A stretch of DNA of 64,000 nucleotides, taken from the NCBI GenBank assembly GCA_965205265.1, contig CBDBGH010000003.1, forward strand, positions 3,136,001 through 3,200,000. The letters run 5' to 3'. Both the position numbers and the translations under genes were made by a program. The notes beneath the pieces are model-generated. The model was not told the DNA's origin. It saw only the letters and a list, made by a program, of their open reading frames with translations, and made no database searches. Below, in pieces: positions 1 through 64,000 of the stretch (within the stretch, counting starts at the first letter, position 1; the number at the start of each line of letters is the position of its first letter). Origin of the DNA: Alphaproteobacteria bacterium. Its GTDB lineage: Bacteria; Pseudomonadota; Alphaproteobacteria; Bin95.

Positions 1-647
1 AGGCGGTCCGCCGCTTCGGCACAAGGCCGACAGGTGCTGCGCCGGCAAGCGCCGCCATTTCGTCCGCCCAGGCCCCGGCGGCGTTCACCACGATGGGGGC
101 CTCCAATGCGTCCCCGCCCCGGAGCGCCACCCGCCAGCCGCTTCCGCGCCGTTCAAGCCCTTCCACCTCCGCATTGCGCCGGAGCGGCACGCCGCGAAGG
201 AAGCCCCGGTGCATGGCATGCACGTCGATATCCGCCGCCTCCGGCTCGAATACCGCGCCCGCCACATAGTCCGGCCGGAGCGCCGGAATGAGTTCGCAAA
301 CGCCTGCGCTGTCCAGCATCCGGATTTCCGGCACGAACCGCCGGCCGTCTTGGAATGCGCCTTCCAGCGAGTCCGCCTGGTCGCGGCGTCCGAACAGCGC
401 CAGCCCCCGCGGCAGGAGCAGCGGCACCTCGGAAAAGCCGCCAGGAGGCGCGTCGAAAAACGGCTTCGAGGCAACCGTCAGCGCCCGGATCGCAGCGTTG
501 CCATAGGCCTGGGTATAGAGCGCCGCCGAACGCCCGGTGGTGTGGTAGCCCGGCTGGTCTTCCCGCTCCAGCAACAGCACGTCGAAACGCCGGGCGAGGA
601 AGTGCGCAGCGGACGCCCCGGCCATGCCGGCGCCGATGACCGCGATG

Positions 648-655
<8 letters not shown>
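1..655 (-). CDS. FAD-dependent oxidoreductase (DAO/glycine oxidase family), 3' end runs off window
   Basis: Not in ORF track; manual translation from ATG 655: [45 protein letters not shown] (GxGxxG Rossmann motif) ... VVNAAGAWAD. Confidence 0.88.
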
Positions 656-2425
<1,770 letters not shown>

Positions 2426-2437
2426 GGGAGCCGCCTT

Positions 2438-3304
2438 TTGCAGGAACACCGCGCAGGGCCGGAGGTAAAGGCCGAAACGCCGGTTCAGGCGACCCTGCGC
2501 CGGGCCGTGTTCGCCCTGCTCGTTACCGTGTCCCTGGTCGCGCTGGTCGTCGGCAAGGCGGAAGTCTATGTCTTCGACTGGGTCAAGAGCGGTGTGGGGG
2601 ACCTGCTGGCTCCCGTTCTGCAGACGGTGACCCTGCCGGTGCGGGCCGCGCGCGATATCGGCAGCAATCTCGGCCGGGTGGCGGCGCTTACCGAGGAAAA
2701 TACCCGGCTCCGGGAGGAGAATGCGCGCCTGCGCCAATGGCAGTCGCTCGCACTCAGGCTGGATGGGCAGAACCGCGAACTGCGCCGCCTGCTGCGCTTC
2801 GATCCGGGCGAGGAGGTTCACACAGTGGCCGCGCGGGTCATCGCCGACACGGGCGGCCCCTACGCCCGCAGCATGCTGATGGACGCCGGCAGCCGCCAGG
2901 GCGTTCGCGCCGACCAGGCGGTGATCTCCGGCGAGGGACTGGTCGGACGGGTGATGTCGGCGGGCGCGCGCAGCGCGCGCGTGCTGCTGATTACCGACCG
3001 GCGCTCGCATGTTCCGGTGCTGGCGGGTCCGGACCGGGTCCATGCCATTCTGGTCGGCAATAACAGCGCCCGGCCCAATCTGCGCTTCCTGCCGCGGAAT
3101 GCCGCTCTGGCAGCCGGAGATGTCATCGTCACTTCCGGTCGCGGCGGGCTATTTCCTCCCGGCCTTCCCGTCGGCGATGTCAGCGCTGCCGCGCGCTCGG
3201 GCGGCGGCGTGGAAGTGGTGCCGCATGTGGACTGGACGCGGCTGGAGTTCGTTCGGGTCATTGACCGGGACGCGCCGGACGTCGCCGCGCTTGCCGGGGA
3301 ATAA
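2438..3304 (+). CDS. mreC: rod shape-determining protein MreC
   Basis: N-terminal TM, coiled coil (EENTRLREEN), GLVGRV, VTSGRGGLFPPGLPVG; follows mreB. Confidence 0.95.
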   Translation: MQEHRAGPEVKAETPVQATLRRAVFALLVTVSLVALVVGKAEVYVFDWVKSGVGDLLAPVLQTVTLPVRAARDIGSNLGRVAALTEENTRLREENARLRQWQSLALRLDGQNRELRRLLRFDPGEEVHTVAARVIADTGGPYARSMLMDAGSRQGVRADQAVISGEGLVGRVMSAGARSARVLLITDRRSHVPVLAGPDRVHAILVGNNSARPNLRFLPRNAALAAGDVIVTSGRGGLFPPGLPVGDVSAAARSGGGVEVVPHVDWTRLEFVRVIDRDAPDVAALAGE

Positions 3305-3801
3305 TGCTGGCGCATCTCGACCGGGCGGCGCGCGCGGCGGTTCCCGCAGCAAGCATTATCGTGTTGCTGCTCATCTCGCTCGTGCCCTGGATCGGCGACC
3401 GCGCCGCGCCCGCCCTTGCCGTTGCGGCAGTGCATTACTGGGCCGGGCGGCGCCCGGACCTCGTGCCGGCCCCCTTCGTCTTCGCTGTCGGCCTCACACA
3501 TGACAGCGTCGCGGACGCGCCGTTCGGCCTCATGGCGCTCGTCTATCTGTTCGTGCTCGGGGCCGCGCGCAGCCAGCGCTTCCTGGTGGTCGGCCAACCC
3601 TTTGTCTCCGGCTGGGCGGTGTTCACCGTCGTGGCGTGCGCGGCAAGCGCGATCGCATGGCTCGGGGCTTCCCTCTATTACGGCGCGGCGCTCTCGGTCG
3701 GAGCGCCCCTGGCCGTGCTCCTGCTTACCGTGCTGACCTTCCCGGCCGTTGCGGGCGCGCTGGCCGTTCTGGATTCCGCGGCGTTGAAACGGAGCGCCTG
3801 A
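3304..3801 (+). CDS. mreD: rod shape-determining protein MreD
   Basis: Hydrophobic 165 aa, HYW..RPDL..F.VGL.D motif, between mreC and mrdA. Confidence 0.88.
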   Translation: MLAHLDRAARAAVPAASIIVLLLISLVPWIGDRAAPALAVAAVHYWAGRRPDLVPAPFVFAVGLTHDSVADAPFGLMALVYLFVLGAARSQRFLVVGQPFVSGWAVFTVVACAASAIAWLGASLYYGAALSVGAPLAVLLLTVLTFPAVAGALAVLDSAALKRSA

Positions 3802-5612
3802 TGACGGGCGTTCGCAGCAGGACCCAGTCGATCCGCCGCCGCGCCCTGCTCGTCGGCGGCGTCCAGGTCGGCCTGATCGGGCTGCTGGCGGGGCGCCTGG
3901 TGCAGCTGCAGGTGGTGGAGGGCGAGCGCTATTCGCGCCGCGCCGAGGACAACCGCACCACCGAACGCCCGCTGGTGCCCGAACGCGGCGAGATTCTGGA
4001 TCGCCGGGGCCGGCCGCTGGCCCGCAACCGGGAGACCTACCGCCTGCTGCTGGTCCCGGAAAAGGCCGGCCCGATCGATGTCGCGCTGGATGAAATCGGG
4101 CGTCTCGCGACACTCGGCCCGGCGGCGCGCGAGCGGGTCCGAAGACTGGTGCGAAAGCAGCCGGGCTTCGAGCCGGTCGTCGTTCTCGACGACATGTCAT
4201 GGGAGGAAATGGCCCGTCTTTCGCTGGCAATTGCAGAACGCGAGGGCATTTTCACGAATGCCGCGCAGCGCCGGATCTATCCGCTCGGACCGGCGGCCGC
4301 CCACGCCATCGGCTATGTCGGCCGTGTGTCGCAAAAGGATCTGGAACGGTCCGACTCAGCCTCCCTGCTGCGCATGCCCGATTTCCGTATCGGGAAAACA
4401 GGCGTCGAGCGCACCCAGGACGATACATTGCGGGGCGCGGCCGGCACACGCCTGATGGAGATTACCTCCACCGGCCGCCAGCGGCGGGAGTTGGGGCGGC
4501 AGGAAGGCCTGTCCGGCGAAACGCTTCGCCTCACGCTCGACGCCGAGCTCCAGCGTTTCGCAGCCGGCCTGTTCGGGGAGGAGACGGGCGCGGCCGTATT
4601 GATGGATGTGCACAGCGGCGCCCTGCTGGCCACCGTGTCGGCGCCCAGTTTCGACCCCGGCGCCTTCCACGACGGCATCGCAGACCGGCAGGAGTGGCTG
4701 TCTCTCGCCGGCGACCCCCTGCATCCGCTCAGCAACCGCGCCGTTTCCGGCCAGTATGCGCCCGGATCGACCTTCAAGATCGCCGTCGCGCTGGCGGCGC
4801 TCGAAGCGCGGGTGGTGTCGGCGGACCAGCGCTTTTTCTGCAACGGCGTCCACGAGCTCGGCACCGGGCGGTTCCACTGCTGGCGCCGCGGCGGACACGG
4901 GCATGTCGATCTCTTCAAGGCGCTCCAGCAGTCCTGCGACATCTACTTTTACGAAATCGCGCGCCGGACGGGCATCGACCGGATCGCGGCAATGGCGAGG
5001 AAGCTGGGCCTCGGGGCGGCAACCGGCGTCGAACTTCCCGGAGAGCATGACGGGCTCATTCCCACCAAGGCGTGGAAGCGCCAGGCGCGCAACGAATCCT
5101 GGCAGGTAGGAGAGACGCTGCTCGCCGGGATCGGCCAGGGCTACGTGCTCGCCACGCCGCTCCAGCTGGCGACCATGACCGCCCGGCTCGCCAATGGCGC
5201 CCATGCAGTCCTCCCCAGGCTGATCGGCGGCGGGAACGCCCCCGAGCTCAAAATCGACAGACGATTTCTGAGGGTTGTGCGCAAGGGCCTGACCGCCGTC
5301 ACCGGCTCGCGGCGGGGCACCGCCTGGAATGCCCGCATCGAGGAAGCCGGGTTCGAGATGGCAGGCAAGACCGGCACCTCCCAGGTCAGGCGCATCTCCA
5401 GGCTCGAGCGCCGGCTCGGCGTTCGCAAGAACGAGGACCTGCCGCGGGAACAGCGCGACCATGCGCTCTTCGTCGGCTACGCGCCTGCCGACAAGCCGCG
5501 CTACGCCGCCGCCGTCGTCGTTGAGCATGGCGGCAGCGGGTCCAAGGCAGCCGCGCCCATCGCGCGCGACCTGCTGCTGGCCGCCCAGAAGGCGGAGACC
5601 GTCGCATCATGA
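3801..5612 (+). CDS. mrdA: penicillin-binding protein 2
   Basis: PERGEILDR, GSTFK (SxxK), SCD, KTGT motifs. Confidence 0.96.
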   Translation: MTGVRSRTQSIRRRALLVGGVQVGLIGLLAGRLVQLQVVEGERYSRRAEDNRTTERPLVPERGEILDRRGRPLARNRETYRLLLVPEKAGPIDVALDEIGRLATLGPAARERVRRLVRKQPGFEPVVVLDDMSWEEMARLSLAIAEREGIFTNAAQRRIYPLGPAAAHAIGYVGRVSQKDLERSDSASLLRMPDFRIGKTGVERTQDDTLRGAAGTRLMEITSTGRQRRELGRQEGLSGETLRLTLDAELQRFAAGLFGEETGAAVLMDVHSGALLATVSAPSFDPGAFHDGIADRQEWLSLAGDPLHPLSNRAVSGQYAPGSTFKIAVALAALEARVVSADQRFFCNGVHELGTGRFHCWRRGGHGHVDLFKALQQSCDIYFYEIARRTGIDRIAAMARKLGLGAATGVELPGEHDGLIPTKAWKRQARNESWQVGETLLAGIGQGYVLATPLQLATMTARLANGAHAVLPRLIGGGNAPELKIDRRFLRVVRKGLTAVTGSRRGTAWNARIEEAGFEMAGKTGTSQVRRISRLERRLGVRKNEDLPREQRDHALFVGYAPADKPRYAAAVVVEHGGSGSKAAAPIARDLLLAAQKAETVAS

Positions 5613-6784
5613 AAGCCTGGGAAGTGCGCGAGCCGGGCCTCGGCGTCGGCGGACTGCTGCTGCGGATAGACTGGGTGCTGGTCATTCTCCTGGCGCTCAC
5701 GACCGCAGTCGGGTTCGCCATGCTGTATTCGGCCGCCGGGGGCGACATCCGGCCCTGGGCCGGCCCGCATGCCCTGCGTTTCGGCGCCGGCCTGGCGGTC
5801 ATGATGGCCGTTGCGCTGATCGATATCCGGTTCTGGCTGCGTTGCGCCTATCCGATCTATGCCGCCTCCCTCCTGCTCATTGTCGGGGTGGAGTTCCTGG
5901 GCGAGGTCGGCATGGGGGCCCAGCGCTGGCTGAAGCTCGGCCCGCTGTCGGTCCAGCCGTCCGAATTCATGAAGATCGCGCTGGTGCTCGCACTCGCCCG
6001 CCATTTCCACGCCCTCGACGAAAGGGAGGCGAACGGCTGGCCCCGGCTGCTGCTGGCGCTGGCGCTGATTGCGGTCCCGGCGATGCTGGTGGCGCGGCAA
6101 CCGGATCTCGGCACGGCGGCCATGATCGGGGCCGGCGGCATGGCGCTGCTCTTCCTAGGCGGCATCTCCTGGCGGCTGTTCGCGCTTTTCGCCGTCGCGG
6201 CGGGGGCGCTGGTGCCGGCGGTCTGGTACGGGCTGAAGGACTATCAGCGCGACAGGGTGCTCACCTTCCTCGATCCCGGGCGCGACCTCACCGGCGCCGG
6301 CTATCACGGCTTTCAGTCGAAAATCGGCATCGGTTCGGGCGGCGAATTCGGAAAGGGTTATCTGGAGGGCACGCAAAGCCATCTGGGCTTCCTGCCGGAA
6401 AGCCACACGGACTTTATCTTCACCGTCATTTCCGAGGAATTCGGCCTTGCCGGCGGCCTGTTCGTGCTCGCGCTCTATCTGGCCATCATGGGCTACGGCT
6501 TCGCCATCGGCTTCATGGCGCGCAACGATTTCGCCCGGCTGCTGGCTTTCGGCGTCACCTTCACCTTCTTCCTGTTCGTGTTCGCCAATGTCGCCATGGT
6601 CGCCGGCCTGATCCCGGTGGTCGGCGTGCCGCTGCCGTTCATTTCCTATGGCGGCACGGCGATGCTGACGCTCCAGATCGGCTTCGGCCTCGTGCTCTCG
6701 GCCAAGGTTTACCGGGATGTCGAAATGGAGGAGGACGCCTCCGGCCGACCGGCGGGTCCGGGGTCGATCGCCGCGATGCGCTGA
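5609..6784 (+). CDS. rodA: rod shape-determining SEDS protein RodA
   Basis: GAQRWL, QPSEFMK, QPDLGT, LPESHTDFIF, PFISYGGT. Confidence 0.96.
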   Translation: MKAWEVREPGLGVGGLLLRIDWVLVILLALTTAVGFAMLYSAAGGDIRPWAGPHALRFGAGLAVMMAVALIDIRFWLRCAYPIYAASLLLIVGVEFLGEVGMGAQRWLKLGPLSVQPSEFMKIALVLALARHFHALDEREANGWPRLLLALALIAVPAMLVARQPDLGTAAMIGAGGMALLFLGGISWRLFALFAVAAGALVPAVWYGLKDYQRDRVLTFLDPGRDLTGAGYHGFQSKIGIGSGGEFGKGYLEGTQSHLGFLPESHTDFIFTVISEEFGLAGGLFVLALYLAIMGYGFAIGFMARNDFARLLAFGVTFTFFLFVFANVAMVAGLIPVVGVPLPFISYGGTAMLTLQIGFGLVLSAKVYRDVEMEEDASGRPAGPGSIAAMR

Positions 6785-7245
6785 ACCATCCTCGGGCCTT
6801 CCACCCTCCCGTGCTCATAGGCCAGCACGACAAGGCGGCCAGCGACCGCCCGGAGCAGTTCGCCCGGCCGCAAAAGGAAGTCCGGATTGCGCGGACGCCC
6901 GAAGGCCTCCTGACCCCGGGCGAATGTTTCGTAGAGCAGGAGGCCGCCCGGCGCGACAAGCGAAACCGCGGCGGGAAGCGTCGGGCGGTGGAGGTAGTTG
7001 ACCACCACCACGGCCCCGAACCGCCGGTCGGCGAAAGGCCAGGGGCTGCCGTCCTCGAGGTCCCAGGCAAGGCCGCCCGGCAGCCGGGAGACGTCCCTGT
7101 CCACGGCGAGCACCGGATGGCCGCGGGCGGCGAAGAACCGCGTATGCCGGCCTCCGCCGGCGGCAAGGTCGAGCACGGGCGCGGCGGGCGGCACGAGATG
7201 GGCGAACCGCGCGATCCAGTCCGAGACTGGCGTCGGTCCCTTCAT
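6709..7245 (-). CDS. class I SAM-dependent methyltransferase (TehB-like)
   Basis: VLDLAAGGGRH, VVVNYLHRP, GGLLLYETF, NPDFLLRPGELL. Confidence 0.85.
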   Translation of the reverse strand: MKGPTPVSDWIARFAHLVPPAAPVLDLAAGGGRHTRFFAARGHPVLAVDRDVSRLPGGLAWDLEDGSPWPFADRRFGAVVVVNYLHRPTLPAAVSLVAPGGLLLYETFARGQEAFGRPRNPDFLLRPGELLRAVAGRLVVLAYEHGRVEGPRMVQRIAAIDPGPAGRPEASSSISTSR

Positions 7246-7262
7246 GACACTATATGTGAAGC

Positions 7263-7685
7263 ATGATCGTTTACCGGCTCACCTGCACGAACGAACACGA
7301 GTTCGAAGCCTGGTTCCGCGACAGCGCCGCCTGCGACGCGCAGATTGCGGAGGGCAAGGTGATGTGCCCGCATTGCGGCGACAGCTCGGCGCGCAAAAGC
7401 CTGATGACGCCCAATGTCGCGCCCAAGGGAACGGACAACGCCGCCGACGAGTCCTCGGCGCGACGGGCCGCCATGATGCGGGAGCTCCGGGAGCTGCGCC
7501 GCAAGGTCGAGGAAAACTGCGATTATGTCGGCCCCCGCTTCGCGGAAGAGGCGCGCCGCATCCATTACGGCGAGACCGACAGCCATGCGATCTACGGCGA
7601 AACGACGCCTGACGAGGCGAAGTCGCTGACCGAGGAAGGCATCGAATTCGGCCGCATCCCCTGGGCGCCCAGGCTGGACAGCTGA
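7263..7685 (+). CDS. DUF1178 family protein
   Basis: MIVYRLTC..HEFEAWF, CPHCG, YVGPRFAEEARRIHYGE, IYGE. Confidence 0.92.
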   Translation: MIVYRLTCTNEHEFEAWFRDSAACDAQIAEGKVMCPHCGDSSARKSLMTPNVAPKGTDNAADESSARRAAMMRELRELRRKVEENCDYVGPRFAEEARRIHYGETDSHAIYGETTPDEAKSLTEEGIEFGRIPWAPRLDS

Positions 7686-7705
7686 GCGGCCGGACCACCC
7701 CTTCC

Positions 7706-9043
7706 TCATCGCCCCCCGACCGTCATGGCCTCGACCCGCAGGGTGGGGGCATTCACCGTGCCGCGGAATACCAGATCGTCGGCGGCGTCGAGGCCGAGCA
7801 GCATGTCGCGCAGCTCCCCGGCTATGGTGATCTCGCTCACCGGCTCGGCGAGCTCGCCGCCCCGAATCGCGAAACCCGCCGCGCCCTGGCTGTAGCGCCC
7901 GGCGACGAGATCGACGCCGTGCCCCATCAGCGCGGTCACGAACAGGCCGTTTTCTATCTCCCCGATCAGCTCTTCCGGCGAAAGGCGGCCCGGTTCGAGG
8001 TAGAGATTGGACGATGCGGGGCCGGGCGCAGACCCGGCGCCGCGGGAGGCATGGCCGGTCGGCTCAAGGCCCAGCTGACGGGCGGAGCGCAGGTCCAGCA
8101 GCCATGAACGAAGCACGCCGCCCTCGACCAGCGCCCGGCGCTTGCAGGGCAGGCCTTCGGCGTCGAACGGGCGCGAGCCGAGGCCCCGCCCCCGGCCCGG
8201 ATCGTCGATCAGGTTCATGCCGTCCTTCAGCACCGCCTCGCCCATGGCGTCCTTGAGGAAGCTGGTGCCGCGCGCAACGGCCGCGCCGTTGATGGCGCCG
8301 GCAATCGCGCCGACCAGGCCCCCGGCCAGCCGCTGCTCGAAGACCACCGGCATTAAGGCCGTGTCGGGCTTGACCGGCCCGAGCCGCTTCACCGCGCGCT
8401 CGCCCGCGCTGCGGCCCACCGCCACCGGCTCCGCGAGGTCCGAAGCATGGACGGCGCGGGACCAGTCATATCCGCTTTCCATCGCCGTGCCCTCGCCCGC
8501 CAGGACGGACACCGACAGCCCGCATCCCGACCTCCGGTAGCCGCCCGAGAACCCGTTGCTCGAGACGAGCGCGATACGGGTCTCGCTGCGGCTGGCGCCG
8601 GCGCCCTCGGAATTGGTGACGCCCGCGACATCGAGCGCCGCCGCCTCGGCTTCCAGGGCGTTGCGGACAAGGTCTTCCGAAGCCGTTTCGGCGCCGTCGT
8701 AAAGGTCGAGTTCCGGCCACTGCTGCGCCAGAAGCGCCGGCTCCGCCAGCCCGGCATGGGGGTCTTCGGGCGCGGCCCGCGCCATGGCGACCGCCCGCTC
8801 GACCAGCGCGGACGCGGTTTCCGCCTGCCGGTCGGCGGTGGCGACGATCGCCTGGCGGCGCCCGACCAGCACGCGCAGCCCGGTCTTGCGCAGCTCGGAG
8901 CGCTCCATATGTTCGATCTTGCCGAGCCGCACCGCCGCATCCAGCGAGCGGCTGTCGATATCGACGGCATCGGCCTCGTCGGCGCCCCGGGCGCGGGCTT
9001 CGCGCACAAGGCCGCCCAGGAAGTTCAGGACATCGTTTTCCAT
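7706..9043 (-). CDS. pmbA: TldD/PmbA family protein (PmbA/TldE)
   Basis: VRLGKIEHMERSE, VTNSEGA, SRPFDAEG, PVSEITIAG, APTLRVEAMTVGG. Confidence 0.9.
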   Translation of the reverse strand: MENDVLNFLGGLVREARARGADEADAVDIDSRSLDAAVRLGKIEHMERSELRKTGLRVLVGRRQAIVATADRQAETASALVERAVAMARAAPEDPHAGLAEPALLAQQWPELDLYDGAETASEDLVRNALEAEAAALDVAGVTNSEGAGASRSETRIALVSSNGFSGGYRRSGCGLSVSVLAGEGTAMESGYDWSRAVHASDLAEPVAVGRSAGERAVKRLGPVKPDTALMPVVFEQRLAGGLVGAIAGAINGAAVARGTSFLKDAMGEAVLKDGMNLIDDPGRGRGLGSRPFDAEGLPCKRRALVEGGVLRSWLLDLRSARQLGLEPTGHASRGAGSAPGPASSNLYLEPGRLSPEELIGEIENGLFVTALMGHGVDLVAGRYSQGAAGFAIRGGELAEPVSEITIAGELRDMLLGLDAADDLVFRGTVNAPTLRVEAMTVGGR

Positions 9044-9109
9044 GGCGCGCCGAACATAGCCCACGGAACCGCCGCCGTCTTCCGACGGAACGTCATTCCG
9101 CAACGCAAC

Positions 9110-9141
9110 AAAAAAGGGCCGCCCCCTTTCGGGAGCGGCCC
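9110..9141 (-). terminator. Rho-independent terminator after phasin
   Basis: Minus strand GGGCCGCTCCC-GAAA-GGGGGCGGCCC followed by TTTTTT. Confidence 0.85.
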
Positions 9142-9166
9142 GGCGCGAAGGGGAGGAACAACGCGC

Positions 9167-9625
9167 CTATGATTTTGCAGGTGCGGCCTTCTCTGCGGGC
9201 TTGGGGGCCGGCGGGACGACCATGGCGGCCGTCTCGTCCATGGCCTCGCGGACGCGCTTGTCGATCAGGCCGAACACCTCGCGGCCGGTCCTGGCCGACA
9301 TGTCCGCAAGTTCCCCGGCGCCCGCGACCGCGGAGTCCCAGGCGCCCCTGGCGAAGGCTGCGCCGCGCTCCGCCTTGTCCTCGAAGCTCGCATCGCCGGA
9401 GAACAGGTTCATGTTGGCGGCGGAGGCCTCGACCGCCTCGCGCGCCAGTTCGCCCTGCCGGCGCATGAAGGCGCCCGCGCCCTCGAAGGCCGTCTGGCCG
9501 GCGGCCGTCATGGCCTCGACATTCTTGCGGTGCAGCGCCATGGCGCCTTCGGCGTCGAAGGCCGGGATCTTGAAATCGGCCATGAACCGGGCCGGATCGA
9601 AGTCGGCGAAGGGCATCTTGTACAT
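9167..9625 (-). CDS. phaP: phasin (PHA granule-associated protein)
   Basis: RKNVEAMTAAGQTAFEG...RRQ.E, Ala-rich amphipathic; PhaR-type boxes upstream. Confidence 0.85.
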   Translation of the reverse strand: MYKMPFADFDPARFMADFKIPAFDAEGAMALHRKNVEAMTAAGQTAFEGAGAFMRRQGELAREAVEASAANMNLFSGDASFEDKAERGAAFARGAWDSAVAGAGELADMSARTGREVFGLIDKRVREAMDETAAMVVPPAPKPAEKAAPAKS

Positions 9626-9698
9626 CGGTCTCTTGGTCTCCGTTCCAGTCTCGCAAGCCGCCCGCCGCTAAAGGCATGCGACCGTCTTCTCGCAGCGC

Positions 9699-9751
9699 AA
9701 TATGATTATGCTGCGATGCAGCGTCAAGTCTTTTTTTGTGCGCCGCACAAA
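9699..9751 (-). promoter_or_regulatory. phasin promoter with two PhaR-type operator palindromes
   Basis: GCTGCGATGCAGC (9710-9722) and TTTGTGCGCCGCACAAA (9735-9751); minus-strand TTGACG-N17-CATATT. Confidence 0.7.
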
Positions 9752-9755
9752 TTTT

Positions 9756-10313
9756 TCAGCAGCGCCGCCCTTCCAGCATGGGCGCCCAGCGCTTCAGGGC
9801 CTTGTCGAGACTGGCCATGGTGCGCCCGAGGTCCTCGCTGTCGTCCCGCAGCCAGACCCGCAAGACGGAGAGGTGGATGCCGGCCAGCAGCTTCACGCGC
9901 AGGAGGTCGATGGGCCTCTGCGCCGGCGCGCCGGCGGCTTCCAGCATCCAGGCCATGGACCGGGCGAGCGCCGGCGCCAGCGGCGCGCCGGACAACGGGT
10001 CGCGCCGCAGGTCGCGCCAGCACGCCCGGACAAGCTCGCGATGCGGCTTGAGCGCGTCATAACGGCGCATCAAAAGGTCGAAGAGCCGGTCGCGAAAGGA
10101 CTCCTCCCCGCCCCCCGCCCCGGCTTCCGACAACACCGCCGCGTCGATGCGCGCGACCGACGCCCGCATGACTGCGCCCTTCGACGGGAAGTGGCGATAG
10201 ACCTCCGCGAGCCCGCATCCGGCCTGCGCCGCAATATCGGAGAGCGTCGCATGGCGCCAGCCGCGTTCGGCGGCGACCGCGAGCGCCGCGTCGAGAATGG
10301 TATCGGCATCCAT
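9756..10313 (-). CDS. TetR/AcrR family regulator
   Basis: ILDAALAVAAERGWRHATLSDIAAQAG..LAEVYRHFPSK HTH; RDRLFDLLMRR, RTMASLDKAL. Confidence 0.88.
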   Translation of the reverse strand: MDADTILDAALAVAAERGWRHATLSDIAAQAGCGLAEVYRHFPSKGAVMRASVARIDAAVLSEAGAGGGEESFRDRLFDLLMRRYDALKPHRELVRACWRDLRRDPLSGAPLAPALARSMAWMLEAAGAPAQRPIDLLRVKLLAGIHLSVLRVWLRDDSEDLGRTMASLDKALKRWAPMLEGRRC

Positions 10314-10374
10314 GACATATCCTCCTTCAGGCCCCAATATGGGGCGCAGCAGCGACCGAGGGGAGGGTTGCCCC

Positions 10375-10767
10375 GTGAGTTTTCGCATCCGTCATCTGGA
10401 CCATGTCGTGCTCCGGGTCCGCGACATGGACGCGGCGATAGCCTTCTATACCGGCGTGCTCGGCTGCCGGGAGGAGCGCCGCCTGGAGGAAATCGGCCTG
10501 GTGCAGTTGCGCGCCGGCGCCAGCCTGATCGACCTCGTGCCGGGCGAACCGGACGCCTCCGGCGCCAATATGGACCACTTCGCGGTCCGCATTGCGCCCT
10601 TCGACGAAGCAAGCCTCCGCGCCTGGCTGGCGGAGCACGGCATTGAGACGGAAGCGGCGCTCCCGCGCTACGGCGCCGAGGGCACGGGCCCGTCGATCTA
10701 TATCCGCGACCCGGACGGCAACACCGTGGAACTGAAGGGCCCGCCCACGGGCCTGGGCGCCGCATAG
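10375..10767 (+). CDS. VOC/glyoxalase family protein
   Basis: HLDHVVLRVRDMDAAIAFY, DHFA, YGAEGTGPSIYIRDPDGNTVELK; GTG start. Confidence 0.9.
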   Translation: MSFRIRHLDHVVLRVRDMDAAIAFYTGVLGCREERRLEEIGLVQLRAGASLIDLVPGEPDASGANMDHFAVRIAPFDEASLRAWLAEHGIETEAALPRYGAEGTGPSIYIRDPDGNTVELKGPPTGLGAA

Positions 10768-10806
10768 GGGCCGCTGTCCCGGGCCGGCTGCGCCTCGGCG
10801 GCGGCG

Positions 10807-11508
10807 CTACACGCCGAGCCAGCGTTCGAGGTCGGCACCGCCGCCGGTCAGTTCCCCGCTGGTGCCGGTCCACACGATCCGGCCCTTTTCGACGATATAG
10901 TGGCGGTCTGCGAGGCGGGCGAGATCCGCCACATTCCGGTCGATGACGAGGATCGCCTGTCCTTCTTCCTTCAGGCTGGCAAGGCACTCCCAGATGCGCC
11001 GGCGGACCAGGGGCGCCAGCCCTTCGGTCGCCTCGTCCAGCACAAGCAGCCTGGGGTTGGTCATGAGCGCGCGGCCGATCGCCAGCATCTGCTGCTCGCC
11101 GCCGGAAAGCAGATTGCCCATATTGCGCCGGCGCGCTTCCAGCTCCGGGAACATCTCGAAAATGCGCGGGGCCGTCCATGGATTGGCGCGCCCGCCGCGG
11201 TTGGCGGCCGCCGCGACCAGATTCTCCTCCGCCGTCAGGTTGGGGAACACCTGCCGGCCCTCGGGCACAAGCCCGAGCCCGAGGCGGCCGATGCGATGGG
11301 AGGGCATGTCGCGCAGCTCGCGGCCCTCGAACAGGACCCTGCCCGCCGCGGACGGCACGATGCCGAACAGCGAGTTCACGGTGGTCGTCTTGCCCATGCC
11401 GTTGCGGCCCATGAAGCCGACCGCCTCGCCCTCGCCCACCTCCAGCGAAATGCCGAACAGCGCCTGGCTGCGCCCGTAAAACGTCTCAAGCCCTTCGATC
11501 CGCAGCAT
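10807..11508 (-). CDS. ABC transporter ATP-binding protein (LivF-like)
   Basis: GRNGMGKTT, LSGGEQQMLAIGRALM, LDEATEGLAP. Confidence 0.93.
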   Translation of the reverse strand: MLRIEGLETFYGRSQALFGISLEVGEGEAVGFMGRNGMGKTTTVNSLFGIVPSAAGRVLFEGRELRDMPSHRIGRLGLGLVPEGRQVFPNLTAEENLVAAAANRGGRANPWTAPRIFEMFPELEARRRNMGNLLSGGEQQMLAIGRALMTNPRLLVLDEATEGLAPLVRRRIWECLASLKEEGQAILVIDRNVADLARLADRHYIVEKGRIVWTGTSGELTGGGADLERWLGV

Positions 11509-11509
11509 G

Positions 11510-12265
11510 TCAGGCGGCCTCGTCGCCGAGATAGGCGCGGCGCACGGCCTCGTCCGCCCGCACCGCCTCCGGGGCCCCCGACGCCGCGATGCGCCCGCCC
11601 ACGAGCACGCTGATCCGGTCGGCGAGTGCGAACACGACATCCATGTCATGCTCGACCAGCAGCATGGTCTTCTCGCCCTTCAGGCCTTCGAGAATGCCGG
11701 TCATGCGCCGGCTTTCCTCCGCGCTCATGCCCGCCATCGGCTCGTCCAGCAGCAGCAGTTCCGGCTCCGCCGCCAGCGTCATCGCGATTTCGAGCTGGCG
11801 GTGCTCGCCATGGCTGACGGCGCCCGCCCGCTCTTCGGCCACCCCGGCGAGACCCACCCGCTCGAGCGCCGCCATTGCCGGCCGGATGAGCGCCGGGTCG
11901 TTTCTCGCCGGGCGCCAGAAGCGGAAACTGCGGGCGTCGCGCGCCAGCACCGCCAGCATCACATTGTCCACCACCCGCATTCCCGGCACGACGCTGGTGA
12001 TCTGGAACGAGCGCGCGAAACCCAGCCTGGCCCGGGCATGAGCCGGGCGGCGGGCGATGTCGCGCCCGCCGAACAGCACGCGGCCCCGGTCCGGCTTGAG
12101 CTCCCCGGCGAGCAGGGAGATCAGGGTTGTCTTGCCGGCCCCGTTCGGCCCGATCACGGCATGGACCTCGCCGCGCTCAACTTCCATCGACACGCCATCG
12201 ACGGCGGCGACGCCGCCGAAGCTTTTTTGCAGGTCCTCGACCCGGAGCAGCGGTTCGTCAGCCAC
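11510..12265 (-). CDS. ABC transporter ATP-binding protein (LivG-like)
   Basis: GPNGAGKTT, LLLDEPMAG, VEHDMDVVF, VRRAYLG. Confidence 0.93.
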   Translation of the reverse strand: MADEPLLRVEDLQKSFGGVAAVDGVSMEVERGEVHAVIGPNGAGKTTLISLLAGELKPDRGRVLFGGRDIARRPAHARARLGFARSFQITSVVPGMRVVDNVMLAVLARDARSFRFWRPARNDPALIRPAMAALERVGLAGVAEERAGAVSHGEHRQLEIAMTLAAEPELLLLDEPMAGMSAEESRRMTGILEGLKGEKTMLLVEHDMDVVFALADRISVLVGGRIAASGAPEAVRADEAVRRAYLGDEAA

Positions 12266-13181
12266 GGCGCCCCTCCAGCAGCCCCGCGAGCCCGCCGCGC
12301 GCGAACAGCACAACCAGGATGAGCAGCAGGCCGAAGGGAAGCTGCCAGTAGATCGTCCAGCCGGACAGCAGCTCCTCCAGCAGCAGGAAGGCGGCCGCGC
12401 CCATCAACGGCCCGAACAGCGCGCCCGTCCCGCCCAGCACCACCATGAAGATCAGCTCGCCCGAGCGCGTCCAGTCCATCATTTCGGGGCTGATGAAATT
12501 GGTGAAATTGCCGAGCATGGCGCCGCTGAGGCCGCAGAGCGCCCCGGCGAGCGTATAGGCGGCGAGGCGGTGGCGGTAAAACGCGAAGCCGAGCGCGGCC
12601 ATCCGGCGTTCATTGCCCCTGGCACCCTCGATCACCATGCCGAAGCGCGAGCGCACCAGCCGGTGCACCAGGTAGAGCGTGCCGAGCAGGACCGCGAAAC
12701 AGGCATAGTAGAGGGTAAGGCTGTCCTCGAGATCGACCAGCGGGAACTCCGAGCGGATGTCGATCACGAGCCCGTCATCGCCTCCGTATTCCTCGATGCT
12801 GACGACGGCGAAGAACACCATCTGCGCGAACGCCATCGTGATCATGATGAAATAGACGCCGCGCGTGCGCAGCGCGATGGCGCCCGTGGCGAGCGCGAAG
12901 AGCGCGGAGCAGGCCACCGCGATCAGGATATGCAGCCAGCCGTCGTAAATTTCGTAATAGGCCGGGATGCCGACCGCATAGGCGCCGATGCCGATATAGG
13001 CCGCATGGCCGAAGCTGATCATGCCGCCATGGCCGAGGATGAGATTGAGCGAAGTGGCGGCTGCGGCGAGGCAGACGAGGCGCGTCAGGATATCGACATA
13101 GAAGGGCTGGCCGGCGGCGAGCGCCAGCGGCGGCGCGGCGGCGAGCGCGGCCAGCAGCGCCCAGCCGACCGCCCGGCTCAT
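12258..13181 (-). CDS. branched-chain amino acid-type ABC permease (LivM-like)
   Basis: C-terminal part of ORF 12258..14726: SFGHAAYIGIGAY, LRTRGVYFIMITMAFAQM, GGDDG, MVVLGG.G. Confidence 0.92.
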   Translation of the reverse strand: MSRAVGWALLAALAAAPPLALAAGQPFYVDILTRLVCLAAAATSLNLILGHGGMISFGHAAYIGIGAYAVGIPAYYEIYDGWLHILIAVACSALFALATGAIALRTRGVYFIMITMAFAQMVFFAVVSIEEYGGDDGLVIDIRSEFPLVDLEDSLTLYYACFAVLLGTLYLVHRLVRSRFGMVIEGARGNERRMAALGFAFYRHRLAAYTLAGALCGLSGAMLGNFTNFISPEMMDWTRSGELIFMVVLGGTGALFGPLMGAAAFLLLEELLSGWTIYWQLPFGLLLILVVLFARGGLAGLLEGRRG

Positions 13182-14101
13182 CGCGCCTTCGGCGGGAAGA
13201 GGCCCTGCGGACGGAACGCCAGCACGGCCGCCATCAGGATGTAGATCAGCATCGCCGAGAGCGCCGGCGCGGAGGTCTCGGCGGCCTGGACGTCGATGAT
13301 GAGCTTGAGACCCATGTCGAGGAAGGACCGGCCCATCGTGTCGATGAGCCCGATCAGCAGCGCTGCGACGAAGGCGCCCCGGATCGACCCGATGCCGCCG
13401 ACGATGACGACGACGAAGGCGGTGATGATGATCTCGTTGCCCATGCCGATGGAGGCTTCGGTGATGGGCGCGATCATCATGCCGGCGAGTCCTGCCATGA
13501 CGGCGCCGAGCGCGAACACCAGGGTGAACAGGAGGCCGATATCGATGCCGAGCGCGCCGGCCATGGCCGGGTTGGAGGCGCCGGCGCGGATGCGCATACC
13601 GAGCTTCGTCTTCACCACCAGCACATAGAGCCCGGCGGCCACCGCAAGCCCGGCCCCGATAATCAGCAGCCGGTAGGTCGGGAAAACCAGCCCGCCCGGC
13701 AGGTGCTGCTGCCCGTCCGCCCAGGCTGGCAGGCGGATCGCCATGCCCTCCGGACCCCACAATATCTGCACCAGGGTGTCGAAGCAGAGGATGAGCCCGA
13801 AGGTCGCCAGCACATGGTCCAGATGGTCCCGCCGGTAGAGCCGGCGCACCACGAGAAGCTCGACCGCAGCCCCGACCAGCGCCGTGGCCGGCAGCGCCAG
13901 CGCCACCGCCAGCAGGAAGGAGCCGGTCGCGTCCGTCAAGGTGGCGCAGAAATAGGCGCCCACCATGTAGAGCGAACCGTGCGCCAGATTGACGAAGTCC
14001 ATGATGCCGAAGATGAGCGTCAGCCCGGAGGCGAGCAGGAACAGCAGCACTCCGAGCTGAAGCCCGTTCAGCAATTGCGCGGCGACGAGACCCGCATCCA
14101 T
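13178..14101 (-). CDS. branched-chain amino acid-type ABC permease (LivH-like)
   Basis: QLLNGL, SGLTLIFG.M..VNLAHG, VVVIVGGIGS, FRPQGLF. Confidence 0.93.
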   Translation of the reverse strand: MDAGLVAAQLLNGLQLGVLLFLLASGLTLIFGIMDFVNLAHGSLYMVGAYFCATLTDATGSFLLAVALALPATALVGAAVELLVVRRLYRRDHLDHVLATFGLILCFDTLVQILWGPEGMAIRLPAWADGQQHLPGGLVFPTYRLLIIGAGLAVAAGLYVLVVKTKLGMRIRAGASNPAMAGALGIDIGLLFTLVFALGAVMAGLAGMMIAPITEASIGMGNEIIITAFVVVIVGGIGSIRGAFVAALLIGLIDTMGRSFLDMGLKLIIDVQAAETSAPALSAMLIYILMAAVLAFRPQGLFPPKAR

Positions 14102-14122
14102 GGGAGCGGGCCGGCTCCCCGG

Positions 14123-15307
14123 TTACATCTTGCACTCGGCGGCGTACACGTCCTTGTGGTCCTCCAGCACGGTATCGACCACCGTCGTCGTCCACACGCC
14201 GTCCGCATCCTCGACCACCTTGCGGAGGTAGAAGTTCTGGATCGGGAAGTGGTTGTTGCCGTAGCGGAACGGCCCGCGCACGGAGGGGAAGTCGGCCTTC
14301 TTCATGGCCGCGCGCATGCCGTCCATGTCGTCGAGGTTCCCGCCGACGGCCTCGACCGCGCTCTTGATGAGGAAGATCGTGTCGTAGGACTGCGCGGCGT
14401 AGAAGGACGGATAGCGCCCATAGGCCTTCTTGAAGCCGGAGACGAATTTCCTGTTCTGCGGCGTGTCGAGGTCGGGGCCCCAGAACTGCGTGTTGAGCGA
14501 GCCGAGCACGCCCGACATGCCGGCCTTCTGGAGGTTCGGCAGCGCGATCGAATCGACGGTGAACACCGTGTAGAGCGCGATTTCGCCCTGCAGGCCGGCC
14601 TGCTGGTACTGCTTGATGAAGGCGCCGCCCGCCTTGCCGGGATAGAACACGAAGATCCCGTCCGCGCCGGAGGCCTTGGCCTTGGCGAGCTCGGCCGAGA
14701 AGTCGAGCTGGGCGTCCTTGCCCCACTTGGTCATGTCCTTGCCGAGGATCTCGCCCTTGAAGGTGCGCTCGACGCCGGAGACCATGTTCTTGCCGGCGGC
14801 GTAGTTGGGCGCCATCACATAGAGCGACTTCACGCCCTGCCGGTTCAGCACCTCGCCCATCGCCATCGGCGTCTGGTCGTTCTGCCAGGAAGTCGAGAAG
14901 AAGTTCTCGTGGCAGAGCTTGCCGGCGATCTGCGAGGGGCCGGCATTGGAGCTGATGAGGAATTTGCCGCCGTCCAGCGCCGACTTGCGCGAGGCGAGCA
15001 GCACATGCGACCAGATGAACCCGGCGACGAAATGCACATCGTCCTGCTTGACGAGCTTGTCGGTCTTCTGCTTGCCGATCTCCGGCTTGAAGCCGTCGTC
15101 CTCGACGATGAGCTCGACTTCGAGGCCGCCCATCATGCCGCCGATGTCCTGCATGGCGAGATTGACAGCATCGACCATGTCGCGCCCGATGACGCCCGCA
15201 GGCGTGGTGACCGTGGTGACGAAGCCGATCTTCACCTTGTCGGCCCCGAAGGACGGCGATGCAAGCAGCGCGGCGGCAGCCGCCAGCGCAAGCGCGGTTT
15301 TTCTCAT
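14123..15307 (-). CDS. ABC transporter substrate-binding protein (LIV/PBP1 family)
   Basis: Signal peptide, VKIGF, EDDGFKPE, SNAGPS, APNYAAG, SVRGPFRYGNNHFPIQ. Confidence 0.93.
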   Translation of the reverse strand: MRKTALALAAAAALLASPSFGADKVKIGFVTTVTTPAGVIGRDMVDAVNLAMQDIGGMMGGLEVELIVEDDGFKPEIGKQKTDKLVKQDDVHFVAGFIWSHVLLASRKSALDGGKFLISSNAGPSQIAGKLCHENFFSTSWQNDQTPMAMGEVLNRQGVKSLYVMAPNYAAGKNMVSGVERTFKGEILGKDMTKWGKDAQLDFSAELAKAKASGADGIFVFYPGKAGGAFIKQYQQAGLQGEIALYTVFTVDSIALPNLQKAGMSGVLGSLNTQFWGPDLDTPQNRKFVSGFKKAYGRYPSFYAAQSYDTIFLIKSAVEAVGGNLDDMDGMRAAMKKADFPSVRGPFRYGNNHFPIQNFYLRKVVEDADGVWTTTVVDTVLEDHKDVYAAECKM

Positions 15308-15419
15308 GTCATGAACCCTCCCCGGTTTGGCGGCAGGCCGCCGGACCGCCCCAATCTACCGCCTTTCCCCCCCGGACGGAAACCGTTGCGACGGTGGCGT
15401 TCGGGGCGGGCGTGCGGCG

Positions 15420-15585
15420 CCATGTGACGCGGCTGCGGCGCTGGAGGCCGTGGCGTTTCAGGAAGCGCTGCAGCGAGGCCGCGTCGATAGACCAAGCCCT
15501 CGGCGACGAGCGCCCGTTGCAGCGCGCATACGGAAAGGTCCGGCCAGCTCTCCAATAGGCGGAAAATCCACTTCCGCTCCGGCCC
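15420..15585 (-). pseudogene. IS630-like transposase N-terminal (HTH) relic, copy 1, frameshifted
   Basis: ERKWIFRLLESWPDLSVCALQRALVAEGL / DAASLQRFLKRHGLQRRSR in two frames; homologous to 30111-30323. Confidence 0.55.
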
Positions 15586-16099
15586 TGTATTTCTCCAATG
15601 GAACATTGCACGCTCCTGTCCGGCCGGCGCGCGCCGCTCTTCCGTTTATACCCTCGGCGCATTCCGCTCCCCACATCCCGTCGCGTGGCCGTAATGCAGT
15701 GCATTTCGTCAGATCATCATTCCTGCTTCATCCCAATTCAGGCGAGAATTTAGTGTTCATTTTAGGAAATATATCTATTAGTCACATCGTTGCTGTTTCG
15801 AGTGGTTATGACGGGGGCAGTCACATATCGGTAAAAGTCCTCCTTTTCCCGGGACCTTATCCGCCTCCCCTGACGAACACCAAGGTACGAAAAGAAACAA
15901 TGACATGAACAATGACCGTAGCCGCCCGACGCCAGCGCCAAAGCGAGAGCCGCGCGGCAGAAAGAAATTCGTCAAGACTTATGCTTGTCTGCTGTAGGGG
16001 TATTTTCCTAAAGAGCGGGAAACGCGTCTTTGGCGTTCTGAGTTTACTCTTACCTTTTCCAAGGAAGCCGCCGCATGGTCAGGTCGTCCGTTAGACGAA

Positions 16100-17629
16100 T
16101 TAATTGTCACTTTGGTTGAGCGCGCTGAGAAGTTGCTGGGCCGCTCCAGTCGCACCTTTTCTTCTCAGGACCCTTTGAAGGACGTCCTTCGGATCACGCA
16201 CCCCCTTGGTCTCCGACGATAGTTCATTCACGAATTCCAGCAATATTTCTTGGAGATAATCCGTTTCCCGTTGATACTTCTCTTCCAAATCTCGCCCTAG
16301 ACTAAGGGTATTGACATCCTGACCCTCTTCTCGAAGCATTTTGCTAATACCATCCCGGCATATGTCTCTGCCTTTCGAATGCAATTCATGTATTTCTGCT
16401 TCTGATGGTACTTCCCCTCTCCCGTGAATAACACTTGATGCGCCGTCATATATGTGTTGTAGCAATTTCCTATATTTTTGCCTTTCAGCAAAAGTTTCTC
16501 CCAAATGCCATGCGCCATTTGTAGAGACCCGGAACCTATATTCCATTCTTCCTTCCGTCACATATAGAGCTTCCATTGCCATACGCAGGTCTGGGAGCCC
16601 ATCTGCTGCCCAGTTGCGTCGGCTGTTTCTCCACCCTACTGCGGCTCTTGTCAGTCTGTGCCGCCTATTCGTGAACTTCTGCATTGCAGTATTAAGATCG
16701 TTTGCATATCTTGGACTAAGGAGTTGTACGGGACTGTCCGGGATACGGTGCAAGTGCTGTCGTGCGCTTCCATGCCCGGAGAAATCGAAGAACTTGCTGT
16801 TGTCTTCTTTCCACCATGACAAATCCCAATATGCATTGGTATCCAAGTAGACCGATACTGCCAGCAGCAAGGCATCTACTTCTTTTTCGGTCATAGCTTG
16901 TTTGGCGTCTGCCACCAGATCTAGTTTTTGCGTCTCTTTAGACATAATCCGGTTGGGATGAAAGAATGACGGGTCAAATGTAGTGTCAACACACAACACG
17001 GTCTTATTTGGAAAGTCGAAATACGATGTTGCCTCGTCGTTCGGCTTGACATAAGATATTTCGTTTCTATCCCTCTCTACAAACATCTGCTCGACTAGAG
17101 CTTGATCAACATGGTCGAACAGTAATCCATCATCGTCGGGAAGCCGGATAAACCGAACACCGTCGCGAAGACAAAAGGGTTCCTCAATGGAAACACCTCT
17201 GAGCATATAGTATCGAGTGATAGTGATTGGATTCCCATCGCGCCAGGAAAATAATTGTGCGCTAGCTGCATCGGATGTGGTTGCAGCGGCCATACGCAAA
17301 ATGCAAAGTGCAAGCTGCTCGATTGATATCAAGCTATCTTCGCTAAAGGTTCTGGGGCCAAAGCCAATCTTGGGCGGATTACCAAGCCTTACATTCTCGG
17401 ACATGATGTCGTTCACGGCATCAATAAGTGCTCTCTTCGGTTCTTCCAACGAGAAATGAGTGTTAGCTATTTCCAAGTAATATCGGGAATGGTAAGGATT
17501 GGGAATGGCATCTTGATATAGACTACGATAGACGTTGTGCCGAAAGTTACCTACTTCGGATAAACGCGGGGAGAAAGTTGCAAAAGGCAACACGCTGTCG
17601 AGCAGGCGCGCGAAGGCGGCATTGTCCAT
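16100..17629 (-). CDS. low-GC HEPN-domain protein (ApeA-like C-terminal HEPN), putative defence/toxin
   Basis: DLRMAMEALY...EYRFRVSTNGAWHLGE..AERQ...LQHIYDGASSVIHG; visibly AT-richer than flanks. Confidence 0.7.
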   Translation of the reverse strand: MDNAAFARLLDSVLPFATFSPRLSEVGNFRHNVYRSLYQDAIPNPYHSRYYLEIANTHFSLEEPKRALIDAVNDIMSENVRLGNPPKIGFGPRTFSEDSLISIEQLALCILRMAAATTSDAASAQLFSWRDGNPITITRYYMLRGVSIEEPFCLRDGVRFIRLPDDDGLLFDHVDQALVEQMFVERDRNEISYVKPNDEATSYFDFPNKTVLCVDTTFDPSFFHPNRIMSKETQKLDLVADAKQAMTEKEVDALLLAVSVYLDTNAYWDLSWWKEDNSKFFDFSGHGSARQHLHRIPDSPVQLLSPRYANDLNTAMQKFTNRRHRLTRAAVGWRNSRRNWAADGLPDLRMAMEALYVTEGRMEYRFRVSTNGAWHLGETFAERQKYRKLLQHIYDGASSVIHGRGEVPSEAEIHELHSKGRDICRDGISKMLREEGQDVNTLSLGRDLEEKYQRETDYLQEILLEFVNELSSETKGVRDPKDVLQRVLRRKGATGAAQQLLSALNQSDN

Positions 17630-17797
17630 GGTATCCTCGCGATGGTTGCGAGGCTACGGTAGTGCTTTCGGGCACTCCTGACTACCCCTGCCGCTTTCAG
17701 CTAGAAGGGCATATAAATCGCCTTATTTTCTTTAATTGCAGTCCCGGAAAGGGAAAATATCCATAAGACTTGGCGTTCCTATGACGGCGCCGGGCCC

Positions 17798-19261
17798 TCA
17801 GCCGGAATAGCGCTGCCCGATGTGGCGGATGAAGGCGCCGGTGTCGAGCGGGCGGCCCGTGGCCTGCTCCGCGAGATCGTCCGAGGACGCATCGAGGCAG
17901 CCCCGGCTGTGGACATGCTCCCTCAGCCAGCCGGTAAGCGGCTCGAAATTGCCGCGCTCGATCTCCCGGTCGAGATCGGGGACGGCCGCGCGTATGGCTT
18001 CGGCAAGCTGGGCCGCCATGAGCGCGCCGAGCGTGTATGTGGGGAAATAGCCGAAGGAGCCGCCCGACCAGTGGATGTCCTGCATGCAGCCTTCGCCCGG
18101 CCCCGGCGGGCGGATGCCGAGCAGCGATTCCATAGCGTCGTCGAAGGCGCCGGGCAGGTCCGCCGGGTCGAGCGCGCCGGAGATCAGGGCGGTCTCGCAG
18201 CGGTGGCGGACGACGATGTGCAGCGGATAGCTGACCTCGTCCGCCTCGACGCGGACGAGCCCCGGCTCGACATGGTTGAGCACACGGTAGAGCCCGGCCG
18301 GCGCCCACTCGTCCGCCGGCGCCAGCTCCTCGTTGAGCAGCCGCGCATAGGGGACGGCGAAGGCTTCCGAGCGGCAGGCCTGCATTTCGATGGACAGCGA
18401 CTGGCTTTCATGCGCGGTCATGCCCCGGTTGCGGCCGACCGGCTGCCGGCGCCAGTCCTCCGGCAGCCCGCGCGTGTAGAGCGCATGGCCGCTCTCGTGC
18501 AGCACCGCCATCAGCGCCTCGCCCGGCGGCCCCGAATAGCGGGTGGTGATGCGCACGTCGTCCCGTTCGCCGGTCGAGAACGGGTGCGCCGATTCGTCGA
18601 GCCGTACATGCCGCTCCTCCAGGCCCAGCATGGCCATCAGCCGCCGGGCGAGGCGCTCCAGGTCCTCCCGCGACCCCTCGGGCCCCGGCGGTTTCGGGCC
18701 GCCCCGCACGCGGTCGAGGACGCCGGGCAGGAACGCCTCCAGCTCCGCGAACATGGCGGCGACGCCTTCGCCCCGCCGGCCGGGGTCGTAGCTGTCCAGC
18801 AGCGCGTCGTAAGGTGCCAGGCCCAGCGCCTCGCCCCTGATCCCGGCTTCCTCCCGGACGCGCTCCACGACGTCGCGAAGCGCCGGCAGGAAGGCCGCGA
18901 AATCGCCGTCATGCCGCGTCCTGTGCCAGACCCCTTGCGCCCTGGAGACGGCCCGCGCCTTCGCCTCCACCAGATCGGTCGGCAGGGCGGCGGCGGCCCC
19001 GTGCAGGCGGCGCATCTCGCGCAGATTGGCCGCCTGCCAGGGCTCGTCCGCCCGGGCGGCCGCCAGCGCCTCGGCGCATTCCGGCGCGGTGAACAGCTCA
19101 TGCGCGAGGCCGCCCAGCGTCGCCTGCTGGTGGCCCCGCGCGGCCTCGCCGCCGGGCGGCCCGTAAGTGAGCGAATACCACCGCACGGTCCGCGACGCCG
19201 CATTGAGATCCGCAATGCGCGCGAACCGGCGCTCCAGCCGCTCATAGCTCCTATTGCCCAT
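17798..19261 (-). CDS. M32 family carboxypeptidase (Taq-like)
   Basis: HPF, DVRITTRY, HESGH, HESQS, RVEADEVSY, GCMQDIHW, GYFPTYTLG. Confidence 0.95.
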   Translation of the reverse strand: MGNRSYERLERRFARIADLNAASRTVRWYSLTYGPPGGEAARGHQQATLGGLAHELFTAPECAEALAAARADEPWQAANLREMRRLHGAAAALPTDLVEAKARAVSRAQGVWHRTRHDGDFAAFLPALRDVVERVREEAGIRGEALGLAPYDALLDSYDPGRRGEGVAAMFAELEAFLPGVLDRVRGGPKPPGPEGSREDLERLARRLMAMLGLEERHVRLDESAHPFSTGERDDVRITTRYSGPPGEALMAVLHESGHALYTRGLPEDWRRQPVGRNRGMTAHESQSLSIEMQACRSEAFAVPYARLLNEELAPADEWAPAGLYRVLNHVEPGLVRVEADEVSYPLHIVVRHRCETALISGALDPADLPGAFDDAMESLLGIRPPGPGEGCMQDIHWSGGSFGYFPTYTLGALMAAQLAEAIRAAVPDLDREIERGNFEPLTGWLREHVHSRGCLDASSDDLAEQATGRPLDTGAFIRHIGQRYSG

Positions 19262-19361
19262 CCAGTGCCCCCCTTCGCGCATGCCCGTTTCCGGGCTGGA
19301 CCCCGGCACCGTAGCCGGTCCATGCTCGGAAGTCGCGACATGAGAGGGAGGAATCGCACCG

Positions 19362-20402
19362 ATGCCGAAAATCGCCGCCGGGAAACTGGAAGACACCATC
19401 CGCCGCCTGCTGGCGGCCTGCGGCACGCCGGCCGGGGAGGCGGAGACCGTCGCCCGGCATGTCGTGGACGCCAATCTCTGCGGCCATGACAGCCACGGCG
19501 CGATCCAGATCCCGATCTATATCGACCGGGTCGAGAAGGGGCATATCGTGCCCGGCGCGCCTTTCGAGATCGTCCGCGAGAGCCCGACGACCACGGTGGT
19601 GGACGGCCATTGGGGCTTCGGCTATGCGATTGCCGAGCGGGCGCTGAAGCTGACGATGGAAAAGGCCGAGGCGCAGAACGTCGCCGCCTGCACGATCTTC
19701 CGCCAGAGCCATGTCGGGCGTCTCGGCGCCTATCCGACCATGGCCGCGAAGGCAGGCTTCATCGCCATGATGACCGCCGACTCCGGCCGCTCGGCCAAGA
19801 GCGTGGCGCCGTTCGGCGGCACCGAGGCGCGGCTCGGGACCAACCCGATCGCCATGGCGGTGCCGTCCGCGCGCGGCGAGCCGGTGCTGATCGACATGGC
19901 GACCTCGGCCGTCGCGGCCGGCAAGATCAAGCTCGCCCAGGCGCGCGGCAAGGACATTCCCGAAGGCTGGATCGTGCGCGCGGACGGCGGGGCCTCGACG
20001 GACCCGAACGATTTCGGCAAGGGCGCGGTGCTGCTGCCGCTCGGCGGGAGCGAGGGCCACAAAGGCTACGGCCTCTCCGCGATGGTCGAGATCCTCTCAG
20101 GCCTGCTGACCGGTCTCGGTTTCGGCGTCGAGCCGACGGGCCGGCACAATGACGGCTGCTTCCTCGCGCTCTTCAAGGCCGCCGCCTTCCGGGACCCCGG
20201 CGAGTTCGGGCGCGAGGTGGACGAGTTCGTGGACTATCTGAAGGACACGCGCGCGGCCGCCGGCTTCGGGGAAGTGCTGGCGCCCGGCGAGATCGAGCGG
20301 CGCACCGCCGAAGCCCGCCGGGCGGACGGCATCGACATCGAGGACGCCACCTGGAACCAGTTCAGGGCGCTCGGCGAGAAATACGGCGTGGCGGTGGACT
20401 GA
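19362..20402 (+). CDS. Ldh_2 family oxidoreductase (malate/L-sulfolactate/ureidoglycolate dehydrogenase-like)
   Basis: GHDSHG, SHVGRLG, GTNPIA, DMATS, GHKGYGL. Confidence 0.92.
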   Translation: MPKIAAGKLEDTIRRLLAACGTPAGEAETVARHVVDANLCGHDSHGAIQIPIYIDRVEKGHIVPGAPFEIVRESPTTTVVDGHWGFGYAIAERALKLTMEKAEAQNVAACTIFRQSHVGRLGAYPTMAAKAGFIAMMTADSGRSAKSVAPFGGTEARLGTNPIAMAVPSARGEPVLIDMATSAVAAGKIKLAQARGKDIPEGWIVRADGGASTDPNDFGKGAVLLPLGGSEGHKGYGLSAMVEILSGLLTGLGFGVEPTGRHNDGCFLALFKAAAFRDPGEFGREVDEFVDYLKDTRAAAGFGEVLAPGEIERRTAEARRADGIDIEDATWNQFRALGEKYGVAVD

Positions 20403-20409
20403 GGCCTGG

Positions 20410-21960
20410 CTACTCCCACTCGATGGTGCCGGGCGGCTTGGAGGTTATGTCGTAAACCACGCGGTTGATGCCGGGCACCTCATTGACAATGCGCACGGCG
20501 ACCCGGCCGAGGAAGCCCGCGTCGAAGGGGTAGAAGTCCGCCGTCATGCCGTCGGCGGAGGTGACGGCGCGGAGCGCGCAGGCCTGCTCATAGGTGCGGT
20601 CGTCGCCCATGACGCCCACCGTGCGCACCGGCAGCAGCACCGCGAAGGCCTGCCAGATGTCGTCATAGAGCCCCGCGCGGCGGATCTCCTCCAGGAAGAC
20701 AGCGTCGGCCCGCCGGAGCGCCTCCAGCTTGTCCGGCTCCACCGCGCCCGGCATCCGGATCGCCAGCCCCGGCCCCGGAAAGGGATGGCGGCCGACGAAC
20801 CGGTCCGGCAGGCCGAGCTCCCGGCCGAGCGCGCGCACCTCGTCCTTGAACAGCATCCTGAGCGGCTCGACCAGCCTGAGGCCCATGCGCTCGGGCAGGC
20901 CGCCGACATTGTGGTGCGACTTGATCGTGACCGACGGGCCGCCGTCGAAGGCGACCGACTCGATGACGTCCGGATAGAGCGTTCCCTGGGCGAGAAAGTC
21001 CGCGCCGCCGAGCTTCGCGGCCTCTTCCTCGAACACCTCGATGAAGGCGGCGCCGATGATCTTGCGCTTGCTCTCCGGGTCCTCGACGCCGGCCAGCCGC
21101 CCCAGGAACAGCGGGCCCGCCTCGGCATGCACGAGCGGGATGTTGAAATGGCCGCGGAACAGGCCCACCACTTCATCCGCCTCGCCGGCGCGCATCAGGC
21201 CGGTATCCACGAAGATGCAGCTGAGCCGGTCCCCGACCGCTTCATGCAGCAGCAGCGCGGCGACGGTGCTGTCCACGCCGCCGGAGAGCCCGCACACGAC
21301 CCGTCCGCCGCCGACCGCCGCCCGGATTTGCGCCACGGCCGTTTCCCGGAAGGCCGCCATCGACCAGTCGCCCTTCGCCCCGGCGATACGGCGCACGAAG
21401 TTGCGGATCAGCCCGGCGCCGTCGGGGGTATGCACGACCTCGGGGTGGAACTGCACGCCGTAGAGCCGCCGGCTCTCATCTGCGATGGCGGCATAGGGCG
21501 CGGCTTCGCTGCGCGCGGCGACCCGGAACCCCTCCGGCAGCGTCTCGACCCGGTCGCCGTGGCTCATCCATACCGGGTAGCGCCCGCCCGGCTCCCAGAC
21601 GCCCTCGAACAGCGCGCTCTCGGCGACCGCTTCCACCGTTGCGCGCCCGAACTCCCGGTGGTCGGCGGACCGGACGCGGGCGCCCATCTGCGCCGCCATG
21701 ACCTGCTGCCCGTAACAGATTCCCAGCACCGGCGCGCCCGCCTCGAACAGCGCCGGATGGGCCGACGGCGCCGAGGATGAGAGCACCGAGGCCGGCCCGC
21801 CCGAAAGAATGACCGCGACCGGCGCGAAGTCGGCAAGGAAGGCGCCGTCCACCCTGTTGAAGGGATGGACCTCCGAATAGACGCCCGCCTCGCGAACCCG
21901 GCGGGCGATGAGTTGCGTAACCTGACTGCCGAAATCGACGATCAGGACCCGTTCGCTCAC
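20410..21960 (-). CDS. guaA: GMP synthase (glutamine-hydrolysing)
   Basis: [51 protein letters not shown]. Confidence 0.98.
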
Positions 21961-23096
21961 CGGCGGTCCTCCAGGCGGGCGGACACGGTGCGGGCCAGCA
22001 GCTTGATCTCGGTGCGCAGATCCTCCGTCAGTTCGCTGCGCCCCGCCCGCAGCTCATCGCGCATCTGCAGGAGCGCCGAATCCAGGCTCGCGATATGCCG
22101 GCGGGTGGTCTCGTCCATGCCGCCGCGCTGCCCGGTTTCCAGCAGCCGGCGCAACAGCGTCTGGGTCTCGATCTGCTCTTCCGCGAGCCGGGCATGGGCA
22201 GCCTGGCTGGTACTCAGCTGTTCGGCGAGGCCGGCCAGCGTCTCCGACAGGGCCTCGAGATTGCGGTTCACCGAATGGCGGCCCTCTTCCGCCCTGCCGA
22301 CGATGCGGCGCAGGTCCTCCAGGTTCTCCGCCGTGGTTTCGAGCAGCGCCTGGATGTAGGTCGGCACCGAATGGTCGCCGTCCACGAAGCCCGGGCCGCT
22401 GGTGCCGAGGCGGGTGAGCGAGGACAGCCACTCCTCCAGTTCGTTCACGAACCGGCTCGACGCCTGCGACGCCTGGAGGTCGAGGAATCCGAGCACCAGC
22501 GCCCCGGACAGCCCGAACAGCGAGGAGCTGAACGCCGTGCCCATGCCCGCCAGCGGCGCATCGAGGCCGGATTTGAGTTCTTCGAAGACGCCGGTGAGGC
22601 TGCCCGCGGCAATCTCCAGCCCGCCTATGACATCGCCTATGGCGGAGACCGTCTGGATGAGGCCCCAGAAGGTGCCGATGAGGCCGAGGAAGATGAGCAG
22701 CCCGGCAAGGTAGCGCGCCGTCTCGCTCGCCTCGTCGACGCGCGAGGCCACGCCGTCGAGGATCGAGCGCATGGAGACGGCCGAGAACCGCACCGGGGCT
22801 TCCGAGGAAAAGGCCGTGGCGAGCGTCGCCAGCAATTGCGGCCGCGCGGGTTCCGGCGCACCGCGGCCGGGCGCGGGGCCCTGGATCGAGCGTATCCACG
22901 CGATTTCCCGGAACAGCCGCAGCACATGGCGGAAATTATAGGCGATGCCGATCGACAGCACGCCGAGGATCAGGCCGTTCAGGGCCGGATTGGCCATGAA
23001 TGCGTCCGCGACCGGGCCGAACAGCAGCGCCGTCGCCGCAACGACCACCGCGACGAACACGGCCATCCGTATCAGATACTGGGTCGGACGGGTCAT
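21957..23096 (-). CDS. MotA/TolQ/ExbB-like membrane protein with coiled-coil C-terminus
   Basis: [53 protein letters not shown]. Confidence 0.85.
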
Positions 23097-23145
23097 GGTT
23101 CCCGGTCGATCCCTGCCGGGCGGCCCGCTTTTTCAGCCCGGTTCT

Positions 23146-24690
23146 TCAACTTCGCCCGACCGGGACGACATCGACGCGCGCCCCGGCCTCCCCGCCGGCG
23201 CCTGCCGCCCGCGCCACGATGCGGGCCTCCGGCACGCCGGCAGCGATCAGCAGGCGGCGGACTTCCATGGCGCGCGACAACGCTTCGCGCCGGGCCTCGA
23301 CGCCGTCGCGTTCGGCGGAGCCGGAATAAGCGCGGATCTCGACACCGGTCCCGCTGCTTCGGACGAGCCTTGCGGCAAGGCTGCCGAGCCGTGCGCGGTC
23401 CTCCGCGCCGAGAACCGTTCCGCCCGCTTCGTAGAAGAACGTCTCGGACGGCATACCCGTCCCGACCGGCGCGGCGATCGCCGCGAGGCCGGGCGCATCG
23501 AGCACCAGCGCCCGGCGCCGCGTTTCGGGCGCGCCGGCCCCGGACTCGGCGGGAGGCGGCAGGACACCGGCCCCGGACGCTCCGGTCGCCGGGGGCGGCG
23601 GCGGCAACCCGCCTGCAGGCGCCGGTGAAGCGGTGGCGCTGCGGGGCGCATCCGTCGCCGGAGCCGGGGGCGGCAGGCGGAACCGCATTTCGAACCCGGC
23701 GGACATTGCGGCGCCGCTTTCCGTTCGGCGCGGCTGGATCGGCCGGGGCGTCGGCAGTTTCGCCCGAAGCGGTTGCTCCGGGCGAGCCGCGCCGTTCGTC
23801 TCGTTGGCGCGGTTCAGGAACGCCTGGAGCGTCGGGGTTGCCTCTGTCTTCCCGGCAGGCGTGCGGCGCACGGGCAAGGCGGCGACCCGCGCCGGCTCGG
23901 CCGATGCGGCCGGCGCGGGCGCTGCCGGCTTCGACAAGGGTGGGGTCGATGGTCCGGCGGCCGTTTCGGGCTGTAAGTCAGCAGCGGGCGCGACCGGCGG
24001 GTCGGCGCGCCGGGCCGATGGCGGCGTTTGCGCTTCCGGCTCCAAGTCCCCAGCAGACACGGCCGCCAGTTCCGGCGTATCCGGCAGCGCCGGAGGCTGC
24101 GCCTCGGGCGGCGGGGCAACGCGCTCGGGCGAAGGCAGCGTTGGCGCTTCCGGCTGCAAGTCCGCAGCAGGGGCGGCCGCCAGTTCCGGCGTGTCCGGCA
24201 GCGCCGGAGGCTGCGCCTCGGGCAGCGGGGCGACGCGCTCGGGCCGAGGCGGCGTTTGCGTCTCCGGATGCAAAGCCTCGGCGGGAACGGCTGCCAGTTC
24301 CGTCGAGTCCGGCGGCACCGGAGGCTGTGTTTCGGATGCCGGGTCCGGAACAGGCGCAGCCGGCGGCTCGGGACGCGCTTCCGCCATGGGCGGGGCCGGC
24401 GGGTCGTAGCGCTCGGGCAAGGCCGGCGGCTCCGGCTGCGGAACGCTGAGGGTCAGATATCGCCGGGCCCGGCGGTCCTGCCTGCGCAACGCGCTCCGCC
24501 GGCGGTCCGCCGACAGGTTGTCGATCACGCCGAAATCGACGGTCACGGACGGCTTCCTGCTTTCGCCGCTCTTCCAGCGCGCCCCGCCGCTGTCGATTAC
24601 CAGCATGTCCTGCGCATCGGCGCGCCAGGCGGCCGTGAGGAGCAGAACCAGCGCCACTGCCGCTCGTGGAATGCCTCGGTAGCGCGCCAT
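23146..24690 (-). CDS. exported Pro/Ala-rich protein with C-terminal OmpA-like domain
   Basis: Signal peptide, VTVDFGVID, long Pro-rich linker, EIRAYS...ARREALSRAMEVRRLLIAAGVPEARI...RVDV. Confidence 0.75.
   Translation of the reverse strand: MARYRGIPRAAVALVLLLTAAWRADAQDMLVIDSGGARWKSGESRKPSVTVDFGVIDNLSADRRRSALRRQDRRARRYLTLSVPQPEPPALPERYDPPAPPMAEARPEPPAAPVPDPASETQPPVPPDSTELAAVPAEALHPETQTPPRPERVAPLPEAQPPALPDTPELAAAPAADLQPEAPTLPSPERVAPPPEAQPPALPDTPELAAVSAGDLEPEAQTPPSARRADPPVAPAADLQPETAAGPSTPPLSKPAAPAPAASAEPARVAALPVRRTPAGKTEATPTLQAFLNRANETNGAARPEQPLRAKLPTPRPIQPRRTESGAAMSAGFEMRFRLPPPAPATDAPRSATASPAPAGGLPPPPPATGASGAGVLPPPAESGAGAPETRRRALVLDAPGLAAIAAPVGTGMPSETFFYEAGGTVLGAEDRARLGSLAARLVRSSGTGVEIRAYSGSAERDGVEARREALSRAMEVRRLLIAAGVPEARIVARAAGAGGEAGARVDVVPVGRS
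23995..24335. repeat. three imperfect 114-bp (38-aa) tandem repeats in OmpA-like gene
   Basis: GG(C/T)GCCAGTTCCG-type block recurs at 24061, 24175, 24289; unit EAQPPALPDTPELAAxxAxDLxPExxTxPxxxRxxPxP. Confidence 0.9.
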
Positions 24691-24729
24691 CTCCCCTTCC
24701 GCTGCAGCGTCGGCAGCATGGCCCGCACT

Positions 24730-25560
24730 CTATGCCGCCCGCCCTGACGGCGCAACCGGAGCGGGCCCCGCCGCCTTCTCCATGAGGCGGAGCAAAGGGC
24801 CGTGCAGGCGGTCGTTGGCGGCAAGGATGTCGCCTGTCTCCAGCATGGTTCCGGACCCGTCGGTATGGGACACCGCGCCGCCGGCTTCGCGCACCAGCAG
24901 CACGCCTGCCGCGATGTCCCACCGGTTGAGGCCCGAATGCCAGAAGCCGTCGAGGCGCCCGTCCGCGACCCAGGCGAGGTCGAGCGCCGCCGCGCCGAGC
25001 CGGCGCAGGCTCGCGCCCGCGCCCTTCAGCGCCGCATGCTGGCGGAGGTAGCGGGCCCTCGCCTCGGCCCCGCCGCCCGCCTCTTCGCCGCTGGCCAGGA
25101 TGCAATGCGTCAGGCGCGTCCGCGCCGAGACGCGCAGCCGCCGGTTGTTCGCATAGGCGCCGACGCCCCGCGCGGCCCAGTAGGTGTCGTCGGTGAGCGG
25201 GTTATAGACGAGCGCGGCAACCGGCTCGCCGTCGCGTTCGAGCGCGATGGATATGCAGAAATGCGGGATGCCGTGCAGGAAATTCCCCGTCCCGTCGAGC
25301 GGATCGACGACCCACCGGTTGCTGGTGTCGGCGCCCGCGACGGCGCCGCTTTCCTCGAGCAGGAAGCCGTATCGCGGCCGCGCGCGCTCCAGCTCCTCGA
25401 CGATCCGGCGTTCGGCCTGCCGGTCCGCGACCGAGACGAAATCGCCCGGCCCCTTCTCCGAAACCTGGAGGTTCTCGACCTCGCCGAAATCGCGCGCGAG
25501 CCCGCGTCCGGCGGCATGCGCCGCCCGCAGCATGACGTTGATTTCGGCCGGGCGGCGCAT
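24730..25560 (-). CDS. suhB: inositol monophosphatase
   Basis: RDFGEVENLQVS.KGPGDFVS, WVVDPLDGT.NF, WDIAAG. Confidence 0.93.
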   Translation of the reverse strand: MRRPAEINVMLRAAHAAGRGLARDFGEVENLQVSEKGPGDFVSVADRQAERRIVEELERARPRYGFLLEESGAVAGADTSNRWVVDPLDGTGNFLHGIPHFCISIALERDGEPVAALVYNPLTDDTYWAARGVGAYANNRRLRVSARTRLTHCILASGEEAGGGAEARARYLRQHAALKGAGASLRRLGAAALDLAWVADGRLDGFWHSGLNRWDIAAGVLLVREAGGAVSHTDGSGTMLETGDILAANDRLHGPLLRLMEKAAGPAPVAPSGRAA

Positions 25561-25566
25561 TCAGGG

Positions 25567-26133
25567 TCAGTCCTTGGCCCGCTCGACATAGCTGAGGTCG
25601 TTCGGGTTCACGACGATGCGCGCGCCGACCTTGATATGCGGCGGCACCATCACCTTCACGCCGTTCTCCAGCAGTGCCGGCTTGTAGGAGGAAGACGCCG
25701 TCTGCCCCTTCACCACGGGCTCCGCCTCCACGACCTCGAGCGAAATCCGCGTCGGCAGTTCGAGGCCGACCGGGCTGCCGTCCACCGTCATCACCTTGAC
25801 CTCCAGCCCGTCCTGGAGGAACGGCGCGCCGTCGCCGACCGTGCCGGCGTCGAGCGAGAACTGGTCGTAGGTCTCGTTATCCATGAAGGTGTAGCCGTCG
25901 GCCTCGGCATAGAGGAACTGGCAGGGCCGCTCTTCCGTCGTCAGCCGCTCCACGCTGTCGGCCGTGCGCCAGCGTTCCTGGGTCTTCACGCCGGTCTTCA
26001 GGTCGCGCATTTCGACGGCGATGAAGGCATTGCCCTTGCCGGGCAGGATCAGGTCGATCTTGATGACGACGCACTGCTTGCCGTCATGCTCGATCACATT
26101 GCCGGGACGGATGGTGTTCGCCTGGATTCGCAT
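25567..26133 (-). CDS. efp: elongation factor P
   Basis: IRPGNVI, PGKG, EPVVKGQTASSSYKPA, VPPHI, YVERA. Confidence 0.96.
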   Translation of the reverse strand: MRIQANTIRPGNVIEHDGKQCVVIKIDLILPGKGNAFIAVEMRDLKTGVKTQERWRTADSVERLTTEERPCQFLYAEADGYTFMDNETYDQFSLDAGTVGDGAPFLQDGLEVKVMTVDGSPVGLELPTRISLEVVEAEPVVKGQTASSSYKPALLENGVKVMVPPHIKVGARIVVNPNDLSYVERAKD

Positions 26134-26314
26134 GCGTGCCCTCGGGCCGGGAAAATCGAGCGCCCTTCTAGCAAGCCGGGCCCGCGCCGACAAATGCGGC
26201 CGGCTTGCCGAGGGCGGGACGACGGGCGGCTGCGGGACGGTGGCAGATCGGCGGAGTCTGCGCTAACCTTCCGGCTGCGGCGCATGCCGGCGCCTACCGG
26301 CCGCGGAACATCCC

Positions 26315-27100
26315 ATGAAACTGACGGATACGCAGCTCGCGCGGTTCCGGGAGGACGGGTTCCTCATTCTCCCGTCGCTGTTCTCGCCCGGGGAGGTCGA
26401 GGTGCTGAAGGCGGAACTGCCGCGCCTGTTCGCCGAGCGCCGGCCGGAGAACTTCCGGGAGAAGCGGAGCGATGCCGTGCGCACGGCCATGGCCCTGCAC
26501 CGGCGCAGCGAGGTCTATGCCCGCCTCGTCCGCCATCCGCGGCTCGTGGAGCCCGCCCGGCAAATCCTGGGCGACGATCTCTACATCCAGCAGGTCAAGG
26601 TGAATGCCAAGGAGGCGTTCTCGGGCGATGTCTGGCAATGGCACTACGATTTCGCCACCCATCGCGGCGAGGACGGCGTGCCGGAGCCGCTCGCGCTCAA
26701 CCTTCACGTGCTGCTCGACGAAGCGACGGAGTTCAACGGGCCGATCGTCTTCATCCGCGGCTCGCACAGGCGCGGGGCCGCGCCGGCGGTGCTGGATACC
26801 GAGACGACGAGCTATCCGCTCTGGGTGGTCGATAACGAGACCGTGGCCGGCCTGGCGGCCGAAGGCGGCCTGGTCGCCGCCAAGGGGCCGCCCGGCACGG
26901 TGCTGATCTTCGGCGACGCGCTGGTGCACGGCTCATCCATCAACATGTCGCCCTGGCCGCGCACGATCTTCTCGCTGATCCTGAACCCGGTCTCCAACGC
27001 ACTGACCCGCCACAAACGGCCGGAGCACCAGCATCACCGCGACCTGACCCCGGTCGCGCCGCTCGACGACGCCTGCCTGCTCGCAGACGCGACCGGGTAA
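26315..27100 (+). CDS. PhyH-family Fe(II)/2-oxoglutarate dioxygenase (ectoine/proline hydroxylase-like)
   Basis: KVNAKEAF.GDVWQWHYD (HxD), NGP, GSH, VHGS..N.SPW.R. Confidence 0.88.
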   Translation: MKLTDTQLARFREDGFLILPSLFSPGEVEVLKAELPRLFAERRPENFREKRSDAVRTAMALHRRSEVYARLVRHPRLVEPARQILGDDLYIQQVKVNAKEAFSGDVWQWHYDFATHRGEDGVPEPLALNLHVLLDEATEFNGPIVFIRGSHRRGAAPAVLDTETTSYPLWVVDNETVAGLAAEGGLVAAKGPPGTVLIFGDALVHGSSINMSPWPRTIFSLILNPVSNALTRHKRPEHQHHRDLTPVAPLDDACLLADATG

Positions 27101-27129
27101 GACGGCCCGGTCCGGCTGTTTCCGGCGCC

Positions 27130-27161
27130 GGGGCGCCGCCGTCCGGGAACGGCGGCGCCCC
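27130..27161. terminator. 13-bp GC hairpin between convergent genes
   Basis: GGGGCGCCGCCGT-CCGGGA-ACGGCGGCGCCCC; no clear U-tract. Confidence 0.55.
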
Positions 27162-27176
27162 GCCCGTTTCGAGCGG

Positions 27177-28811
27177 TCAGGCCTGCGCCGGTTGCGCTTC
27201 GGCTTCCGCCGGTACGGCCGAGCTGTCCTCCTGCAGCGACTTGACGAGGCCGTAGGTCATGAACAGCATGATGACCGAGATCGGCAACGCCGCCGCGATC
27301 GAGGCCGTTTGCAGCGCCTTCAGGCCGCCGGCCGCCAGCAGCGCCGCGGCAACGCAGCCTTCTCCCATGCCCCAGACGATGCGGAAGCGCTGCGGCGGGT
27401 TGTCGTCGCCCATGGACAGCATCGTCGTGATGACCAGCGTGCCCGAGTCCGACGAGGTGATGAACCAGGTCGCCAGCAACAGCGTCGCCAGCGCCGAGAC
27501 GATCCACTGCAACATCGAAATGTCGGTCAGGCGCTCGATGGTGCCGTAGAGCGCCGCCGGCAGGTTCCATGCACGCACCAGGTCGACGATGCCGGCCGTG
27601 CCCGCGCCGCCCTCGGCCATGAGCTCCATATAGATGGCGTTGCCGCCGAACATGCACAGCCAGAAGAACGAGATCGAGGTCGGAACGAACAGCACGCCCA
27701 CCATGAACTGGCGGATCGTGCGGCCGCGGCTGATGCGGGCGATGAACATGCCGACGAAGGGCGCCCAGGAAATCCACCAGCCCCAGTAGAAGATGGTCCA
27801 GCCGCCCTGCCAGGCGATTTCCTTGTCGGTTCCGGCGGTCCAGAAACCCACCGGCACGAAGTTCCAGAGGTAGTCGCCGATGGAAGTGACGAAGAAGCCC
27901 ATCAGCCACTTGAACGGGCCGAAGAACAGGAAGAAGGCCAGCAGCACGATCGAGAGCCAGATATTCCACTCCGAGATGATGCGGATGCCGTTGCCGACGC
28001 CCGAGACCGCCGACAGCGTGGCGACGATCGAGATGACCAGGATAAGCACCAGCTGAGTCGCCAGTCCGGGGTCGATCCCGAACAGCACATTCAGGCCGGT
28101 CGCCATCTGCTGCACGCCGAGGCCGAGCGAGGTGGCGACGCCGAACACCGTGCCGAACACGGCCAGCAGATCGACGCCGTGGCCGATCGGACCGTAGATC
28201 TTGTCGCCGATGACGGGATAAAGCGCCGAACGCAGGGTGAGCGGCAGCTTCTTGCGGAACCCGAAATAGGCCAAGCACAGCCCGATCATCACGTACATCG
28301 CCCAGGCGTGGAAACCCCAGTGGAAGTAGGTGACGCGCATGGCGTGGACCGCACGGTTCACGTCCATGTCGGTCGCGCCGGCGGCATCGGCATGGGGATT
28401 GTTCGGGTATCCCCAGGGCGCGCTGTTGTCGAAGTAGAACATCGGCTCGGCGACGCCGAAGAACAGGATGCCGATGCCGACGCCGGCGGAGAACAGCATG
28501 GCGAACCAGGAAAAATTGCTGAACTCCGGTCGCGACTCGTCGCCCCCGAGACGGATCGAGCCGTGGCGCGAGAACATCAGGAAGATGCAGACGGTCAGAA
28601 ATACCACGCCGATCAGGATGTAGTACCAGGCCAGCGAAGCCTCGACCCAGCCGCGGACCGCCTGGTAGATGCTGCTGGCGAAGTCCACGTTCAGGATCGT
28701 GAACACGACGAAGGCGACGACCATGCCTTTCGCCGCGAATCCCATGCCGCTGTGCAGGCCCTTCATCAGCCCTGCATCGGCCACGAGCGCTTCCCGCCTG
28801 TTCTCCGCCAT
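27177..28811 (-). CDS. BCCT family (betaine/carnitine/choline) transporter
   Basis: SWFAMLFSAGVGIG, FHWGFHAW, WTIFYWGWWISWAPFVGMFIARISRGRT. Confidence 0.96.
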   Translation of the reverse strand: MAENRREALVADAGLMKGLHSGMGFAAKGMVVAFVVFTILNVDFASSIYQAVRGWVEASLAWYYILIGVVFLTVCIFLMFSRHGSIRLGGDESRPEFSNFSWFAMLFSAGVGIGILFFGVAEPMFYFDNSAPWGYPNNPHADAAGATDMDVNRAVHAMRVTYFHWGFHAWAMYVMIGLCLAYFGFRKKLPLTLRSALYPVIGDKIYGPIGHGVDLLAVFGTVFGVATSLGLGVQQMATGLNVLFGIDPGLATQLVLILVISIVATLSAVSGVGNGIRIISEWNIWLSIVLLAFFLFFGPFKWLMGFFVTSIGDYLWNFVPVGFWTAGTDKEIAWQGGWTIFYWGWWISWAPFVGMFIARISRGRTIRQFMVGVLFVPTSISFFWLCMFGGNAIYMELMAEGGAGTAGIVDLVRAWNLPAALYGTIERLTDISMLQWIVSALATLLLATWFITSSDSGTLVITTMLSMGDDNPPQRFRIVWGMGEGCVAAALLAAGGLKALQTASIAAALPISVIMLFMTYGLVKSLQEDSSAVPAEAEAQPAQA

Positions 28812-29029
28812 GACGCCGTCTCCTCTTTCGCTGTCGCGAGGTCCTCCATGAAGCCCTGCCGGTTCGTCGGCAGGCATAACAAACGCGCTCCCTCCCCATG
28901 CTTCGGGAGCGCGGCGACGCCGGTGAATCGACGACTCGAATGCAAGCCTGCACCGGATGGCAGCCGGTCTGCAAGCAAAAATGTCGCACCCGCCGCATGC
29001 CGCCGGGGACAGCGCGGGCCGGGCGCGAC

Positions 29030-29305
29030 CTAACCCGGCCGCGGCCGGCGATAGGTCGTGGAAGACCGCCGGGAGATGTTTGCGATGGTCACCCGCCTGG
29101 AGTCACCGTCAATTTCAAAAAGGATTCTCCACGATCCGACGCGCCGCCGGAACGCGCCGTGGAGCCCTTTCAATTTGCGCACATCGCCGGCAAGCGGATC
29201 GCTCGACATTTCTTCCAGGGCCCGGCGAATTCGCAGGAGATCGGGTCCCGCAATCGAACGAAAGTCTCGTTCAGCCCGCCGCCCTACGACGACCGTCCAA
29301 GTCAT
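29030..29305 (-). CDS. RelE/ParE family toxin
   Basis: RIRRALEEMSSDP..GDVRKLKG...FRRRVGSWRILF...RRSSTTY. Confidence 0.88.
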   Translation of the reverse strand: MTWTVVVGRRAERDFRSIAGPDLLRIRRALEEMSSDPLAGDVRKLKGLHGAFRRRVGSWRILFEIDGDSRRVTIANISRRSSTTYRRPRPG

Positions 29306-29495
29306 TCAAAAGATCGTCCAAAAGAACATAGTCTCCGCTTTGCACGTCTTCTCGCGCCTGCCGCAGGGCCTGCCGGTCCCCCTCGTCCGGTTCCTCTTCG
29401 GGGAACGGCTTCACGCGATTCAGGGCGCTTTCGACATCTTCCGGCAATCCGGTCGAACGATGCGCCGCGTGGGTTTTCGGATTCCTGCCCGCCAA
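29271..29495 (-). CDS. putative antitoxin of the RelE toxin (N-terminus uncertain or degenerate)
   Basis: Small acidic ORF overlapping toxin start; EEEPDEGDRQALRQAREDVQSGDYVLLDDL. Confidence 0.6.
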   Translation of the reverse strand: MAGRNPKTHAAHRSTGLPEDVESALNRVKPFPEEEPDEGDRQALRQAREDVQSGDYVLLDDLLNDLDGRRRAAG

Positions 29496-29671
29496 GATGA
29501 GATTCCATGTCGCGAGTATTGAACATTAGAACATGGGGAGTCGTCCGTTCAAATGAAAATTCCGCCGTGACCCGGCCCCGCCGCCGCCAGGGCCGCGCAC
29601 TGGCGGGCCGGAAGATGCCGGTTTCGAAGCAAGCGGCCCACTCGACCGGAAGCGGAGTGTCGCGAGGCAGC

Positions 29672-29965
29672 CTAGCCAACCGCGGCAGCGCGGGTGGGAA
29701 GTTCGCGAATCGCCGCCCCTGTCTCCCTGTCGGCCTGCGCCAGATCGTATTGGGCCTGAAGGTTCAACCAGAATTGCGGCTCCGACCCGAACCAGTGGCC
29801 CAGGCGCAATGCGGTATCGCCGGTGATCGAGCGCTTGCCGGCGATGATCTGGCCGATCCGGTTCGGGGGCACGCCGATCTGGCGGGCGAGCCCGGTGGGA
29901 GTAACAGCCAGTTCTTCCAACTCGTCCCTGAGGACCTCGCCCGGGTGGACTGCGTTCCCGAACAT
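29672..29965 (-). CDS. higA: HigA family antitoxin (XRE HTH)
   Basis: HPGEVL, LARQIGVPPNRIGQIIAGKRSITGDTALRLGHWFG..QFWLNLQ. Confidence 0.92.
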   Translation of the reverse strand: MFGNAVHPGEVLRDELEELAVTPTGLARQIGVPPNRIGQIIAGKRSITGDTALRLGHWFGSEPQFWLNLQAQYDLAQADRETGAAIRELPTRAAAVG

Positions 29966-29977
29966 CGGCGTGTCCTT

Positions 29978-30050
29978 TCACTCGTGGTAATCGACAATCT
30001 CGACATTGTACGGTCCCGGCCGGCCCAGGCTCCAGCCCCCGCCCCCACTG
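29978..30050 (-). pseudogene. higB: HigB toxin C-terminal remnant
   Basis: GPYNVEIVDYHE* ends 13 bp upstream of higA; rest of gene degenerate or missing. Confidence 0.75.
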
Positions 30051-30110
30051 CGCCGGCCCGGATTCGATGCGGCGCGGTGCAACGGGAAAGCCGGGCGTCT
30101 CCTTCCACCG

Positions 30111-30323
30111 CTACCGCCCGTCCGCGCGATGGCGGCGGAGGCGGGCGAGGCGGCTGTTGCGCTCCAGGCCGTGGCGCTGCAGGAAGCACTGCACCGTGGA
30201 GGCGTTGAACGCCACGCCTTCGGCGGCCAGCGCAGCGCGCAGCGCCCGCCCGGAAATCGCCGGACGCTCCTCCAGGATGCGGAACATGCGCTCCCGCTCG
30301 CGCTCGATCAGCGACGGACGATA
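30111..30323 (-). pseudogene. IS630-like transposase N-terminal (HTH) relic, copy 2
   Basis: YRPSLIERERERMFRILEERPAISGRALRAALAAEGVAFNASTVQCFLQRHGLERNSR; resembles IS630 orfA end; no DDE domain. Confidence 0.6.
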
Positions 30324-30348
30324 GACCCCGGATCAAGTCCAGGGTGAC
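30324..30348. repeat. alphaproteobacterial REP/RPE-like palindrome half-element
   Basis: GACCCCGGATCAAGTCCAGGGTGAC hairpin. Confidence 0.6.
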
Positions 30349-30414
30349 GGCTAGGGGAAGGCGGGAACGCGTGCGGGGGGGGGGGGGAACAGCACAGCCG
30401 AACAGGGCCCGGCC

Positions 30415-31749
30415 TTACTCCAGCCCCGCCGCCTCCAGGGCTGCGGCCTGGCGGGCTGCGAGAGCGTCCGCGTCGAAGCCGTCGATGAGGCCGTGGAAGA
30501 GGCGGTGCCAGTTCACCTCCGCCCTGAGCCGCATGAAGACCGAGCCGAGGCCGATGGCGGCGCGGTCCATGAGCACGAATTCGCGCGGCGGGCGCACCCC
30601 GCCGACCCGCCTCAACTCCCGGTGCACCCGGGCCGCGACGGTTGCGCCGTACAGGCCGCTCTCGCTCTCCTGGATGCGCTGGACGCGGTCCTGAAGCAAG
30701 GGCGCGTAAAGGAACTCCGCCCAGATGTTCAGCACCTCGATCAGTTCGCGCGACGGGTTCTCGAAGCCCCAGGTCTCATAGGCCGAGACCGCCAGCGCTT
30801 CGTCGCCGTCCCGGAGCGCCCGGTAGAGGTCGATCACGCCCTTGACGAAGGAGGGCGGGAACACCCGGATGCAGCCGAAGTCCAGCAGGTTGATGGCGAA
30901 ATCCTCCCGCATCGAGTAGTTGCCGAGATGCGGGTCGCCGTGGATGACGCCGCAATCGTAGAAGGGCACATACCAGGCGCGGAACATGTTCTCGGCCAGC
31001 CGGTTGCGTGCCTCCACGGCCAGGTCCACCGCCTCCAGCAGCGGGCGGCCGTCGATCCAGGTCATGGTGAGCAGGCGGCCGGTCGAAAGCGCCTCCACCG
31101 GCTCCGGCACGGTCACGCCGGCCTCGCCGGCCAGCATTGCCCCGTAGAGGCGCATATGCTTCGCCTCGCGGTGGTAGTCGAGCTCCTCCCTGAGCCGCTC
31201 CGAAAGCTCCTGGAAGATGCTTTCCGTGCGCACCGCCCGGTCGCGGCGCTCATAGATGGACAGCACCACCCGCAACTGCCGGAGGTCCGCTTCCACGGCC
31301 GCGGCCATGTCGGGATATTGCAGCTTGCAGGCAAGGCGCGCGCCGTCGGGCGCGGTCGCGCGGTGGACCTGGCCGAGCGAGGCCGCATGGGCGGCGCTGC
31401 GCTCGAACTCGCGGAAGCGCTTCGGCCATTCCGGGCCGAGCTCGCCCGCCATCCGCCGGCGCACGAACGGCCAGCCCATCGACGGCGCGTCGGCCTGCAA
31501 TTGCCGCAATTCCTCCGCATAGGCCGACGGCAGCGCATCGGGAATGGTGGCGAGGATCTGCGCCACCTTCATCAGCGGCCCCTTGAGGCCGCCCACCGCA
31601 GCCGCAAGCTCGCGCGCATGGGCGTCATGCTCGATCTTTCGCCCGAGAAGCCGCCGCCCGGCATAGTTCGCCGCGAGGCCGCCGACCGCGCCGCCGACCC
31701 GCGCATAGCGGCGCAACTGGCCGCCGAGGCCGCCCGAATCGTCGCTCAT
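30415..31749 (-). CDS. AarF/ABC1/UbiB family kinase
   Basis: LKGPLMKVAQ, AASLGQVH, CKLQYP, EELDY, HGDPHLGN, LDFG. Confidence 0.93.
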   Translation of the reverse strand: MSDDSGGLGGQLRRYARVGGAVGGLAANYAGRRLLGRKIEHDAHARELAAAVGGLKGPLMKVAQILATIPDALPSAYAEELRQLQADAPSMGWPFVRRRMAGELGPEWPKRFREFERSAAHAASLGQVHRATAPDGARLACKLQYPDMAAAVEADLRQLRVVLSIYERRDRAVRTESIFQELSERLREELDYHREAKHMRLYGAMLAGEAGVTVPEPVEALSTGRLLTMTWIDGRPLLEAVDLAVEARNRLAENMFRAWYVPFYDCGVIHGDPHLGNYSMREDFAINLLDFGCIRVFPPSFVKGVIDLYRALRDGDEALAVSAYETWGFENPSRELIEVLNIWAEFLYAPLLQDRVQRIQESESGLYGATVAARVHRELRRVGGVRPPREFVLMDRAAIGLGSVFMRLRAEVNWHRLFHGLIDGFDADALAARQAAALEAAGLE

Positions 31750-33524
31750 GCGGCCTCCAGCTCGTCCACGAAGCCGGCAATGCGCGCCAGGCCCCGGTCC
31801 CAGAACGCCGGGTCGCGGGCGTCGAGGCCGAAGGGGGCCAGCAACGCGCCGTGATGCTTCGACCCGCCGGCGGCGAGCATGTCGAGATATTTGCCCTCGA
31901 AGCCCTCGCTCCCGTCCTCATAGGCCGCGTAGAGCGCGTTCACCAGGCAGTCGCCGAAGGCATAGGCATAGACATAGAAGGGCGCATGGATGAAATGGCC
32001 GATATAGGTCCACATCGCCCGGTAGGACTCGTCGAAGGCGAAGGCGTCGCCCAGGCTCTCGCGCTGCGTGTCCATCCAGATGTCGCCGATATCGCCCACT
32101 GTCAGCTCGCTCCCGGCGCGCGCCTCGTGGAGCCGGCGCTCGAACTCGTAGAAGGCGATCTGGCGCACCACCGTGTTCAGCATGTCCTCGACCTTGCCGG
32201 CGAGCAGCGCGCGGCGGCCCTCGGGCGGGGCCGTCTTCAGCATCGCCTGGAAGGTCAGCATCTCGCCGAAGACGGACGCCGTCTCGGCAAGGGTGAGCGG
32301 CGTGGCGGCCAGGAAATGGCCCTGCCCCGCCGCCAGCGACTGGTGCACGCCGTGGCCGAGCTCATGCGCGAGCGTCGCCACGTCCCGCGTCCGGCCCTGG
32401 TAGTTGAGCAGCACATAGGGGTGCGCGCCCGGCACCGTCGGATGCGAGAACGCGCCGGGCGCCTTTCCCGGCCGCGGCGGCGCGTCGATCCAGGCATTGT
32501 CGAAGAAGTGCTGCGCGACCTCCGCCATGCGCGGCGAGAAGGCGGCGTAGGAGTCCAGCACGAGGCGCTTCGCCTCGGCCCAGGAATAGTCGCGCCGGTC
32601 CGCCTCCGGCAGCGGCGCATTGCGGTCCCACCAGGCGAGCCTTTCCACGCCCAGCCACCCGGCCTTCAGGCGGTAATAGCGGTGGGAGAGCGCGGGATAG
32701 GCCCGCTTGACCGCGCCGACCAGCGCATCGACCACCTCGTCCTCGACCCGGTTCTGCAGGTTGCGCGCGGAGACGGAGCGGGAGAAGCCGCGCCAGCGGT
32801 CGTCGATCTCCTTGTCCTTGAGGAGCGTGTTGAGGATATGCGCGAAGAGCCGCTCGTTTTCCCCGAGCACCGTGGAGAGCGACGAGGCCGCCGCCCTGCG
32901 CACGCCCGCATCGGCATGCGCGAGGCGGTCGAGCGCCTCCTCCATGGTGAGCCGGCGGTCGCGGAACGGGAAGCGCAGCGCGGCCAGCGTCTCGTCGAAA
33001 AGCCGCGTCCAGGCCGACGAGCCGGCCGTTTCGCGGTCGAGCAGCAGGCGCTCCATGTCCTCGGCAAGCTGGTGGGGGCGGAAGGACCGGCTCTGCTCCA
33101 GCCAGGGGCGGTAGCGGGCCAGCCGCCCGCTCTCCTCCAGCCGGCGCGCGAGAATGTCGTCGTCGATCTCGTTGAGTTCGAGCTGGAAGAAGACCGTGTG
33201 CGCGGCAATCTCCGCAAAGCGCTCCTGGATGGACTGGTGGAAGCGCCCGGTCTCCGGGCACGCCATGTCGCCCGCGCGCAGCAGGCCCGCATAGCTGAGC
33301 AGCCGGGCTAGGCGCTCATGGAGCCGCTCATAGGCCTCGACCGCCTCCGCCAGCTCTTCGCCGTCGATCTCCGCGAGCCGGCCCTTCCAGCGCTCCTCTA
33401 TGGCGCGGGCCTCGGCATGGGCGGTTTCGAGGTCGCGGGCGACATCGGGTCCGTCGGGCGCGCTGTAGAGGTCGGTCAGGTCCCAGACCGGCAGCGTGGC
33501 GCTCTCGCGCTCGGTATCGGGCAT
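31746..33524 (-). CDS. pepF: M3B oligoendopeptidase F
   Basis: WDLTDLY, WDRNAP, GAF, HPYVLLNY, HELGHGVH, AETASVFGE, FYVYAYAFG. Confidence 0.93.
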   Translation of the reverse strand: MPDTERESATLPVWDLTDLYSAPDGPDVARDLETAHAEARAIEERWKGRLAEIDGEELAEAVEAYERLHERLARLLSYAGLLRAGDMACPETGRFHQSIQERFAEIAAHTVFFQLELNEIDDDILARRLEESGRLARYRPWLEQSRSFRPHQLAEDMERLLLDRETAGSSAWTRLFDETLAALRFPFRDRRLTMEEALDRLAHADAGVRRAAASSLSTVLGENERLFAHILNTLLKDKEIDDRWRGFSRSVSARNLQNRVEDEVVDALVGAVKRAYPALSHRYYRLKAGWLGVERLAWWDRNAPLPEADRRDYSWAEAKRLVLDSYAAFSPRMAEVAQHFFDNAWIDAPPRPGKAPGAFSHPTVPGAHPYVLLNYQGRTRDVATLAHELGHGVHQSLAAGQGHFLAATPLTLAETASVFGEMLTFQAMLKTAPPEGRRALLAGKVEDMLNTVVRQIAFYEFERRLHEARAGSELTVGDIGDIWMDTQRESLGDAFAFDESYRAMWTYIGHFIHAPFYVYAYAFGDCLVNALYAAYEDGSEGFEGKYLDMLAAGGSKHHGALLAPFGLDARDPAFWDRGLARIAGFVDELEAA

Positions 33525-33595
33525 TGCTAAACCTTGTCCCACGGGCGGTTCATCATACAGGGGCTCGGCATGAATGCGGATAGCGGGTCCGGCGG

Positions 33596-34474
33596 ATGAC
33601 GCCCGTCCGGCGGGGATACCTGTTCGCGGTCGCGTCCTCGCTCGGCCTCGGGCTCGCGATCGCGGCCTCGCGCGCGGCCTATGAGGGGGGTGCCACGCCC
33701 ATCGCGATCTCACCCGTGCGCGCCGTGCTGCTGGCGTCGATGCTCTGGCTCATCTGCCTCGCCACCCGGCGCAGCCTGCTGCTGCCGCGGCGCGACATGC
33801 TCTCCTGCCTCGGCCTCGGCGTGCTGGCGGCCCACATGTTCTACGGCAATATCGCGGCGGTGGAGACGATCCCGGTCGGCCTCGCCGCCCTCTGTTTCTT
33901 CGTCTATCCGCCGCTGGTGGGCGCGTTCTCCGCCGCGCTCGACCGGCGCTGGCCGAGCGCGGCGGTCATGGGCGCGCTGGCGCTCGCCTTCGCGGGCGTC
34001 GGGCTCGCGCTCGGCGTCGGCTTCGACGGCCTCGACCCGTTCGGCGTGTTCCTCGGGGTCTCGGCCGGCGTCGCCTGCTCGGTCAGCGTGCTCTGGCTCG
34101 CGCGCGGCATGGCGCATGCCGACCCGCTGCCGGTGATGTTCTGGTTCTCGGCGGTGGCGGCGGCGATCCTGGTGCCGATCGCGCTCTTCTCCGGGGAGGC
34201 GCGGCTGCCGGTGACCGCGGCGGGCTGGGCCGGGTGCCTCGCCGTGATCGTCTGCCAGGTCTCCTCGATCCCGCTCTACTACGCCGCCGTGCGCCTTGCC
34301 GGGGCCGAGAACACCTCCATGCTGAACAACCTCCAGCCGCTCACCAGCATCTTCGCCGCCTGGGCGCTCTACGGCGAGCGGCTCGGCCCCTGGCAATGGC
34401 TGGGCACCCTCATGGTGCTGGGCGGCATCCTCTGGATGCAGACGGCGCTGCGCCGCCGCTCTGAGGACAATTGA
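33596..34474 (+). CDS. DMT/EamA family transporter
   Basis: About 10 TM segments in two EamA halves; IPVGLA..FF.YP, LQPL...AW...GE.L. Confidence 0.88.
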   Translation: MTPVRRGYLFAVASSLGLGLAIAASRAAYEGGATPIAISPVRAVLLASMLWLICLATRRSLLLPRRDMLSCLGLGVLAAHMFYGNIAAVETIPVGLAALCFFVYPPLVGAFSAALDRRWPSAAVMGALALAFAGVGLALGVGFDGLDPFGVFLGVSAGVACSVSVLWLARGMAHADPLPVMFWFSAVAAAILVPIALFSGEARLPVTAAGWAGCLAVIVCQVSSIPLYYAAVRLAGAENTSMLNNLQPLTSIFAAWALYGERLGPWQWLGTLMVLGGILWMQTALRRRSEDN

Positions 34475-34481
34475 GACGGGA

Positions 34482-34883
34482 TCAGATCGGGTTCGCGTCA
34501 GGAAGAACCGCAAAGCCGAGTTCCTCCGCAACGGAGCCTTGCCGGCCATCGAGCGTCGCGAAGGAAAGAGCGGATGGCTGTGGAAACACATAGAGGGCCG
34601 TCGCGACGTGCCAGAGGTCCGCGCCCCTGAGGCGGCCCGTCCCGAGGATCTTTGCGAACTCGGGCGCAAGCGGCCTGTCGGGTAGAATCCACTCGATCCC
34701 CGCAGTCGTGCTCTCCTGAAAGACCAGGTTCTCGCGCGCGAAGGCCGCCCTGAGCTCGGCTTCAAGCAGGTTGGACGAGATCAGGCGGTCGAATTCATCC
34801 AGCCGCCGGGCGCATGCCGCCGCGCCCGGTTCATCGAAAGCAATAGCCGCCAATACCGAGGTATCGACGTAAGCGATGCTCAT
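34482..34883 (-). CDS. vapC: PIN-domain (VapC) toxin
   Basis: YVDTSVL, LEAEL, LRGADLWHVATA, FATLD. Confidence 0.88.
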   Translation of the reverse strand: MSIAYVDTSVLAAIAFDEPGAAACARRLDEFDRLISSNLLEAELRAAFARENLVFQESTTAGIEWILPDRPLAPEFAKILGTGRLRGADLWHVATALYVFPQPSALSFATLDGRQGSVAEELGFAVLPDANPI

Positions 34884-35152
34884 TCCTCACGCTCGGCCAA
34901 GAACCTCGACAGGGCGCCCGGCCGCCGCTCCACCGGTCGGAGCGTCTGTCTCGGGACGGACGAACGAACGAGGGAACCGCTGCGTTCAAGGTCCGAAAGC
35001 CGCTCATCCAGCGTCGGTGTCCGCTCTATCGACCGGATTTCGGCCACCGGCTGACCCCGATAGGAGACGGTGACGACACGACCGTCCCGCACCTGCCTGA
35101 TGACCTCGGAAAACCGGGCCTTGGCCTCGTAGATCGAATAGTTGAGCGCCAT
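34880..35152 (-). CDS. Phd/YefM family antitoxin
   Basis: SIYEAKARFSEVIRQV..G..VTVSYRGQPVAEI; ATGA overlap with toxin. Confidence 0.9.
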   Translation of the reverse strand: MALNYSIYEAKARFSEVIRQVRDGRVVTVSYRGQPVAEIRSIERTPTLDERLSDLERSGSLVRSSVPRQTLRPVERRPGALSRFLAEREE

Positions 35153-35187
35153 GCATCGATATTATCTAGTCAGACTGGTTATGTCAA
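35153..35187 (-). promoter_or_regulatory. sigma70 promoter of phd-vapC with spacer operator; probably leaderless
   Basis: TTGACA(35187-35182)-N17-TAATAT(35164-35159)-N6-ATG; palindrome AGTCAGACT in spacer. Confidence 0.7.
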
Positions 35188-35235
35188 CTGCCCATGCCCG
35201 GAAATCCGTCAGAGGCAGTAGATGCTGCCGAACGA

Positions 35236-36192
35236 CTATCCGCTTACCAGCGGCATGACCTCCTCGGCGAAGCGGGAGAGGCGCTCTTCGGTGCGCTCGA
35301 CGGAGCGGGCGGCGAAGTTCAGGAAGACGCAGCCGACGCCGAGCTCGCCGAGCGCGCGGAGGTCGCCGGCGCGCTCCTCCGCGCTGCCGGTGAGGAAGCG
35401 CCGGCCGCCCCCGCCGTCCTCCGCGGCCTCCTCGAAATGCCAGGGGGCGGAATAGGCGAGCCCGATCGAGGCGGGGTCGCGCCCGGCTTCTTCGGCGATC
35501 CGGAACAACAGGTCGCGCCGGTCCCGGTAGCGCTCCAGGCTGTCGAGCATGGCGCGCGGATTGTTGCCGATGGGATACCAGGCGTCGCCGAGGGCCGCGA
35601 CGCGGCGGAGCGCCGGCCGGCTCTCGCCGCCGATCCAGAGCGGCGGATGCGGCTTCTGCACCGGATGCGGCAGGGTCGAGACATTGGAGAAACCCGCATA
35701 GTCCCCGGCGAAGCTTGCGGGGTCCTCTGTCCAGACCGCCTTGAAGACGCGGAGATATTCGTCCGCGACCCGGCCGCGCTCGTCGAAGGGCGGCAGCCCC
35801 ACCGCCTCGAACTCCTCGCGCATCCACCCCACCCCGCAGCCGACCGTGACGCGCCCGCCGCTCAGCAGGTCGGCCGTCGCAAGCTGCTTCGCCGCCAGCA
35901 CCGGATTGCGGTGGGGCAGCACCATGACGGAGGTGATGAGCCGCGCCTTCTCCGTGACGCCGCAGAGGAAGGCGAGCAGCGCGATCATCTCCAGCGCCTC
36001 GCCAGACCGGCTGCCGGGGAAGTCGCCCGTCTCCGAATAGGGGTATTTCGACCCGATGTCGCGCGGGATCACGATGTGGTCCGAAACCGTGAGCGCCGCA
36101 TAGCCGAGCCGCTCGCCGGTCTGCGCGAGCCGCTTCTGGTCCGCCGGATTGGCGAGTGGGCCCCTGTGCGGAATGCTGAAACCGAAATCCAT
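35236..36192 (-). CDS. LLM-class flavin/F420-dependent oxidoreductase
   Basis: SDHIV.P, TSVMVLPHRNP..AKQLAT.D.LSGGR, GVGW..EEF, PHPPLWIGG. Confidence 0.9.
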   Translation of the reverse strand: MDFGFSIPHRGPLANPADQKRLAQTGERLGYAALTVSDHIVIPRDIGSKYPYSETGDFPGSRSGEALEMIALLAFLCGVTEKARLITSVMVLPHRNPVLAAKQLATADLLSGGRVTVGCGVGWMREEFEAVGLPPFDERGRVADEYLRVFKAVWTEDPASFAGDYAGFSNVSTLPHPVQKPHPPLWIGGESRPALRRVAALGDAWYPIGNNPRAMLDSLERYRDRRDLLFRIAEEAGRDPASIGLAYSAPWHFEEAAEDGGGGRRFLTGSAEERAGDLRALGELGVGCVFLNFAARSVERTEERLSRFAEEVMPLVSG

Positions 36193-36353
36193 CCTGTCCC
36201 CCCTCGGGCCTCCGGGTCCGGCGCCGCGCCGGAAATCGGCCGCCAGCATAGCTCATCCGTTTCGCTGTGCATTTCCCCCGCGCATCGCCATTGGCGAAAC
36301 GGGCGGGATGCGGAATGCTGGCGGCCTCTTTGCCGGAAGACCGCCGAGCGCCG

Positions 36354-38945
36354 ATGAAAGCCGCCCGACCCGCCAGCAGCACGCCGATGATGGCGCAGTA
36401 TCTCGCCATTCGCGAGGCGCATCCGGGCTATCTCCTGTTCTACCGGATGGGGGATTTCTACGAGCTGTTCTTCGAGGACGCGGTGGCGGCCGCGGCCGCG
36501 CTCGACATCGCGCTCACAAAGCGCGGGCGCCATGACGGCGACGACATCCCGATGGCGGGCGTGCCGGTCCGCGCGCATGAGGCCTATCTGGAGCGGCTGA
36601 TTCGCAAGGGCTTCAAGGTCGCCATCTGCGAGCAGACGGAGGACCCGGCCGAGACCCGCAAGCGCGGCGGCGGCGCGGTGGTGGCGCGCGAGGTCGTCCG
36701 GCTCGTCACGCCGGGCACGCTCACCGAAGACTCGCTGCTGGACGCGCGCCGGCACAACTATCTGGCCGTGCTGGCCGAAGCGGGCGGCGGGGCGGCGCTC
36801 GCCTGGGCCGACATGTCCACCGGCGAATTCCGGGTCGAGAGCGTGACGCAGGAAAGCCTGCCGGCGCTGCTCGCACGCATCGAACCCTCCGAACTGGTCC
36901 TGCCCGAGAGGCTGCTGGACGCGACCGCCTTCGACGGCGCGGCGACGCCGCTGCCGGCCGCACGCTTCGACAGCGAGAATGCGCGCCGCCGCCTGCTGGA
37001 GGCGTTCGGGGTGGCGACGCTTGAGGGTTTCGGGCGCTTCGGGCGCGCCGAGACCGCCGCCTGCGGGGTGCTGGTGGACTATCTGGAACTGACGCAGAAG
37101 GGCCGCCTGCCGCGCCTGGAGCCGCCCCGGCCCGCGGGCCCCGGACAGGTGCTGGAGATCGACCCCGCGACCCGGCGGAACCTGGAGCTGACCGCAACGC
37201 TCGCCGGCGAGCGCCGGGGCAGCCTGCTCGCAACCATCGACCGGACACGGAGCGCGGCCGGCGGGCGCCTGCTGGCGGCGTGGCTCGCGGCGCCGCTGAC
37301 CGACCCGGCCGCCATCGCCGCGCGCCACGATGCCGTGGACCGGCTCTGCCGCGAGGACCGCCTCCGCCGGGAGCTTGCCGGCCGGCTCGCGCGCGCCCCG
37401 GACATCGAGCGCGCCCTCTCGCGGCTCGGGCTCGGGCGCGGCGGCCCGCGCGACCTTGCGGCCATTCGCGACGCGCTCGTTCTGGCGGGCGAGATCGCGG
37501 ACCTGTTCGACGCCCCGCCGCCGCTGCTGGCGGAGGCCTGCACGGCGCTCCGGGGCCACGGGGAGACGGCGGCGGCGCTGGCGGCGGCGCTCGGCCCCGA
37601 CCTTCCCCTCGCCGCGCGCGACGGCGGATTCGTGGCCGCCGGCCATGACGGCGAACTCGACCGGCTGCGCACGCTCCGCGACGACAGCCGCAAGACGGTG
37701 GCCGGTCTGCAGGCGCGCTATGCGGCCGAGACGGGCGCGGCCTCGCTCAAGATCCGCCACAACAACATCCTGGGATATTTCGTCGAGGTGACGCAGGCCG
37801 CCTCCGAGCGCCTCGTGGCCGACGACGCCTTCATCCACCGCCAGACCATGGCCAACTCCATGCGCTTCACCACGGTCGAGCTCGGCCGGCTGGAAGCGCA
37901 GATCGCGGGCGCTGCCGACCGGGCGCTGGCGGCTGAGCTCGCCATATTCGAGCGCCTGGCGGCCGAAGTGCTGGAACGGGGCGGCGGGATTGCGGCGGCC
38001 GCAGCCGCGCTCGCCCTGCTGGACACGGCCGCAGGACTGGCGGCGCTCGCCGTCGAATGCAACTGGAGCCGCCCGCTGGTGGACGACAGCCTCGCCTTCG
38101 AAATCGAGGGCGGGCGCCATCCGGTCGTCGAGGCGGCGCTGGACGAGCCCTTCGTCGCGAACGGTTGCGACCTCTCGCCGGGGCAGCGGCTCTGGCTCGT
38201 GACGGGGCCGAACATGGCCGGCAAGAGCACCTTCCTGCGCCAGAACGCGCTCATCGCCATCCTGGCCCAGATGGGCGGGTTCGTGCCGGCGGACCGCGCG
38301 CATATCGGGGCGGTGGACCGGCTGTTCAGCCGCGTCGGCGCCTCGGACGACCTCGCGCGCGGGCGGTCCACCTTCATGGTCGAGATGGTCGAGACGGCGG
38401 CGATCCTGAACCGGGCGGGCGAACGCTCGCTGGTGATCCTCGACGAGATCGGGCGCGGCACGGCGACCTTCGACGGCCTCTCCATCGCCTGGGCGGTGGT
38501 GGAGCAGCTTCACGAAGCCTGCCGCTGCCGGGCGCTGTTCGCCACGCACTACCACGAACTCACCCTGCTCGCCGGCAAGCTGGAGCGGCTCGCGCTGCGC
38601 ACCATGCGGGTCAAGGAATGGCAGGGCTCCGTCGTGTTCCTGCACGAGGTCGCGCCCGGCGCGGCGGACCGCTCCTACGGCATCCATGTGGCGCGGCTCG
38701 CCGGCCTGCCGCGCGCCGTGGTCGAGCGGGCCGAAGAGGTATTGCGCCTCCTGGAGACCGGCGAACAGGGAAGCGCCATCGCGCGGCTCGCCGAAGACCT
38801 GCCGCTCTTCGCCGCCGCCCGCAATCCCGGGGCCGCGCCGGAGCCGTCCGAAGCCGAAAAGGCCCTCGCCGCCCTCGACCCCGACGCCCTCACCCCGAGG
38901 GACGCGCTGGACCGGCTCTACGAACTGAAGCGGCTGCTGGGCTAG
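36354..38945 (+). CDS. mutS: DNA mismatch repair protein MutS
   Basis: [60 protein letters not shown]. Confidence 0.98.
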
Positions 38946-39029
38946 ACGGCGGCCCACCGCCTGCCCTCGCGAAAGCGGGGGTCGCCCCGGCCGGAGCGAA
39001 GCGCCTGCCCCGGACCCCGGTTCGCGGCG

Positions 39030-39520
39030 AACATTACAGAATGTTCATATGTTCAGGAAAATTTCTCTGATATACTTGATTTTTCATAAATTCGTGCGAA
39101 TATGAAACCGGACGGCGGAAGCGGCGTTCGCAGAGCCGCTTCGTTTCGCCGTTCGCGCCGGCGCGAAAAAAGCCCCCGATTCGGCCAACAGGTGGGGTGC
39201 GCTCTGCGCTTGGCTCGCGCGCGCAAGCGCAGGCGGGCAATCAGGCGCGCGAACCGCGCCGGCGCGAAACGCCCGCCCGCGGGCGCGGGCGCCGGCGCGC
39301 ATGACGCGCGAATCAGGGTCCCGCCGCCCGGACGAACCGGCGGCGGGGAGAACGGAACGAAGATGGGTCGAAAGGAGAGATACATGCCGAAGACCGAAGC
39401 CGGGAAACCGGATGGAAACCCCGGAGCGTCCGTCCGAAACGGCGGCGTCATGCCTGAAACGGCTATCGCATATGCACTCACAGCATGCAAAACATGACAT
39501 TTCATGACGCGCCGCCGGGT
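39030..39520. other. palindrome-rich non-coding element between mutS and leuA
   Basis: AT-rich left end, several hairpins (TTCGCGCCGGCGCGAA; GAAGCGGC/GCCGCTTC), CATGACATTTCATGAC right end; no credible ORF. Confidence 0.45.
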
Positions 39521-39538
39521 CCCGCCGGCTCCGGACCG

Positions 39539-39568
39539 TTGACAGGCCGGCCGGCGCTCGCCTATAAG
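39539..39568 (+). promoter_or_regulatory. sigma70 promoter of the leuA leader
   Basis: TTGACA(39539)-N18-TATAAG(39563), 7 nt before leader ATG. Confidence 0.7.
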
Positions 39569-39575
39569 CCGGGCC

Positions 39576-39632
39576 ATGTTCGAACGCAGCGGCATTCTGC
39601 TTCTCGGCCTTACCGGCGCTCGCCGGGCCTGA
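39576..39632 (+). CDS. leuA leader peptide MFERSGILLLGLTGARRA
   Basis: 18-codon uORF with CTG CTT CTC GGC CTT Leu cluster, ending about 120 bp upstream of leuA. Confidence 0.8.
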   Translation: MFERSGILLLGLTGARRA

Positions 39633-39753
39633 ACGGCTGCCCGGCGGGTGTAGCCCCTACCGCCGTCGAACTATCCCGACATCGCCAGAATTCTAAGCCG
39701 CGCCGCCTGTCCGATTCGGGCCCCGCGCGGAAACCGAGGACCGCTCAGCAGCC

Positions 39754-41439
39754 ATGCCCAGCACCGATCCGACCGACAAATACATCCCCTTCCAGCCCGT
39801 CGACCTGCCCGACCGCAGCTGGCCGGGCGCCGTCATCACCCGTCCGCCCGTCTGGTGCTCCGTCGATCTGCGCGACGGCAACCAGGCGCTCGTGGAGCCG
39901 ATGGGCCTCCGCCGGAAGCTGCGCATGTTCGAGGAGCTCGTGCGCCTCGGCTTCAAGGAGATCGAGGTTGGCTTCCCCTCCGCCAGCCAGACCGATTTCG
40001 ACTTCTGCCGCCATATCATCGACGAGGGCCTGGTCCCGGACGACGTCACCATCCAGGTGCTCACCCAGTCGCGCGACGAGCTGATCCGGCGCACCTTTGA
40101 GGCCATCGCCGGGTCGCGCCGGGCCATCGTCCATCTCTACAACTCGACCTCGACGCTGCAGCGCCGCGTCGTCTTCGGCCAGGACCGGGCCGGCATCACC
40201 AAGATCGCCGTGGACGGCGCGACGCTGATCCGCGAGCTCACGCCGACCGTGCCGGAGACGGAGGTCATCTACCAGTATTCGCCGGAGAGCTTCACCGGCA
40301 CCGAGCTCGACTACGCCAAGGAAATCTGCGACGCGGTCTCGGAGGTCTGGCAGCCGACGCCGGAGCGCAGGATGATCGTCAACCTGCCGGCCACGGTGGA
40401 GATGGCGACGCCCAATATCTACGCCGACCAGATCGAGTGGATGCACCGCAACCTCGCCCGGCGCGACAGCATCGTGCTGAGCCTGCACCCGCACAACGAC
40501 CGGGGCACGGGCGTGGCCGCCGCCGAGCTCGCCTTCATGGCGGGCGCCGAGCGCATCGAGGGCACGCTGTTCGGCAATGGCGAGCGCACCGGCAATGTCG
40601 ATATCGTGACGCTCGCGATCAACATGTACACCCAGGGCGTCGATCCCGGTCTCGACTTCTCCGACATCAACCGCACCATCGAGGTGGCGGAGCACTGCAA
40701 CCGGCTGCCGGTCCATCCCCGCCATCCCTGGGCGGGCGAGCTGGTCTATACCGCCTTCTCGGGCTCCCACCAGGACGCGATCAAGAAGGGCTTCACGGCG
40801 CTGGAGCAGGCGAACAGCCCGGTCTGGGAGGTTCCCTACCTGCCTATCGACCCGGCCGACCTCGGCCGCACCTACGAGACGGTCGTCAGGATCAACAGCC
40901 AGTCCGGCAAGGGCGGCATCGCCTATATCCTGGAGCGTTCATTCGGCGTCTCGCTGCCGCGCTCGGTGCAGATCGAGTTCAGCCAGCAGGTGCAGCAGAT
41001 CGCCGACGAGACCGAGGAGGAGCTGGCCCCGGCGCGCATCTGGGAGGCATTCGAGAAGGCGTATCTGAAGGCCAGTTCGCCGCTGGAGTTCGTCTCGGAC
41101 GCAACCCGCCCGGACCCCCACGCCTCGGAAATGCGGATCATCACCGCCACCTTGCGCGAGAACGGCGTCGAGCGGTCGATCACGGGCCGCGGCAACGGGC
41201 CGATCGACGCCTATATGGACGCGCTGCGCACCGCCTACGGCCTCGACCTCACGCTGACCGACTTCCACGAGCATGCGGTCGGCAAGGGCGCCGGCGCGAC
41301 GGCGGCGGCCTTCGTGCAGATGACGCGGCCGGACGGCGGCACCGTCCACGGCGCCGGCATGGACCCGGACATCGTCTCCGCCTCCCTCAAAGCCGTCACC
41401 AGCGCCGTCAACCGCGCCGGCAGCCTCGTGCTTTCGTGA
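39754..41439 (+). CDS. leuA: 2-isopropylmalate synthase (yeast/actinobacterial-type)
   Basis: SVDLRDGNQAL, NLPATVEM, SLHPHNDRG, GNGERTGN, SGSHQDAIKKG, NSQSGKGG; regulatory domain GNGPIDA. Confidence 0.97.
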   Translation: MPSTDPTDKYIPFQPVDLPDRSWPGAVITRPPVWCSVDLRDGNQALVEPMGLRRKLRMFEELVRLGFKEIEVGFPSASQTDFDFCRHIIDEGLVPDDVTIQVLTQSRDELIRRTFEAIAGSRRAIVHLYNSTSTLQRRVVFGQDRAGITKIAVDGATLIRELTPTVPETEVIYQYSPESFTGTELDYAKEICDAVSEVWQPTPERRMIVNLPATVEMATPNIYADQIEWMHRNLARRDSIVLSLHPHNDRGTGVAAAELAFMAGAERIEGTLFGNGERTGNVDIVTLAINMYTQGVDPGLDFSDINRTIEVAEHCNRLPVHPRHPWAGELVYTAFSGSHQDAIKKGFTALEQANSPVWEVPYLPIDPADLGRTYETVVRINSQSGKGGIAYILERSFGVSLPRSVQIEFSQQVQQIADETEEELAPARIWEAFEKAYLKASSPLEFVSDATRPDPHASEMRIITATLRENGVERSITGRGNGPIDAYMDALRTAYGLDLTLTDFHEHAVGKGAGATAAAFVQMTRPDGGTVHGAGMDPDIVSASLKAVTSAVNRAGSLVLS

Positions 41440-41513
41440 GGGCGGACGGAGAAGGCCGGAAGCCGCGCCGCCCGCTTTGCCATGCCTGACCGCTTTCGAC
41501 AGAATGGGCGCCC

Positions 41514-43028
41514 ATGAGCCGCAAACGCTTCGTCGCGGCGCTGATGCGCCACGAGACCAACACCTTCTCGCCCGTGCCGACCCCGGTGTCCGCCTTCGGG
41601 CGCGTCGGGCCGACGGACAGGCCGGCGCGGGACGGGGAGGCGGTGCGCGTCTATCGCGGCACCAACAATCCGCTCGCCGCCTATATCGACATCGCCGAGC
41701 GCGAAGGCGCGGCGCTGGCCGTGCCGATTGCGGCCAACGCGCATCCGAGCGCGCCGGCGCCGGACGCGATCCTCGACCTCGTCGCCGACGCCGTGCTGGA
41801 AGCGGTCGGGCAGGGCTGCGACGCGCTCTTCCTCGACCTGCACGGCGCGATGGTGACGGAGGGCTTCGACGACGGCGAGGGCGAGCTGCTGCGCCGCATC
41901 CGGGCCGCGGCGCCGGACCTGCCGGTTGCGGTCGCGCTCGATTTCCACACCAACCTGACGCGCGACCTGGCGCTGCTGCCGACGGTGCTCGCCGGCTACC
42001 GCACCTATCCGCATATCGACATGTACGAGACCGGCATGCGGGCGGGCGAGGCGCTGCTCAAGGCCATGAACGGCGCGGCCGCGGCGACCGCCTGGCATTC
42101 CCTGCCGCTGATGCCGCACATGAACGTGCATTCGCCCTCGCGCCCGCCCATGCAAGCGATCATGGACCGCGCCAGCGCGGCCGAAGACAGCGGCGAGGTG
42201 CTGCTGGCCTCGGTGTTCGGCTGCTTCCCGCTCGCCGATATCGAGCATGTCGGCATTTCCGCCGTGGTGCAGGGGCCGGCGGACAGGGCGGAGCGGCTGG
42301 TGCTCGACCTGATGGGCGAGGCCTGGGAGAAGCGCGCCGACTTCCTGTTCGAAATCGAGGACATGGCGGGGTCCATATCCCGCGCCGCTGCGATGAAGGA
42401 CGGAGCCGGGCCCGTGCTGCTGGTCGATCACGGCGACAATACCGGGTCCGGCGGCAACCAGGATGTGATGGCGGCGCTCCGGGAATGCCTCCGGCAGGGC
42501 CTGACCGGCATGGCGGCGGGACCGTTCGCCGACCCGGAGGCCGTGGCGGAGATGATCGCCGCCGGCGTCGGCGCGGAGGTCGAGGTCGAGATCGGCGGCA
42601 AGACCGACATGCCCGCCATGGGGCTCGAGGGCGAGCCGCTCCGGCTTCGCGGCCGGGTGCGCCGGATCACGGACGGCGAGTTCACCGTCACCGGGCCGAT
42701 GTTCACCGGCGTCAGGCTTTCCATCGGGCGCACCGCCGTGCTCGACACGGGCGCGGCCGAGGTCGTCGTCTCGGAAGAGCGCTACGAGCCCTTCGATACG
42801 GGCTGCTTCACCCATTGCGGCATCGACCCGGCCGCCAAGCGCTATGTCCTCATCAAGTCGCGCCAGCATTTCCGCGCCGGCTTCGAGCCGATCGCGCGCG
42901 AAATCGTGATGCTGGCCGGGCCGGGAACGACCACCTCCGACTACAGCCTCTTTCCCTGGAAGAAGCTGCGCCGGCCGATCTACCCGCTCGATCCCGACAT
43001 TCCCTCGAACCTGCCGAGCCAAGCCTGA
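41514..43028 (+). CDS. M81 family metallopeptidase (MlrC-like)
   Basis: HETNTFSP, LDLHGAM, DGEGELL, LDFHTN, YRTYPHID, DHGDN, KSRQHFRA. Confidence 0.93.
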   Translation: MSRKRFVAALMRHETNTFSPVPTPVSAFGRVGPTDRPARDGEAVRVYRGTNNPLAAYIDIAEREGAALAVPIAANAHPSAPAPDAILDLVADAVLEAVGQGCDALFLDLHGAMVTEGFDDGEGELLRRIRAAAPDLPVAVALDFHTNLTRDLALLPTVLAGYRTYPHIDMYETGMRAGEALLKAMNGAAAATAWHSLPLMPHMNVHSPSRPPMQAIMDRASAAEDSGEVLLASVFGCFPLADIEHVGISAVVQGPADRAERLVLDLMGEAWEKRADFLFEIEDMAGSISRAAAMKDGAGPVLLVDHGDNTGSGGNQDVMAALRECLRQGLTGMAAGPFADPEAVAEMIAAGVGAEVEVEIGGKTDMPAMGLEGEPLRLRGRVRRITDGEFTVTGPMFTGVRLSIGRTAVLDTGAAEVVVSEERYEPFDTGCFTHCGIDPAAKRYVLIKSRQHFRAGFEPIAREIVMLAGPGTTTSDYSLFPWKKLRRPIYPLDPDIPSNLPSQA

Positions 43029-43042
43029 AGGAGGCAGCAGCC

Positions 43043-43414
43043 ATGACGCTCACCATGCTCCAGCACGTCAACATCATGACGGACAAGCTCGACGAGACCG
43101 TCGCCTTCTACGAGGACATTCTGGGTTTCGAGAACGGCGAGCGCCCGAATTTCGCCTTCCCCGGCGCCTGGCTCTATTGCGGCGAGGAGGCGGTCATCCA
43201 CCTGATCGGCGTGGACGAGCAGGACAAGTCCGGGTCGGGCTGCATCGACCATGTCGCCTTCGCGGCCGAAGGCTTCGAGCGCTACACCGCCTTTCTCGGC
43301 GACAAGGGCTATGAGCACGAGACCCGCGTGGTGCCGGGCGGCAGGCTCCGCCAGATCTTCGTCCGCGACCCCAACGACGTGCTGATCGAGCTGAACTTCC
43401 GCGCGGACGAGTAG
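43043..43414 (+). CDS. VOC/glyoxalase family protein
   Basis: LQHVNI..DKLDET..FY, FPGAWLY, IDHVAF, QIFVRDPN..IELNF; GGAGG RBS. Confidence 0.9.
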   Translation: MTLTMLQHVNIMTDKLDETVAFYEDILGFENGERPNFAFPGAWLYCGEEAVIHLIGVDEQDKSGSGCIDHVAFAAEGFERYTAFLGDKGYEHETRVVPGGRLRQIFVRDPNDVLIELNFRADE

Positions 43415-43427
43415 CGCGGGCGCCCGC

Positions 43428-44294
43428 CTACCAGCGGAGCGCGGTCGTCGCCCAGGTCGGGCGGACGCCGAGTTCGGCGGAGCGTTGCGCGAGGCGCGCC
43501 GGGTCGGGCGGCGTGCCCACTTCCTCGGCATGGATGCCGCCGGAGAGGAAGAGCGTGTCGATGCCCCAGGCGTTGCCGCCGGCGATGTCGGTCCTGAGCC
43601 CGTCGCCGACCATCAGCGCGCGCGCCGGGTCGGGGCTGCCGAGGGCCTCCAGCGCACGCGCGAACACCGCGCCGTCCGGCTTGCCGTGCCAGGCGACATC
43701 GCCGCCGAGCTCGACATAGCGGACGGCCAGCGAGCCCGCGCAGAGCGAGAGCCTGTCGCCGATATGCACGACAAGGTCCGGATTGGCGCAGACCATCGGC
43801 AGGCCCCGCGCCGCGCCCGCCGCCAGCAGCGGCTCGTAGTCCGCAACCGTCTCGTCCCAGCCGTCGATGCCGGTGCAGAGGATGAAATCGGCGTCCTCCA
43901 CCCGCTCCACGATGTCGAGGCCGTTGCCCTCTCGCACATCGTTGTCGCGCTCCGGCCCGACATGCAGGCAGCGCCGCCCGAGCCGCGCATGCCAGGGATC
44001 GCTGCGGTGCCGGAGCGCGGCCCAGGCCGACTCGCCCGACGACATGACCGCGTCGTAGAGGCTCCGGGGCACGCCCATATCGTCGAGGCGGCGGATGAGC
44101 GAGGCGATCCGGCGCGGGCCGTTGGAGAGGAAGCAGACCCGCTTGCCGCCGCCCGCCCGGAGCCGCTCCAACGCATCCAGCGCCGCCGGGAAGGGCCGGA
44201 CGCCATCATGCAGGCAGCCCCAGAGATCGACGAGATAGGAGTCGTAACGATCCGCCAGCGGCGCAAGGCCGGGCACGATTCCGGTGGCGCTCAC
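43428..44294 (-). CDS. HAD-superfamily IIA hydrolase (TIGR01459-like)
   Basis: DLWGCLHDG, LSNGPR, CANPDL, HGKP, MVGDGLRTDIAG. Confidence 0.92.
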   Translation of the reverse strand: MSATGIVPGLAPLADRYDSYLVDLWGCLHDGVRPFPAALDALERLRAGGGKRVCFLSNGPRRIASLIRRLDDMGVPRSLYDAVMSSGESAWAALRHRSDPWHARLGRRCLHVGPERDNDVREGNGLDIVERVEDADFILCTGIDGWDETVADYEPLLAAGAARGLPMVCANPDLVVHIGDRLSLCAGSLAVRYVELGGDVAWHGKPDGAVFARALEALGSPDPARALMVGDGLRTDIAGGNAWGIDTLFLSGGIHAEEVGTPPDPARLAQRSAELGVRPTWATTALRW

Positions 44295-44309
44295 AGCCTG
44301 CAGCCGATG

Positions 44310-45365
44310 CTATTGCGGCGCGGCGGAAGAGTAGGCCGGCACCGGCGCCCCGGCTTCCGGCCGGGCGCTGCGGGCGGGTTCCATGCTGCGGGCGAGATCG
44401 CGCGCCATGCGGTAGGGCAGCAGGCTTCCGCCGTAGATGAGCGCGGTGTTGAACTGCACCAGGGACGCGCCGGCCTCAAGCCTTTCGCGCGCGTCTTCCG
44501 CGTTCTCGATGCCGCCCACGCCGATCAGATCGACCTTGCCTTCGCTCGCGGCCCGGATATCGCGCAGGGCCTCGGTGGCAAGGGCCTTGATCGGCCGGCC
44601 GCTCAAGCCGCCCTGCTCGCCCCGCTCCGGCGAGCGCAGGCCGGCGGGCCGGGAAACGGTCGTGTTGGAGACCACCACGCCGTCCACCGGCATCGTCGCA
44701 AGGGCCCGGCCGAGCGCTGCCCGCTCCGCCTTGCCGAGATCGGGGCAGAGCTTGACCCAGAGCGCCGCGCCCGAAGGCGATACGCTGCGCACGCGCTCCA
44801 CGATCCGGCGAAGCTCGCCTTCCGTCTGCAGCGCGCGCAGGCCCGGCGTGTTGGGAGACGACACATTGACGGTGACGAAATCCGCGAGGCCGGCGACCGA
44901 CCGTGCGACTGCCGCATAGTCGGCGGCGGCATCCTCGCTCGTCCTGTTCTTGGCGAGGTTGACGCCGACCGTGCCCCGTCCGCCCCAGTTGCGGTAGCGT
45001 TCCAGCCGCCGCGCAACGGCGTCCGCGCCGTGGCTGTAGAAGCCCATGCGGTTGATGACCGCCCGGTCGGCGGCAAGGCGGAACAGCCTCGGCTGCGGAT
45101 TGCCGGGCTGCGGCCTCGGCGTGACCCCGCCGATCTCGACAAAGCCGAATCCGAGGCCGAGCAGGCTGCGGACAACTTCTCCATGCCTGTCGAAGCCGGC
45201 TGCGAGGCCTACCGGATTATCCGCTTCGATTCCCGCCCTGCGCACGGGCAGCGCCGGAGGCCGCAGGCGGAGAGGAGAAAATTGGAGGAGCCGAAGCGCC
45301 ATATTGTGCGCTTTTTCAGGCGGCAGCAGATGAAGCACCCTGCTGGGCGGCCACAGATGGTACAC
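44310..45365 (-). CDS. pyrD: quinone-dependent dihydroorotate dehydrogenase
   Basis: NPVGLAAGFD, QPGNPQPRLFRL, INRMGF, NVSSPNTPGLR, SNTT, GGLSG, GVGGI. Confidence 0.95.
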   Translation of the reverse strand: MYHLWPPSRVLHLLPPEKAHNMALRLLQFSPLRLRPPALPVRRAGIEADNPVGLAAGFDRHGEVVRSLLGLGFGFVEIGGVTPRPQPGNPQPRLFRLAADRAVINRMGFYSHGADAVARRLERYRNWGGRGTVGVNLAKNRTSEDAAADYAAVARSVAGLADFVTVNVSSPNTPGLRALQTEGELRRIVERVRSVSPSGAALWVKLCPDLGKAERAALGRALATMPVDGVVVSNTTVSRPAGLRSPERGEQGGLSGRPIKALATEALRDIRAASEGKVDLIGVGGIENAEDARERLEAGASLVQFNTALIYGGSLLPYRMARDLARSMEPARSARPEAGAPVPAYSSAAPQ

Positions 45366-45409
45366 CGCGTTTCCACACTCCAGTCAGAAGCGCGTCAGGA
45401 CGCAAGGAA

Positions 45410-45471
45410 CGTCAACCTGTAGCGCCCAACGCTTCGGCGTACACTATATGTAGCCAAGGCCCCAATGTAAA
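45410..45471 (-). promoter_or_regulatory. pyrD promoter with tandem NrdR-box-like sites
   Basis: TTTACA(45471)-N17-TATAGT(45448); ACACTATATGTAGCCA (45441) and CGTCAACCTGTAGCGC (45410), starts 31 bp apart. Confidence 0.6.
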
Positions 45472-45517
45472 CGAGATTGTCCCCAATCTCATCAAGCGGA
45501 TTGTCGCAAGCGCCTGC

Positions 45518-46327
45518 CTAAACCGCGGACAGGTCGAAGTCGGCGATGACGGGGGCGTGGTCGGAGGGGCGTTCCCAGCCGCGCGCGTCGCGCAGCACCT
45601 CCGCCCCGGCGAGCGCGCCCGACAGCGCGGGCGTCGCCCAGATATGGTCGAGCCGCCGCCCCCGGTCGGAGGCCGACCAGTCGCGCGCCCGGTAGCTCCA
45701 CCAGCTGTAGAGTTTCTGCTCCGGCGGGATGAAACGGCGCACGACATCGGTCCAGCCATGTGAGTCCTGCACCGCCGCCAGGTGCTCCACCTCGACGGGC
45801 GTGTGGCTCACCACCTTGAGGAGCTGGCGGTGCGACCAGACATCGGTTTCCAGCGGCGCGATATTGAGATCGCCGACCATCACCCGGCGCGCGCCGTCGT
45901 CCCGCCGGTCCCGCCACCAGCCGGTCATCTCCTGAAGGAACTGCAGCTTGTGCGCGAACTTGTCGTTGATGTCCGGGTCCGGCTCGTCGCCGCCCGCCGG
46001 CACGTAGAAATTGTGGATTTCGATGCCCGCGACGGTGGCGAAGGCGTGGCGCCCGTCCGAACGCCCGCACCAGTCGCGCGTGCCGCCGTTCTCGATGGGG
46101 AGCCGCGAAAACACCGCGACGCCGTGATAGCCCTTGATGCCGTAGAGCACCGAGTGGCGGTAGCCGAGCGCATGGAACGGCTCGACGGGGAAATGGCGGC
46201 TCTCGACCTTGACCTCCTGGAGGCAGAGCACATCGGGCGCGCGCTCCGCCGCCAGCCGCTCGACGCTGTCGATGCGCAGCCGGACCGAGTTCACATTCCA
46301 GCTGGCGATCCTGAGCCGGTCAGCCAT
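45518..46327 (-). CDS. xth: exodeoxyribonuclease III
   Basis: SWNVNS, LCLQE.K, YHGVA, GDLNIAP, WWSYR, GRRLDH, PSDHAP. Confidence 0.95.
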   Translation of the reverse strand: MADRLRIASWNVNSVRLRIDSVERLAAERAPDVLCLQEVKVESRHFPVEPFHALGYRHSVLYGIKGYHGVAVFSRLPIENGGTRDWCGRSDGRHAFATVAGIEIHNFYVPAGGDEPDPDINDKFAHKLQFLQEMTGWWRDRRDDGARRVMVGDLNIAPLETDVWSHRQLLKVVSHTPVEVEHLAAVQDSHGWTDVVRRFIPPEQKLYSWWSYRARDWSASDRGRRLDHIWATPALSGALAGAEVLRDARGWERPSDHAPVIADFDLSAV

Positions 46328-47342
46328 TGAGCGCGGCCTTCTCCGCCTCGGTATAGAAGGCGTCGGCGTGGATGTCCTCGGGGCGCATGTCGCGGATTTC
46401 CAGCATTTCGGTCGCCGCCTCGACCATCACTGGCGGGCCGGCGAGATAGGCCTTGCAGCCGTCGAGATCGTCGAAATCGGCCGCCACGGCGTCATGCACG
46501 AAGCCCGTGCGCCGGTCCGTGCCGCCCTCCGGCTCCGACAGCACGATCTGGACGCTGAGCCGCTCGTGCTTCGACGCCAGGCCGGCGAGTTCCTCTTCGA
46601 GATAGACGTCGCATTCGCCGCGCACCCCGAAGTAGAAATAGATAGGCTGCGGCATGTCCTTTGCGAGCGCCGTTTCCACGATCGCCTTGATCGGCGCGAG
46701 GCCCGACCCGCCCGCTATGGCGAGGATCGGGCCGCGATGGGCGTCCCTCAGATAGGCGGCGCCGTACGGCCCCTCGACCGCGACGGCGTCGCCTTCCTTC
46801 ACCCCGCCCTGGACGAAGTTGGACACCTCCCCGTCGTCCATCGCGCGGATGTGGAATTCGAGCATGCCGCCGGGACCGGTCGCCATCGAATAATCGCGCG
46901 CCGGCCGGCCGGCGAAGCCGAGCGAGGCGTACTGGCCCGCCGTATAGGCGAACTCGACGCCTTCCGGCACGGCAAGGCGCAGGCGCACGATGTCATGCGT
47001 CATCTCGGTGCGCTCGGCCACCACCGCCTCGAAGCGGCGCAGCGGATGGGCGACCATCTCCTCGTCGTCATTGAGCCACGCGACCTCGAGGTTCTCCTGC
47101 GGGTGCGAGCGGCAGGCGAGCACGAAGCCGCTTTCCTTCTCCTCGTCCGTCAGCGCAAAGTCGGAATAGGGCTCCATCTCCACGCTGCCCGCATAGAGGC
47201 GGCTCTTGCAGGCGCCGCAATTGCCCGACCGGCAGCCATGCGGATAGGGCACGCCCAGTTCCAGCGCCGCTTCCAGCAGCGTCTGGTCCTCGTCCACCTC
47301 GACCGCCTCGCCCCACTGGGCAATCTTCACGACATGGGTCAT
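46320..47342 (-). CDS. 2Fe-2S ferredoxin/FAD/NAD(P)-binding oxidoreductase
   Basis: CRSGNCGAC...LAC, RDYS, GPYG, AGGSGLAP, YLAGPP.M. Confidence 0.92.
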   Translation of the reverse strand: MTHVVKIAQWGEAVEVDEDQTLLEAALELGVPYPHGCRSGNCGACKSRLYAGSVEMEPYSDFALTDEEKESGFVLACRSHPQENLEVAWLNDDEEMVAHPLRRFEAVVAERTEMTHDIVRLRLAVPEGVEFAYTAGQYASLGFAGRPARDYSMATGPGGMLEFHIRAMDDGEVSNFVQGGVKEGDAVAVEGPYGAAYLRDAHRGPILAIAGGSGLAPIKAIVETALAKDMPQPIYFYFGVRGECDVYLEEELAGLASKHERLSVQIVLSEPEGGTDRRTGFVHDAVAADFDDLDGCKAYLAGPPVMVEAATEMLEIRDMRPEDIHADAFYTEAEKAALNG

Positions 47343-47356
47343 GGAATGCGCGCCCT

Positions 47357-48748
47357 CTATTCCAGGGACTTGATGATGCCTTCGCACATCGCCTTGGCGT
47401 CGCCGAACAGCATCATCGTATTCTCGTTGAAGAAAAGCGGGTTATCGACGCCGGCATAGCCGCTCGCCATCGACCGCTTGACGAACATGACCATCCGCGA
47501 CCGGTCCACCTCCAGCACCGGCATGCCGTAGATCGGGCTGGACGTATCGTTGCGCGCGGACGGGTTGGTGATGTCGTTGGCGCCGATCACGAAGGCGATG
47601 TCGGTGGAGGGGAAATCGCGGTTGATGGCCTCCATCTCGACCACCTTGTCGTAAGGCACGTTGGCCTCCGCCAGCAGCACATTCATGTGCCCCGGCATCC
47701 GCCCTGCGACCGGATGGATGGCGAAGCGCACCCGCACGCCCTCCCCTTCCAGCATGTCGACCATTTCGCGCAGCGCATGCTGGGCCTGGGCCACCGCCAT
47801 GCCGTAGCCCGGCACCACCACCACGGAGCCGGCATTGCGCAGCATGAAGGCCGCGTCGTCGGCATTGCCGGCCTTGACCGGCCCCCGGTCGGCAGCCTCT
47901 CCCGTCGGTCCCTCGGTCTCGCCGCCGAAGCCGCCCAGCAGCACATGGGCGAGCGAGCGGTTCATGCCCTTGCACATGATGTATGAGAGGATCGCCCCGG
48001 ACGCGCCGACCAGCGCCCCCGTGATAATCATCAGCGGGTTGTCGAGCGTGAAGCCGATGCCGCAGGAGGCCCAGCCCGAGGCCGAGTTCAGCACCGAGAT
48101 CACGACCGGCATGTCCGCCCCGCCGATGGGGATGACCACCAGCACGCCCCAGACCAGCGCCGCGAGCGCAAGCGCCCAGAACAGCCCCGCCGTGCCCCAG
48201 CCGGCGAAGGCGAGCGCGGCCATCAGCACGATGAGGCCGACGAAGGCGTTGACCGCACGCTGGCCGGTGAAGGTGATGGGCGCGCTTTGCATCAACCCGT
48301 GCAGCTTGGCGAAGGCAACGACCGAGCCGGTGAAGGTGACGGCGCCGATGGCGGTCGAGGCCATGATCTCGACCAGGCTGTGGGTCGCGAGCCCGCCTTC
48401 CAGCGGAATGCCGTAGAGGCTCGGGCTCTCCAGGGCGGCGGCGGCGATCAGCACCGCCGCGAGGCCGACCAGGCTGTTGAAGATCGCGACCAGCTGCGGC
48501 AGGTCCGTGATCTTGACCCTGAGCGCGATCACCGTGCCGATGGCGCCGCCGATGACAATGCCGCCCAGCACCAGCTCGAAGGTAACGATCTGCGGGCGGA
48601 GCAGCGTTGCGCCGATGGCGATCGCCATGCCGGCTATGGCGATCCAGTTCCCCCGGCGCGCGGTTTCCGGGGAGGCGAGGCCCCGGATTCCCAGGATGAA
48701 GCAGATGGCCGCCACAAGGTAGGCGAAGGATGCAATCGAGGCTTCCAT
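47357..48748 (-). CDS. pntB: NAD(P) transhydrogenase subunit beta
   Basis: IGGADMPVVIS.LNS, MCKGMNRS, PGYGMAVAQAQ, HPVAGRMPGHMNVLLAEA, GANDITNP. Confidence 0.97.
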   Translation of the reverse strand: MEASIASFAYLVAAICFILGIRGLASPETARRGNWIAIAGMAIAIGATLLRPQIVTFELVLGGIVIGGAIGTVIALRVKITDLPQLVAIFNSLVGLAAVLIAAAALESPSLYGIPLEGGLATHSLVEIMASTAIGAVTFTGSVVAFAKLHGLMQSAPITFTGQRAVNAFVGLIVLMAALAFAGWGTAGLFWALALAALVWGVLVVIPIGGADMPVVISVLNSASGWASCGIGFTLDNPLMIITGALVGASGAILSYIMCKGMNRSLAHVLLGGFGGETEGPTGEAADRGPVKAGNADDAAFMLRNAGSVVVVPGYGMAVAQAQHALREMVDMLEGEGVRVRFAIHPVAGRMPGHMNVLLAEANVPYDKVVEMEAINRDFPSTDIAFVIGANDITNPSARNDTSSPIYGMPVLEVDRSRMVMFVKRSMASGYAGVDNPLFFNENTMMLFGDAKAMCEGIIKSLE

Positions 48749-48752
48749 CCCC

Positions 48753-49169
48753 TCAGCCGCCCTTCTTGCGGTACATCTGGAGCATTCTCTGGGTGATGAT
48801 GAAGCCGCCGAAGATATTGACGGAGGCAACCACGACGGCGACGAAGCCCAGCAGCTTGGAGACGCCGAAAATGGCGGGTCCGGCGGCGATCATCGCCCCC
48901 AGCACGACCACGCCGGAAATCGCGTTGGCGACCGACATGAGGGGCGCATGCAGCGCCGGCGTCACCTTCCAGACCACGTAATAGCCGACGAAACAGGCAA
49001 GCGCGAAGACGGTGAGGCCGAACAGCACAGGGTCGGTTGCAGGCGCATCCGCCTGGGCGGCCCGGTGGGCGAGGTCGGCCGCCTCCGTTGCCAGCCGCTG
49101 CGCCTCGTCGGCGAGCTGGCTGGCGCGGTCGGCAATCGCCGCCGCATCCCGGTTCAGGGGTTCAGCCAT
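48753..49169 (-). CDS. pntAb: NAD(P) transhydrogenase alpha subunit, part 2 (membrane)
   Basis: [37 protein letters not shown]. Confidence 0.95.
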
Positions 49170-50259
49170 CGGAAGCGTCCTTCGGGTTCAGCGCCGTCGC
49201 GGAAACGATCGGATCGTCGTAGTCGGGCGCGAGCGCGCCCCGCTCCTTGTCCACCAGCAGTTCCGCAAAATTGACGAGGTTGCGCGCATAGAGGGCGCTG
49301 GCGTCCTGCGCCACACGGGACGGCAGGTCGCTGTCGCCCACGATGAACACCCCCTGTTCCTCCACGATGCGGTCCGCGCGGCTCAGCTCGCAATTGCCGC
49401 CCTGGGCGACGGCGATATCGACGACCACGGAGCCGGGCGGCATGGCGCGCACCATGTCCGCCGAAAGCAGGCGCGGCGCGGGCCGGCCGGGAATCTGCGC
49501 GGTCGTGATGACGATATTCGTGCGCGCGAGCGTCTCGGCCAGCTTGTCGGCCTGCTCGCGCCTGTAGTCCTCGCCCATCTCCCGGGCGTAACCGCCTTCG
49601 TCCTCGGCGAGGCTGGGCTGCCTGTGGTCCACCTCGATGAAGCTGGCGCCGAGGCTCTCCACCTGCTCGCGCGCCGCCGGGCGCACATCCATCGCCGACA
49701 CGACGGCCCCGAGGCGCCGCGCCGTCGCGATCGCCTGGAGGCCGGCCACGCCGGCGCCCAGGATGAGAACCCGCGCCGGCGCGATGGTGCCGGCGGCCGT
49801 CACCATCATCGGGAAGGCGCGGCCGAAGAGGTCGGCGGCGCGGACCACCGCCGCATAGCCCGCGAGATTGGACTGGCTCGAAAGCGCATCCATGGCCTGC
49901 GCGCGGGTGATGCGCGGCATGAGTTCCATCGCGAACGCCTCGACGCCCGCCGCGGCCAGCGCGGCCGGGCCGCCGTCGTCGCCGAAGGGCGCAAGCAGGC
50001 CCGCCAGCATGGCCCCCCGCTTCAACCGCCCGACCGCCGGCATCTGCACCGCAAGCACGAGATCCGCCGCTTCAAGCGCCTCGGGATCCGTTGCCGCGCC
50101 GGCCTCTGCATAGGCGGCGTCCGTGTAGCCGGCGGCCGTCCCGGCATCGGGCTCCACGCGCACCTCGAAGCCCATCGCCAGCAGCCGCTTCACGCTGTCC
50201 GGCGTTGCAGCGACGCGGCGCTCGCGCGGCGCGGTTTCCTTCGGTATCCCAGCAAGCAT
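49162..50259 (-). CDS. pntAa: NAD(P) transhydrogenase alpha subunit, part 1
   Basis: GIPKE...[48 protein letters not shown]. Confidence 0.96.
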
Positions 50260-50349
50260 GCCACCTCTCCGAGCGCGGGGTTGTTGCATTGCACAACGGG
50301 TTTGGCAAGCGCACGCATTGTCGCTAGGCTGACCCTTCGGAGGGGTCCA

Positions 50350-50661
50350 TTGTTTGTCTGTCGTCTCGTAGCCCTGCTGTTCGCGTGTGGCGCGATGATC
50401 GCGCTTGGCGGCGACATCTGGCAGGCGGCGGCCGAAGGGGAATGGCAACCGCAGGCGCTGGGCCAACTCTGGTTCGCGCTGGACAGCGGAAGCCTCAATC
50501 TCACGCAGGCCATCGTCCAGCGTTACCTGCATCCCTGGCTCTGGGACCCGGCCTTCGTGCAACTGCTGCTCTGGCCGGCCTGGGTGCTTCCGGGCGGCCT
50601 TGCGATCGTCCTGTTCCTGCTCTGCCGCCGCCGGCGCCGTGCGGCGGGAACGTTCGACTGA
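50350..50661 (+). CDS. small conserved membrane protein
   Basis: LGQLWFALD.GSLNLTQAIVQRYL.P.LWDP...LL.PAW; TTG start uncertain. Confidence 0.65.
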   Translation: MFVCRLVALLFACGAMIALGGDIWQAAAEGEWQPQALGQLWFALDSGSLNLTQAIVQRYLHPWLWDPAFVQLLLWPAWVLPGGLAIVLFLLCRRRRRAAGTFD

Positions 50662-50740
50662 CGCCACCGGCACCCGTCCTTGCCATGCGCGGACCGGGCC
50701 TCCGTGCCATACTGGCGCGGCGGGAGCGGGAGGGAGAGCC

Positions 50741-51565
50741 ATGGACGGGCGTCTGGCGGGCAAGGCGGCGCTGGTTGCCGGGGCGGGGTCGATCGCCGAG
50801 GGCTGGTCCAACGGCAAGGCAAGCGCGGTGCTGATGGCGCGCGAGGGCGCGCGGGTTTTCTGTGTGGACCGGGACGCGGCCGCCGCCGAGGAAACCGCGG
50901 CGGAGATCCATGCCGAGGGCGGCGAGGCGCGGGCCTGGCAGGCCGACATGTCGGTCGCGGCCGAAGTCGAGGCGGCGGTGGCCTCCTGCCTCGACGCCTG
51001 GGGCCGGATCGACATCCTCTTCAACAATATCGGCCTCCAGGCCCTCGGCGGCCCGGTGGAGCTGGATGAGGCGGACTGGGACCGGCTGATGACGGTCAAC
51101 GTCAAACCGATGTTCCTCGCCTGCAAGCATGTGCTGCCGGTCATGGTCGAACAGGGGCGCGGCTCTATCGTCAACAACTCGTCGCTGGCGAGCCTGCGCT
51201 TCGCCTATCCCGCAGTTGCCTACTCGGCGTCCAAGGGCGCGGTCAACGAACTCACCCGCAACATCGCCGGGCAATACGCGCCGCAGGGCATACGCTGCAA
51301 TGCGGTGCTGCCGGGGATGATGGCGACGCCGCGCATTACCCGGCGGCTGAAGGAGGTCCACGGCGACGGTTTCGAGAGCGTGCTGGAGGAACGCGCCGGC
51401 ATCGTGCCGATGGGCCGCGCGGGTACGGCCTGGGATGTGGCCTATGCCGTGCTCTTCCTCGCTTCGGACGAGTCGGCCTACATTACCGGAATGGAACTGG
51501 TCGTCGATGGCGGCCTTGCCGCATCGGTGCGCGGCCGGCCCTGGTCCGGGGAGATGGGCGGATGA
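50741..51565 (+). CDS. SDR family oxidoreductase
   Basis: GAGS..EGWSNG, NNIG, YSASKG (YxxxK), NAVLPG, ITG..LVVDGG. Confidence 0.93.
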   Translation: MDGRLAGKAALVAGAGSIAEGWSNGKASAVLMAREGARVFCVDRDAAAAEETAAEIHAEGGEARAWQADMSVAAEVEAAVASCLDAWGRIDILFNNIGLQALGGPVELDEADWDRLMTVNVKPMFLACKHVLPVMVEQGRGSIVNNSSLASLRFAYPAVAYSASKGAVNELTRNIAGQYAPQGIRCNAVLPGMMATPRITRRLKEVHGDGFESVLEERAGIVPMGRAGTAWDVAYAVLFLASDESAYITGMELVVDGGLAASVRGRPWSGEMGG

Positions 51566-53103
51566 CGGCCAGCCTTGCGGCGCTCACTTTCGATTTCGAC
51601 GGCATGTCCGGCTTCATCGCCCGGGGCAGAACCTCGCCGACCGTGCTTTCGCGCGGCGAGTTCGGGGCGGTCGGCGTCGAGCGTATATTGCGGCTTCTGG
51701 ACCGCTACGGCATCGCGGCATCCTTTTTCATTCCGGGCATCACCATCGGCACATGGCCGGACCATTGCCGGCGCATCCACGAGGCCGGCCACGAGATCGG
51801 CCATCACGGCTGGCGCCATATCCCGCCGGTGCAGCTCGCGCGCGAGGAAGAGGCGGACGAGCTCGACCTGGGCATCGCCGCCATAGAGGCGCTGACGGAC
51901 CGGCGGCCGCGCGGCTACCGCTCCCCCGCCTGGGACCTTTCGGAAAACACCGTCGAGCTGCTGCTGGAGCGCGGCTTCGTCTATGACAGCTCGATGATGG
52001 GGCACGACACGCAGCCCTACCGGGTGCGCCGGGGCGATGTCATACATGAGGACAAAGCCTCGACCTTCGGCGAGGAAACCGACCTGCTGGAGCTGCCGGT
52101 CTCCTGGAGCGCGGACGACTGGCCGCATTTCGAATTCATGCCGCCCGGCATGCCCGGCCTCAGAGGCACGAACTCGGTGCTGGAGAACTGGCTGGACGAT
52201 TTCCGCTACATGGTCCGCCATGAGGGAGGAGGGCTGATGACCTACACCTTCCAGGCAGCCCAACGCAGGAAATTCGATCTGGAAAATCCCCGGAACCAGC
52301 TCTTCACCAAGACCGATCTCGCCAAGTACCTGAATGTCTGGGAACAACGGCCGCAGGAAGTGAGCCTGGGTGCGCAGAAGAACTTCGCGGCGTTCGCGCG
52401 GCGCATCGGCCAAGCCTGGAGAAAATCTCGCGACGACTTCAACGAGGCCTGGTATCGTGCGGCGGTCGCGATGGCAATCGTCTTCAGGTCCAGCGAACGC
52501 GTCGTGTCCGCCCAACCCTGGTATCAGGGTGGGTATCGCGCGAACATCGTCGCCTGCACGATCGCGAAGCTTGCCCACGATGTCGCCGATCGGGACCGCG
52601 CGGTGGACCTCGAAGCCATCTGGCGGCGGCAGTCGGCGGGCGGCAACCTCGACGACGCCATTGCGACCGCTGCCGCGGAAGTCCACGCGGTCCTCGTTCA
52701 GCCGCCGGACGGCATCAGCAACGTAACCGAATGGGCAAAGAAGCAGGCATGCCGGGACCGTGTGCGAAACCTCCACATCGATTGGCCGGACGCATTCGTT
52801 CAGGAACTGATTTCATCCGGGGAACTGAGCGATGCGGCCCGGACGGCCCGGCGTGAACAACGCGAACTCGACGGGATCGAGGCGCAGATTGCGGTCGTCA
52901 ACGCCGGCGGTCGGTTCTGGTCGGACGCTCTCGCATGGGGAAAGGCCCGGCGGCTCCTCACGCCGGTCGAAACGGGAATCCTGGAGGTGGCGGCGCGTGT
53001 TCCCGAACGCACGCCGACGGAGAGGCAGTCGTCCAGGGCTGTCGAGGCGTTGCGCAAGCTGCAACGAGAGGGATACGCGGAGAAACTCCCCGAGACTTCC
53101 TGA
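51562..53103 (+). CDS. chimeric ORF: polysaccharide deacetylase (about aa 1-230) fused in frame to AIPR-family C-terminal region
   Basis: TFDFD, HGWRH, RSPAW, YDSS, DDW, then TYTF|QAAQRRKFDLENPRNQLFTKTDLAKY...VSLGAQKNF...GGYRANIV...NVTEWAKKQAC. Confidence 0.8.
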   Translation: MTASLAALTFDFDGMSGFIARGRTSPTVLSRGEFGAVGVERILRLLDRYGIAASFFIPGITIGTWPDHCRRIHEAGHEIGHHGWRHIPPVQLAREEEADELDLGIAAIEALTDRRPRGYRSPAWDLSENTVELLLERGFVYDSSMMGHDTQPYRVRRGDVIHEDKASTFGEETDLLELPVSWSADDWPHFEFMPPGMPGLRGTNSVLENWLDDFRYMVRHEGGGLMTYTFQAAQRRKFDLENPRNQLFTKTDLAKYLNVWEQRPQEVSLGAQKNFAAFARRIGQAWRKSRDDFNEAWYRAAVAMAIVFRSSERVVSAQPWYQGGYRANIVACTIAKLAHDVADRDRAVDLEAIWRRQSAGGNLDDAIATAAAEVHAVLVQPPDGISNVTEWAKKQACRDRVRNLHIDWPDAFVQELISSGELSDAARTARREQRELDGIEAQIAVVNAGGRFWSDALAWGKARRLLTPVETGILEVAARVPERTPTERQSSRAVEALRKLQREGYAEKLPETS

Positions 53104-53141
53104 GCATTCGTCATGGTCGAACAGGACGAACGCCTTCCCTG

Positions 53142-53453
53142 TCATGCGACCTCTTCATCTGCATCGCCGGGCAATTTCGGCGCGACCTCGGAGATGGCGC
53201 GTCTGATCTGCTCGATCTCCTCGTCGCGCCCGGCCTTCTCCATGTCGAGAGCGATGGCCTGGGCGGCGAACAGCGCGGAACGAAGGAGATGAATTTCGGC
53301 TGCCGTCCCGGGCCATCGGCGCCGGTCGAGGGCCTCGATGGCGAGTTCGACCACGAGTTGATTGGCCGAGACCTTGCGGTCTCCGACGGCTTCCTCGATG
53401 CGCGCCCACTCTTGCGGGGTGACCCGTATGTGCTTTTCCATCGTCTTTGCCAT
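53142..53453 (-). CDS. small ribbon-helix-helix-like protein (possible relaxosome accessory/regulator)
   Basis: KHIRVTPQEWARIEEAV....SANQLVVELAIEAL beta-alpha-alpha pattern. Confidence 0.55.
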   Translation of the reverse strand: MAKTMEKHIRVTPQEWARIEEAVGDRKVSANQLVVELAIEALDRRRWPGTAAEIHLLRSALFAAQAIALDMEKAGRDEEIEQIRRAISEVAPKLPGDADEEVA

Positions 53454-54146
53454 GGGCTTCTTCTCTTTTTCGTTTCGGTCCCGGAGCGTTGCGCTGTCGA
53501 AATTTCTATTGTGAATTTTGGAACGAAACAAGACCACCTGTGGCGGCAGCCGGTATGGAACACGCCGGCCCGTCGCGGGTGCTGGAGGAATCCATACGCC
53601 CGTCGTGGGCGTAAACCTGCCAATGCATTGAAAAACAACGATGATTCATGGGCTTGCAGTGGGCGTACTTTTCCCGGCGCGCCAGGGACGCGCAGGGCTG
53701 CGATGGATCGTGACGCAGCGCAGCCCATCGCGCGCCTTCGCAGCCTTTGCAAGGCTGCACCATCGGTGCGTTAGGTGTGTGGACCGAGACGGGCGCGGCC
53801 CGTCGGAGCACGATTTGCGATGCATGAGCGATGGGGGAATCGACGCCGGCGAGAGCGGCGGAGGGGAGCCGCCGCGGCGTGTGTGAGCGGCGGCGTCGGG
53901 CGCGGCGTCCGAGGCATTCATGCGCAGCATGATGCGAGGGCGCGCGACGGAAGCGCAGGCGGCGGTGCGCCGGGTTCGGCGCAGTGGCCGGTGCACTTAT
54001 GGGCGGCATGGTGCAGCGGCGCGTGACGCGGCAGCGGACCGCAGACGCGATCGGCGAGGGCAGCGAGCCCCCGGGTCGTGGTCCGGGGCAGGACGAAGCG
54101 CGCGCGAGGATGGCGTTGCCGCGCGAAGTGTGTGCGCAAGAGGAAA

Positions 54147-54190
54147 CGGGCCGCGCCGCCGTCCCGCTGCCGGGATGACGACGCGGCCCG
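54147..54190 (-). terminator. long hairpin after DUF2493 gene
   Basis: CGGGCCGCGCCGCCGTCCCG-CTGC-CGGGATGACGACGCGGCCCG, followed on minus strand by TTTCCTCTT. Confidence 0.65.
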
Positions 54191-54203
54191 CGATGTGCTG
54201 CGG

Positions 54204-55139
54204 TCAGGCTGGGCAGCGCATGACCGGGATGCCGAGCTGCTTCGCCTTGTCGACGAGGTTCTCTGTGATGCCGGAGCCGGGGAAGGCGATGACGCCCCTG
54301 GGCAGGAGGTTGAGGAGTTCGTCGTTGCGGCGGAAGGGCGCGGCGCGTCCGTGGCGGTCCCAGTCGGGCTTGCAGACGATCTGGTGGACGCCGTTCCGCT
54401 CGGCCCAGCGTGCGGCGATCTTCTCGACGCCGGGGCCGCCGCCGTGCACGAGGACCATGTCGGCGTACTTGGTGCGGGCCTGGTCGAGGCGGGCGATGAC
54501 GGCGGCGGGGTCTGCGATGTCCCTGCCGCCTGCGATGGCGACGAGGGTGCCTTGCGGCAGGTGGGCCATGGTCTCGCGGTCCTTCCGTGCGCGGATGAAG
54601 TCGCGGGCCTCGATGGCGGCGGAGGTGAGCTTGCCGGTCCGGGATGCGTGCGAGCCGTGGCGCGGGCGCCAGACCTCTCCGGTTTCCTCGCGGTAGGCAT
54701 CGGCGCAGGCGTCGCGCATTTTCTCGAAGGCGTCGCGGCGGTCTCCGAGGTTCTGCGCGCGGTGGGTGGTCATCTCCAGCTCGAACGACCTGATCTCGGT
54801 TCCGTCCTGGTCGCGCTGGAGGTCTCGGAGTTCGGGGGTGAGCCTGTCGACGCTGCGGTCGATGCGCTGTGTCTGGGCGTGGAGCATGTTGACGAACCCC
54901 CAGAGCAGGTGTTCGCGCTCGTCGGCGAGCTGTGTGCCGTCGGGGCAGACGCCGTCGCTGAGAATGCGGAAGGCTTCCTCGACGGCGGTCAGCGCATCGT
55001 CCTTGTCCCAGACGACGCGGGGATCGAACTCGTCGCGCTCGGGTGTTGCGCCGAAGAGGGCGGCGTTGTCGCAGACGGTTGCGGTGACGGAGTGCTCGGT
55101 GCTCTCGACGGTGTCGATGTTCTCGATGATGGTGTTCAT
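54204..55139 (-). CDS. DUF2493 / SLOG (YspA-like) domain protein of alphaproteobacterial conjugative elements
   Basis: LLWGFVN..H, RRDAFE.MRD, TG..WRP..GS, LVHGG..G.E.IAA.WA, PDW.RHGRAAPFRRND, FPGSGI..NL.DKA. Confidence 0.88.
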   Translation of the reverse strand: MNTIIENIDTVESTEHSVTATVCDNAALFGATPERDEFDPRVVWDKDDALTAVEEAFRILSDGVCPDGTQLADEREHLLWGFVNMLHAQTQRIDRSVDRLTPELRDLQRDQDGTEIRSFELEMTTHRAQNLGDRRDAFEKMRDACADAYREETGEVWRPRHGSHASRTGKLTSAAIEARDFIRARKDRETMAHLPQGTLVAIAGGRDIADPAAVIARLDQARTKYADMVLVHGGGPGVEKIAARWAERNGVHQIVCKPDWDRHGRAAPFRRNDELLNLLPRGVIAFPGSGITENLVDKAKQLGIPVMRCPA

Positions 55140-55227
55140 GACGATCTCCTTGACGATCGGGTTGCAGCTATCGGAGCGTTGCGCCCCGAAGTGATGTCCT
55201 GTTGGGTCACGCGCGCGCAGCGGAAGC

Positions 55228-55362
55228 ACCGGGTCCGGAATGAATGGCCCGGCGGGATGCGCGAGTGGTGCGGGCGCACAAGCGAGCGGAGCGAGTGCGG
55301 AGCCACGGTCGCGCATTCCGCCGGGCCTAGGCGCTTCAGCGCCGTTTCATTCCGAGTCCCGG
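55228..55362. promoter_or_regulatory. long branched stem-loop upstream of DUF2493 (Frpo/ssi-like)
   Basis: CGGAATGAA..GGCCCGGCGGGATGCGCGA pairs with TCGCGCATTCCGCCGGGCC..TTCATTCCG; loop contains GCGAGCGGAGCGAG. Confidence 0.55.
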
Positions 55363-55576
55363 CCGGAACGGAGCGCGAGCGGAGTGGAGGACCCCGCCGC
55401 CGGCGGGGTTGGTGCAGTGAGCACGTGTGGCACAATGGGACAGCACGCACGCAGGCAAATTCTTTCCCCTTGCACGGACCCGATGGGCGCTGCCGCCCGG
55501 CACGGCCTTCGGGAGCATCCCCGGACCTGTCGGTCAGCCTTGCAAGCGGAGCGCGCAGCTTGACAGTCATGGCGGG

Positions 55577-55804
55577 TCACCCCCACAGCGGATGCGAGAG
55601 GATCCGCTGCCTGGCCACCTCGCGGATGCGGTTGCGGTCATGGACGCGGCAGGGACCGCGCGGATCCTCGTGGAGATGCACCACGAAATACCGCGCACCC
55701 TCGCGCAGCGGATCGTCGAGGGCACAGACGTCGCCGACATGGTCGCCGTCGCAGTAGATGCGGGACTGGTCCGGGGCGATGCGGCGGAAGGCGATGGCGC
55801 TCAT
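55577..55804 (-). CDS. hypothetical protein (75 aa)
   Basis: ATGA overlap with DUF4326 gene; MSAIAFRRIAPDQSRIY...HLHEDPRGP. Confidence 0.6.
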   Translation of the reverse strand: MSAIAFRRIAPDQSRIYCDGDHVGDVCALDDPLREGARYFVVHLHEDPRGPCRVHDRNRIREVARQRILSHPLWG

Positions 55805-56157
55805 GACGCGCCCCCCTCCGCCTGGCGGGCGCTGCGTTCCGCCAGCACCTGCGCCGCCCAGGCCGCCGCGCGGGCCAGCACGTCGCCATGACACGGCTCC
55901 GGCTCGCACCAGCATGCAAGCCAGCAGCCGTCGAGCGCGGCGAGTTCTTGCAGTGACACCTCGCCCGCGCGGATGCGGCGCCAGAGATCGGCGCGGTAGC
56001 GGGCGACCGCCTGTTCCCTCGAACAGGCCGGTGCGATCCGGAACGGGTTTCCCCACTTCGTGCGGCGGTCGATCAGCACGGTGTTGTTGACTACCTGTGC
56101 ATGGTCGAACGCTTCCCGCAGTCTCGGTTCGGTCTTCAGATTGATGACGGCGTCCAT
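55801..56157 (-). CDS. DUF4326 domain protein
   Basis: IDRRTKWGNPF, REQAVARYR, LACWC.PEPCHGDVL. Confidence 0.88.
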   Translation of the reverse strand: MDAVINLKTEPRLREAFDHAQVVNNTVLIDRRTKWGNPFRIAPACSREQAVARYRADLWRRIRAGEVSLQELAALDGCWLACWCEPEPCHGDVLARAAAWAAQVLAERSARQAEGGAS

Positions 56158-56224
56158 CGGCTCCCTCCTCTCCCCGGGTCGGCTTGCCCGACCCTCGCTT
56201 TCCTCTTTCTCCTGCCACGCCGGG

Positions 56225-57223
56225 TCAGGCGCCGGGGCGGAACAGGGGCGCGAGGCGGGCGCGCAGCGCCGCCGCGCCGAGCGCGACCAGGTCGTCGTTG
56301 AAGTCGTTGCCCTGGGGCACGATCGCCGTGGCGGCGACGCCCGCCCGCGCGCAGCGCCGGGCGAGGCGTTCGGCGGCGCGTGCGCCGTCCTCGTCGTTGT
56401 CCCGCGCGATCACGAGGCGGGCGACGCCGGCAGGCGGAGAGAAGGCGCCGAGGCTGCCGGCCGAGAGCGCCGCCGCGGCGCGGATCTCGGGCAGGGCGGC
56501 GACCAGCGAGAGCACGGTCTCGATGCCCTCGCCGACGACCAGCGCAGCGCCGTCGCCGGGCTGGCCGAAGCGCACGGCGAGGCCATGGATGCGTCCGAGC
56601 GCCTTGCGCGGATGGGCGACATCCGCCTTGGCGGGCGAGCGGGGATCGAGCCAGGTGCGCTGGACGCCGAAGAGCCGGCCGCCTGCCCCGGACTGCGATC
56701 CGGAGTCGCCGCCGGTGACGGCGGCGACCAGCGCCGGGAGACGGCGCACCGAGGGGCCTTCGCGGTAGCGAAGCGCCGGGTGGAAGCGCAGCGCCGCGAA
56801 GCGGCAGCGCGCGAGCCCGCGGGCGTGGAGATAGCGCTCGGCATGGCTGCCGTCGAGGGCGCGGCAGCCGCGCCACAGGCGGCGCGCCGCCTCGGTGGCG
56901 TCATACCGCTCGCTGGATACAGGGACGGGGTCCGCCGGCACGGCGAGGAAACGCCGCGCCTCGTCGAGCGCCGCGCGCAGCGTCGGCGCGCGGGAGCGGT
57001 GGCGGATCAGGTCGAGCAGGTCGCCATGCTCGCCCGAGGCCGCGTCGGTGAACTTGCCGGGCGTTCCGGGGCCGGAGAGGCGGACGAAGAGGGAGCGGCC
57101 GCGGGCGCCGTCGATATCGCCGCAGATCCAGTAGCGGCCCTGCCGCCGTCCGTTGGGCAGGTAGTGGCGGCAGACTTCCTCGGCGCGCTCCGCGAGCGCG
57201 GCGGCGAGGGCGCCGGCATTCAT
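56225..57223 (-). CDS. toprim-domain primase-like protein of conjugative elements
   Basis: AEEVCRHYL..GRR.G.YW..GD..G..GRS, GDLLDLI, LRFHP, RTWLD, GEGIETVLS, ARDND, DFNDDL. Confidence 0.9.
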   Translation of the reverse strand: MNAGALAAALAERAEEVCRHYLPNGRRQGRYWICGDIDGARGRSLFVRLSGPGTPGKFTDAASGEHGDLLDLIRHRSRAPTLRAALDEARRFLAVPADPVPVSSERYDATEAARRLWRGCRALDGSHAERYLHARGLARCRFAALRFHPALRYREGPSVRRLPALVAAVTGGDSGSQSGAGGRLFGVQRTWLDPRSPAKADVAHPRKALGRIHGLAVRFGQPGDGAALVVGEGIETVLSLVAALPEIRAAAALSAGSLGAFSPPAGVARLVIARDNDEDGARAAERLARRCARAGVAATAIVPQGNDFNDDLVALGAAALRARLAPLFRPGA

Positions 57224-57403
57224 GGCCGGCCCCCGCCCGGGCAGGCGGGACGGCAATGGATTGCGGGACATGGCGGGACTCCTCCATCGGGACGGAACGC
57301 TCGATACCGGCCGGTCTCCGCCCCCGCCTGGCGCCGGAGAAGGCGCGCGCCGCGCGAAACGCGGACGCGCCATGGGGGCCGGGGACGCCTCCGGATCGGC
57401 AGC

Positions 57404-57433
57404 AAAAAAGAGGCCGGCGCCGAAGCGCCGGCC
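57404..57433 (-). terminator. Rho-independent terminator after ssb
   Basis: Minus strand GGCCGGCGC-TTCG-GCGCCGGCC-TCTTTTTT. Confidence 0.85.
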
Positions 57434-57463
57434 CGAGTTGGGAGGGAGGAAGCGTGATGCCGA

Positions 57464-57913
57464 TCAGAACGGAATCCGGTCGGCGTCCATGTCCGAGGGC
57501 GCCGGGGCGGGAGCCGTGCCGGCGTCGCCCGCCATGTCGGGGCCGGGCTGGCTCCGGGCGCCGTTGCCCTTGTCCAGGAACTGCACGCGCCCGCCCGGGA
57601 CCAGCAGGATCTCGGTCGAGAAGCGGTCGGAGTCCTCGCCCTCCTTCTTCCAGCGCCGGGTCTGGAGCTTGCCCGCGACATAGACCAGACGACCCTTCAC
57701 CGCGTTCTTGACCAGCATGTCGATGAGGCCGTCCTGGAAGGTCACGACCCGGTGCCACTCGGTGCGGTCGATCCGCTCGCCGTTCTTGTCGATATAGGAT
57801 TCGTCGGTGGCGATGCTCATGTTGGCGACGCGGCCGCCGCTCTGGAGGTGGTTGACGGTGACGTCGGCGCCGAGGCGGCCGATCAGTTCCGCGCGATTGA
57901 GACCGAATGCCAT
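57464..57913 (-). CDS. ssb: single-stranded DNA-binding protein (element-encoded)
   Basis: LNRAELIGRLGAD, SIATDE, TEWHRVV, KG.LVYV.GKLQTRRW, C-terminal DADRIPF. Confidence 0.95.
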   Translation of the reverse strand: MAFGLNRAELIGRLGADVTVNHLQSGGRVANMSIATDESYIDKNGERIDRTEWHRVVTFQDGLIDMLVKNAVKGRLVYVAGKLQTRRWKKEGEDSDRFSTEILLVPGGRVQFLDKGNGARSQPGPDMAGDAGTAPAPAPSDMDADRIPF

Positions 57914-58020
57914 GGAGAATCTCCTTGAATGGCTGGTTGCTGACGATGGGTTGCGAACGGGGGAAGCCGGGTCGATCCCTCTCCCCGGCCCCCTGCCGCT
58001 CACCTTCTTCCCGCTTTCCT

Positions 58021-58158
58021 TCACTCTGCGTCGCGGCCGGCGAGGACCTCGCGGATGGCCCGGCTGTCGAGACCGGCCTCGGCCAGCAGTTCGTCGCAGG
58101 CCGGCGCGTCGTGTTCGGTGCCGGTTGCCGCATCGGCGTCGTGGAAGAACTCGGACAT
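58021..58158 (-). CDS. small acidic hypothetical protein (45 aa)
   Basis: MSEFFHDADAATGTEHDAPACDELLAEAGLDSRAIREVLAGRDAE; GGGAG RBS upstream. Confidence 0.4.
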   Translation of the reverse strand: MSEFFHDADAATGTEHDAPACDELLAEAGLDSRAIREVLAGRDAE

Positions 58159-58317
58159 GGGCATCTCCCCTGGACGGCGCCCGGACATCCAGCGGAAGGG
58201 CCGCTCCCTTCCACCCCGCCGGGCGCTCGCCCCCGCCAAAGCCCTTCTCCAACTCCGGGACGACAGCCCGGCGGAAGCAGGACGGGCAGGCGAACGCCGA
58301 TCCGGGGCCGCGCCGGC

Positions 58318-59577
58318 TCACCAGGGTGGCGCCGTCAGCAAAGCCATGGGGCTGGCATCGCACAGCACCTCGACCTCGTCGCGCGAGAGCTTCTCGAAGA
58401 CGAGGCAGAGCGCGACATCGGCCTCGCTGTCGAACGGCCCGTGCTCGCGCCCGGTGGCGATCTCGATCACCGTATACTGCGGGTCCCAGAACGGGATGCC
58501 GCGGAACGCGCCCGAACTCTCGCGGTGCCTGCGCGAACAGGGCTCGCAACGCGCCACGCCCGGCGAGGGCGCGTTGCAGGCGACACAGCGGCCCCGGGCC
58601 CTCCGACCGGCATAGCGGTCGCGGCGGGCGGCGTGTTCGGCCTCGCGGTCGCGGCGCTCGGCCCTGACGACGGCGCAGGGCGCGCAGTAAGCGGCGCCAT
58701 CGAAGGTGGGTGCCTGACACTTGACGCAGACCCCGGCGGTTCTGCGGGCGTCGTAGCGGTCGCGGGCGGCGTCGCGACAGTCCTGGCACTCGGCCGCCCC
58801 GTTGGCCGGCTTGCCGCAACTGGTGCAATCGCCCCGGGCCTTGCGTTCGGCATAACGCCGGCGGTCGGCCTCCCGCTTCGCCTTCCGGTCCCGCCGCCGG
58901 CTCCGGGTCCCGGCGCAAGGCGGGCAATACGCCCTGCCGTCCGGCGCGGGCGCCGCGCACCGGACGCACAATCCGGCGGCGCGGCGATCATGATGGCGGG
59001 CGCGTTTCGCCTGCCGCCTGTCCGCGCGGCACGGCCCGCACATGGTCCGGCCCTCTTCGGGCGGGGTGTTGCCGCAGCGGGTGCAGAGGCCGGCGGCCTG
59101 GCGGGCCTCGCTGCGCCGGCGGCTGCGCTCCCGTCCGGCCCGGCGCCGGGCTTCCGGGTCGCGCCCGCCATAGGGTATCCCCTGGGCCCTGGCCCGGGCG
59201 TCACGCTTGCGGTCGCGCGCGCGATGCTTTTCCGCGCAAGGCCCGCAGGTCGTGCGGTCCGGGCGCGCCGGGGCCCGGCCGCACCTGGTGCAGATGCCGG
59301 CGGCCGCGCGCTCGGCATAGAGCTTGCGGTCGCGCTTGCGCCCCTGGCGCCTTGCCCGTTCGGGGTCGCGCCGGGGTTTCCTGCCGGCCCGCAGGCGGGC
59401 GTCCCGCGCCCGGCTCGCGCGGTTCCGTTTCTCGTTGCAGGGCGCGCACAGGCGGCGTTCCGGCACAGGGCCGGTCCGGCCGCATCCCGGGCACAGGCCG
59501 GCCTCGGTCCGTGCGGCGGTGCGTCTGGCGATGCGCGCGCGGTCGCGCTGACGGATCTCCGGATCGGCACAGGCCAT
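58318..59577 (-). CDS. Arg-rich protein with seven tandem C4 zinc-finger repeats
   Basis: Seven G-x-CxxC-x9-11-CxxC units separated by basic helices; GAGGAGG RBS. Confidence 0.85.
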   Translation of the reverse strand: MACADPEIRQRDRARIARRTAARTEAGLCPGCGRTGPVPERRLCAPCNEKRNRASRARDARLRAGRKPRRDPERARRQGRKRDRKLYAERAAAGICTRCGRAPARPDRTTCGPCAEKHRARDRKRDARARAQGIPYGGRDPEARRRAGRERSRRRSEARQAAGLCTRCGNTPPEEGRTMCGPCRADRRQAKRARHHDRRAAGLCVRCAAPAPDGRAYCPPCAGTRSRRRDRKAKREADRRRYAERKARGDCTSCGKPANGAAECQDCRDAARDRYDARRTAGVCVKCQAPTFDGAAYCAPCAVVRAERRDREAEHAARRDRYAGRRARGRCVACNAPSPGVARCEPCSRRHRESSGAFRGIPFWDPQYTVIEIATGREHGPFDSEADVALCLVFEKLSRDEVEVLCDASPMALLTAPPW

Positions 59578-59684
59578 GCCGTCCTCCTCGGTTCGTGGGG
59601 GAAAGGAAAGGCGGACGCCCCGCCGGCGGCCCCAGTCCCCGAGTCGGGGGCGGCGGGTCGGCAGGACGTCCGGGAAGGGGGCGA

Positions 59685-60008
59685 TCAGCCCTTCTGGCGG
59701 CGGTCGATACCGATGCCCATGGCGTAGGTGCCCCAGTACTGGACCCCGCCCCGGCTGCCGAGGCCGGTGCAGATGATGATCTCGTTGCGTTCGGGCCGCA
59801 TCTCCTTCACCGCCTTCAAGGTCGCGGTGGCATGGCCCGCCTTGCGTCGGCCCTTGCCGGACGCCGGGTCGGGGCAGCGGCGAATGTCGCCATTCACCAT
59901 CGCGCGGAAGCGCTCTACGGCGTAACGGTCGTCGGAAAGCCCGCTGCCGAAGAAATGGGTCAGGAAGGTGTTCGCTGTGTTGCCGGGCATCGCCATCGCT
60001 GCGCTCAT
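59685..60008 (-). CDS. hypothetical protein
   Basis: AAGGAG RBS before ATG 60008; co-oriented with backbone genes. Confidence 0.5.
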   Translation of the reverse strand: MSAAMAMPGNTANTFLTHFFGSGLSDDRYAVERFRAMVNGDIRRCPDPASGKGRRKAGHATATLKAVKEMRPERNEIIICTGLGSRGGVQYWGTYAMGIGIDRRQKG

Positions 60009-60383
60009 GGTGCCGTCTCCTTCGTGCCGATGAGGGGAAACGGACGAACGCCCTCTCCCGGACATCCGACCGCCGCCCTGCTCACGGCCAACGCTCCCCT
60101 CTTGATGGAGCGAGGCGCGGACACGGAGACGACGGCCGGCCGGCGGCGCGGCACGCGGGGGCCGGAAGGCCAACTCAGGGTGGTGAGAGAAGACCGGACG
60201 CGGGCACGAGCGGCCGACGAATACAGCGGGCCATGGCGCGCGTCGGACCCCGAGCGCGACTTGCGCGCATGCGGGTCGGGCTACTCGGACTGATGGACGC
60301 GGATATAGACGCGCTGTTCGGCCCGGCGCAATCGGGGTCCCCTGCCGACCCGCGAACGCGGTAGAGCAGTGCTGTGGAAATTC

Positions 60384-60697
60384 GGAACCACCCAGGGCCG
60401 GGGGGCTACGATCGGGACAAACTCTTCGACAAGCCCCGCGAGGACGTCTGGCTTCGACCTCTCCGGCTCCGGAACGAGTTCGTCGCCCGCTACCACTATC
60501 TCGGATACAAGACCCTGGTCGGCGCCCAGATGCGCTACGCCGTCCATGACCGCAACGGCTGGCCGCTCGCCATGCTCGGCTTCTCCACCGCCGCCTGGAA
60601 GCTCGCTCCGCGCGACAACTTCATCGGGTGGACGCCCGAGAAGCGCGAGAAGAACCTGCCGCTCGTGGTCGACAACCCGCGCTTCCTGATATTGCCC
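60384..60697 (+). pseudogene. DUF4338 (Druantia DruA-like/IS-associated) gene fragments in permuted order
   Basis: GTTQGRG/YDRDKLFDKPREDVWLRPL followed by NEFVARYHYLGYKTLVGAQMRY...AAWKLAPRDNFIGW...VVDNPRFLILP. Confidence 0.75.
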
Positions 60698-60797
60698 CCG
60701 CAACCACCTCAAGCCCCTGAAAACACTGGAGTTTTCGGGGGCTTTGTCGTTTCCGGGAGGCGGCCAAATAGTCCTCCGTCAACACATGGTCAACACG
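60693..60797 (+). other. att-like relic: tRNA-fMet 3' end, hairpin and GTCAACAC direct repeats
   Basis: TGCCCCCGCAACCA (60693-60706); AAGCCCCTGAAAAC...GTTTTCGGGGGCTT; GTCAACACATGGTCAACAC. Confidence 0.6.
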
Positions 60798-61165
60798 GGC
60801 GCGCATCGTGACCGCGGACACGCCAAGATGCCGGCGGCATTTGTTCGGGCGGGCTGTGGAGCATCCGGGCAGATCAGGGACGATGAGTAGCGACAATCCC
60901 CGGATGCCGATTACCCAGAGATTCCGAGCTTGTCGCAGCCTGACTGTTCCATGGTTCTTCCGCACGCATACGGCCGTGTACGCCTCGACCGAAAGACCGA
61001 AATCGGCGGTTTGAGGCGTGTGCGCTGTCGGGGACGGGCTGATTTACAAGGCGTTCACGGAGGCGCGAGATTTTTGATACCCCGTGGTGGTCGTTGATAT
61101 CCGGGGTTTCAGTTTCGCTGCGGCGGTCGTTTTGGCGATTTTCACCCCACGCCGATGGTCGCGGC

Positions 61166-61480
61166 GTAAGCGTCCGACAAGGACCGCAGGGTATGTCGGT
61201 TTGAGTTTGTCTGCGGGGTGCTGTTGATCGGGACGGATCGGGCGGGCTTGTCTGGCTATGCGGCGTTATCGTGCCGCTGGCTGTCCTGCCGGTTCCATGG
61301 AAGGAGTTCGCCGAGCCGGCTCTGCGGCGTCTCCGCGATCCGGCGCAGGACATCGGCGAGCCAGGCCTGGGGATCGACGTTGTTGAGCTTGGCGGTTCCG
61401 ATGAGGGTATACATGGCCGCGGCGCGCCTGCCGCCGCGGTCGGAGCCGGCGAACAGCCAGGATTTGCGGCCGAGGGCGAT
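61166..61480 (-). mobile_element. tnpC: IS66-family right end with 3' end of tnpC (interrupted)
   Basis: Terminal IR GTAAGCGTCCG at 61166; 61480-61256 encodes IALGRKSWLFAGSDRGG.RAAAMYTLIGTAKLNNVDPQAWLADVL...ELLPWN*. Confidence 0.92.
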
Positions 61481-61488
61481 CGTGCATT

Positions 61489-61962
61489 CATTCTGCCCAT
61501 GTCGGGCAGGACTGCGTCATCCATTACCCGTGGCATGCCCATTTCGGCCGCCGTGTCCGCCTTGAAGTTATCGAACAGCGTGCCGACGGCCTCATGGCCT
61601 CTGTCGAGGTAGAGCCCGGGCTGGTCATCAAGATTCCCGCCTGGTCGCTCGATCCTGCGTCATGCGCCGGCATGGAGATCGGCGCGCCGCGTGTATCCCT
61701 GGCCGCTCTTGCCGCGCTTCACGAGGTTCTCGTCGGCCAGGGTTTTAGACGAAGCTCCTCCGCTGACGGGACGGTTAGTGAGGAGGAGCTCAATGAAGTC
61801 TTTGGCTGTACCGGCGAGGCCGCCGGGCGAGTTCCGACAGCTCAGCATGCTGTTGGACACACCGGCGCTGCGTGGCCTGAACCGGGAGGAACGCGACGCG
61901 GTCGTGGGCGCGCTGGCCGGGCTGCTTCTGGAAGCGGCGGATTTCGCGGTGAAGGAGGATGA
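61489..61962 (+). CDS. LSR-associated accessory ORF; conserved-looking region begins at the element end, before the first ATG
   Basis: HSAHVGQDCVIHYPWHAHFGRRV...EVEPGLVIKIPAWSLDPASCAGMEIGAPRVSLAAL; first ATG only at 61594. Confidence 0.55.
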   Translation, partial: HSAHVGQDCVIHYPWHAHFGRRVRLEVIEQRADGLMASVEVEPGLVIKIPAWSLDPASCAGMEIGAPRVSLAALAALHEVLVGQGFRRSSSADGTVSEEELNEVFGCTGEAAGRVPTAQHAVGHTGAAWPEPGGTRRGRGRAGRAASGSGGFRGEGG

Positions 61963-61978
61963 CGATGAGCACCTCTGA
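61793..61978 (+). CDS. small LSR-associated protein (61 aa)
   Basis: GAGGAGGAG RBS; RQLSMLLD...ERDAVVGALAGLLLEAA....EDDDEHL; overlaps LSR start. Confidence 0.7.
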   Translation: MKSLAVPARPPGEFRQLSMLLDTPALRGLNREERDAVVGALAGLLLEAADFAVKEDDDEHL

Positions 61979-64000
61979 TGCGTTGCCGCGATCGGTGTTG
62001 ACGCGCAAGGCCGTGGTTTATGTCCGTCAGTCCACGCCCCAGCAGATGCGGAACAATCTCGAGAGCCAGCGCCGCCAATACGATCTCGTCAACGTGGCGC
62101 GCGGGCACGGTTTCGCCCGGGTTGAGGTCATCGACGAAGATCTGGGCCTGTCGGCGAGTGGCGCCATCGCACGGCCGGGTTTCGAGCGTCTCGTCGCCTG
62201 GCTGTGTGCCGGGGACGTCGGAGCGGTACTTTGCTTCGAGGCGTCTCGCATCTCCCGCAACGGCCGGGACTGGCACCATCTGCTCGAGCTCTGCGGTCTC
62301 GTGGAGGCCCGCGTCATCGACCTGGATGGCATCTATGATCCTCGCCACCCAAACGACCGCTTGCTGCTCGGACTTAAGGGCCAGATCAGTGAGTTCGAAC
62401 TCGGCGTTCTCCGCGCACGGATGCTCGACGCCGCCCGATCCAAGGCAGCGCGCGGCGAGCTTCGCATCAGCGTCCCGATCGGTTACGTGTGGCATCCCCA
62501 AGGCGGGCTGGGGCTGGATCCTGACATTCGGGTTCAGGAAGCGATCCGTCAGATATTCGCCCGATTTCGCGAGCTGGGCAGCGCGCGGCAGGTCCTGTTG
62601 ACGCTGGTCGAGCAGCAGCATTGCTTCCCGCGCCCGTCAGATGGCAGGACAACGGTTAGCTTCGACTGGACGCCGATCCGCTATCGCAATGTGATTTCGG
62701 TATTGAAGAACCCCTTCTACGCTGGTGTCTATGCCTACGGCAAAAGCGAACAACGAACCGAGATCGTCGACGGGCGGGTGCACAAAAGCTATGGCCACCG
62801 GAGACCGATGGCGGAATGGGAGGTCATGCTGAAGGACCATCACGAGGGCTACATCGATTGGGCGGAGTTCGAGCGCAACCAGGCGCAACTCGCCGCCAAC
62901 GCCTTCGGCTGGTCCGGCGGCGCGAAGTCCGGGCGCGGCGGACGGGCGCTGCTGAGCGGACTTCTCAGCTGTGGGCGCTGCGGCCGCTCAATGTCAGTCG
63001 CCTATGCTGGGCAATCACCGGGCAATCCTGTTTATTTCTGCAACCGGCAACACCTCCAGCTCGGGCTCGATCGCTGTCTGAGGTTCGGCGGCGCGCGTGT
63101 GGATGCCGCCATTGCCGATGAGATCATCGGGGTCGTCGAGCCCTTGGCCGTGGAAGCCTCCTTGAAGGCCGAGCGGGTGAAGGTGGAGGGCCTGAGCGAA
63201 CAACAGCGAGTGGCCGAGCTGGACCTGCAGCAAGCCCGCTACGAAGCATCACTCGCCGAGCGGCGCTATGCCGCCTGCGATCCGGACAACCGGTTGATTG
63301 CCGCCGAGCTGGAGAAGAGTTGGGAGGCGGCGCTTCGCCGCGTCCAGGTGTGCGAAGCGCGGCTGGAGGCAATGCGGTCGCCGTCACCGCAGCCCTCGGG
63401 ACCGGATCTGGCCGGGCTTGCCGATGACCTGAAGGCAGCCTGGAACGCGCCGGGGGTGAGCATGCGTGCCCGCCAGCGGCTCGTACGCACCCTGATCGCC
63501 GGCATCGTCGCCGATGTCGACGAGGAAGCGCGCGAAGTCCTGCTGACGATCCACTGGGTCGGTGGCCGCCATTCCCGATTGCGGGTTCGAAAGCCCAGAA
63601 CCGGTGAACATGGCTGCCGAACGCCCGAGGAAGCGCTGGCGGTGATACGCAGCATGGCCGGGCGGTGGTCGGACGAACATATCGCTGCGTCTCTCAACCG
63701 GATGGGCATGCGGACCGGCCAGCACAAGAGCTGGACCGGCAAGCGGGTCGGATCGATCCGTCGCGTGAACGGGATCGACGGCTATCTCTCAGCGGACAAG
63801 CAGGGCGATTGGTACACCATGACCGAGGCGGCGAACGAGTTGGGCACCACCAGCCATACGCTCAGGCGCCTCATCGAGGATGGAACGCTACCCGCCACGC
63901 AGCTCGTTCCCCGAGCGCCTTGGCAGATCAGAGCCGCGGACCTCCATTCAGAGAGCGTTGCTCACGCCCTGGCACAAAGGAAAGGCCCGCGTCGCACTTC
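61965..64000 (+). CDS. large serine recombinase (resolvase + recombinase + Zn ribbon + C-terminal HTH), runs off window
   Basis: Not in ORF track (no stop in window): AVVYVRQST, EASRISRN, NDRLLLGLKG.ISEFEL, LKNPFYAG.Y, LSGLLSCGRCG, VDPDNRLIA-like, TMTEAANELG. Confidence 0.95.
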   Translation, partial: MSTSDALPRSVLTRKAVVYVRQSTPQQMRNNLESQRRQYDLVNVARGHGFARVEVIDEDLGLSASGAIARPGFERLVAWLCAGDVGAVLCFEASRISRNGRDWHHLLELCGLVEARVIDLDGIYDPRHPNDRLLLGLKGQISEFELGVLRARMLDAARSKAARGELRISVPIGYVWHPQGGLGLDPDIRVQEAIRQIFARFRELGSARQVLLTLVEQQHCFPRPSDGRTTVSFDWTPIRYRNVISVLKNPFYAGVYAYGKSEQRTEIVDGRVHKSYGHRRPMAEWEVMLKDHHEGYIDWAEFERNQAQLAANAFGWSGGAKSGRGGRALLSGLLSCGRCGRSMSVAYAGQSPGNPVYFCNRQHLQLGLDRCLRFGGARVDAAIADEIIGVVEPLAVEASLKAERVKVEGLSEQQRVAELDLQQARYEASLAERRYAACDPDNRLIAAELEKSWEAALRRVQVCEARLEAMRSPSPQPSGPDLAGLADDLKAAWNAPGVSMRARQRLVRTLIAGIVADVDEEAREVLLTIHWVGGRHSRLRVRKPRTGEHGCRTPEEALAVIRSMAGRWSDEHIAASLNRMGMRTGQHKSWTGKRVGSIRRVNGIDGYLSADKQGDWYTMTEAANELGTTSHTLRRLIEDGTLPATQLVPRAPWQIRAADLHSESVAHALAQRKGPRRT

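Follow-up and report, generated by a model that had tools for sequence, protein, structure and literature searches.

Near the right end of the window (the whole 64,000-nt stretch of DNA analyzed here), an IS66 transposase gene breaks off within a conserved motif, and genes on the opposite strand begin at the break. The locus raises the question of what entered the transposase gene, why it did so at this codon, and how the first of the inserted genes, which has no start codon ahead of its conserved part, could be expressed. The explanation that we find best overall, and consider probable, is an autonomous element moved by a large serine recombinase (LSR), with its attB in IS66, whose accessory gene would be split by integration and would act as a sensor of the integration state.

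The element and its attachment sites

The host of the insertion passes as IS66 by its DDE_Tnp_IS66, zf-IS66, LZ and C-terminal domains (PF03050 at 5.6e-80, PF13005, PF13007 and PF13817, respectively). The ends of this IS66 read GTAAGC...GCTTAC, and the terminal repeat beginning GTAAGC sets a boundary at 61166 that is common to three copies in the genome. The stretch 61166-61477 (minus strand) holds the IS66 right end with the 3' part of tnpC. The coding sequence (61259-61480, stop at 61256-61258) gives the last 74 residues of TnpC, reads IALGRKSWLF from 61480, and matches positions 340-387 of the 387 positions of NF033517 as well as PF13817 (7.9e-19). Therefore, the end of the tnpC homology just before IALGRKSWLF, as seen in an earlier note on this DNA, was confirmed.

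The same note had expected that reading past position 64000 would lead to the LSR stop and then to the remainder of tnpC. We found the LSR stop at 64035-64037, the end of the element at 64067 and, to the right of it, the N part of tnpC in reverse complement, ending in ..NNAAERCLRGI and covering NF033517 positions 4-338. Thus, tnpC is cleanly split by the element, with positions 4-338 of the model on one side and 340-387 on the other, and the carrier IS is disabled because its transposase gene is split.

The element is 2,590 bp long, and its left 97% (61478-64000) falls within the window. It lies antisense within tnpC, exactly at the Ala codon of RGI-A-LGRK. The crossover dinucleotide GC makes up the first two bases of this codon on the minus strand (61476-61477) and is present again at 64066-64067. 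An accessory gene, a 61-aa gene and a gene for a 692-aa LSR make up the content of the element, and all three were found where the earlier reading had placed a three-gene cassette on the strand opposite to tnpC. In contigs of public runs the element was assembled as one 2593-nt unitig.

The LSR gene runs on the plus strand from 61959, or more likely from 61965 (behind GGAGG), through the window edge at 64000 to 64034. A Pfam scan of the 692 residues gave Resolvase (PF00239, 8.1e-22, residues 18-167), Recombinase (PF07508, 4.5e-17), Zn_ribbon_recom (PF13408, 2.8e-07) and HTH_17 (1.9e-06, residues 618-663) only, with no DUF4368. The last of these domains is the extra C-terminal HTH that had been suspected from the translation. 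We also observed that S25 in VVYVRQST was invariant across 31 aligned sequences and that the protein was weakly similar to SPbeta integrase structures (2.2e-06). The match to the IS607 model NF033518 (E-value 0.0013, 18.3 bits) was under the cut-off of 110. On these features the protein is assigned to the large serine recombinase (serine integrase) family.

Next to the LSR gene stand two small conserved genes. One is the accessory gene, discussed below. The other, the 61-aa ORF (61793-61978, plus strand), codes for a small acidic protein and has its own ATG in the integrated form. The GC3 in this frame was 0.8-0.87 over 61810-61960, and ORFs at the same place were found in loci L026, L029 and L032 (59-61 aa) and in L031 (78 aa). 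The 61-aa protein has a conserved ..ALAxLLLEA.. stretch and no match to a Pfam or NCBIfam family.

In the left, or P', half-site (61478-61509, plus strand), a spacer of 10 nt precedes the core TCATTCTGC (61488-61496) and the palindrome CTGCCC-ATGTC-GGGCAG (61493-61509). Its mirrored counterpart at the right end of the element is GCAGAATGA; a 9-bp inverted core lies 10 nt to either side of the crossover. Inside the accessory ORF the half-site encodes HSAHVGQ, and in 26 distinct elements it was nearly invariant at the DNA level, third codon positions included. At the right end, outside the window, a G-rich SD-like block is followed by an ATG at 64052-64054, the P half-site, the crossover at 64066-64067 and the N part of tnpC on the minus strand.

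For the copies A, D and E of the element in this genome, GC was the only dinucleotide common to the left and right junctions. The pair GC/GC was also the commonest among the loci with both ends located (18 of 58). The flanks read through as one gene, with the 2-nt crossover alone present on both sides; therefore, the target is not duplicated. One public run has contigs in which a related IS66, free of the element, is continuous across the crossover. Judged by sequence, the sites show imperfect dyad symmetry, and recombination between them at the central dinucleotide would be conservative.

The mechanism we propose starts from an autonomous, insertion-sequence-like element of 2.59 kb with the LSR as its sole enzyme. 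Its integration would be site-specific and conservative, involving a 2-nt crossover and leaving the target unduplicated, and would take place within about 40 bp coding for a highly conserved IS66 TnpC motif (..AER.LRGI/ALGRKxWLF..). Insertion would split and silence the transposase gene, and precise excision would restore it.

Copies and targets in this genome and in others

The presence of an LSR element at this site is beyond chance, since the five copies in the genome (A to E) agree at 2587 of 2587 nt and the junction recurs in dozens of other genomes. The surroundings of the copies are more variable. The two IS66 parts compared were 93.0% and 96.4% alike for copy C and 99.1% and 96.1% alike for copy B. 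The IS66 to the right of copy D is a different one (..NPAERAMRPI), and copy E lies within a DarT gene (PF14487, 3.6e-23). Because the element copies are identical while their hosts are only 93-99% alike, a separate entry into each IS66 copy has to be assumed. By this comparison the element has recently entered at least four different genomic sites, including at least two diverged IS66 types and a look-alike site in DarT. The DarT and IS66 sites have GGCCGAGG beside the crossover in common, with the register off by 1 nt, and we do not press this resemblance.

The earlier note had the element riding on a multicopy IS. In its strong form this would mean that IS66 transposition is the main route by which the IS66::LSR composite spreads, the LSR element being a hitch-hiking passenger. 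Three copies of the whole 5.25-kb composite are indeed present, and the IS66 ends at copy C, and at this copy only, are flanked by an 8-bp direct repeat, CGCAAGCG. However, all copies of the passenger are 100% identical, against a divergence of 1-7% among the carriers; neither copy A nor copy B shows a target duplication, and two of the element copies lie outside this IS66 type. Moreover, tnpC is split in every copy of the carrier type, and the genome has no intact copy of that type: among the tnpC matches listed for the genome (n = 28), 4 were occupied, 21 belonged to other sequence types and were intact, and 3 were short of the site. We regard spread by hitch-hiking as highly improbable. The identical copies in diverged hosts and the copy in DarT indicate that riding on the IS is not the main mode of spread of the element; a multicopy IS would rather offer it a set of landing pads.

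To place the locus among its relatives, the insertion sites of LSR homologs were tabulated, as the earlier note had advised. In contigs from one genome per species, relatives were encoded in 467 of the 524 pattern matches. The left flank at 81 loci was IS66 in antisense (54), IS66 in sense (8), too short (10) or 'other' (9), the last class including several diverged IS66. These flanks support the proposal that a conserved IS66 tnpC codon serves as attB, and relatives use this same site in either orientation. Sister lineages were found in istB and in IS110 transposase genes. One of them splits the IS21 IstB at PF01695 positions 100/101 (Walker-A codons), while another splits IS110-family transposases at a conserved motif near PF01548 position 90. 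The crossover dinucleotide tracks the target codon and was GC, AC, TT, GT or GG. Target choice is sequence-specific, as seen from the 28 tnpC matches listed for this genome, where the intact genes were of other sequence types.

Such targets could also be read as the mark of a domesticated, reversible off-switch for IS66, IS21 and IS110 transposases, which would mainly benefit the host and would not be selfish. For example, the codons struck are always those of catalytic or otherwise essential motifs, which precise excision would restore. On the other hand, conserved motifs are simply the most reliable multicopy target sequences. The element is multicopy, patchy (present in 7 of 37 genomes of the order) and often decayed, and it is enriched on conjugative plasmids, which made up 408 of the 662 plasmid records with matches, model rhizobia among them. 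Cultivable carriers include Rhizobium johnstonii 3841 (on plasmid pRL12), Sinorhizobium meliloti SM11 and Azospirillum brasilense. Multiple copies, patchiness, decay and enrichment on conjugative plasmids form the pattern of a selfish mobile element, and we find domestication quite improbable.

The accessory gene and its start codon

The accessory gene at 61478-61962 (plus strand) is complete except for its first ~5 codons, the RBS and the start; its conserved domain spans ~61480-61780. The frame is open over 61405-61962, with the first ATG, GTG or TTG at 61594, and the tail of the gene overlaps the 61-aa ORF in another frame. The conserved part (HSAHVG..IHYPWH..FG) begins at 61489, that is, 35 codons before the ATG at 61594 and 9 nt from the end of the tnpC homology, very near to the 35 codons and about 10 bp of the earlier reading. 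Gene callers differ over the start of the gene, and in the PLSDB gene table (from RefSeq) no accessory CDS is given for pRL12.

The frame is under purifying selection, with a synonymous/non-synonymous ratio of 2.55 compared to 0.15 and 0.20 in the other frames. A profile search found 3273 representative relatives. In the AF2 model (pLDDT 77.7) an SH3-like barrel is followed by a helix. This fold is uninformative on function, as it matches only generic SH3/Tudor/KOW/PsaE barrels (Foldseek best E-value 0.12; VIA Z at most 6.3). The possibility that the HSAHVG stretch is purely a DNA-level feature, with the ORF being no gene, was rejected on the frame-specific synonymous excess, the confident fold and the 3273 relatives.

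The protein-language-model neighbors of the accessory protein were DUF5372 clusters (score 0.93). PF17342 was matched by 3 of 47 members of the accessory family, with a best E-value of 3.6e-5, and the protein from the window had no match to it at E-values up to 1 (gathering score 25 bits). The accessory protein is thus predicted to be a distant DUF5372 relative with an SH3-like barrel. We know of no function for DUF5372.

When the two ends were joined in silico, as the earlier note had suggested, an SD-like block and an ATG or GTG, located 14 nt before the right crossover, came in frame with the startless accessory ORF. With the right junction placed from the flank alone, 28 of 30 IS66-flanked rows had an ATG at exactly this distance of 14 nt from the crossover; it was in frame, had no stop after it and was preceded by a G-rich block. 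The same arrangement was seen in all five non-IS66 elements, with GTG as the start in one, and in these elements as well as in the 28 rows codons 5 and 6 of the reconstructed ORF lie on either side of the crossover. We read this as attP lying inside an ORF of the element itself, as in an integration-dependent gene switch, so that integration would change the product.

The element thus carries its own attachment site inside its first gene. The SD-like block, the ATG and the first 4 2/3 codons are located at the right end, directly after the LSR stop, and the remainder of the gene at the left end. Because of this layout integration would strip the accessory gene of its translation start, and the full protein would be encoded only by an excised circle or by copies in tandem.

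The start codon at the right end could, however, be a by-product of the att symmetry, with the accessory protein being made in the integrated state from a flank-supplied or non-canonical start or by read-through. The ATG lies within the invariant mirrored core AATGA/TCATT: AATG was present in 24-26 of 26 P arms, and its mirror GGGCAGAATGA was invariant in P'. As this is the most conserved block of the dyad core, the position and frame of the ATG in the IS66-targeting lineage could be held by LSR binding alone. Furthermore, 17 of 157 predicted accessory proteins take an in-frame ATG from the antisense IS66 Ser-Trp codons (TCA TGG); some integrated copies could therefore still be translated. Copy C, too, carries a GTG in frame, three codons upstream of the conserved part.

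Still, a start supplied by the flank cannot be general, since the elements are found in either orientation and their hosts are four unrelated genes (IS66, IstB, IS110 transposase and DarT). Copies A, B and D have no ATG, GTG or TTG upstream in the open accessory frame. The symmetry does not extend to the G-rich block 5-9 nt upstream of the ATG, which has no mirror in P'. Nor does it always extend to the start triplet: among the five non-IS66 elements, the IS110-targeting elements and that at L031 leave the mirror there (ATG versus CAC; GTG versus CAT in P') and still have ATG or GTG. We consider a by-product of symmetry unlikely and prefer a start codon that is separated from its gene upon integration. 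A scan for sigma-70-like promoters within and at the ends of the element gave 0 sites, with a consensus that may not suit this host.

Joined forms were sought in several data sets. In two metagenome contigs the LSR end, the SD, the ATG and the accessory gene follow each other in that order. The first is cut by IS3, and the second has only ~60 nt of the left end, followed by IS66; both are thus rearranged and may represent tandem copies or remnants instead of circles. The attP pattern was found in 0 of 117 other loci, nowhere in this genome and in no viral contigs. The N-terminus M[TN]xSSxS..H, in which His occupies residue 10 as expected from the join, was found in 6 of the 157 predicted proteins and implies further joined forms, on short or rearranged contigs. 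Logan contigs of four public runs had no joint of the right end to the left end; such contigs drop rare variants and are uninformative on circles. For this organism, circle formation is inferred.

In serine integrase systems the recombination directionality factor (RDF), such as phiC31 gp3, Bxb1 gp47 or SPbeta SprB, is required for attL x attR recombination and inhibits attP x attB recombination. The earlier note saw the accessory protein as a candidate for such a factor, switched on when attP re-forms. Being a small protein, conserved beside the LSR, with its expression tied to the integration state, it would look the part. Besides, at locus L117 a canonical DUF5372 gene (7.9e-22) precedes an HTH gene and an ORF of 644 aa, the N-terminus of which resembles that of a serine recombinase. 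However, an RDF is required in the integrated state, exactly when the accessory gene has no start. An RDF made from the circle only would block re-integration and would be missing when excision must begin, and the intact 61-aa gene is an equally good candidate for an excision factor. A classical directionality factor is thus unlikely, and its activation by a re-formed attP seems to us very improbable. A protein that would be made from attP alone fits better the role of an integration-phase or regulatory cofactor.

The division of labor that we envisage leaves the 61-aa gene and the LSR expressible in the integrated element, where they would perform excision, and assigns the circle phase to the circle-only DUF5372-like protein of SH3 type. 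This protein could favor attP x attB recombination, oppose a factor for excision, or regulate LSR expression by feedback. After successful integration it would vanish and, by doing so, provide a built-in sensor of the integration state.

Known systems and biological meaning

The clostridial elements Tn4451/Tn4453 (TnpX) and Tn5397 (TndX) resemble the present element in that an LSR serves as the 'transposase' and movement is conservative, with a 2-nt crossover and no target duplication. Lyras and Rood are said to have found in 2000 that the Tn4451 circle junction creates the tnpX promoter, so that expression depends on the excised state. In the present element, by contrast, the split affects no promoter but the coding sequence of a separate gene. 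The Tn4451/Tn5397 group carries cargo such as resistance genes, measures at least 6 kb and uses short degenerate targets, while the present element has no cargo, 2.6 kb, a long specific target in transposase genes and no DUF4368. Durrant et al. describe the TndX-like clade as multi-targeting, with DUF4368 in 63% of its LSRs.

Mycobacteriophage BPs and its relatives, which show integration-dependent immunity, likewise have attP inside a gene of their own that reports the integration state. Broussard and colleagues reportedly described in 2013 that the BPs attP lies within such a gene, whose product is altered by integration. In BPs a tyrosine integrase removes the 3' end of the repressor gene with a degradation tag, and the protein is still made, whereas in the present element a serine recombinase removes the 5' end with the RBS and start, and the protein should not be made. 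Integration-dependent immunity of the BPs type is the subject of PMC4557955.

The IS607 family shares with the present element the size of an IS and movement by a serine recombinase. Its transposase belongs to the small serine recombinases, binds DNA through an N-terminal domain and shows low target specificity. RIT elements, with recombinases in a trio, are also small and recombinase-only. They use three tyrosine recombinases and another chemistry, and the accessible part of PMC2864759, where the RIT element ritA1B1C1 of C. metallidurans CH34 is reported to inactivate an IS66-family tnpA gene, mentions neither systematic targeting of transposase motifs nor a split gene.

The literature searched had no LSR elements in IS66, IS21 or IS110 transposase genes and no description of DUF5372; subscription journals, ISfinder/TnCentral and supplements were outside its scope, and a prior description may therefore exist. 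With a little less than even confidence, we suggest that the locus represents a widespread unnamed guild of cargo-free LSR mini-elements, hyperparasites retargeted to motifs of IS66 TnpC, IS21 IstB and IS110 transposases and equipped with a circle-only cofactor for the integration phase.

If so, this guild would knock out transposase genes reversibly while using them as multicopy, horizontally mobile landing pads, and the DUF5372-like protein specific to the circle would represent a novel type of LSR cofactor, active during integration, as the opposite of an RDF. The family would be a simple and widespread one, which pipelines mostly label 'recombinase family protein / hypothetical protein' inside a broken IS66. 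A start codon present only on the excised form would make a very compact switch of the integration state, and direction control in small LSR elements without a phage-type circuit could be tested with three genes and two 50-bp sites. The long, specific and naturally diversified att sites may yield a series of orthogonal LSR/att pairs for genome engineering. More generally, mobile elements would systematically prey on other mobile elements at catalytic-motif codons, which would bear on the control of IS load and on the frequency of pseudogene copies of IS66, IS21 and IS110.

Anatomy of the element and its junctions

Two mobile elements, one nested in the other, occupy the last 2.8 kb of the window (C3:3136001-3200000 in a genome of 5.7 Mb). 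The outer one is an IS66 element whose right end is situated on the minus strand at 61166-61480, with the terminal repeat beginning GTAAGC at 61166. The last 74 codons of its tnpC gene (61259-61480, minus strand, starting with IALGRKSWLF) matched positions 340-387 of the 387-position model NF033517, as well as PF13817. The inner element has three genes on the plus strand: an accessory open frame from 61478 to 61962, with its conserved part starting at 61480-61489; a 61-aa ORF at 61793-61978; and a gene of a 692-aa large serine recombinase (LSR). The LSR gene starts at 61959 or, more likely, at 61965, a candidate start with GGAGG 6 nt ahead of it; its stop codon (64035-64037) is outside the window. 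In Pfam and NCBIfam scans the LSR showed the Resolvase, Recombinase and zinc-ribbon domains and an extra C-terminal HTH_17 domain of excisionase type. In the integrated form of the window element, the accessory frame had no ATG, GTG or TTG start before 61594.

The description given in the earlier note, a three-gene cassette inside IS66 tnpC, was borne out in all its features, as was the expectation that the 5' remainder of tnpC would follow the LSR stop. In the genome sequence beyond the window the element ends at 64067, 67 nt past the window end, and is followed directly by tnpC in reverse complement, with its codons ending in ..NNAAERCLRGI. This N-terminal part matched NF033517 positions 4-338 along with the IS66 DDE, zinc-finger and leucine-zipper domains; thus, the break in the gene is clean and falls between the I and the A of RGI-A-LGRK.

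The dinucleotide GC was the only one common to all left and right junctions compared among the copies in this genome. The crossovers at 61476-61477 (left) and 64066-64067 (right) are 2,590 bp apart, crossover to crossover, and coincide with the first two bases of a tnpC alanine codon on the coding strand. Inverted cores are positioned 10 nt inside each crossover, GCAGAATGA at the right end and TCATTCTGC at the left end (61488-61496), an arrangement that, as read from the sequence, is the attP layout of serine integrases. Where the target codon was Val, Lys, Thr or Pro, the crossover was AC, TT, GT or GG, respectively, on both sides. Insertion in both orientations fits a palindromic GC crossover. 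In the sequencing run X20, contigs of a related IS66 free of the insertion were continuous across the insertion point. We also observed elements with unlike left and right dinucleotides (GC/AC, AC/GC, GC/GT) at L085, L086 and L089 of one MAG and at L068, L074, L091 and L111; tolerance of one overlap mismatch in recombination, or later mutation, could produce this pattern.

The left half-site TCATTCTGCCCATRTCGGGC was nearly invariant as DNA, third codon positions included, among 26 distinct elements from other genomes. Therefore, the conservation of HSAHVGQ, previously read as that of a protein, is such only in part, and some of the signal comes from a DNA site. Inside this half-site, just outside the LSR core half-site, is the palindrome CTGCCC-ATGTC-GGGCAG (61493-61509; perfect 6-bp arms, 5-nt spacer). 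Nearly all relatives conserve it as DNA, and the right end has nothing equivalent. It could serve as an operator, bound by the extra HTH of the LSR or by the accessory protein, or else form an mRNA hairpin.

Upstream in the window we observed an ORF with polysaccharide deacetylase and AIPR (abortive-infection-type) domains (51562-53100, plus strand); a run of genes for a YAcAr/SLOG protein, DUF4326, a DUF7146-Toprim protein and SSB, typical of integrative or conjugative islands (54207-57970, minus strand), with the IS66::LSR composite located at the edge of a mobile island; and a 419-aa ORF with many repeated Cys-x2-Cys pairs, Arg-rich linkers and no Pfam match (58321-59577, minus strand). A 145-aa ORF (60374-60808, plus strand) matched the 297-position Druantia DruA model over positions 64-142 only (2.5e-17) and appears to be a truncated defence gene, some 360 bp upstream of the IS66 end. 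Past the window, at the window-equivalent 67770-69583, is a 1.8-kb repeat with at least 11 genome copies at 99-100% identity, presumably another IS.

Target choice and mobility

The genome has five copies of the element (A, the window copy, to E), identical over 2587 of 2587 nt. For the IS66 carrying copy C, identity to that of the window copy was 93.0% in the C part and 96.4% in the N part, and the N part of the copy B carrier was 99.1% and 96.1% identical over two matching segments. The right flank of copy D is another IS66 type (..NPAERAMRPI), while copy E splits a DarT-family gene (left flank matching PF14487 at 3.6e-23) whose frame resumes on the right. The 8-bp IS66 target duplication was found at copy C only. 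Identical elements in diverged carriers, and at a site outside IS66, indicate several recent separate entries. The idea that the element rides on a multicopy IS is therefore not upheld: the IS copies are landing pads, silenced by insertion. The element chooses a DNA sequence rather than IS66 as such. Among the 28 tnpC matches listed as approaching the site in this genome, 4 were occupied, 3 stopped short of the site and 21 were intact, the latter being of other sequence types (ALTRKNALF, VLTRKNALF, KLTAKNALF and similar). All genome copies of the preferred IS66 type have been inactivated by the element.

Copies B and D are positioned head to head outside the window (C3:2324228-2332100), and the IS66 end of copy B directly adjoins the tnpC fragment next to copy D, at the position equivalent to 61386. 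The IS66 types on the two sides of copy D are unlike, and copies A and B have no IS66 target duplications. This layout suggests that homologous recombination, or the LSR, has produced rearrangements between copies. At a related locus, L078, C-terminal parts of tnpC are present on both sides of the element in opposite orientations, a footprint expected of inversion between two oppositely oriented copies.

Homologues of the accessory protein were found in 7 of 37 genomes of the order. In a scan of one genome per species, 467 of 524 pattern matches encoded a relative. The best 80 came from Alpha-, Beta- and Gammaproteobacteria, Acidobacteria, Chloroflexota, Gemmatimonadales and Dormiibacterota, many being contigs of 2585-2866 nt, i.e., the repeat alone. 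For these 80 loci and the window's own (n=81), the left flank was IS66 tnpC in antisense in 54 and in sense in 8, in agreement with the proposal that a tnpC codon serves as attB; it was shorter than 30 nt in 10 and of other kinds in 9, several of them diverged or frameshifted IS66.

Relatives of the LSR were present in 662 plasmid records, 397 with at least 80% LSR coverage; the top hosts were Rhizobium (144), Sinorhizobium (111) and Bradyrhizobium (81). In R. johnstonii 3841, plasmid pRL12 (L119) has a 59-aa small gene and the recombinase annotated next to IS66 tnpB and tnpA. The PLSDB gene table has no CDS for the accessory gene at this locus (2350-2840) of a well-annotated plasmid, which is consistent with a gene that has no recognisable start when integrated.

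Sister lineages use other transposition genes. Elements of the IS21 lineage (L031, L032, L133), with LSR ~47% and accessory protein ~35% identical, are inserted antisense in istB at the Walker-A codons, with flanks matching PF01695 positions 2-100 and 101-227. The IS110 lineage (nine matches in one genome, one in another) interrupts IS110-family transposase genes between ..VKPFV and K.NKNDA.DAEAI, with a flank matching PF01548 from position 90 and PF02371. At least three unrelated transposition proteins are thus hit at codons of highly conserved motifs.

A gene split between the element ends

The accessory frame behaves as coding: in 117 element pairs at 80-97% nucleotide identity, the ratio of synonymous to non-synonymous single-change codons was 2.55, compared to 0.15 and 0.20 in the other two frames. 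The window protein had no Pfam or NCBIfam match; a profile of 47 members found 3273 representative proteins at E ≤0.001, including 1263 at E ≤1e-10. AlphaFold2 confidently predicted (pLDDT 77.7) a small beta-barrel with a helix after it, and the only structural resemblances of this model were to generic SH3/Tudor/KOW barrels (best E 0.12 in Foldseek; VIA Z ≤6.3). DUF5372 matched 3 of the 47 relatives, and a protein atlas placed the family beside DUF5372 clusters (score 0.93). At locus L117 a canonical DUF5372 gene precedes an HTH gene and an LSR-like ORF, so the association of DUF5372-type proteins with LSRs may be older than the window's element. At another locus, L118 (G296:C13), we saw by eye a canonical DUF5372 ORF upstream of, and on the same strand as, an N-terminally short IS66-family-like transposase ORF, with no LSR nearby; this may be a remnant of a related element. 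A match to PF05691 (raffinose synthase / Sip1) in 21 of 47 accessory proteins (best E 3.5e-06, alignment A4) looks like a model artefact, perhaps due to bacterial element sequence in the seed, and not biology. No paper naming DUF5372 was found in a full-text search of the open-access literature.

With the right junction fixed from the IS66 flank alone, the right end was joined to the left in silico (30 rows). In 28 rows the crossover had, exactly 14 nt ahead of it, an ATG that read into the accessory ORF in frame and with no intervening stop, and a G-rich block (GAAGAGGGGG and similar) preceded this ATG by 5-9 nt, right after the LSR stop. The exceptions were a deleted copy (L071) and a spurious flank match (L081), the latter normal in position by separate junction placement. 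For the window element the predicted joined N-terminus is MTPSSRSCIHSAHVG. The same layout was found in all five non-IS66 elements examined (crossovers GG, GA, AC, AC and GT, same on both sides); the start was ATG in four of them and GTG in the fifth. The end-joining proposed in the earlier note thus produced an in-frame start and an SD-like block in both groups.

Natural joined forms exist as well. A pattern spanning both half-sites matched two metagenome contigs and was absent from 117 other loci and from the source genome. L113 runs without a break from the LSR 3' end and its stop, through the SD and ATG, into an intact accessory N-terminus (MKPSSQAPFHSAHVG...), after which an IS3 cuts the gene; L114 has the same junction, with IS66 sequence after ~60 nt.

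Predicted N-termini of 157 metagenome relatives, classed by the position of the HSAH-motif His, were erratic. The HSAHVG-type motif was not found in 68 (many begin after it, the rest are diverged); 49 had long flank-derived extensions (His beyond residue 14); in 17 the ATG came from IS66 Ser-Trp codons read in antisense (His at residue 11); 17 had various other short starts (His at residues 3-7, 12 or 13); and six had the join-predicted form M[TN]xSSxS..H (His at residue 10), on contigs of 660-2712 nt from three source collections. In the IS66-targeting lineage, LSR binding alone could fix the position and frame of the ATG, since the right-end ATG is inside the invariant mirrored core (AATGA vs TCATT). 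Against this, the upstream G-rich block has no mirror counterpart; in the IS110-targeting elements and L031, the triplet is off the mirror, yet still ATG or GTG; and insertion in both orientations and in four unrelated target genes makes a general start from the flank impossible. We consider the split of the accessory gene to be probably a functional feature.

Proposed cycle and known systems

The copies and junctions show an apparently conservative integration into a specific target, recent movement and one gene whose start is located at the opposite end. While integrated, the element could produce just the 61-aa protein and the LSR, and these would excise it and restore the target gene. In the circle, transcription through the LSR gene would cross attP into the accessory gene, now equipped with an RBS and start; its product would act in the circle phase, and integration would break the gene again. 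A sigma-70-like scan, with a consensus that may not suit this host, found no promoter-like sites in the element.

A classical recombination directionality factor (RDF) is needed in the state opposite to the circle. For this reason, the earlier suggestion of such a factor is probably wrong, the gene being startless where an RDF is needed; as an RDF the protein is very improbable. An integration-phase cofactor or anti-excision factor, which we put forward tentatively, and an autoregulator of LSR expression, itself rather unlikely, are favoured over it.

The clostridial LSR transposons Tn4451 and Tn5397 work in the same way; compared to them, the window element has no cargo and is far more site-specific. 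The circle-junction promoter of Tn4451 is a precedent for state-dependent expression through an att site. The window LSR is not of IS607 type (18.3 bits vs a cut-off of 110), and in the Pfam scan it lacked the DUF4368 that Durrant et al. report for most LSRs of the TnpX/TndX-like clade. Integration-dependent immunity of phage BPs (PMC4557955) also makes expression state-dependent via an att site; in BPs a tyrosine integrase removes the 3' end of a repressor gene. An IS66-family tnpA has been reported to harbour a RIT element, of the tyrosine-recombinase kind (PMC2864759). A full-text search of the open-access literature gave no description of LSR elements targeting IS66, IS21 or IS110 genes. 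The element is of a known kind, an LSR-driven transposable element; what is unusual is its systematic parasitism of the transposition genes of other elements and a gene that comes together only when the element is excised.
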